Shown here: positions 1 to 39,686 of the stretch, piece by piece
How positions within the stretch are numbered: the stretch's first letter is position 1
How the letters are laid out: the number at the start of each line of letters is the position of its first letter
Assembly: GCA_025603075.1 (NCBI GenBank)
Contig: MU626433.1
Coordinates: 1-39,686, forward strand
From: Neoconidiobolus thromboides FSU 785
Taxonomy: Eukaryota > Fungi > Entomophthoromycota
Direction of reading: 5' to 3'
DNA length: 39,686 bases
Made by a program: the position numbers and the translations under genes
Notes under the pieces: generated by a model
Seen by the model: only the letters and a program-made list of their open reading frames with translations
The model's database searches: none
Told to the model about the DNA's origin: nothing

Positions 1-59
1 TTCATTTCAGATCAAACTCTTCAATTCAACAGCCTATTGAAAAGCAAGAAGATGCCTAA
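1..59 (+). CDS. 3' end of an upstream paralog of the DUF4203-like membrane gene (partial)
   Basis: Frame from nt 3 reads HFRSNSSIQQPIEKQEDA* (TAA 57-59). This matches the restored C-terminus of the 1725 gene (STHQPVEKQEEA*), and the 3' flanks are also similar. Confidence 0.7.
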   Translation, partial: HFRSNSSIQQPIEKQEDA

Positions 60-699
60 ATACTCTAACTCTATTATTTAATTTCATAATAAACACCTCA
101 ATGCTAATTAAGGGCTAAAAGTATTATTTTATGTGCCTCAGTTCTTTTTTTATTTTATCCTTTATTTATCAAAGATGTTATTTAACTTCTTGTACCATCG
201 AAGTTGTAAGATACAGATTTAAATCTAAGCATAGGTGATCCTTAAAGATACAAAAACTATGTTTGTAATACAGTTGAGCTATATTTGTTAATATCTGTAA
301 GCTTTAAAATAATTTAAATCAAAGGAATAAACTGATTTTATTTTATCATTTTTACAAACCCATTTTTATGTTCTATTGCACTTTGACATAAAATTCCCGA
401 AATATATAATTACAACAGTACACAATTTATATATATATAATATGTTTTTAGTGAAACATTTGATATTGCAGCTAATAACTTATTTGGTTTAGGTAGATGT
501 AACTATGATGGAACACAAAAAAGGTCTTGTTAAAAACGATAACTAAAATTATTGTGCCACTTTATTTAGTTTAGTTATTTCAAAACTCAAGATATTAATA
601 AATATAAGCTATATTGTTAGATTTTAATAGTTTCACCTTTGAAATATAGACAAGTTATAGTAGCGAGTAATATAGCCTTTTAGTGATTATTTTTTTAAC

Positions 700-1360
700 A
701 ACCTGTAAGCTACCTGGGCTAAAATCCCATTATTATTGACTAATTTTTACAGGACTATGGGAAGTTTGGAGACTATCCTTTGGCTTTTCTTACTTAGACA
801 TGAATATGATAGCCTTTATAGGATTGTCAATAATCATCTTTGGCAGATATCGTCACTTTTCATTAAAGCTATGTAAAGGTTAAAAGACTTGGAGATTGTA
901 ATACTAAATAAAAAACTATTACAATAGCTGTAAAATTGTTAAGTTTATAATTTGATAATTTAAGTAAAACGGTGCAAATTTCACTCGAATTTCTTACATT
1001 AATCCTCCACTTAAGCAACGTGACTTCTAATTTACCTAAGCGATATTAGCTAAGCCTACGAGGTTTTACTGCTTTAAGAAGTTTTGCTCTCTTCTTAAAT
1101 CTACTATATCTATATTCAGTATCAACTCAAAATCCAGTTCCAAGTTTCACGTTGATTCTATTATCGGCTTTTACTATTTGGTCGATTAGGTTTTGAACTA
1201 TTCTCTAGCTTTTATGCAACCACTATCGCCCTATTACGTGAGTCTTCAACTTCATTGATATATCTACTCATTGCTAAGATGTGGTATAACTTCATAAAGG
1301 CAAGTTGAGCCATATTGGTAGCCTAGTTAGAGATGTTAGTATTGAATCCTTCTTACACTA
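700..1360 (-). mobile_element. Degenerate coding-like relic, possibly non-LTR retrotransposon C-terminal region
   Basis: GC-richer than its flanks, with broken frames. Minus strand gives RLGKLEVTLLKWRINVRNSSEIC, loosely like a LINE zf-RVT region. No intact ORF. Confidence 0.2.
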
Positions 1361-1396
1361 TAAATACATTAATTTACTTTATTAAATACAATAGCA

Positions 1397-1498
1397 TATA
1401 GGGATGTATTTTTTATTTAAGAATTTTACCAACAATCTTTCCACTCAAATAGCGTTTAAAAAGCGGAAAAGTAATGAAACTAAAAAAAAATCCCCATA
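1397..1498 (+). mobile_element. ~100-bp MITE copy (orientation A)
   Basis: TA|TAGGGATGTATTTTT...AAAAATCCCCA|TA: terminal inverted repeats, TA on both sides, internal sequence shared with 16 other copies. Confidence 0.85.
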
Positions 1499-1724
1499 TA
1501 GATTGTATCCCCTAGTATCAATTATTCAATTATTCAATTATTACTTTAAGTTCTTATTTAAAACCGTATTACCTCATTTTAATTTCCAGTGTGTAAATAC
1601 AATTTCACAGTATATGAATAGTTCACAAAGCCTATAATAATTCATCGACTATGTCTTAGATACTCACCTAAGATTGCAATTATTTAAATACATTAGATTT
1701 ATTAATTTTTATTAACTCGAGGTA

Positions 1725-2511
1725 ATGGACTTGAATACTTCTACTTATTTGCTTAAAAGCGTAATGATATCGTCAACTTTTGCCCTAGTATTAGGAATCA
1801 TCTTATTTTTATTCGGTGGTATAATTTTAGCTAAAGGGTTGAAATGTATCAAGTTTACTCGTGGAATCTCTGGTCTTTGGTTCTTTGGTTACTTGACATA
1901 TCTTCTTGGTATTGTTATCATTGTAAATGTGTCACCAAGTGATCCTACTACTGCTCTATGGATTGTGTTTGGCTGTACTATAGGATTTAGTATTCTTGGT
2001 GCTATCTTATGTGGTGCAATTGGTATTTTAGGCGACATCATTTTAGGAGCAGCTTCAGGTTGGAGTTTATGGAGACTTTTTTATCCATTTGTTTTTAAGA
2101 TGACCAATTTGATTGTAATTTTTGTCCTTATTGTAGGTTTTTCTGTCTTAACAATATGGCTTTATGAAAGAGTTCATATGGAGATGTATTTTTTCGTTCA
2201 AGAATTTTACTAACAATTTTTCTACTCAAATAGCGCTTAAAAAAGAGAAAAAGTGATGAAACCAAAAAAAACATCCTCATATCTTTACATGTATTTGGAT
2301 TGGATCTATTTTACTTATCAACAGGTCTGTAAATATTACAATTCACTCCATTGTATTATCAGGCAATTTTTATGTACTTATGTCTTGTTCTTTTGCTATC
2401 TATATCACTGCAACTATCGCCACTTTCTTAGTCTTTGGAATTACTTCTTATCTTCTTTATACCTCTAATTTTTCAACTCATCAACCTGTTGAAAAGCAAG
2501 AAGAGGCTTAG
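1725..2511 (+). pseudogene. DUF4203-like (TMEM198/TM7S3-type) multipass membrane gene interrupted by a MITE
   Basis: ORF 1725-2213 stops inside the MITE. Removing 2179-2281 (element plus one TA) gives a 227-aa ORF ending TAG at 2509-2511 (...YERVHIFTCIWIGSILL...EKQEEA*). It is hydrophobic and similar to the 36367 gene (CIWIGS vs CIWTGS). Family assignment is from pattern only. Confidence 0.8.
2177..2281 (+). mobile_element. MITE copy inside coding sequence
   Basis: TA(2177-78) TGGAGATGTATTTTT...AAAACATCCTCA TA(2280-81). Confidence 0.92.
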
Positions 2512-2779
2512 ATGCTCTAATTTTAGCCTTTTAATTTCAATAATATAAAACTTGAAGAATTATTATTTATAGCTTTAACTAAAATAAAGAAGATTTGAGA
2601 TGCTAAAAGTAGGCTTTTAAATATTCATGTAAGTGGCCTATGTATCAAAAATCTCTTATTAATCTATATAATTTATTATGAAATTTTAATGATGATTCAG
2701 TACAGAAAACTCTTTTGAATTTTTTTAATATAAAACCCCTATAATCTAAGAATTAATTATTAAAAGTTTAATAGTAAAA

Positions 2780-2881
2780 TATGGGGGTGTTTTTTTTTTA
2801 TTACATTGCTTTTCCATTTTTTAAGCACTATTTAAGTAGAAAAATCGTTAGCAAAATTAAACAAAAAAATATATCCCCATA
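2780..2881 (-). mobile_element. MITE copy (orientation B)
   Basis: TA|TGGGGGTGTTTTT...AAAATATATCCCCA|TA, reverse complement of the orientation A copies. Confidence 0.85.
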
Positions 2882-2981
2882 TGTTTAAAGTGATTTACTA
2901 AATAGGAGTTAAAATTTAGATTATATAAAATTAAATTTATATAAATAAAACTTTACTAATATCTCAATAGTAATTAGAAAT

Positions 2982-3054
2982 GCTCCGTTAGCTCAGTTGG
3001 CAGAGCGTGGTGCTAATAACGCTAAGGTCATAGGTTCAAGCCCTATACGGAGCA
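2982..3054 (+). tRNA. trnI: tRNA-Ile(AAT), copy 1
   Basis: Cloverleaf: acceptor GCTCCGT/ACGGAGC, D-arm GCTC/GAGC, anticodon loop CT-AAT-AA, T-loop GGTTCAAGCC. Confidence 0.95.
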
Positions 3055-3241
3055 TGTATTCTTGATTGTATACATATTTTTTGACTAAATCTATTATCCA
3101 ATCAAAATTCAATAAATATGCTGATTTCATTTTTCTAGGGAACAACTGGTTTGTTTCTTTAATCAAATTTTTATTTTCTACAAGCAACAAAAGAAATAGT
3201 CTATTAAAATAGAGAAACAGAAATCCAAACATATATTTAAA

Positions 3242-5261
3242 ATGGCCTATTTCAGCAATATCATTAATTTAGTACAAACTGGTATACAACAATATAGTAG
3301 TAATCCCATCTTAAAAGAATATAGTATATTAGAAGAGCAACATTTAAAGGATCCATTTTTATCTAAATTATGGCGGTGTTTTAACGTAATACAAAAAGTA
3401 AGTTCTATCGTTTATACTATTATTTCATAAAAAATCATCCATATGATACATAGAATTAATTTGTATTATTTAGTCGACATTAAAAGAATATACTTTATTT
3501 TTACATAACGATAAAGATTATAAAATTGAAAATGCAGTGGATGGCTATTCGATAGCAGAAAGAGTATTGAAACGGTTCAAAACATTAAAGCATCCTGATT
3601 CTATTCAATTTATTGAAGGTTATAGTAACAGTTATCAAGTTTCTATTGTAACGGAAAGAGTGGAATTCCTTGGATTTGAAGATGAAATAATTATGGAACC
3701 TTTCCATTGTTTCAAATTATTGGTAAGAAACTTTTTTACATGTTTGTGCAAAAGTCGATTTGGTAATTAATCTATTGTTTATTATAGAAAGTATGTAATT
3801 TTTTATTTGAAAATGGGTTTATTATTGGACGAGTTACAAAACAGCATGTGGTCATGAATCAAGCATCAGAATGGAAATTATTTAATCTACAATTTTTGGG
3901 AAGAGAAGAAGAGAAAGATGAAATTATAGCCGAGTTGACTAGATTTAATTTGATACCTAAAGAAATAACGGATAGAAATAACATAACTCCAATTGAAAGT
4001 TATCAGTTAGGCAATTTGCTATTTGAGTTGTTTGAAGGGGAAGAGATTAGAGATAGTAATAATCTACGATTTAAAAAGAACAATAATAAAGGAATACAGG
4101 AATTGATTAGGAAAATGATAATGAATAAGAATTATAAGAAAGATATTATTAATCTATTAAATAACAATAGTTATTTTCGACATTTTAAAATTGAAATTGA
4201 TAATCAATTAAATCAATTTACAACTTTAAATAATGAAGAAAAACAACAATTTTATAAAAAAATACAATTTCATTTAAATGAATTAAACCAACATTATATA
4301 CGATATAAAATTATCTTTGAATTAAGTAAATTTTTAAAAATTGGGTTATTAGAAAATGAAGGTATACAAGTATTAATTAAATTAAGTGAGCTTGAGCCTA
4401 AGTTAATAGTTAAAGATTATATGGAAGCATTTAAAAACAGTGATCGTAAATTGAGGTTTAACTTGTTATTAAATTTTCATAAAATCATCCATCATTTTAA
4501 TGAATATGATATTAAAGAAATTTATCATAATATTTTATTAGGTTTAAAAGATAATCATTTACAAATTAAAGAATTAAGCTTAAAAGTTATTTTATTATTA
4601 TTAAATAAATTAAATAAGGATTGTAATAATAGTAATAATAATGATAATAATCAAAATAGTAATAGTGATAATGAAGAAAATAATAATAATAATAATAGTT
4701 TAATAATCACAATAATAGAAGATATTTATGATTCAATAAAGGAATTACAATTTGATAAGTTGGGCATAGTAAGAGCTAATACCATTTTAATATATGAAAA
4801 AATTATACCCAATTATAGTAATAAAATAACAATTTATCATCAAATTATAAAATCATTAAAAGATCCCTTTCCACCAAGTAGAATTAATAGCTTAAATTGT
4901 TTAATACTATTAATTAATAATTTAAATCTAAAATTATTTATACAATCTTTATTACCCAACTTGATTCCTTTATTAATGGATACTGAAAAAAATATTCGAA
5001 TTCAAGCTAAAAATTTAACTGATAAAAGTTTATTAAAAGTGGATGAGTTTACAAAAGAATTACCAGATACCGGTTTTGTACAAGAGAAGCAGAACAATTC
5101 AAATAACAGTAATGTAAAGAATATTAATACGACTAGTAACTCAGATAGTATTAATACTATAAATAATAATAATTGGACTAATTGGGCAGTTAATAATTTA
5201 AGCAAAGGCATATCATATGCAGCGGATTCTATTCAAAATTCATCCATTTTATTACCAGAAG

Positions 5262-5298
<37 letters not shown>

Positions 5299-5776
5299 AA
5301 TTAATAGTAATGATACAAATACTATAGCCAATGTTATACCTACTGCTCCTATAACTACTACTACTACTACTACTACTACTAATGATGATTGGGGTGCTTG
5401 GGGTGACGAGATTGAGGAAGCCGTTGAAGATATTAGTAAAGCCCAACTTAATAATAACAAAATAAAGACCACATTAACCAAGGTTATCAATACAATTACT
5501 GATGATACAACTACAGATGCTTGGGATAATTGGGATACTTCAGATAACAGTAATGTAATTAAAGATGATAAAGCAGAAGACAATAATAAAGTTGATACTT
5601 GGGATGATTGGGGTAGCGAAAATCAATTCAATAACAATAGCATTAATAGGGGGGTTAAAATGAATAAGAGTAATAATAATAGTAATGAAAGTGGAATAAA
5701 GAAAACAAATAAAATCGTACCTAGTAAAGCGAAAGGAAAACTTAAATTAGGTGCTAAAAAAATTAGTAAGGGGTAA
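3242..5776 (+). CDS. SCYL1: SCY1-like pseudokinase with HEAT repeats (SCYL1/Cex1 type); join(3242..3397,3474..3722,3788..5776)
   Basis: Two phase-0 GT-AG introns (3398-3473, 3723-3787) join three ORF fragments in frame. Motifs: RFKTLKHP, VVMNQASEWKL, HEAT-like middle (KDPFPPSR), acidic WD-rich tail, and C-terminal KGKLKLGAKK resembling the SCYL1 KLGARK terminus. Confidence 0.85.
5264..5380 (+). repeat. Coding trinucleotide repeats (AAT)~11 and (ACT)~9
   Basis: Poly-Asn at 5264-5296 and poly-Thr at 5354-5380 within the SCY1-like CDS. Confidence 0.9.
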
Positions 5777-6055
5777 ATCAACGTATGTTATAGTTAAATA
5801 AAAAAGATATTATGATATTTATTTTGGTTTTTTGATGTTTTTTATTTTTAATGCAATTGTAAATTAGATAACAGGAAAATATACAATATAGTAACGATGT
5901 AAAGGGAAAAGGGAAGGGGATTGGAGCTCAAAATGTATATGCAAAAGAAGTGAATAGAAATAGAATAGAAATAGAGTAATAAAATGAATATATGTAAAAT
6001 AATAGAGAAAATAGAAAAGAAAAGATGAAGGAAATAAGGACAAAAAGGTTGAACT

Positions 6056-6586
6056 TTAAATTTTTAACCAATTACGAACAATAGAGATATCATTTAATAA
6101 ACTATTCAACATTGGTATAACATTTAGCTGATTATTATTCTGATTATTTAAAAAATTAATTGTGTTATCCAACCCTTTTAAATAAACATTTAACTTCTTT
6201 TCTAGAAATAGAGAATCAAAATTTTTATAATTTTTATCAGATAAATAATAGCATAAAGTTAAAATGGCTAATTGCAAAAACAACAATTTCTTGAAATTAT
6301 CGGTGAGGGTATTATTTAATGTAATAAATTGAGATATTGTCAAAGATTGATTTAATTCAATATTTAAATTAAAAAAATCTAATATTAAACTACATGTAAA
6401 ATAATCAATCCCTAATTCTACTATTAACTTATTAATCATATTTTTCAAGTTTTGATTTTTATTTTGGTTACTAATTAATCGATAATATTCCCATTCTTTT
6501 ATATGTTCATTACTATCATTATCTTTGATAACATTGATACTCTCCAAACTACTATTGTTACTATTAATCATTCTTATTGGCTTCAT
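6056..6586 (-). CDS. Hypothetical protein, 176 aa
   Basis: ATG-started ORF convergent with the SCY1-like gene, with ordinary protein composition. No family recognised; any EH/EF-hand resemblance is weak. Confidence 0.6.
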   Translation of the reverse strand: MKPIRMINSNNSSLESINVIKDNDSNEHIKEWEYYRLISNQNKNQNLKNMINKLIVELGIDYFTCSLILDFFNLNIELNQSLTISQFITLNNTLTDNFKKLLFLQLAILTLCYYLSDKNYKNFDSLFLEKKLNVYLKGLDNTINFLNNQNNNQLNVIPMLNSLLNDISIVRNWLKI

Positions 6587-8663
6587 TTCTTCACTACTTA
6601 ATTATCTATTTATTTAAATACCGATTTACAACGCACTCGTAACTACTGTGACTACAAAAAAAATCAAAAAAAATTTCAAACTCTAAAAACTTAAAGCTTA
6701 ATTGAATGTTTACATTTGATTTATATATCTTTTGAAATTCATATAACTTAATAAATTACTTTAATCTATTTATTTCTAAATTTTCATTTGATTTTGCTCA
6801 TATTCTTATTTATTTCAATTTAATTGGCTAAATTCAATAGTATAACTCCGAACCTTAAAGCATTTTATATAAAAATTCTTATTAAAAAACTTAGAGATCT
6901 TGTTGAAAGATTGATCTGAAATAAATAAATTCCTTTTAATAAAAGAACAAGAATTGAGATCTACTTTTATTAAAACAGCTTAAAAGGAGTAAATCACACA
7001 CAATAAATAATACGAGATAAGTGTTTATTTTATTTATTTTTTATTTATTAATTTAGTTGTCAATATTTAAAAGTGTAATTTTATTTACATTTAAAAATGA
7101 ATGACCTTGAATTTTCAATAATAAGTATGGTGCCATAATAGCAAATTTTTTATCCAATCAACTGAAGATATTATTAACAACCGATGATTTCATTAGTTCA
7201 AATTGAGTAAAGCTGAATTTTTAAATCGCAAAATATTTAAGATAAATCCGATAGGTCCAATTGGACTTATTTTATAAAGAATGTTTTCATTCTATGATTG
7301 GGTATTAAATTTTAAAGTTTAAAGTTTGAAATAAAAATTTAAACTTGAGAATTAATTATCATTAAAAGATACTTGTTTTATATAAGAAATGTTCTATTAG
7401 CTATTATAGCAATAATAATTAAGATGTTGGTAATCTTTTGAGTTCTATATGTAAGATTAATTGTTGACTGCAGTGTTAACTTGTTAAAAGAGTGGATGGT
7501 GTTATTTAGAATAAATCGAAACTCATATGATATTTCAAACTTTGTACGAAAAATAATCAATAAAAACACTCCGTCAAGTTATAATATTATGAAAACATTA
7601 CGATTCTTATTCTTTTATATGTTTTTTTTATAACATATTCTTTTTATAAAGTTTATTATAAATAATAACTATATTTATTATTTATATGAATTTTTTCTAG
7701 GTTTTGATTTATTTTGATTTTAGAATTTCCATTTCCAATTTTTATATGACTGTTTTAGCTCTTTTGTAACTTAATTATCACCTTCATTAAGAAAAAATTT
7801 TGCCAAAAGTTTAGAAAATATAAATATCGAAGTAAAAAATTAGCTATATCAATAATTTAATTATAAAAATTATCGCTAAAAGTCATGAAAGAGTTTCAAC
7901 AGCTGAATTTTAAATTTAATTCTCTAATTAAAATGGTAACTTTAGTTTAGATGATTATTCTTAAAAAAATTATCCATCAATTTCAAAAAAGGATGAGTCA
8001 TCAGTCATTTATCTCCCTCATACTTTAATCGTAATAAATTTACATTTTAAACTGTATTTATTTCAAAAAACAAGCAAATAAAAAGTTCAAAAGTAAGATG
8101 CAATCTATCCCAAATCTTATTCCCTTGAGCTACTTTTTTATTTACTAATAATATTCCAATATAAAAGCTATTGCATTTTTTCAATTTTTGTAATAGTTAA
8201 ATCATTCCCAAAATAAATCAAATTACTTTCAATACAGAAGCTAAGATAATCAATGATTAAAATGTTAAATTCCAAATCAAAAAAGATGGAGAAAAATGAG
8301 CGTTTGTGATTGGCTGAAAGGACCTACAATTTAACCCCAAAATTTTACAAAGGATAGAAAAAATAGAAAAAAGAGTACAAATGTCATTTATAAAAAATTT
8401 GTAGTTAACTAAAGGAGAGAAAGTTAAGAATAAATTCAAAATTTATTATTGTTTTGATAGGTTGCAAGGTTACCTTAATTTTAATGCGAGGCTATTGAAC
8501 ACACATAAAATGAGATCGAAGTAGTGAATAAATTCTTTCTTTTTCTTTCTTGAAAATTAATTTTTATACTTTCATCTATTGCTTTCCAATAGTACTTTGT
8601 TAACGCATAGTAGCTTACAAACAAATAGTCAGCAACTTAATAAACGCAACTTTTAGCTTATTT

Positions 8664-8690
8664 TAAACTAAACTAAACTAAACTAAACTA
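8664..8690. repeat. Pentanucleotide microsatellite (TAAAC)x5
   Basis: taaac tandem units read directly. Confidence 0.85.
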
Positions 8691-9023
8691 AAATTACAAG
8701 GTAATCACTTGACATTAAACATATAAAACCCCCCACTAATCCGTTATTGTTTTTATTTAGTTATCTTTTATAAACTCAACCTCTAAGAAGTTTATAAAAC
8801 AGCCCAAGTTAATAGACAAATAGAATTGTAATCAAACACTATTAAAAAGTTTTGATTCACTTTCACCCAACATACAGTATTATACTCTTTTTGACGTTAC
8901 CTAACATTTATTTACGTGGTCATTATAAATAGACCAATCAATATTATTAATTATATATCTGTAATAAGATAAGCTAAAGTTTAACAACCAATATATAAAA
9001 GAACAAAAAAAATAGATATACGA

Positions 9024-10151
9024 ATGTTAAAAGAAGATTGCATCCCTATTGAAACTTATGATTTTCATGGTTTTGAAGGACCAGAAAAGTTATTAGAGAT
9101 TTGGTTCTTACCACAGGCTAAAGAGGGAGATGAAGGATTAAAGAAAGTTGGTTTGGAGGATTGGATAGCTATGTTGAAATTAGTCAATTGTGAGATCTTA
9201 AATATTGTTCAAAATGAGCAAGTGGATTCTTATTTGCTATCCGAATCTTCAATGTTTATTTATAATCATAAAATAGTATTAAAGACGTGTGGTACTACTA
9301 CTTTACTTCATTCAATTCCAAAGATTTTGGAACTGGCTCAGAATTGCTTAAATGTAGAGCAAATTTATCGTGTTTTTTATTCAAGAAAATCGTTCATGTT
9401 CCCAGAAAAACAACTTTACCCTCATTCAGACTGGGATTCTGAAGTCAATTACTTGGATAAGTATTTCGGTGAGATATTTCTCTTTTTATTTATTATGTAT
9501 TTACCTTGATTCTTTTTTACAGAAAATGGAGCTCCATATAAAATTGGTCGTACTAATGGTGAACATTGGTATCTTTATGTAAATTCCAATTCTAGAATCA
9601 ATTCAGATAAAAATAATGTTACTGAAACGGCCATCCTCCCTATTAATGAAACCAATGAATTAACACATGATTTTACTATTGAATTGTTGATGACGGATTT
9701 AGATGAAGAACATAGTAAAGTGTTTTATATTGAAAATAATAATAGTACTGGTCGTCAAGGAGGTGAAGAAGTAGCTGATAAAATTGGGTTGAGCAAGATT
9801 TACACCAATTTAATTCAAGATCCCTTTTTATTTGAACCATGTGGATTTTCCATGAATGCCCTAGCTAATGAACATTACTTCAACGTCCATGTAACCCCAG
9901 AAACTCACTGCTCTTATGCATCCTTTGAAACTAATATTCCATTGAAAGGAGATCATGATAGTGAAGTCAAAAAATTAGTTGAAAAGGTATTGAAGTGCTT
10001 TAAACCAAAACAATTTTCAATTACTTTATTCAAAGAAGGTAACGCTCAGTTGTTAAATTTACCTGTTGTTGATGGATTTAAAAAGAAAGATTCCATTCTT
10101 TATGATATTGATGGTTATTCCCTCCGTTATGGTCATTTTAAGAGAGAGTAA
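9024..10151 (+). CDS. SPE2: S-adenosylmethionine decarboxylase proenzyme; join(9024..9468,9523..10151)
   Basis: Motifs FEGPEKLLEIWF, YLLSESS (pyruvoyl self-cleavage site), KTCGTT, PCGFSMN and HVTPE. A 54-nt GTGAGA...TACAG intron restores the frame (YFENGAPYKIGR); 357 aa. Confidence 0.95.
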
Positions 10152-10315
10152 ACCAGAATAAAGAATATTGTCTTTAGTAACTATTATTTTTAATTTTTGT
10201 TTTGTCAACTTGTTCATTTTACTAAGATTTATGATTTGATATAACAAAGTAATCGCAAAAATGAAAAAATGTTAAATAAATATTATAGTCTGAGCTTTAA
10301 ATTCAAATAACAGAA

Positions 10316-10389
10316 GCTCGTATGGCGCAATTGGCTAGCGCGTCCGACTGTTAATCGGGAGGTTACTGGTTCGATCCCAGTTATGAGCG
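10316..10389 (+). tRNA. trnN: tRNA-Asn(GTT)
   Basis: Acceptor GCTCGTA/TATGAGC, D-arm GCGC/GCGC, anticodon loop CT-GTT-AA, T-arm ACTGG-TTCGATC-CCAGT. Confidence 0.95.
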
Positions 10390-10551
10390 TAAGAATATCT
10401 ACTATTTTTTGTTTTAATGAAGTTATATCTAAAACAGGTATTGTAATGACTTTTATAGCTTATTTAGAATACATAATAGGCCTTAAGATGCCATAAAGAG
10501 ATTCCACGTACTAAATAACAGTTCTATTTAATACTACAAATAAAATAAGTA

Positions 10552-10652
10552 TATGGGAATGTATTTTTGTATTTAAGAATTTTACTAATTTTTCCACTCA
10601 AATGGCGCTTAAAAGATGGAAAAAGCAATGAAGCCAAAAAAACATCCCCATG
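10552..10652 (+). mobile_element. MITE copy (orientation A)
   Basis: TA|TGGGAATGTATTTTT...AAAACATCCCCA|TG; the right TA is mutated. Confidence 0.85.
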
Positions 10653-10718
10653 TAATCAACACAGTATTTAAAATAATAAGTTTTTTATCTTTTGTTTCTT
10701 CGCTATAAAATCTAGAAA

Positions 10719-10915
10719 TGGGACTGCATTTTTTTGTTTAAATTACTAATAGGGGTTGTTTTTTAATTTTATTACTTTTCCATTTTTAAGCGCTATTTGA
10801 GTGGGAAAATTATTAGTAAAATTCTTAAACACAAAAATACATCCCCAATAATCTTTCCACTCAAGTAGCGCTTAAAAAACGGAAAAGTAATGAAATCAAA
10901 AAAAAACATTCCTGA
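10719..10915 (+). mobile_element. Older MITE copy (A) split by a nested copy
   Basis: Left part TGGGACTGCATTTTTTTGTTTAAATTACTAA (10719-10749) and right part ATAATCTTTCCACTCAAGTAGCGCTT...AAAACATTCCTGA (10848-10915) together form one element. Confidence 0.7.
10750..10847 (-). mobile_element. Nested MITE copy (orientation B)
   Basis: TAGGGGTTGTTTTT...AAAAATACATCCCCA, full internal match. Confidence 0.85.
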
Positions 10916-10995
10916 GTTATTAAACAATTATTAATTTATTAAAAATAACAATAATAAAAATCAAACTATAATCAACGCTTATTTAATGAACTTCA

Positions 10996-12468
10996 TTAAA
11001 ATCTTAGCGTATTTTCATCATCTTGTGATTTTTCTCCGTTATTTATTTTGGTTTTATTCCTACAAGAATCTGCTGGATTATTATTATTCCTATTAATTTC
11101 AATTGCTTGGTTGATATACTCGTATCCTTCCAATAGCATAACATTTTTCGATCCTTTATTGATACTTTTCAACTCTATAGAATCAGTTGAAATGGAAGAA
11201 TGATGAAACACGAGCTCATTATTAGGTAAAGGGCTTGTTGTATTAATAAAAATGGGATCGGTTAAAGGTTTAGGTAACTGCTTTTTCTTTAGTCTACGTC
11301 TATAAAATATTATAAAAGGTATAAGTAATATGATAATAATTCCAATTGAGCCACCCACTATTCCTCCAATCAACACATTCATGTTGTAGTTATTGTCATT
11401 ATTATCGTCAACTGGCTCTTCTTTTCGATTTTTGACTAATGCTGGCAAAATGCCATCCAGTTCCCAAGTGTTTGTATTAATTAATTGAGTTTTATCCGAG
11501 CTATCTAATTGATTACTTTCATAACCAAAAGAATTGATAATAAAATGATTATAATAAAGTATATTTCCTCCTTCAGCTATTTTATAGTTGATTTTCTTTT
11601 CAATAAATTTGTTTTTATTCAAATCTAATTCATAAATATGGCTTATTTTATTAGATGGAGTAGTTATAAAGTACACCACTTGATCTCCTATTATTATTCT
11701 AGCATACTCCTCGCCTGAAATCTTACTATTTTCCAAATTATGCGATTTTATATCGTAGTTCATTAAATCCATTTCATATAAAACACTATAATTGACTTCA
11801 ATGTAAGTGTTATCAATTGCTTTGGAACTAAAGTAGTAAAGTTTTTCATTTAATAGAAACATCATATCCTTCACTATTGCTGGTAACTTAGTTGTTAATG
11901 TTCTAAAGCTATCTAGTTCATTATCAAATAAAAATAATGGTAAAGGGGTCATAGCTAGAGTACTACTATCATAAATACATAAAGTGACATAGAATTGGTT
12001 AGGGTCCGAAACACTTTGTATAACATTGAGATAGAATTCGTTACCTTTAAAAAGTTGATGAATTTTACTTATCCTCAAAATTTCATCTGTTCTATCTTGA
12101 GTATACCATTTATTCTTCTCAATATCATAACAACTTATTAAAAACTGCTTTTCATAATTAACATAAAAGTTAATGATACTTTTTCTTTTTTTAACATAAA
12201 AGCAATATTGTGAATGCATCTCTAATATATCATTCATTGAACTATATACTTTCCATGGCGCTATCCCCCCTTCTAGTTTAACGTCTTCTCTTAAACTTAA
12301 CCTAAATATTTTATTGTTGTATTTAGTCATTTCCTCCAATTGTGGCAATTGCACTTGGCCACCTAAGCAATAAATTTCATCATCTGCTATTGTACATCCT
12401 CCGGAGGTCATTCGCGGTAGTTGGCAGTTAATCACGTACAATAAAAAATGAAAAATTAATAAAAACAT
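10996..12468 (-). CDS. Type I membrane protein with Kelch/beta-propeller-like ectodomain, 490 aa
   Basis: N-terminal signal-like segment; Kelch-like CTIADDEIYCLGG and YYNHFIINSFG; single TM (GGIVGGSIGIIIILLIPFIIFY) followed by basic RRRLKKK and a cytosolic tail. Confidence 0.75.
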   Translation of the reverse strand: MFLLIFHFLLYVINCQLPRMTSGGCTIADDEIYCLGGQVQLPQLEEMTKYNNKIFRLSLREDVKLEGGIAPWKVYSSMNDILEMHSQYCFYVKKRKSIINFYVNYEKQFLISCYDIEKNKWYTQDRTDEILRISKIHQLFKGNEFYLNVIQSVSDPNQFYVTLCIYDSSTLAMTPLPLFLFDNELDSFRTLTTKLPAIVKDMMFLLNEKLYYFSSKAIDNTYIEVNYSVLYEMDLMNYDIKSHNLENSKISGEEYARIIIGDQVVYFITTPSNKISHIYELDLNKNKFIEKKINYKIAEGGNILYYNHFIINSFGYESNQLDSSDKTQLINTNTWELDGILPALVKNRKEEPVDDNNDNNYNMNVLIGGIVGGSIGIIIILLIPFIIFYRRRLKKKQLPKPLTDPIFINTTSPLPNNELVFHHSSISTDSIELKSINKGSKNVMLLEGYEYINQAIEINRNNNNPADSCRNKTKINNGEKSQDDENTLRF

Positions 12469-13009
12469 TTTGATTTTATAATTGGTATACTTTATGGTTG
12501 TTTATATAGTTTCAGCAAGCGCTTAAAGCAAATTATAAAAAGTGGTTTTGGAGTCGGTGATTATTTTTAGTACCATTTATAAAAAGCAGAGATAAAATCT
12601 ATTAATTTATTATACTTTTATTCTTAGTAAGCACTTGATTTTTTTGTCAAAAATACAAACTAAACTTTAAGCCTATACAATGACACTAGTTTTATGTTTA
12701 TTTTTAATGTATAATAAATTTGAATAAGATTACTGACATGGCTAACTCATCTCTTTATTACAATGGGCTGAATGTTCCACTAACGTAAATAACTGATAAT
12801 TTTAGTTATTCTTTCATTCCAAATATAGCAATTTTTTATATTATCTTAAAATTTGTTACTAGTCTATAATAACTTGGGTTATTCTCGATCCAAGATCAAA
12901 TTTCATTATTTAATAAGCTTCCTGGTACTTAGACTGTTAGACATATAGCTTTGAAACTGCGGCAGTAAAATCTGGTAGTCACCTTTTTATTGTGCTGTAA
13001 CTTATAGCA

Positions 13010-13113
13010 TATGGGGGTGTTTTTTTGACTCCATTACTTTTTCCATTTTTTAAGCACTATTTGAGCGGAAAATTTGTTAGCAAAATTCTTAAACACAAAA
13101 ATACATTCCCATA
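13010..13113 (-). mobile_element. MITE copy (B)
   Basis: TA|TGGGGGTGTTTTT...AAAAATACATTCCCA|TA. Confidence 0.9.
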
Positions 13114-13329
13114 TCCTACTTAATGCCTCAAAGTATGTAGAATTTTATTTTGTTGAGTTATTGTTATTCTCTTTTATTTCATATATAAAATCTTAAATAA
13201 TTAATCCATATTAAATAAGTAAAGTCTATTAAAAATAGTTAGATAATTAGATAGTTATATAGTAAAGAGAGAGGGACAATGCTATAGCTAAACTTAGAGT
13301 AGATTTAGAACCTTAATTTTTTTGGTCAC

Positions 13330-13990
13330 TATGTAAATTGTTACTTCTTATCCATAAAAATACATCTACTCATTGATCCACTTCCCCTTTGAAGACTTCT
13401 TACATCGTTCAACCGATAAAGATCAATATAAAATATCATACCTCCTCCATAATTTCCTATTAGCCTTATAGGATCATTCTCTTAGTAATAACATTGGTCT
13501 TAAATGTTCAGTTGTTCTGTAACGTCTAATGCATGATGCCTTTGCTCCCCTAATCACATTCTTAAAATTCTCTAATACCTTGTCTATTCGCCCCCATTTT
13601 TTTACTGATGGCCATTGGCCTTCACGCTGCTTCTCCAATTGCTCGATATACACTGATTTGTGATGGTACATTTTCTCTGGGATGATCTCTTCAACCTATC
13701 CTCTCACATAAATTTTAGTCTTTAAATCTTTCAAAAAATTTTCATCAAAGTTTTACTTTATCCCACTTTGGTCATCCTTGTTACCAACATAGATTCTAAT
13801 TAGTCCCTATTTTCCTTGATTGGGGCCACTTCTAACGATCAGAGAGTCCAAATAGTACTATCATTGGCTAGTGAAATCCCGTAAAAGTAGTAATGTACTG
13901 GACAAAATAACTTCCTTTCTATGCTAATCCCATCATTGCAATATTTTTAGAGTGTCAGTTATCTGTACATTCATCATCATCTTGATAAAT
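13330..13990 (-). mobile_element. Degenerate retroelement-like relic (possible LINE C-terminal region)
   Basis: ORF 13671-13474 continues in frame past single stops on both sides (...LLLRE*SYKANRKLWRRY...LQRGSGSMSRCIFM), loosely zf-RVT-like. GC-richer than its flanks. Confidence 0.3.
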
Positions 13991-14151
13991 AAAACACTTA
14001 GATGTAAGCCTTTCAAGGATAAAAAGATATCGTACTTTTGATATCTTTATTAACACCAAAAATATCAATAAATAGTAAAAAATCTCTAATATATATTGAC
14101 AAAACATTTAGTTCGAGTTTAAAGGTTCCTTTTAAAATAAAAAAACTAACA

Positions 14152-14254
14152 TATGGGAGTGTTTTTTTTGGCTTCATTACTTTTTCCATCTTAAACGCTA
14201 TTTGAGTGGAAAAATTATTAGTAAAATTCTTAAATACAAAAATACATCACCATA
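14152..14254 (-). mobile_element. MITE copy (B)
   Basis: TA|TGGGAGTGTTTTT...AAAAATACATCACCA|TA. Confidence 0.9.
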
Positions 14255-14855
14255 TTTATTTTTGATCTTTGCAATATTGGCCATATTTTGATTGCTTAAA
14301 AAAGTAACAATTAGACAAAATTCAAAAAGGCATCATTATCCACTATTTTAATTCCAATGTTTATTTTTAAGCTGAAATGATTTAATTCTATTAACTACAT
14401 GTTATTAATTTAGGCTTTTGGAAATAACGATAGTGCTTTTTAATAATATAAATTTGAGACAATATTGTTACTAATGATGCTTTAAAGCTTACTTCTGAAT
14501 AATTTTATAAAGACTTTTGTAAAATCATCAATATTATGCTTCAAAGTAAATTTCCACTCAATGTTATGAATCGTCGCAAACCTTTTTTTTAAAATATGTC
14601 TTTCCAAGGTTGTTTTTATTGAGATAAAACGCAATATAAAATACACATTATAATAAAGAAGCTTTATCCTTATTATGAGCTTTTGGAAAAAGTTTTATTT
14701 AAAAGCAGTCAATTGATATAATAATTAGGCTAAGTCACTCCTACCCAAATGAAAAAATATTCAACTTTTCATTGATTATTATCAACCAATTAAAATCAAT
14801 GAAACAAAGATGAAAGCAAGAGGGGATCATAATCATTTTTTTTAAAATTACAACA

Positions 14856-17534
14856 ATGGAGGGTAAAAAAGGAACTTACAATCTATTTAAAATAAGTCAA
14901 TTTTTAAGCATGGATGATAAAATAAAAGGAAGAGATTTATTAAAGTTGGATAAACATTCATTTAGAAAAAATATGATGGCACTTTATGTTTCTTTAAAAC
15001 AAAATGATGGATTAGATGAAACTCAAAGAAAGAGGACTGTTTTAAGTATGTGGGGTAAATGGCTACGAGAAAATAAGGAAAGTAAAATAGATAATCATAG
15101 TGATTATAATACAAAAACTGGGCCTACAGAGAAAAGGTATGAGAACAATTCAATTGTAAAACAAAAGACGGAATCTGCAGCTTCTCCAATTAACAGCTAT
15201 AAAGAAAATGTAAAGATAATTAAAACAAGCGAAATCAATAATCAAGAAATCCCAAATAAAGCTATAATCATTGATATCAATGACAAAAGCGAAAAAGAGG
15301 TTAAGAAAGATGACGTTGAAAAGCAAAATAGTTCAGATAATTCAATTGAAGGCAAATCAGTAATTTTGATTCAAAATAAAGAAAACAATCCAGTTCAAGA
15401 TAAAAAAAGTGATGCGAATGATACTAAAGTGGGTGAAACAGTTTTGAGTAAAACAAGTACTCCAAATAAGCCTAAAGTAGTTCAATCCAAAACAAATACT
15501 CCAACCAAGCCTAGAGTAAATCAAATGAAATCAAGTAATCCGATTCAAAATAGAGCAACTATCGCAATTCAAACTAGGACAAATAAAGCAATTCAAACTA
15601 AAGGAATTAACTCAGTTCAAGCTAAAATGAGTCAACCCAAGCCAAATAATGTGATTCAAGCTAAAGTAAATACTGCAGCTCAATCTAAAGTAAGTAATAA
15701 GATTCCGATCAAAGCAAATGTTATAAATCAACCCAAAATAAGGAATTTAATCCAAGTCAGTACAAGGGAGGCTTTTCAATCTAAAATAGATGTTATAGCT
15801 CAGCCTAAAGCAAGTGATCCAACCCAAGCTGAAGTAAATAATAAGGTCCTATCTAGAGTCAATAGAGCAACTCAAGCTAAAGAACGTACTCCAATTCAAC
15901 CCAAATTAAGTGATGCGATTCAGAATGAAGTAAATGATATCGATTCAAAGGAAAATAAAAGTATTGAAACAGTTAATAATATCCGAGATAATAACAGATT
16001 AAGCAATGAGAATCTAGCTCAGGGTAAAGTAGGTAATATCAATTCAAAGGAAGATAAAAGTATTGAAACAGTTAATCATATCCAAGATAATAACAAACTA
16101 AGTAATCTAAATGTAGATTACAAAGACCCTTTAACTGAAATCAAAGAACTCATTATGGAAAAAGATATTCCTCTAGTTGAAAATAAGAGTATAAGCACAG
16201 GGAATATAAAAGACAATATTAAGCCTGGCTCCACCAATAAATTAACACAAGAGAAGCTAGTTCAATCAAAAGAAATAAATATTGAAAATAACAGTAAGGA
16301 TATAATGCACCAAACTATCGTATTTGAGGAAAAGACAATGAGTTCAAGTGATGATAGTATTTATGAAAAAAGAAGAAGGCTAATGAAAAACCAAACTAGA
16401 AAATTAAATAAGCCAAGGATTAGTATTGTTGAACGTATAAGTGTTAAAGCTAATAAAACAAAATTTGATTTTAACAAATGTATCAATGAAGTTAAAAGTC
16501 AGAAGGGGATAAATCCAGAGGAGAATTCACTAGATAAGGTGATGAAGGAATGGAATAAAGATAAAGATAATAAATTAGAAAAACTCCAGCAAATTGAACA
16601 AATTAAATTGATTGATAATGAAATAGATAGCTCTAATGAAGTAAAAAATGGTATTGACGGTGATAATGATGATAAAATTAAGAGGGACATTGACTTTAAT
16701 ACTTATTCAGATGTTGAACATAGTACTATTAAGCAACGACACTTGGTTGAACTTGATGATAATTCATTGGATGAGTCTGTATTTATTGATGAAATTAGGG
16801 TGAATAAAAGGAAAGATAGGATGTCTAAAGGACAAAAGAAATTGATAGATAATAATGACATTATAAATAAAAAAGTATATGATATGTCAGTAAAATTAGC
16901 AGAGCAATATTCAAAAGAAAGGTTAATGTATTATCAAATCAATAGCACAAAAAGACTTGAATTTGAGAAGCAAGATATTAAAGAAATGATAGCACAAGAT
17001 GATTTAACTTATGTAGCTGATTGGGCAGCTGATGATGAAGCTAATAAAAAACAGGTGGATCTTCAAAATCAATATAAACTAAAACAATTATTTCCAAAAA
17101 AAACATTGGATCCTGGAGAAGTATTTACTAGAAGGTTTAAAGATATTGGAGATCGAGACTTTTTTAAGTTTAAAACCCAAAATGTTAAATTAACCATTGA
17201 TCCCTATCTTAATAATAAACTACCTTTACCAATACCATCTCAATTATTAAAGAATCACAATGAGGAAACTGAAAATTATAATGGGAATATTACAATAGAT
17301 TCTAATGAAAAGTTGTCATTAAGTGATTTAATAAAACAATCCAAGAGTTTTGTTAATCTGCATCAATATGAACCAATCAATGATGATTTAGATATCTTTC
17401 CAGAAGCTCATGTCCGTAAAATACCACAACTTCGTAATGGTTATAGAAGAACATCCGAATTGGAAAAGGAAGCTGAGAAGATACTAGAAACAGAAGGTTT
17501 AAGGAGAAATGGTAAGAGATCAAATGGAAATTAA
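14856..17534 (+). CDS. Orphan 892-aa K/N/D-rich protein with internal 8-aa and 33-aa repeats; paralog of the 33845 gene
   Basis: Single long ORF. xQxK octapeptide array at 15543-15929 and a 33-aa direct repeat at ~15935-16110. N- and C-terminal blocks align by eye with the 33845 gene. Confidence 0.85.
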   Translation: MEGKKGTYNLFKISQFLSMDDKIKGRDLLKLDKHSFRKNMMALYVSLKQNDGLDETQRKRTVLSMWGKWLRENKESKIDNHSDYNTKTGPTEKRYENNSIVKQKTESAASPINSYKENVKIIKTSEINNQEIPNKAIIIDINDKSEKEVKKDDVEKQNSSDNSIEGKSVILIQNKENNPVQDKKSDANDTKVGETVLSKTSTPNKPKVVQSKTNTPTKPRVNQMKSSNPIQNRATIAIQTRTNKAIQTKGINSVQAKMSQPKPNNVIQAKVNTAAQSKVSNKIPIKANVINQPKIRNLIQVSTREAFQSKIDVIAQPKASDPTQAEVNNKVLSRVNRATQAKERTPIQPKLSDAIQNEVNDIDSKENKSIETVNNIRDNNRLSNENLAQGKVGNINSKEDKSIETVNHIQDNNKLSNLNVDYKDPLTEIKELIMEKDIPLVENKSISTGNIKDNIKPGSTNKLTQEKLVQSKEINIENNSKDIMHQTIVFEEKTMSSSDDSIYEKRRRLMKNQTRKLNKPRISIVERISVKANKTKFDFNKCINEVKSQKGINPEENSLDKVMKEWNKDKDNKLEKLQQIEQIKLIDNEIDSSNEVKNGIDGDNDDKIKRDIDFNTYSDVEHSTIKQRHLVELDDNSLDESVFIDEIRVNKRKDRMSKGQKKLIDNNDIINKKVYDMSVKLAEQYSKERLMYYQINSTKRLEFEKQDIKEMIAQDDLTYVADWAADDEANKKQVDLQNQYKLKQLFPKKTLDPGEVFTRRFKDIGDRDFFKFKTQNVKLTIDPYLNNKLPLPIPSQLLKNHNEETENYNGNITIDSNEKLSLSDLIKQSKSFVNLHQYEPINDDLDIFPEAHVRKIPQLRNGYRRTSELEKEAEKILETEGLRRNGKRSNGN

Positions 17535-17840
17535 TTGAAATTGTATTTATTATTTTAATTATTTCAAATTAAATAAACAAAATCAGCTGCGTTATTTTGT
17601 CAATACTTATTATCTTGTTTACAACCATAATAATTGATAATTAACATTATAGGTTTATAAATGCTCAAAGTATCTAATAATAAAATACTGCTAATAAACA
17701 GAAATTGCAAAAACATAAAATTCTATTAAAGATACTTTTATAAAAACACATAGTGTTCGATAAAAAGCAGTTTTAAGCTATAATTTAGTTATTTAAACCT
17801 TGTAATTAAAGTCAAAAACTTTCCTAATATTGCAAAATTA

Positions 17841-17913
17841 TGCTCCGTATAGGGCTTGAACCTATGACCTTAGCGTTATTAGCACCACGCTCTGCCAACT
17901 GAGCTAACGGAGC
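17841..17913 (-). tRNA. trnI: tRNA-Ile(AAT), copy 2
   Basis: Exact reverse complement of 2982-3054. Confidence 0.95.
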
Positions 17914-18378
17914 TTCCTGCTTTCCTTGAATTTAGGAACAAATAATTTAATTATAAATCCAATTTTAATATCTTGGGCTATTTGTTGGTTGAGCTTTAGT
18001 TTGAAGTACTTTTCAAAGTGTTTTACAACTTTTCTATAGCCAGTAACAAGGACTTGGTAGTTTTCTAAGTCATTTATAATTTTATCAAAAAAGTACATTG
18101 TAATTGATAAAATTCATAACTACATGTATTGTTATTTTATGTGAAGTTACATAAAAAGAAGGAACTAGTAGCTATTTTTTCAAAATGGAAAATTTAGTCT
18201 CAAAATAAATATAAATTTTAATCATCTGAAATTCAACTTAAATCATAAGACATAGCTTTGGTAATTTATTTCCATTTTATTGGGTTAATAAAGTCCACAA
18301 TTTTTTATTGGCAGTGTTTAAACTTTAAGCCATTGAAGTATAAAATGACAAAAAAAAAAAGATTTTTAAAAATCAAAA

Positions 18379-19991
18379 ATGGATCATTCAGTACCTTCAA
18401 TTAATCAACTTAATGAAATATACTCAGATTTACAAGTTCAAAGCCAAAAGTAAGTATTTATGTCATCAATATAATTAACAGTTTAAATATTTTTATTAGT
18501 CTTCGTTATAAAAAATTAATAAAAGAATTTCAAAAACAATTTAATGTAACCCCTCATTTCATTTCAAGGGCACCAGGAAGAGTTAACATAATAGGTAAGC
18601 TAAAAATAATATGAAGTTAAATTATTAATAAGGCGTAAGGTGAACATATCGATTATTGCGGATTTGGAGTGCTACCTATGGGAATTGAAAAGGATATCCT
18701 AGGAGCTGTGTATGTAGAAGATAAAGAAGTAAGAGCTGGTGAAGAAGGATTAGAAATTAGCAATATAAATCCAAAGTATCGCAAAGCAGCCATAAAACTT
18801 TTAAGCAAAGAGGAAGGACTTGTAAATGTTGATATGGAAAAACATGAATGGTATAATTATTGTTTGGCTGGTTATAAAGGGGTATTGGAAACAAAACCAA
18901 ACAATAAAGTAAAAAAAATCAAAATTATGATCGATGGAACTGTACCAGCCGGCTCAGGTTTATCTTCAAGCTCAGCTTTAGTTGTTTGCATGTCCTTAGC
19001 TACTAGCTACTCACAGAATATACCATTAAAACAAAAGGAGTTAGCAAAATTATGTGTAAATAGTGAACGTTATGTTGGTGTTAATGGTGGTGGTATGGAC
19101 CAAACTTGCTCTATTTTAGCTCGTAAAAATGCACTTTTAAATATTGAATTTATCCCCACGTTAAATGCTAGGTTAGTTAAATTACCTAATTTAACACCAG
19201 AATGTGTATTTGTTATTGCCAATTCGAATATAGTAGCAGATAAACAAAAATCAGCTAAATACCATTATAATTTGAGAGTAGTAGAAACTAGAATGGTAGC
19301 CTATTTATTAGCTAGCTATTTAAAATTGGATATTGATTTATTCGAAGCTCCTACTTTAAAAACAGTATTGGATGCCTACTATAAAAACAACTCTAATACA
19401 AGTAATTTGGATAAACTAACAGAATTTTTAAAGCTTACAAAAGAGCATATTAACAAAGAACCTTACACCGTTGAGTCTTTTTCAAGAGATTCCAAATTAC
19501 CTTTAGAGAAAGTTGAACAACTCTTCTTCACCAAATACGACGTAGATCGTACTAAATTTGAACTTTACAAACGAGCTAAGCATGTATTTTCTGAGGCTTT
19601 AAGAGTTTATCAATACTGTGAGTTATGTGAAAGTTCAAGCCCAGATGTAGCTAGCAAATTAGGAAACCTCATGAATGATTCTCAAGGTTCATGCAATTTA
19701 TTATTTGATTGCTCATGTCCAGAATTAAATCAATTAACTCAATTAGCCCTTCAACATGGTGCTTTGGGTTCTCGTCTTACTGGGGCTGGATGGGGTGGTG
19801 CTACCGTTTCTTTAGTTCCTGTTGAAAAGGTGGAAGAGTTCATAAAAGGATTGAGGAATTCTTATTTTAAAAAGTATACCGATGAACAATTCAATGAATT
19901 TGTCTTCCCTACCTCCCCATCTATGGGGGCTGTTCTTTTAAATAATTTGGAACAGTTTTTAAGTTCAACGAAATTAGGTAATAAGCTTTAA
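18379..19991 (+). CDS. GAL1: Galactokinase (GHMP kinase); join(18379..18449,18500..18594,18640..19991)
   Basis: Two introns (50 and 45 nt) rebuild the galactokinase signature RAPGRVNIIGEHIDY. Also PAGSGLSSS, GGGMDQ and GSRLTGAGWGG; 505 aa. Confidence 0.93.
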
Positions 19992-20724
19992 ATTTAATAA
20001 AGAAGATCATATCATTATTTAAAATTGCATGCATATTAAATTCTTCTTCTATTTAGATTCATAGTTGAATGGTACTAAAGTTTGTATTTAATATTAATAT
20101 TAAATATAGTAAATTAAAAAGGATCATAAAAACTTTCCTGGCGTCTATTGGTTTCGATTATAATAATTTTAGTATTTTATATTATTTTAAAAATAAAAGT
20201 ATAGAAATGTTATGTAATGAATTTATTATTTGTTTAGTTTTATATTATTTCTTTATTCATTTATATCGATTTTTAATGTTTCATGTCATTCTTAAACATC
20301 TTTTAATATATAATAAAAATGATCAAACTGAAGGAAACAAGATAAGCTTCTCTATCTTTTATACAAGATATGGTTTACAAAAAGTTTATTAGGGTACTGT
20401 TTAATGATTTTTCAACTTGAATTTGGGAATGCTTTTTTGCATTAGTATTTTGTCCATTTATAAAAAAATCTAAATTTTGAAAATAATTGTACTCAAAAAA
20501 CACCTCTATTTAGTTTTTAGTATTTATTTACTCATCCAATTAATTTAATAAAAATAGAAAATTTAACAATATCTTTTAATCCTTATATCTTTTATATTTA
20601 AAGCTTATATCGGATGCTATATAGTAAATTCATGATCTTATTTCTATTATCATAAAACAACTACAGATGCTTAAAAATAACATCCACAATTTTTTTTTGT
20701 TTCTTTCGCTTTTTTAAAATAGGA

Positions 20725-20827
20725 CATAGGGATGTTTTTTTGGTTTCATTACTTTTCCATTTTTTAAGCACTATTTGAGTACAAAGATTGTTAGCAAAAT
20801 CCTTAGACAAAAAAATACATCCCCACA
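20725..20827 (-). mobile_element. MITE copy (B) flanked by CA instead of TA
   Basis: CA|TAGGGATGTTTTT...AAAAATACATCCCCA|CA. Confidence 0.88.
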
Positions 20828-21008
20828 TCTTGTGTAAAATAACCAAGTTACAGAAAGTAAAAATATTATACTTAATTAAAGCAAACTATACAAGTTGAAT
20901 ATAGAATAATCTAGATACTTTTTCAAAACCCTAGAATCAAACTACGTTGTTGTCTTAATATAAAAGATCAAATTATTTTATAAAATTTCTCTTTAACATA
21001 CAAATAAA

Positions 21009-22458
21009 ATGCTTAAACTGGAAGATTTACCAGATATTATTTTGTTACAAATATTTAATTTAGTTAACCCAGATGATTTGTTTGATCTTTGTTTTTTGAA
21101 TAAATTTCTTTATAGTCGTATTTATGATATAATATACAATAGTTTATGCAATTCTGTTTACTTTGATCACGATTACCATGAACTTCAAAATAATTTTACA
21201 ATTACGGATGGAGATAAAATAAGAGATTTAATCATGAATAGCAGTGATGACTATCATTGTTTAGAGCTATGTTCAAATACCGCCAGTTTATGTATCAGCT
21301 TCGAGGGCGGATTAAAAGAATTAGACGTATTATTAGCTTCAAACTTATATCCTAAATTAAAAAAGCTTAGTATATATATACCTTATGATGAATATGAAAA
21401 ATTCGTAAGTTGTTTGCCACAGTTTAAGCAAATGTTGGATGATATTGAGTTTCTCAGTATCAATAGTGTTAGTGTTAATACCAATGAATTTATAAACTAT
21501 CTTAATCCAAACAAACTTAAATCGTTAGAGTTGCATTCAGACTATAATGCTGATTCAAGCACATTAACAAAGATAAAAGATAAACTGCCATTGTTAAAAC
21601 TATCAATAGTCTCGTACGATGATGATGAAATGAATTATGGATTTGATTATCTTATATATGGGGATGTATTTTTGTATTTAAGAATCTTACTAACAAATTT
21701 TCCGCTTAAATAGCACTTAAAAAATGGAAAAAATAATGAAGTCAAAAAAGACACTCCCATATTATGATTCTACAAGTAAGCTCATAATCTGTTTAGATCG
21801 TTTGATATGATATTTCAATTAAATGAAAAATCTGTCAACTTATAATGATATTTATTTGTACCCATTCAATTATAATGTTGATAAAAGCATATCTAATAAA
21901 CTAGATAAATATAAAATCTAATCTTTAGGTTATATTAATCCAACGATGCTTGAAATAACAGATTTAAACTTATTATCAAATTTAAAGAAAGTCAGTATTC
22001 GAGAACATCAAGAATTATACACAGTATTAAGTTCGATTTGTTTATTATCAATAATACAAACTACTGAGTTTTGTTTCGTTGATATTTATCATGAAACAGA
22101 TACATTCATTTCTTCTAAGCATTTTGATTTAGATGAAAATTAATATGATAACAATAATGATTATTACTATAGACAGCCCTTAGCTATGATCAATCCAATT
22201 CAATGTAAATTTGTAAAACGTTTAGTGTTTGATAGTTGTGGTTTATTGTTTCAAGACATCTTAGATGTTTTATGTTTCTTTCCCAATGTTGAAGCAGTTA
22301 AGCTTTGTTACATTGTTTTTAAAGGATCTGAAAAAGAGTTAGTATATAAAAACACCAACTCTATTTTACTTCAGTTTAATAATGTTTCATTCGGACGTGA
22401 TGAAACTAATATCATTAATAGTTTAAATAAAAATTCATTAGCTACTTTAATAAAATAA
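21009..22458 (+). pseudogene. F-box/LRR-like gene, MITE-interrupted and with premature stops
   Basis: N-terminal F-box (LEDLPDIILLQIFNLV...LNKFLY). MITE at 21657-21761. ORFs 21946 and 22186 share a frame and are separated only by TAA 22141-43; another in-frame TAA at 21919-21. Confidence 0.75.
21657..21761 (+). mobile_element. MITE copy (A) inside the F-box coding region
   Basis: TA|TGGGGATGTATTTTT...AAAGACACTCCCA|TA. Confidence 0.92.
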
Positions 22459-22739
22459 TAAGTTTTTTTAGTATTTGATTTTTTTACTTTGAATCATGAC
22501 AATGTTCATTAGTAAGTTAAAAAATGTAAACGATACTAATAATACATATAATTAGCGCTATGTGGATAGCAATTGCTATATACTAAAACTATCTTAGGTT
22601 CCATCCGCTTTAGTCAATAGCAAGTTCAATTTAATTTTCAAAGAAACATCATCTTTCAGGATATTAAAAAAATGTCATTATCAGTTCAAAATAAATTAGT
22701 TTCTAATTAATTTATATCCAAGTACCCTTAAATTTTAGC

Positions 22740-23700
22740 AGTATATTAAGTAATATATTAGAAGAAACCTTTAAGCCACTAGAACTTCCTGAGCTATCCG
22801 AGCTGAGACTTCTAAATAAGTATTTATCCAAAGTAGTGAATTTAGTGATTCAAAGCAATTCACTTATTCCAGATACAACGAATTTAATTATCAAAAATAT
22901 CAAACGTTTCAAGCGGGATTTATCAAAGAGAGTCAATAATCAATGAAATATACCAACATCAATATTAACAACTATAAACTATTATTAGGGTGTTCAAATG
23001 TAGTATCAACTCATTATTTATGTTTACTAAAAAAGATTCATAATTTTAAAAGTCGAATTTAAAGGGAAGTTATCTTCTATGAAATAACTTCCAATCCAAG
23101 GGTATGAATATTTAAGTCTTTTGTTATCTCTGAATTTTTAAATAAAGTATTTGAAATTCAAGGTAAAAATATGGTTATCAAAGAAATTATTAAATAGACA
23201 CTTTGATTTTCGTTATACTGAAGGTTGGAAATTTAAATTAATTTGAAAGTATCAAATTATTCTATTATAACAATTGTTTGTTTAATATGCGTTATAATGA
23301 TAGTATTATTATTATTATTGTGTTATTTTAAAATAACAATTCAATTATATTAAGCCATATATTACTAGAAGCTATCAATTTTGATATATTAAATGATAAA
23401 TTTAAAGCAAATTTATTTGTGTAGTTTATTTATTCGATCATTTAAAACTGTTTTGTTGTTAATAAATATTAAGAAAAATTCAACTTGGTCTTGTTAGTTT
23501 TAATTTAGGAGATGAGGAAAATAATGAAATTAACAGAAATCGATTAATTACATGTAAATTTGTAAAACAAGTTACTATGAATTTTTCAATACATCAATTG
23601 AACAGTTCAATTTCTTTTTAGCTACTTTTCTTGATATTCAACTATTAACTTTTAAAAATTATCTTGTTTTAAATTTAGAGACAAAGTTAACTAAGTTATC
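22740..23700 (+). pseudogene. Second, older F-box paralog relic
   Basis: Frame SNILEETFKPLELPELSELRLLNKYLSKVV is F-box-like. TGTAAATTTGTAAAAC near 23555 matches the same string near 22204 in the first F-box gene. Many stops. Confidence 0.55.
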
Positions 23701-24422
23701 TACCTTCTGTTGATTATTGCTCTTATTTAACATAAAGTACAATGTAAAATTATTAAAAATGATTTAACATTAAGTTGGATTGAATGTAAAAATAGGGTTT
23801 TTAACTGATTCTATGTTAGTTTATGATATTACATGTTAATAAACTGTTCTTGTTTTTCTAATAAAATATTCTTACTTACTGCTAGGAATTTTATGTAATG
23901 ATACTCACCTGAATTAAAGAAAGAGCAGTGATTTATTTCGTGGGAAAGTAATAAACTAAATAAACTCAACGAAGACAACTCAAGGAGCCCGGAAAGGAAC
24001 TTGGAAAAATTTGGCCATTTTGTTCCAGTCTTAGATTCTGAAGTGAGTGCCAGAGCGTATTTGATTTCGCATTTGAGAAATCAAACCCGTTTGAGTGAGA
24101 CCTGTAAAGATGGTGGGCCATTGAAATTATTTTTAGTTTAAATAAAAAACAATGACAGTTTATCAAGGAATGCCTAGATTCAATTATATTAAAAATCGTA
24201 ATCTATAAAACAAGCCCAAATAAAAGACAGCTTAATAAGCTCAACAAATGAACACTTGATTACTAACATTTGTATTGTATAATTTACAAATATTGAAATA
24301 GAATCTCACAACCTCAATATTCACATACCATTCATATCAACTGTTTAATCTTAACCCACTTAAATCTATTTCAAGCCTAATACACTTCCAATAAAATTAT
24401 AGAAATTACTTTTGTTTAATAA

Positions 24423-24638
24423 TTATACTAACATCCCATAGCTTTGTATACAACTAAATTTATAACATCCAAATCTACCTAAAGTAGGATCTTTTCTCCA
24501 ATTAGAACGAATTTGTAAACATCTAGTATTAAGGTTGGAAACTTCAACATCATCAACTGGAGTAGTAGCTGGAGCAGCAGTGCAGAGTTGGAAACTGAAA
24601 GCAGGGATAAGTAAAGTAGAAACGATTTTATTAAGCAC
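24423..24638 (-). pseudogene. Secreted Cys-hairpin peptide precursor, copy 1 (degenerate)
   Basis: Homologous to copies 2-4, but has GTG at the ATG position, the second Cys replaced by Arg, and the stop lost with a 7-residue extension. Confidence 0.7.
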
Positions 24639-25921
24639 TGGGGCTAAAATTACGAGGTTGGTATTTAGTTATAAGAGGGCTGGTATTTAGACTACCTTTT
24701 GTCAGATTAAGAATTATTATTAATAATAAATTAGTAGCTTAGCGATGGTTATTTATATTTGTCGGATTTTGATTTTTGCCTGAAAAAGTATTTTAATTCA
24801 TAAGTGTAGGTATAAGAGCTTATTTTATTCATAAATTATCCTTTGATATAGTAATATCATATTCTGGGAACAACAGGAGCAACAAATTTGAATAGATTCT
24901 AAATGATACAGTCATTCAGTTTCTTATTAGAACCACAGAGAAAACAAAAAATAAACTCAATGAAATTTGACTACGGTTTAAAACAATGAAGTTATTTGTT
25001 TTTTTGTTGATGAATTAACTCAGAGCTTATACATTTATAAAAATATATATTTGTATAATTAAAGTTGTAATTATTATAAATTACGATGAATAAGATTGGG
25101 TTTGATGTTTGTTTATAGCTCAATTGGGTATTAAAGATATTGATTTATAAAAACAATCTCACAAAAATGAACATAGATTACATATGAATACTGCTGTATC
25201 ACTTCTTGATGTAAATTTAATTAAATTTTATACATTACTTGATAAATACAACACCAATAAAATAATAACATTTCATTTCTATTTCGTAAAAATTTAATAA
25301 AAGGGGACAATTTAAATATGATAATTCAAACTATGAATCAAGAAAAATAATAAATTGATGAATTCAGCTTATTTGGTCTTTAAGAAATTTATTTTATTGA
25401 AAAACTTTAAAGTTATACATCCTAATTCCTACATACTTAACAAGTTTCATTCCATTTACGCGGATCAAATTCGCTTATTTATATGAATAACTGATCACCT
25501 TTTGATTATGACCTTCTATTGAGCTCACCTATAAAGTACTTGCTTTTTTTGTTAGATAAAATTACTCTTGAAGCTTCTAATATTAAAATAATACATAGTT
25601 TATGATTGAAGTTCTCTATATATAATACGCATAATAGTTAGTTATATTAAGTAAACTTAGTAGCTTTATTAAATGTTCGAGATATTAGGGAACAATTCAG
25701 TTAAAAAGCCTCGAGTTACTGTGTTCTAAAATCTCTTCTATATTCTGACAAGTATGGATATCAAAACGAGAGAATAATACTCTTTGGGATGAAGCTACAA
25801 ATATCCATAGCAAATTAAACTAAGAGCATGGGATTGATTATCTCTGAATTCGAGAGCACAACAACTTAAATGGTTGTTATGTATTAATCAATCATGGAGC
25901 TGGCAAAACGATATTTCACAA

Positions 25922-26022
25922 TATAAAGATATATTTTTTTAAGAATTTTACTAATAATCCTTTTGCTCAAATAGCATTTGAAGATGTAAAAAATAATGAA
26001 GTCAAAAAAACACTCCTTGATA
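25922..26022 (+). mobile_element. Degenerate MITE copy (A)
   Basis: Core AAGAATTTTACTAATAATCC...CAAATAGC...AATAATGAAGTCAAAAAAACACTCC with eroded TIRs. Confidence 0.7.
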
Positions 26023-26387
26023 TTAGTTTCAGTTACGATAATTTTACTAGATTGATTTATTGTATGTTTAACATAATGTTTTTAATTTTATAGTTCATTT
26101 AATATCATTTTTAAGCTTATAAAATAAAATAGGTAATAATTAACTAGTATTAAATTAATATTTTAATTTATTAGTTATGATATTTAAGTTTAATATTAAT
26201 ATAATATAGTTATATTAAAACAAATTAAATGATAAAAATACTATAATAAAATGATGACAGGAATAAAGTTATCATTAAAATCCAGTTTATAAAACTTACT
26301 AGTAATATTGACTCCAAAATTACTCATTATAAAAAAAAACGCTATATAAATATTTGTTATAGCCCTTGTATCCAACAAGTCTGGTAG

Positions 26388-26460
26388 GCTCCGTTAGCTC
26401 AGTTGGCAGAGCGTGGTGCTAATAACGCTAAGGTCATAGGTTCAAGCCCTATACGGAGCA
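26388..26460 (+). tRNA. trnI: tRNA-Ile(AAT), copy 3
   Basis: Identical to copy 1; followed by a T-run terminator. Confidence 0.95.
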
Positions 26461-26857
26461 TGTGTTTTTTAAATTTTTAATATTTTTCAAAAATCATCAT
26501 ATCAATCTACTTTTTTTTAGCACTTTTATTGACAAAAGAATGAATAAATCATATGAAATATAGACTGTTTTAATTAATAAGTTGTAATTTATAATAGAAA
26601 GGGTTGTTTTTAGCAAAAAGCTTTAATGATTACTACCCACTAACCTTATAAATTGGACTCCATAAAGCATTATGGCTCAATATTAAACCATCAAATAAAA
26701 TTGTTAATACATTAAAATAAAGACACTAGATTAAATGGGACCTTGTATAATAACATTAAAATAAGTAATCAATAATCAATAAGTTGTAGTTTATAAAAAT
26801 ATACTAAAGAGTATAAACAGTAAATTTGTTTATTACCAAGTGGGTATTGGTGACGAT

Positions 26858-27082
26858 TTATTTACATTCAAATTTGTAGCATCTGAATCTACCTAAGGCA
26901 GGGTCATACTTCCATTCAGTACAAAGGATAATACAATTGGCACCGATATCATCAGCTGTAGCTAAGATACTTTTTTCACTGATATCGACTTGGGTACCAA
27001 CTGAAGCATCAGCTGGAGCAGCAGCACAAAGCTGTAAACCAAAAGCGGATACAAGTAAAGTAGCTATGATTTTTTTAAGCAT
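26858..27082 (-). CDS. Small secreted Cys-hairpin peptide precursor, copy 2 (74 aa)
   Basis: Signal peptide ending A-AP, acidic pro-region, then CIILCTEWKYDPALGRFRCYKFECK. TATAAATA at 27185-92; putative 5'-UTR intron 27088-27137. Confidence 0.85.
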   Translation of the reverse strand: MLKKIIATLLVSAFGLQLCAAAPADASVGTQVDISEKSILATADDIGANCIILCTEWKYDPALGRFRCYKFECK

Positions 27083-28742
27083 TTTAGCTAAAGGTATTAT
27101 ATTATTATGTGTTAAATGGTTAATATTAAAATATTACTTTTGATTCTGAGTTAACTTTAATCATTTTTTCAAGTTTGTGGAGCCTATTTATACTCTAATC
27201 GAAATAAGATAGAGTTTGATGTGGACAAACAGAGTTTTATTCTAGAAATATAAAACATCTTCATAATAAACATACTGTAATGATTCATTTATCTTGTATA
27301 TAACCATATGAAATCAGATGAATAGATTAGTTAATAAAACTTAGTAATACTGGTAAATAAGAAATCATTATCTTGATTCAAATGAAGCTATAGGTACAAA
27401 CTGTTGACATTGGTATATATGTTATGGTTCAAATTTATAATTTAACAAGTATATTATTTGATATTTATTATATAGAATATTCAAAACTACTTTGGTTCTA
27501 AGCCCATAAAACAATTTAATACTATACTTAGTATTAGTAGTATTTTAATCTTGAACCATATGAAAGCATGTGTTTCAATATAACAATAAATCTGTTTTAA
27601 CCATATGGAACAAGTAGCTTAGGTTAAAAGCTTTTTTTTAGTTAAGAGTCAATTATAGAATGTCGTTTTTAATGACTTCTATTTAAGTAAATAAAGCTGT
27701 ATAACTTATTCGTAACGTCATTAATTCTGGTAATAAACCTCAAGCATTTATGAACCATTGTTAAATTAATTCTTATTTTGACATTGGCTTGAACTTAACA
27801 TAATATTATTTTACTTGGAACAATCGCTTTAAATATATATGGTTGAAGAATCATGACTACGATATACAGATGTATCGGTTTGTCTATAGGCTAACATTGT
27901 AATATGATAAAAACAAATCATTAAAAGTTACCTTAAATGAATGTTAATGAACAATGAACAAATCCTAAATTCGTTATCCAATTTATAATAAAATAAAGCT
28001 AAAAAAAGATAAATAAACAAATCAAATAAAAAATTAACGAATATCATCGCTTTTTTATCATTATTGTTTTTATCCCACCTATTTTTACGAAGATATTGGG
28101 ATGGAGACAAAGTAAAGAACAAATACTAAACTGGAAGTGGCCTTTTAAATCCAAGGTTTTTTAGTTAATCAATTTTTATGTATTATTATTCAAATTGAAA
28201 TTTTACTAACTCAATATGAAACTTCATAACTAAATGACTTCTGTTTTTATTTAAACATATAATCTCAAAGACATTTTCAATAAATTTGATTAATATGTTA
28301 CTATTATCTCACCACTTTACATCAATTTAGAACTAAGTTTAGTAGTTTTTTATAATACACTTGTAATATAAAGTATAATTATAATAACTTCTAATATATT
28401 ATTTCAATATCTTCCTTGTATTAACATGCATTCAGTTATAAACACAATTGGTCTAAAAAGAATAATTAATTTATCTTTACCATATTTTTATAATACTCAA
28501 AGAATCTAAATGAAACTATTTCTAATGATTACACATTATTTTCTGTCTTGAAGTTTTCTTTTTCTCAGCTTTTAATTTTATGGAAATAAAATCACTGCTG
28601 ATCTTTGGGCTATACATCTTCTGAAAAAGATGTATAGCTTCTATGTTATGTATTCTTAGCAATGGACATGAAGTCACTAACAAAGAATCTAATATAAAAA
28701 TTGGAGAAATTGTTATTTCAAAGTATATCATGTCACTAACTA

Positions 28743-28847
28743 TATGGGGATGTTTTTTTTGACTTCATTACTTTTTCCATTTTTTAAGCGCTATTTGAGT
28801 GGAGAAGCTATTAATAAAATTCGTAAACACAAAAATACATCCTCATA
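28743..28847 (-). mobile_element. MITE copy (B)
   Basis: TA|TGGGGATGTTTTT...AAAAATACATCCTCA|TA. Confidence 0.9.
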
Positions 28848-29049
28848 TCTCTATTGCTAAAGATTGAACGTTAATAAAAGAAATTAATATAGGTAAAGTT
28901 CAAATATCAAAGCACTCGTTCATCGTTAAAGAAAATCATACACTTTGAAGTCGATATTTGATTATGCAAGTTATAAATATAAACAAACTTTCAAAGATAT
29001 TAAGATAAAAAAAGATTTTTATTTAATAAAATATCAAACGATTGTTGAT

Positions 29050-29247
29050 TTATTTACATTCCCATTTGTAGCATCTGAATCTACCTAAAGCTGGATCCAT
29101 TTTCCATTCAGTACAGAGGAGTAAGCAGTTAACGCCGGCATTTGGAGCGGCATCAACGGCATCAACTTGATTAGTAGCTGGAGCAGCAGAGATGAGTTGT
29201 AAACCGAAAGCGGATACAAGTAAAGCAGAAACGATTTTGTTAAACAT
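29050..29247 (-). CDS. Small secreted Cys-hairpin peptide precursor, copy 3 (65 aa)
   Basis: Signal + pro + CLLLCTEWKMDPALGRFRCYKWECK. TATA at 29349-56; putative 5'-UTR intron 29253-29301. Confidence 0.85.
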   Translation of the reverse strand: MFNKIVSALLVSAFGLQLISAAPATNQVDAVDAAPNAGVNCLLLCTEWKMDPALGRFRCYKWECK

Positions 29248-31055
29248 TATAACTAAAGAAATTAGGTTAAAGAGGTTAAATGGCTGATACTAAAGGATTA
29301 CTTTGGATTTTGAGTTAACTTTAATAATTTTGTAGAATTTCTAAACTATATTTATACTCTTACTCAATGTATGATGAAATCTTTACATAGTCGAATGATG
29401 AATTTTAAAAAATATAAAATATCTTTACAATAGACGAATATTGTAACAGCTCATTTAATCTTTATAGAACCATATAAAACCAAAACATCCCCACATGTTA
29501 ATGAAACTTAGTGACATTGGCAAATAATAACTTATTATCTTAAGTTAAAATAAAATATGGCTAAAAACTGTCAATATTGATGTTTATGCTATGGTTCAAG
29601 TATCTAATATAACAGGTATATTCTTTGATATTTATTATACAGTGCATTTGTAAAAAGCTTAGTTCTTAAACAACAACTCGATTTACAACTGTATTTACTA
29701 TTAGTAGTATTTTAGTCTTGAACCATACAAAATTATTTATTTAATAAAAATAAAGCTCTTTAGCTATAGATAACCTATGAGTTATGTCAAAAGTTATATT
29801 TAATATATTCCAAAATTTCAAAATACAAAAATACATCTATCGCAGATATGCACTTTCTTTAATAAATATCTGTTATTAGATAGTTGTCTTTATACCAGTT
29901 TAGAATTGTTGTTCCTATTAAATATATCAAATATGAACTTCACCAGAAAAACTATTTAATATTTATAAATGGATTATGACATTTTATTGAATTAAAAATC
30001 AGCTATAAGTTGTCATCAAAAAAGGCTTTCATGTAGATAAGCTGTGTAATTTATTCTTAATGTCATCGATTTTAAGAACAACCTTGAGTAATTATGAACC
30101 ATTGTTTGATTAATTATCAATTTTGACATAGTTTAAACTCACTATAATATTAGTTTATTTATATCAATTGCTTTGAATATATAGTTAAAGGGTCATAATG
30201 CCAGCTTATAAACCTCTTAGTTAGTTTACAGTCGATATCTATATATAATAAAAATAAAATATCAGAATTTATCTAAACTGAATGATAATTATTAAGCTAT
30301 AAGCTTTTTGTCTAATTTATAATATTATAGTGCTAAAAAAAGATAAATAAACAAATTAAATAAAAAATCAAAGAATACTGTCGCTTTATTGTTATCATTG
30401 TTATTATTGTTTCATCTATTTTTATAAAGATTCTAGAATAGAGATAGATTAAAGGAATAATAATAAAGCAAATATAGCCCTTTAGGATTGAAATTTCCAT
30501 GGTTCACCAGTTTTTTAAAATATTATTATAATAATTGAGCATTTAGTTCTAAACAGTTTGATATTAATTTAAGTATCTAATGACTTTTATTTTCATAAAT
30601 ATATATAACTTTAAAGATATTTCCAATAAAGTTGATTAATATGTTACTATTATCTTACTACTTTAGATCAATTCAAGATTACAATGTTTATTTTATCATA
30701 TTGATTATTAAAATTTAGAACTAAGTTTAGTAGTTTTTTATAATACACTTGTAATATAAAGTATAATTATAATAACTTCTAATATATTATTTCAATATCT
30801 TCCTTGTATTAACATGTATTTAGTTATAAACACAATTGGTCTAAAAAGAATAATTAATTTATTTTTATTATATTACTTTTATCATATTATTTTTATCTTG
30901 TTTGCGAAAGTAACGTGTAGCTCTTTTTGATAGTACCGCTTTATTTTATATGATCGTGTATTTTTCTCTTTCCTAACCTTTTACTTCTATGTAGATAAAC
31001 TCAGTACTAACCTTTGGAATGCACACATCCTGGGAAAGAAGTGTAGCTTTTAGAA

Positions 31056-31155
31056 TATGGGGGATGTTTTTTTGACTTCATTACTTTTTCTATTTTTAAG
31101 TGCTATTTAAGCGGAAAAATTGTTAGCAAAATTCTTAAAAAAATATATCCCTATA
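31056..31155 (-). mobile_element. MITE copy (B)
   Basis: TA|TGGGGGATGTTTTT...AAAATATATCCCTA|TA. Confidence 0.88.
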
Positions 31156-31463
31156 TGCATCTTTAGTAACAGATATTTAAAATTACTAACAGAAAATCCA
31201 ATAAAAAAACTGAAAGAAACTCTATGCTAAAGGATGGGTATGTCAGTATCTATATACTTATTACTAAAAAAAAGACTGAATATGATAAACTTTTGAGTGA
31301 AATAAGTTGTTATAGGTAAAATTCAAATAAAAACATTTATTGATGAAAACCACATTTGAGGTCAACATTTAACTATTTATATAGAAATACAGACAAATAT
31401 TTAAAGGTAATAAATTCGTTAAAGTTTTGTTTTTATTTAATAAAATATCAAACGATTGTTGAT

Positions 31464-31661
31464 TTATTTACATTCCCATTTGTAGCATCTGAATCTACCT
31501 AAAGCTGGGTCATTTTTCCATTCAGTACAGAGGAGTAAGCAGTTAACACCGGCCTTTGGAGCAGCTTCAATGGCATCAACTTGGTTAGTAGCTGGAGCAG
31601 CAGAGATGAGTTGTAAACCGAAAGCGGATACAAGTAAAGCAGAAACGATTTTGTTAAACAT
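31464..31661 (-). CDS. Small secreted Cys-hairpin peptide precursor, copy 4 (65 aa)
   Basis: Signal + pro + CLLLCTEWKNDPALGRFRCYKWECK. TATA at 31699-31706; no 5'-UTR intron evident. Confidence 0.85.
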   Translation of the reverse strand: MFNKIVSALLVSAFGLQLISAAPATNQVDAIEAAPKAGVNCLLLCTEWKNDPALGRFRCYKWECK

Positions 31662-32787
31662 TTTAATTTGATAATAAAAAGTGTAAGTTTCGAAAGTCTA
31701 TTTATACTTTTCAATTTTTTTGTCAAAATATTTGAAATTCTAAGTGTACATATTGTTGATTGACTCATTTACTATTCTTTCATCTATATTACTATTTTGT
31801 TTGATGAACAATAGGCGTAATGAGTTATAAACCGATTACAGTAAAATAAGTATTCTATTGATTATCAAAGAACCTTAAAAGAAATTCATAAAATAAATCC
31901 AAATTAAGTAAGCTGCAATCATAATAAGTTACAACTAACGTCATTGGTGTTTGCTATTTATTATGGTTCAAGTAATTATTTAAAATGTTAATTTTTGCCA
32001 ATAATCTTTAAAATTAAACTAACATATAGCTATTGTTCCATCTATCTTTAACACTATGTTGTTTAGATTCTACATAACATTCGGATAATATTTTATTATT
32101 ATTATAAAAACACTAATGTTCAATTCTATTTAGTTAAAATAATAAAACGGAAAATTATTTGAAATATAACTAAACCTCAATTTATGATATTAATAGAAAT
32201 AATAATGAAATTAAAGTATTAAGTCTTTTGAAAATACATTAATTAATATAAAGTAAATGGTCTAGAATTTAATTTCTTTTATCATATATATGACAGTCAA
32301 CTATAAATGGATTATCTAAGCTATTCATTGATTTTCAAATAGATAAATTATTTTCTCAATATAGTAGAAATTTTCGCTATAAGACTAAAGAACTGATTTG
32401 TTCATAAACAGATTTTTAATAACTTTATAGTAGATATTAATGTTTATCATTAAATTTGTATATCGAATAGTTAGTTTTACAAGTAGCTAAAAATCTCATA
32501 AAGTCCGGCTTTTTATATCATGTTAATTATTTTCGTTTGTTATAGTAATAATAAAATTGTTTATATTTTTGAGTATACTTTGGTTTATTTAATTGTTTTA
32601 TTTTCTCTTTACTCTGAGATGCTGTTATTTATAAGATTTTTATGTCATTGATTACTTACGAATAATTGATAAATTTTATAATTAAAGTATATATTTGTAG
32701 TATTTTATTATTATTATAAAGTTATTTTCATTGCTATTTGAAATCAATAGTCAAAGTGGGAGTTGTGATCCTAATAATAGAAAAAGA

Positions 32788-32892
32788 TATGGGAGTGTTT
32801 TTTTCGGCTTCATTATTCTTTCCATCTTTTAAGCGCTATTTGAGTGGAAAACTTGTTAGTAAAATTCTTAAACAAAAAAATATATCCTCATA
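32788..32892 (-). mobile_element. MITE copy (B)
   Basis: TA|TGGGAGTGTTTTT...AAAATATATCCTCA|TA. Confidence 0.9.
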
Positions 32893-33016
32893 TAACTAAA
32901 ATAAAAAAAACTATATAAACTGTATAGTAATTTAAGGAGTTATTGAGCAATGCGATTAGGTAAAGGTATCATAATAAAGTTAATAAGATTGTTATAATCA
33001 TTAAAGCATTAAGATT

Positions 33017-33117
33017 TATGCAATGTGTTTTTCGGTTTCATTACTTTTTCAATTTCTAAGTAATGTTGAGTAGAAAAAATGATAGTAGATTTCTTAAACA
33101 AAAGAGACATCCTTAAT
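33017..33117 (-). mobile_element. Degenerate MITE copy (B)
   Basis: TATGCAATGTGTTTTTCGGTTTCATTACTTTTTC...TTCTTAAACAAAAGAGACATCCTTA; diverged core. Confidence 0.7.
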
Positions 33118-33447
33118 ATTTTATTTAATTGAATATTTTTACTATTTTTATAAAATAATTACTATTTAAAGAAGTTGATTTATATTTTGTAGTTTTATGA
33201 AATAAACTACTGTTTTTCTCCGTATTTTTCATTTTAAAATAAAAATAATAGTTATTTATTAATTAAATGTATAAGCTGTATTAAAAACTTGAATAAAAAC
33301 CCAATAAACTCCCCCAAATATAAAAAGAGAGAATCTAAATGTAATTACTGCAGCTCATAATGTAACAAATTGACTAATCAAAGGCTAAAAAACTTAAGGC
33401 TCAGTAACCATGATTTGTTGTAATTCAACAAATGAGATCTCTTTTTG

Positions 33448-33514
33448 TTAGGGTTAGAGTTAGGGTTAGAGTTAGGGTTAAAGATTAGGGCTAAGATTGA
33501 GGCTAGAGTTAGTG
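33448..33514 (+). repeat. Telomere-like hexamer array (TTAGGG/TTAGAG alternating, then decaying)
   Basis: TTAGGG TTAGAG TTAGGG TTAGAG TTAGGG TTAAAG A TTAGGG CTAAGA TTGAGG CTAGAG TTAGTG. Confidence 0.75.
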
Positions 33515-33844
33515 ATGGTTAAGGCCAGAGTTTGATAGTTTTCTATGGCTGCATGCCAAAATTGATATTTGTTTTCTGGTCCAAGCCAATGATTATCAAA
33601 ACAAAGCCATATGATTAGCCGAGATGGCTTTATCCTAACTTTAGTTAAACTTGGCAACTTCATTTAGACTAACCCTTTAAAAAATGAGCAGCGTAATACT
33701 TTTCAAATTCCAAATTTTATTGGTTCCAATAATATTTAGCTATTCAATTGAAATTCATTTATAACCAATAAATTTCCAAAGGATCAAAAGTCAATTAAAA
33801 ATCAATTCATTTTAACTCGAATTTATTTATCTTAAGTTAAAACA

Positions 33845-34938
33845 ATGAAAAGAACAGTTGAAGTGTCCGAATTACTTCAATTAAGTCATAATAACTTCAA
33901 AAAGTTTATGGTAGTTATCAATGATTCATTAAAAAATAAAGGAAAAGATATAATGGAAAGAGGAAAGATAATAATGTCCATAAACGCCAAATGGAAACAT
34001 TCTAAAGCAGTTAAAGACATGTTGCAAAATCAAACCAAAATTACTGAAGATAAAGAAGATGTCGATATATTTGATCAAATAAAACAACAACTGAATAAAC
34101 AAAAGAAGGAAAAAATGAAAAAAAGTGATAAATTAAAAATATTAGAGAACAAAATGAAAGATGATAATTTAGAGGAAGTAAGAAAGGATATTTGTAAGTG
34201 TAGTAATAGTAGTAAATTAAATAATGACTATAACGAGTTTTAGATGATGAAGCCTGTTCTTCTAAGCACCAAGTCTTATTGAAGAAATCAACACTTATTA
34301 ATGATATTAATGAAGATGAAAAAATGGATAAATTAATTGAAGAAAAAATGGATAAATTAATTGAAGAAAAAATAGATAAATTAATTGGGGAAAAAATAGA
34401 TAAATTAATTGGGAGAAAAAAAGAATCAAACAACGCTAGTAACAGTATAAATATAAAGAATCGTGACAAATCAGTAACATTAACTAAACAAAATATAAAG
34501 AGTATTTTAAGAAGCGAACACATTGATAGTTTAAAGGAAAACCCGACCCAAATAGAAAATAGCTATCAACAGGGGCTGAAGGATAGTTCTAGTTATGCAT
34601 CAGAGTGGGCAACTAATTGGGAAGCTACGGAAGAATTCGATATAAAGAGAATTACCATTAAAGATAAAAATTTACAAAATGAACATACATTTAATAATGA
34701 AATAGAGACTATCAAAAGATATAATCCTAAAAGGTATTTAGAGCATAAGAAATCTAAGCTTCTGGATTTAAATTATAACGATGTTGATTTAAATGTTAAT
34801 CAACCCATTAGTCCAGGTCGTACAATCCTATCACTTCATCATAATAATAAAAGAACATTGGAAGTTGAAAAGGAAACTGATGAAAGGTTGGAAAAACAAC
34901 ATTCAAAGAGAAGGCTTGATAGATCAGGTAAAAAATAG
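33845..34938 (+). CDS. Orphan 347-aa protein, paralog of the 14856 gene; join(33845..34193,34244..34938)
   Basis: A 50-nt GTAAGT...TTTTAG intron (34194-34243) joins the two listed ORFs in frame. Confidence 0.8.
34318..34413 (+). repeat. Coding minisatellite, 4 x 24 nt (EK[MI]DKLI[EG])
   Basis: GAAAAAATRGATAAATTAATTGRR repeated four times. Confidence 0.92.
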
Positions 34939-35062
34939 ACAATTTTTTTAGTTTATTGTTATTATTATTTAATTAAAACGTTATATTTATTTTCAAACAT
35001 ATTGATTTATTATTAGTCTTATCCTCCTTTTAACAAAATAAGATAAAATAAAATAAATAACA

Positions 35063-35167
35063 TATAGGGATGTATTTTCGTGTTTAAAAATTTTACTGGC
35101 AATTTTTCTGCTTATATAGTGCTCAAAAGATTGAAAAAGTAATGAAGCAAAAAAAAACACTCCCATA
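35063..35167 (+). mobile_element. MITE copy (A)
   Basis: TA|TAGGGATGTATTTT...AAAACACTCCCA|TA. Confidence 0.88.
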
Positions 35168-35631
35168 TCTGTTTATATTGATATACCTTTTTTATTACAT
35201 TTGGTATTTATACTATACTGTTACCATTCTTTTAGAGATGATCAAGTATGGTAAATAGCCTATCATTATTATATTAATATAAAAATTATCAATAATGATA
35301 AACATCATTTTATTTTTAACTTTATTAACCATATAATAGATATTCAACTTTAATATAACTTCTATATATTTTATTTAAAATAAACCAACTACGTATGTAT
35401 TTAAACCTAAATTAATAGCTTTAAAATACTCACCATTACCATACTTACAATGTGATAAAATAACGACTACCAATACAAATGAAATGTCAGCAAAAATCCG
35501 TACCTTTAAAATTAATAAATACAACAAATAGCTGAAGGCAAAAGCATTGCTAACAATCACCACTGTCTTTAAAAGTTAATTTAGTAAATATTAATTATTT
35601 TTAATCAATAATATCAACAGTGATTAGAGAT

Positions 35632-35704
35632 GCTCCGTTAGCTCAGTTGGCAGAGCGTGGTGCTAATAACGCTAAGGTCATAGGTTCAAGCCCTATACGG
35701 AGCA
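35632..35704 (+). tRNA. trnI: tRNA-Ile(AAT), copy 4
   Basis: Identical to copy 1. Confidence 0.95.
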
Positions 35705-36366
35705 TAACTCGTCGATAGCGACGAGCCCCTGTTTTGCTAAACAAATATTAATTAATATATGAGTTTTATAAAATAATATACTTTCAATCTTAATATTATA
35801 ATAAAATTACAGTATAACATTTACTTTATATTTGATAGAAATTAAATTTAGCCAATAAAATAAATGATTTTATACTATTGAAAGCTTAATTTTTTAATAA
35901 AAAATTCATAATAAAATAATATAAACAGCTATATTTGAATATTATGGCATGTGGGCTAATCAGAATAAAGAAACATATTAGACTCACCTTAGTGTAAAAA
36001 CTCTTAATACTTTAAAAACAGATTTAATTAATTAGTTTTATGTTAAATTTGCCTTATCAGGAAATTAACTGTCAGTAAAATGGGTATTGATCATAGTTTG
36101 TAATAAGGATTCCCTATACTATGAAAACTCTATAAAATAAAGTAACATTTAATTAAATATTACTAAATAACTTACTAACTGAAACTCCACCCCTGTGATT
36201 ATACGGCGTAAGCTAAGAAAGTTTAATAGTTAAAAAAGTACTCTTTTACATTAATCTGTTTGTTCCTAATTTACTTTTAACTCATTTATTAATGTTATTC
36301 AAATATGAGTAACTATAAAAAAACATAATTAGTCATGAAATGTAAAAAAACAAGTTCCATAAAAAA

Positions 36367-37077
36367 ATGAACTCTTCCTATTATTCACAATATGGCTTTA
36401 TTGATGCTTTCCTAGCTGAAGAGCTCAGTATCCTTATAATAAATATTCTAGTTGGTATTATTTACATAATTACTGGGTTTATAATACTTCATAAAAGAGA
36501 ATCTACAATCAAATTTATACGCTTTAGCTCTGGTTATTGGCTTTTCACTTCTTTTATAATTCAAATAGGTTTATTAATAGTTATATACAGAAAAGATACC
36601 TCAATGACAACAGCAGGAAATCAAAATATCCCTTTCTTGGGGATGAATCTAGGTGCTTTAGCTATTTCTATAATCTTTGGTTTGTTAGCGTTATACAATG
36701 AAAGGTTTGGAGATATTGTAATAGGTATGTTTTCAGGGTATTTGTTCTGGTTTACATTTGGATCTTTTTTTCCATCCCCAATAATTAATTTACCAGTTGG
36801 CTTTATCTTATCCCTTATTTTGTTGAATGGAATGTTTTTTCATAAAGAAGATGGGTTTGTAACGGCATGTATTTGGACTGGCTCATTTTTATTTGTGGAA
36901 GGGTTTAACATCATTAGTATTAGTACTTTACTTTTTCAAAAAAGTACACCAAGCTGTATATTAGCGCATATAGTAACAATTATTTTTAAAATGGTGATCT
37001 TCACTGTGTTCAAAGTGAAGTATAATAAGTCAAAGGCTAAACCAAAAAATAATAAGCTAAAGCATTACCCGGTTTAG
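36367..37077 (+). CDS. DUF4203-like multipass membrane protein, 236 aa
   Basis: About 6-7 hydrophobic segments. IKFIRFSSGYWLF aligns with IKFTRGISGLWFF, and CIWTGS with CIWIGS, of the 1725 gene. Confidence 0.75.
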   Translation: MNSSYYSQYGFIDAFLAEELSILIINILVGIIYIITGFIILHKRESTIKFIRFSSGYWLFTSFIIQIGLLIVIYRKDTSMTTAGNQNIPFLGMNLGALAISIIFGLLALYNERFGDIVIGMFSGYLFWFTFGSFFPSPIINLPVGFILSLILLNGMFFHKEDGFVTACIWTGSFLFVEGFNIISISTLLFQKSTPSCILAHIVTIIFKMVIFTVFKVKYNKSKAKPKNNKLKHYPV

Positions 37078-37399
37078 TGATTTCATCACTTATCTTTGTG
37101 AATACTAAATATAGTTTAAAATTTATGATTATGGCTATCTTAACAAAGCTATCAGAGAATGGATAGCTATTACTTTAGAAAAGTTATACTTAAGCAAACT
37201 AACTATGTTATCTTGATCTAATAAAAAATATTACAAGCTTGATTGAATTAGTTTTTTAATTTATTGTTAGCCCTTTAACAATTAGAATCCTCGTAGACTA
37301 ATTTAGATAGTTGACAGTATATTTATAGTTTTGAATATTTCTTAAGCATACTACTATTAAATTTGTTTTGATAATACAAATTTAATATTAGGAAATTGA

Positions 37400-37740
37400 G
37401 GTTTTTACTGTTAATTGGATTTACTCCTATCCTCCCATTCCGTCAATTGATGACACTGTATTTATTTCGGCTAGCTTAAAAATTCACTTTATAATCTCCT
37501 TTTGTTCTTCAATTTTATGGCCAATCTATAGGATCCACACAAAATTGGCCTTTGGAGCTTGTCCTTTTAAATCCTCTTTGGCAAGCTTGGTCATTGAGTG
37601 AAAGATTGTGTAGGCTACTAATTTACCTCGTATGATATCTAGATTATCAAATCCCAAAAAAGGCATTAAACCACTTCCTCTCTGACCTTACTCTCCTCTT
37701 ATTACTAGTTTCTAATTATTGCACTCTTAACTAATAAAGA
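37400..37740 (-). mobile_element. Degenerate coding-like relic, possibly retroelement
   Basis: GC-richer patch with a broken minus-strand frame (LDIIRGKLVAYTIFHSMTKLAKEDLKGQAPKANFVWIL*). No family recognised. Confidence 0.2.
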
Positions 37741-38122
37741 TAGTTGAGAGCTCGTTTTTTAAGAATTTAAAAAAACTTTTTTAGCTATATTAGAGATTTG
37801 TATCAAGTTAGATGTGTTCAATTATTATTAAATTCAATATGAAAGTAGTTTATTATAGTTTCTTTTTAACAATTTAAATAGATATATGTCATATTTAATG
37901 AAACAAAAATATTCACAAGGGCAGTACAAGTTAATGTTAATTTAGTTAGAGAATGGGATAGATCTATCATAAATTTTTGTCACAAACCAAAAAAAATATT
38001 CATCCACCACAAAATACAACAGTTTTATAATCTTTCAATAAACGTCGCTATTATATTTAAACACTTTATTAAGTTATTCTTTGAATGCATCTGATAAAGC
38101 TCTTTAAACAAAAGCCAAGTTA

Positions 38123-38224
38123 TATAGGAATGTATTTTTGTGTTTAAGAATTTTATTAAGAATTTTTCGATTGAAATAGTGCTTGAAAGGTAAAAAATGA
38201 TGAAGCCAAAAAAACACTCCCATA
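38123..38224 (+). mobile_element. MITE copy (A)
   Basis: TA|TAGGAATGTATTTTT...AAAACACTCCCA|TA. Confidence 0.88.
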
Positions 38225-39038
38225 CTCATATATTACATAGAGATACGGTTAGTTCATGCTTTAATTATTCCCTAATTTTTTTCTGACTTCAAGAGCAAGT
38301 CCTGTATTACCTACTTATTTAATACACAAAACGCTTAAAGGAGGAATAAATTCAAAAAAACGAGAATCTTTAATAGCAAAAGAACAGTTCCGCCGAGTGT
38401 AATGAGAAAAGAAGGATCCAAGTCTAAAAAAAGTAAAGGAGATACTTTCGATGAAATTAACTAGCTTTATAAATAGATTTATTACTAAAAATTCCAAAAT
38501 GTAAAAATTCGCTTAAAATGTTTTAAGAACATGAGCAGGGGTAATAATTTTCTTCTTGATAAATACCAATAATGTTTATAAATTAACCAGTTTAATCGTA
38601 TTTCAATTTATTATGTTATCTTTACTAATATAGAATTGAAAGTACTCTATAGTTTACTTTGAGCTTATATTAAGATTTGCTATGAATGCTTATATATATT
38701 GGCTATAATCATGGTATTACAAATTACATACCTGTGTATAAATCAGAACAATAAAACAAGAGATAGATATAAACTCCAATTAAAATTTTTCTCTAAGTAA
38801 ACCTCAAATTAAATCGGAGTAAATAATATTTAGAAGAACATATAAACCCCGCTTTGATTTAATACTAATGGTTCACTAAACATATCAAGGGCGTAAATCG
38901 CCACACTATAATAACTATATGAAAAAAGTAATAATGGTAGTAAACAAAAATAATATAAAAAGATGTAAAAATAATGTCGATTGAATAAAAATAAAAACAA
39001 TAAAGTTTAACTTATTATATTGAATTGATAATAAAAAT

Positions 39039-39686
39039 ATGGATAATAATATGGATCATAGTATTGACGCAGGCTCAGAGGCTGTAGCTGAAATGATGAG
39101 CAAAGTTTATGGGTTTTTGATCAATATGCTTCAAATTTATTCTAAAGCATTAATAGGGATTGGAGTAGTATTATTAGTGTTAGGATTAGTATTTTTAATA
39201 TTTGGTCGCAGAGTAATTAAAGTGTTATATTTCTTTGGTGGTTTAGTAGTCATTAGTTTTATTTCAATGTTAATTGGTACAATAATAATTTATTTCAATA
39301 AAGTCAAACCTTTGTTTACGGATCCTTCTCTACTCGAAAGAGATAATCCATTTGGGGGAGTGTTCAAAGCATTTATTATTTTACTTATAGTATCTCTTGT
39401 ACTTGGACTAGTGATTGGTATTTTAGCTGCTATCTATGGTAAATTCGGTATTGTTTTAGTAGGTTTAGCATGTGGCATGATGATCGGATTGGCTATTGGT
39501 GTCACTACTGGAAATGCTATTGCTATAGGCTGTTTGACTATTGGTTTAGGCATCATTCTTGGTGTTTTATGCGGCTTCTATAAACGATTGTTTGAAGTAA
39601 TTACAGCTTCTATAGTTGGTGGTTTTCTTTTCTCTAATGGGTATAGACTTATCTTCACAGGTGCTGTTTATCTGAATGTAGAGAAC
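39039..39686 (+). CDS. DUF4203-like multipass membrane protein, 3'-partial (not in the ORF track)
   Basis: Open from ATG 39039 to the window end (216 codons). Gly-rich TM segments with LGLVFLIFGRRVIKVLYFFGG and ITASIVGGFLF, a pattern typical of DUF4203. Confidence 0.8.
   Translation, partial: MDNNMDHSIDAGSEAVAEMMSKVYGFLINMLQIYSKALIGIGVVLLVLGLVFLIFGRRVIKVLYFFGGLVVISFISMLIGTIIIYFNKVKPLFTDPSLLERDNPFGGVFKAFIILLIVSLVLGLVIGILAAIYGKFGIVLVGLACGMMIGLAIGVTTGNAIAIGCLTIGLGIILGVLCGFYKRLFEVITASIVGGFLFSNGYRLIFTGAVYLNVEN

Follow-up and report, generated by a model that had tools for sequence, protein, structure and literature searches.

A tandem family of heavily transcribed cysteine-rich peptides, candidate secreted disulfide hairpins, in Neoconidiobolus thromboides

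In the window analysed here, a 39,686-nt stretch of Neoconidiobolus thromboides FSU 785 (assembly GCA_025603075.1, contig MU626433.1, positions 1 to 39,686), we found a minus-strand tandem array of paralogs for small cysteine-rich precursors of secreted type, made up of three intact genes and one decayed copy. Transcripts of the three intact genes are short (about 300 nt), polyadenylated and very deeply covered, one of them is seen spliced in its 5'UTR, and the encoded peptides match no characterised family. We tentatively favour the reading that the products are secreted hairpins stapled by disulfides, which constitute a new family and most likely act in defence.

The four minus-strand ORFs were confirmed at 31464-31661 (c1), 29050-29247 (c2), 26858-27082 (c3) and 24423-24638 (c4), spaced 2.2-2.4 kb apart, and they align with one another over their whole length. 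The DNA repeats that carry them have start-to-start spacings of 2444, 2165-2192 and 2414 bp. Both c1 and c2 encode intact precursors of 65 aa that are 94% identical, and c3 encodes an intact precursor of 74 aa with a longer and more acidic linker. When all six frames of the 24.6-Mb genome were searched with a profile, exactly these four matches appeared (E 1e-36 to 1e-41) and no fifth copy elsewhere, in agreement with the tandem paralog family proposed in an earlier, sequence-only reading of this DNA. That reading had counted four paralogs; four are indeed present, but a set of four functional genes does not hold. In c4 the start codon has changed from ATG to GTG, the second of the four cysteines has become Arg among further core substitutions, and the stop codon is lost, extending the frame by 6 aa. 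Because of these three losses, c4 is probably a pseudogene and the array is counted as three intact genes plus one decayed copy. Consistent with decay, dN/dS of c4 against c1/c2 is 0.65-0.76 and its codon bias is fading; it keeps an intron-like segment (24644-24695) and a TATAAA (24752-24757). Likewise, the proposed motif C-x3-C-TEWK-x-DPALGRFR-C-YK-[WF]-E-C-K is present in c1, c2 and c3 and absent from c4.

Each copy begins with a basic n-region (MFNK or MLKK), followed by a hydrophobic stretch of 15 residues (mean Kyte-Doolittle 1.8-2.2) and a c-region of small residues (ISA or CAA before AP), a layout that suggests an N-terminal signal peptide, which in c1 would span codons 1-21 (31599-31661). 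The variable acidic region that the sequence-only reading took for a pro-region is present as a mildly acidic linker of 19-28 aa, but a cleaved pro-region is not supported. The C-terminal core comprises 25 aa (31467-31541 in c1, 29053-29127 in c2 and 26861-26935 in c3) with the pattern C-x3-C-x13-C-x4-C in the three intact copies. The precursors contain no dibasic site, as had been noted before, and no processing site between linker and core was recognised in their sequences; the strict gamma-core motif (G-x-C-x3-9-C) is also absent. The core has a net charge of +2, holding 2 Arg and 3 Lys, so that Lys is not rarer than Arg, and the signal-cleaved peptide has a net charge of -2 to +1. This peptide is hydrophilic overall (GRAVY -0.03 to -0.29), with a small hydrophobic patch. 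Only one core position, residue 50, differs in every copy, being Asn in c1, Met in c2, Tyr in c3 and Lys in the decayed c4.

The sequence-only reading had named a lack of transcripts among the findings that would refute it, and transcripts were found as deep, polyadenylated and spliced contigs over the three intact genes. Contigs from public runs (X1, X2 and X3) were placed over 26700-31800, a range outside which c4 lies; the type of nucleic acid sequenced (RNA or DNA), the conditions of growth and the species labelling of these runs are coded or guessed, and expression is poorly reflected by contig depth. Depths of 1e4 to 3e5 are confined to c1, c2 and c3, with 0-50 in most spacers, and each of the three studies in which the genes occur shows extremely high depth. 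Contigs specific to c1 (0 mismatches) reach about 12,000-14,000 in X1 and about 1.5e5 in X2 and X3, a c2-specific contig (29105-29196, 0 mismatches) reaches 25,000, and c3 contigs reach up to 3.3e5. Poly-T loose ends place the minus-strand poly(A) sites near 31415 for c1 and near 29000 for c2 (both in X2 and X3) and near 26814 for c3 (in X2), giving 3'UTRs of about 49 nt (31415-31463), 50 nt (29000-29049) and 44 nt (26814-26857), so that polyadenylation lies 44-50 nt beyond each stop. Upstream of c3, an RNA joint in X2 (27087 to 27138) matches exactly a predicted GT..AG 5'UTR intron of 50 nt (27088-27137) ending 5 nt before the ATG, beyond which lies a TATAAA (27187-27192). By homology with this intron, c2 is predicted to carry one of 49 nt (29253-29301, GTAAT...TTTAG), also ending 5 nt before the ATG, with a TATAAA at 29351-29356. 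The upstream region of c1 is unrelated to those of the other copies and lacks a 5'UTR intron, and its TATAAA (31701-31706) lies 45 nt upstream of the ATG. The contig pile-ups, the poly(A) tails and the spliced intron together indicate short, very abundant mRNAs. Moreover, the NNC codon fraction of c1/c2 is 0.53-0.65, a bias typical of highly expressed genes, whereas six further ORFs of the window have 0.09-0.25.

The core is under purifying selection (dN/dS 0.15-0.16 for c1/c2 versus c3), and the linker evolves almost neutrally (dN/dS 0.7-1.0). Between c1 and c2 there are 9 nucleotide differences, 6 in the linker and 3 in codons 50-51, and the codon of residue 50 took two-thirds of the changes in the core.

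With a four-row alignment, AlphaFold2 returned a beta-hairpin in both the full-length and the mature-only run, with pLDDT of 69-76 for the full-length model and about 85 for the best mature-only model, while the five mature-only models ranged from 45 to 68. Strand 2 is amphipathic, with a hydrophobic moment of 0.54 at beta periodicity versus 0.14 at helical periodicity. The core is predicted to form a beta-hairpin of two strands that turns at D-P-A-L-G and carries Leu, Trp, Tyr and Arg on one face, and the variable residue 50 is predicted to adjoin the turn and to be exposed. Two disulfides, an outer C41-C64 and an inner C45-C59, would presumably staple this hairpin. The strand register differs by one between the two runs, neither of which places both Cys pairs directly opposite, and the C-x4-C in strand 2 needs a bulge for a two-rung disulfide ladder.

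Searches for relatives support the view that this is an unrecognised family of small disulfide peptides of secreted type. Pfam at E up to 10 gave noise only, and only on the decayed copy; the PDB sequence search, the word-based protein search, the metagenome contigs and the bacterial and archaeal genome contigs yielded no relative. An exhaustive HMMER profile search of 1.84 billion protein representatives gave 0 matches at E up to 0.001, and the best score in the ESM Atlas feature search was 0.77, below the useful range. At the level of fold, Foldseek against the PDB with the two AlphaFold2 models (best E 4.6) and a wide VIA-align search (best Z 2.2) gave generic hairpin overlaps only, and the ESM Atlas fold search stayed at TM below 0.5. 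Hence, in these Pfam, PDB, Atlas, HMMER and fold searches, which left other fungal genomes aside, the peptides match no characterised family. The intact peptides are also absent from the public protein collection, where two neighbouring genes are present.

Based on these results, we propose that the signal peptide is probably cut after residue 21, which would release a peptide of 44-53 aa in which the conserved 25-aa core follows a tail that is variable, mildly acidic and probably disordered. The fungus would thereby export a rigid amphipathic hairpin in large amounts, and this hairpin may bind an extracellular target through its aromatic and cationic face and its tip. Its most likely role would be defence, directed either at microbial competitors or at the insect host, with duplication diversifying the tip and linker on a conserved scaffold and the fourth copy decaying. 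The low net charge, which is unlike that of typical membrane-active hairpin peptides, counts against this reading, and a structural role would account for the high expression just as well. It is very improbable that the ORFs are chance frames or an exon of a larger gene. Their absence from public proteins would suit that view, but the transcripts are discrete and polyadenylated and end soon past the stops, the frames are closely preceded by a TATA box and a spliced 5'UTR, the core dN/dS is 0.15 and codon bias is strong. As an abundant surface-active or structural peptide, the amphipathic hairpin might instead coat hyphae or forcibly discharged conidia, or glue them to cuticle, a role we consider rather unlikely. 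[quoted passage not shown] However, the peptide is hydrophilic with a small hydrophobic patch, a structural coat leaves the diversifying tip residue unexplained, and a 25-aa core is far below the size of known surface-active fungal proteins.

The tip also allows a different function, namely that of a canonical, substrate-like serine-protease inhibitor, in which the tip would be the reactive-site loop, with residue 50 as P1, Asp51 as P1' and Arg56 and Arg58 (P6' and P8') bracing the loop. Which protease is blocked would then vary from paralog to paralog, be it a host immune or digestive enzyme, a competitor's or the fungus's own. In potato inhibitor I, the loop has an acidic P1' and conserved bracing residues at P6' and P8' (PMC3115953), and all intact copies carry a similar motif, x50-D51-x4-R56-F57-R58. 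Part of the same spacing, P1-Asp-x4-Arg, is found in separate potato-I-like (PF00280-like) exons elsewhere in the genome, which read [M/L/F]-D-x4-R, and the variability of residue 50 and its exposed position in the models point the same way. Nevertheless, we regard inhibition as unlikely, since Lys stands at P2, where Thr or Pro is usual, Asn is unexpected at P1, 13 residues separate the inner cysteines compared with 9 in Bowman-Birk/SFTI loops, and the motif is short and was noticed post hoc in just 3-4 sequences. Homology to potato inhibitor I (PF00280) was rejected, with no Pfam match at E up to 10 and an hhalign probability of 0.1% against the genome's own PF00280-like exons, and the loop motif is kept as a lead only. 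A secreted signal, either for the fungus itself or for manipulating the host, whose receptor would recognise the hairpin tip, agrees with a small, secreted, rigid peptide with a variable tip; we hold it to be improbable, because such peptides are rarely made at this depth, the neighbourhood contains no receptor or processing genes, and we found no precedent within this group of fungi.

As scaffolds for antibiotics, insecticides and inhibitors, small rigid disulfide peptides are sought after, and transcription of the three array genes seems to rank with the heaviest in this fungus. Being absent from the public protein set, the peptides would be missed wherever the secretomes of early-diverging fungi are surveyed from annotated proteomes, and such surveys probably miss similar families too. 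With 44-53 aa and a 25-aa core, the peptides are easily synthesised, and the three natural tip variants offer a ready-made specificity experiment. At its boldest, our interpretation is that these are the first fungal disulfide-stapled beta-hairpin defence peptides, a scaffold without relatives whose mRNAs rank with the most plentiful of an insect-pathogenic fungus from an early-diverging lineage and which has escaped annotation, its copies retargeted by one tip residue to act as binders with antimicrobial or host-directed action, or as minimal inhibitors of proteases that mimic the potato-inhibitor-I loop; this is possible but doubtful.

Several known systems share features with the array. A fungal RiPP precursor of the dikaritin, borosin or amatoxin type was rejected, as each array precursor has a single core and lacks a dibasic site and as there is no tailoring enzyme among the neighbouring genes, which code for a GHMP kinase, an F-box protein and a SAM decarboxylase; the lack of a tailoring enzyme had already been observed in the sequence-only reading. 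The analogy with defensins drawn there was not upheld, the four-Cys core being predicted to form a bare beta-hairpin and not a CS-alpha/beta fold. The fungal antimicrobial proteins of the AFP/PAF group and the plectasin-type defensins are likewise small, abundant, Cys-stabilised and of secreted type, with precursors bearing a signal peptide and an N-terminal extension, but unlike the array peptides they have 6-8 Cys, larger folds (a five-strand barrel or CS-alpha/beta) and cleaved pro-peptides, and no Pfam, PDB or fold match relates the two. Hydrophobins and similar small cysteine-rich proteins coat hyphae and conidia in Dikarya; the eight-Cys hydrophobins (PF01185, PF06766) were rejected on the four Cys of the array peptides and the lack of a Pfam match. 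Among protease inhibitors, potato inhibitor I (eglin c, CI-2, rBTI) shares with the array peptides an exposed variable residue followed by Asp and by Arg at +6 and +8, but its alpha/beta core is absent from them and the disulfides differ. The nine-residue Bowman-Birk/SFTI-1 loop (C-T-P1-S-x-P-P-x-C) was rejected, given the longer inner loop and the lack of Ser-x-Pro-Pro. Alpha-hairpinins are plant C-x3-C-xn-C-x3-C peptides, some antimicrobial and others protease inhibitors with the reactive residue in the loop, and they similarly have four Cys in two close pairs and a loop of about 13 residues. They were rejected because the second pair of the array peptides is C-x4-C instead of C-x3-C and because AlphaFold2 and hydrophobic periodicity favour strands over helices.

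The remaining comparison is with beta-hairpin host-defence peptides, a class of single beta-hairpins cyclised by intramolecular disulfides, 11-25 aa long and with two or more Cys pairs that lie at least 3 residues apart. According to a 2026 review (PMC13001179), the class is known to date from animals and plants alone and is undescribed from fungi. The array peptides have no sequence similarity to this class, their inner loop has 13 residues versus 4-9, and their second pair, C-x4-C, differs. The core lies at the top of the size range, but the signal-cleaved peptide is longer and no site for removal of its tail was recognised; the cationic charge with Arg over Lys that marks the class is not seen either, with +2 for the core, -2 to +1 for the peptide and 2 Arg against 3 Lys. 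On the other hand, the three intact copies carry the Cys pairs that define the class, in the form C-x3-C-x13-C-x4-C. Like tachyplesin, gomesin, arenicin-3 and alvinellacin, they have two Cys pairs, the first being C-x3-C, on what is predicted, in two registers that differ by one, to be a single beta-hairpin, and like the class as a whole they have a core rich in Trp/Tyr/Phe and Arg/Lys and derive from a precursor with a putative signal peptide and a non-conserved N-terminal part.

Four minus-strand open reading frames for small Cys peptide precursors form a tandem array with start-to-start spacings of 2165-2444 bp in the window, which is AT-rich eukaryotic DNA (~26% G+C) from an assembly of 24.6 Mb in 799 contigs. 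These are c1 (31464-31661, 65 aa), c2 (29050-29247, 65 aa), c3 (26858-27082, 74 aa) and c4 (24423-24638, 71 aa with GTG taken as start). Aligned end to end, c2, c3 and c4 share 94, 69 and 52% identity with c1, respectively. A genome-wide six-frame profile search returned these four copies only, with E values of 1e-36 to 1e-41. The four-paralog array is genuine, well past chance expectation. The full C-terminal core, C-x3-C-TEWK-x-DPALGRFR-C-YK-[W/F]-E-C-K, is retained in c1, c2 and c3. In c4, the ATG has become GTG with no upstream in-frame ATG, the second Cys is replaced by Arg, additional core substitutions are present, and loss of the stop adds six residues; dN/dS against c1/c2 is 0.65-0.76 and codon bias is fading. 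From these sequence features, c4 is read as a probable pseudogene. The sequence-only reading, which claimed four paralogs, is confirmed for the array, but the intact copies number three, the fourth having apparently decayed. A plus-strand tRNA-Ile(AAT) lies within the array between c4 and c3 (26388-26460); the window also contains three more tRNA-Ile(AAT) (2981-3055, 17841-17913 and 35631-35705) and one tRNA-Asn(GTT) (10316-10389).

Transcription was examined over the 5.1-kb stretch 26700-31800. Six public runs, which belong to three studies, contained 7-19% of the words sampled from this stretch, a share that transcripts, not genomic DNA, would give, and four of the six were mapped. Summed contig depth over the c1-c3 coding regions was 1.4e4-3.5e4 in run X1 and 1.5e5-3.3e5 in runs X2 and X3, and was 0-50 in most spacer bins. 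Poly-T loose ends were found directly before 26814, 29000 and 31415; read on the minus strand, they are poly(A) tails 44-50 nt past the stops of c1-c3. An RNA joint at c3 (27087->27138) excises 50 nt ending 5 nt before the ATG; it is CT..AC on the plus strand, hence GT..AG on the minus, and coincides exactly with GTAAT...TTTAG in the sequence. Moreover, c1 and c2 each had their own zero-mismatch copy-specific contigs. The RNA nature of the runs is a guess by the mapping resource, and we argue for it from the poly(A) tails, the c3 joint and the confinement of coverage to the genes. The unrecognised family of the sequence-only reading is transcribed: the mRNAs of c1, c2 and c3 are discrete, polyadenylated and very abundant, with splicing seen for c3. 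No rank is attached to the abundance, since expression is poorly measured by contig depth. Codon usage lends independent support to high expression of c1/c2, whose NNC codon fraction is 0.53-0.65 versus 0.09-0.25 in six other window ORFs.

In the gene models, c2, c3 and c4 have in common a TATAAA lying ~110-120 nt upstream, together with a 5'UTR intron of 49-52 nt, and c1, at the array edge, has a TATAAA at -45 and no 5'UTR intron. The region upstream of c1 (31662-31920) is unrelated to this common promoter/5'UTR-intron region, and the duplication boundary of c1 lies within a few nt of its ATG; despite this, c1 is transcribed at a depth similar to that of the other copies. In a low-depth contig (93 vs ~14,000 for c1), 31404 is connected to 31484 by a plus-strand GT..AG joint. 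This would correspond to spliced RNA running antisense to the c1 3' end, or could be an assembly or template-switch artefact.

The deeper spacer bins coincide with or adjoin two elements, one a dispersed repeat, the other a conserved block of 163 nt. The repeat (~107 bp; 28742-28853, 31054-31165, 32787-32898 and 33028-33080) has 55 scored matches genome-wide (77-100% identity) besides 3879 first-look candidates, some locally clustered, and resembles a MITE or SINE. On either side of it, RNA contigs continue into unlike sequence, which places the transcribed copies elsewhere; the repeat explains part of the spacer RNA depth. The 163-nt non-coding block occurs in two array spacers (28324-28486 and 30712-30874) at 97% identity, while the rest of these spacers is 74-83% identical. 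It has no other copy in the genome, no Rfam match and no ORF of at least 40 aa. Gene conversion may have produced it, or it may be a conserved regulatory element. Just beyond the array, a short interstitial telomere-like array (33447-33512) has the unit GTTAGG, degenerating into a 12-mer. A 24-nt tandem repeat (34318-34421; 4.3 copies, 93% matches) within the ORF 34279-34938 encodes a repeated DKLIEEK-type heptad-like motif.

The precursors begin with a basic n-region (MFNK/MLKK), followed by an h-region of 15 hydrophobic residues and a c-region of ISA or CAA and then AP, a layout that predicts a signal-peptidase cut after residue 21. The products of c1-c3 would thus be secreted with signal cleavage, and the earlier claim of a secreted-type family stands as far as the n-h-c layout of the precursors, read from sequence, carries it. 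The variable linker that follows has 19-28 residues, is rich in Ala, Pro, Thr and Asp, has a net charge of -1 to -4 and contains no processing site that we recognised, dibasic or other. The core has 25 aa, about 3.1 kDa, a pI of 8.5 and a net charge of +2. A RiPP was rejected because each precursor has one core and no flanking protease sites, and also because the neighbours encode a GHMP kinase, an F-box protein and a SAM decarboxylase; none of them is a tailoring enzyme, in agreement with the sequence-only reading, which saw no obvious RiPP cluster.

Between c1/c2 and c3, dN/dS is 0.15-0.16 in the core at dS 0.6-0.8 and 0.7-1.0 in the linker, both on small counts; despite these, the contrast holds and clearly indicates, at the sequence level, a conserved scaffold and a free linker. 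Copies c1 and c2 are 96% identical across 237 nt, 3'UTR included, and homologous spacers between copies only 74-83%, a pattern suggesting either gene conversion or very strong constraint. Their nine nucleotide differences fall in linker codons 26-38 (six) and codons 50-51 (three), and nowhere else. At codon 50, Asn (AAT) and Met (ATG) are two nucleotides apart, and residue 50, at the predicted hairpin tip, is the sole core position differing among all copies (N, M, Y, K). With few sequences, this pattern is suggestive of diversification at residue 50, not proof. Strain differences in the runs fall in the linker, one synonymous at c1 codon 38 and one Asp32His in c2 (codon positions by our own arithmetic).

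AlphaFold2 on the full precursor predicted strands at 41-51 and 55-64 (pLDDT 69-76; elsewhere below 50). For the signal-cleaved peptide, the best model has strands at 43-51 and 56-64 in precursor numbering (pLDDT about 85) and a disordered N-terminal tail, and the five models average pLDDT 45 to 68. Both runs share a hairpin that turns at P-A-L(-G). The runs differ by one in register, both Cys pairs are directly opposite in neither, and a bulge is needed where C-x3-C faces C-x4-C; the predicted beta-hairpin is therefore moderately supported; it is presumably disulfide-stapled, with a putative pairing map. The hydrophobic moment of strand 2 is 0.54 at strand versus 0.14 at helical periodicity. 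By alternate residues, and depending on the register, one face would carry L42, L44, W48, R56, R58, Y60 and W62, and the opposite face the Cys and Glu/Lys pairs. Fold searches with the predicted hairpin returned generic hairpin overlaps only.

An exact look-up in NCBI nr found two neighbouring window proteins and none of the c1, c2 and c3 peptides. Pfam, PDB sequences, the ESM Atlas, JGI metagenome contigs and 185,579 bacterial and archaeal genomes gave no relatives, and neither did a word-based protein search or an exhaustive HMMER profile search over 1.84 billion representatives; for other fungi, these searches covered predicted proteins. This agrees with the earlier statement that the family was unrecognised. 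The sequence-only interpretation as a putative bioactive peptide family is supported in part, in that the family is of a secreted type, unrecognised and transcribed. By orphan we mean a family with no relative among predicted proteins, which is not proven absence: annotation missed c1-c3 here and may also have overlooked orthologs in related species.

As for function, we tentatively favour, at somewhat under even odds, an extracellular binding peptide for defence against competing microbes or the insect host. A protease inhibitor with residue 50 as P1 is a rather unlikely alternative: Asp51 would be P1', Arg56 P6' and Arg58 P8', the last two being positions where potato inhibitor I has conserved residues that brace its loop (PMC3115953), and potato-I-like exons of the same genome have loops [M/L/F]-D-x4-R, but profile comparison with potato inhibitor I gave no homology (probability 0.1%) and the loop motif was spotted after the fact. 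These exons are four exon-sized frames (C243:8428-8520, C647:78-167, C191:5941-6054 and C47:9553-9639) that match the reactive-loop half of PF00280 at 18-22 bits, just below cut-off, and probably represent genuine intron-containing genes for small protease inhibitors. Slightly less likely still is a surface-active or structural coat, which agrees with the transcript abundance and, as a weak negative, with hydrophobins not being detected in the genome, but is at odds with the hydrophilic composition and the variable tip. We consider a signalling role improbable, and it is hardly conceivable that the frames are not genes.

Compared with known systems, the architecture of the c1-c3 peptides is closest to disulfide-stapled beta-hairpin host-defence peptides. 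A 2026 review (PMC13001179) describes this class as cationic peptides of 11-25 aa with at least two Cys pairs at least three residues apart and Arg over Lys, with members known from no organisms other than animals and plants. The core agrees with it in Cys and, taken by itself, in length but departs from it in charge and Arg/Lys balance, and a long tail may persist; for these reasons, we do not count it among the members. Different from every named class compared in its features, the c1-c4 family represents a new sequence family; the general kind to which it belongs, the small secreted disulfide-stabilised peptides, is a known one.
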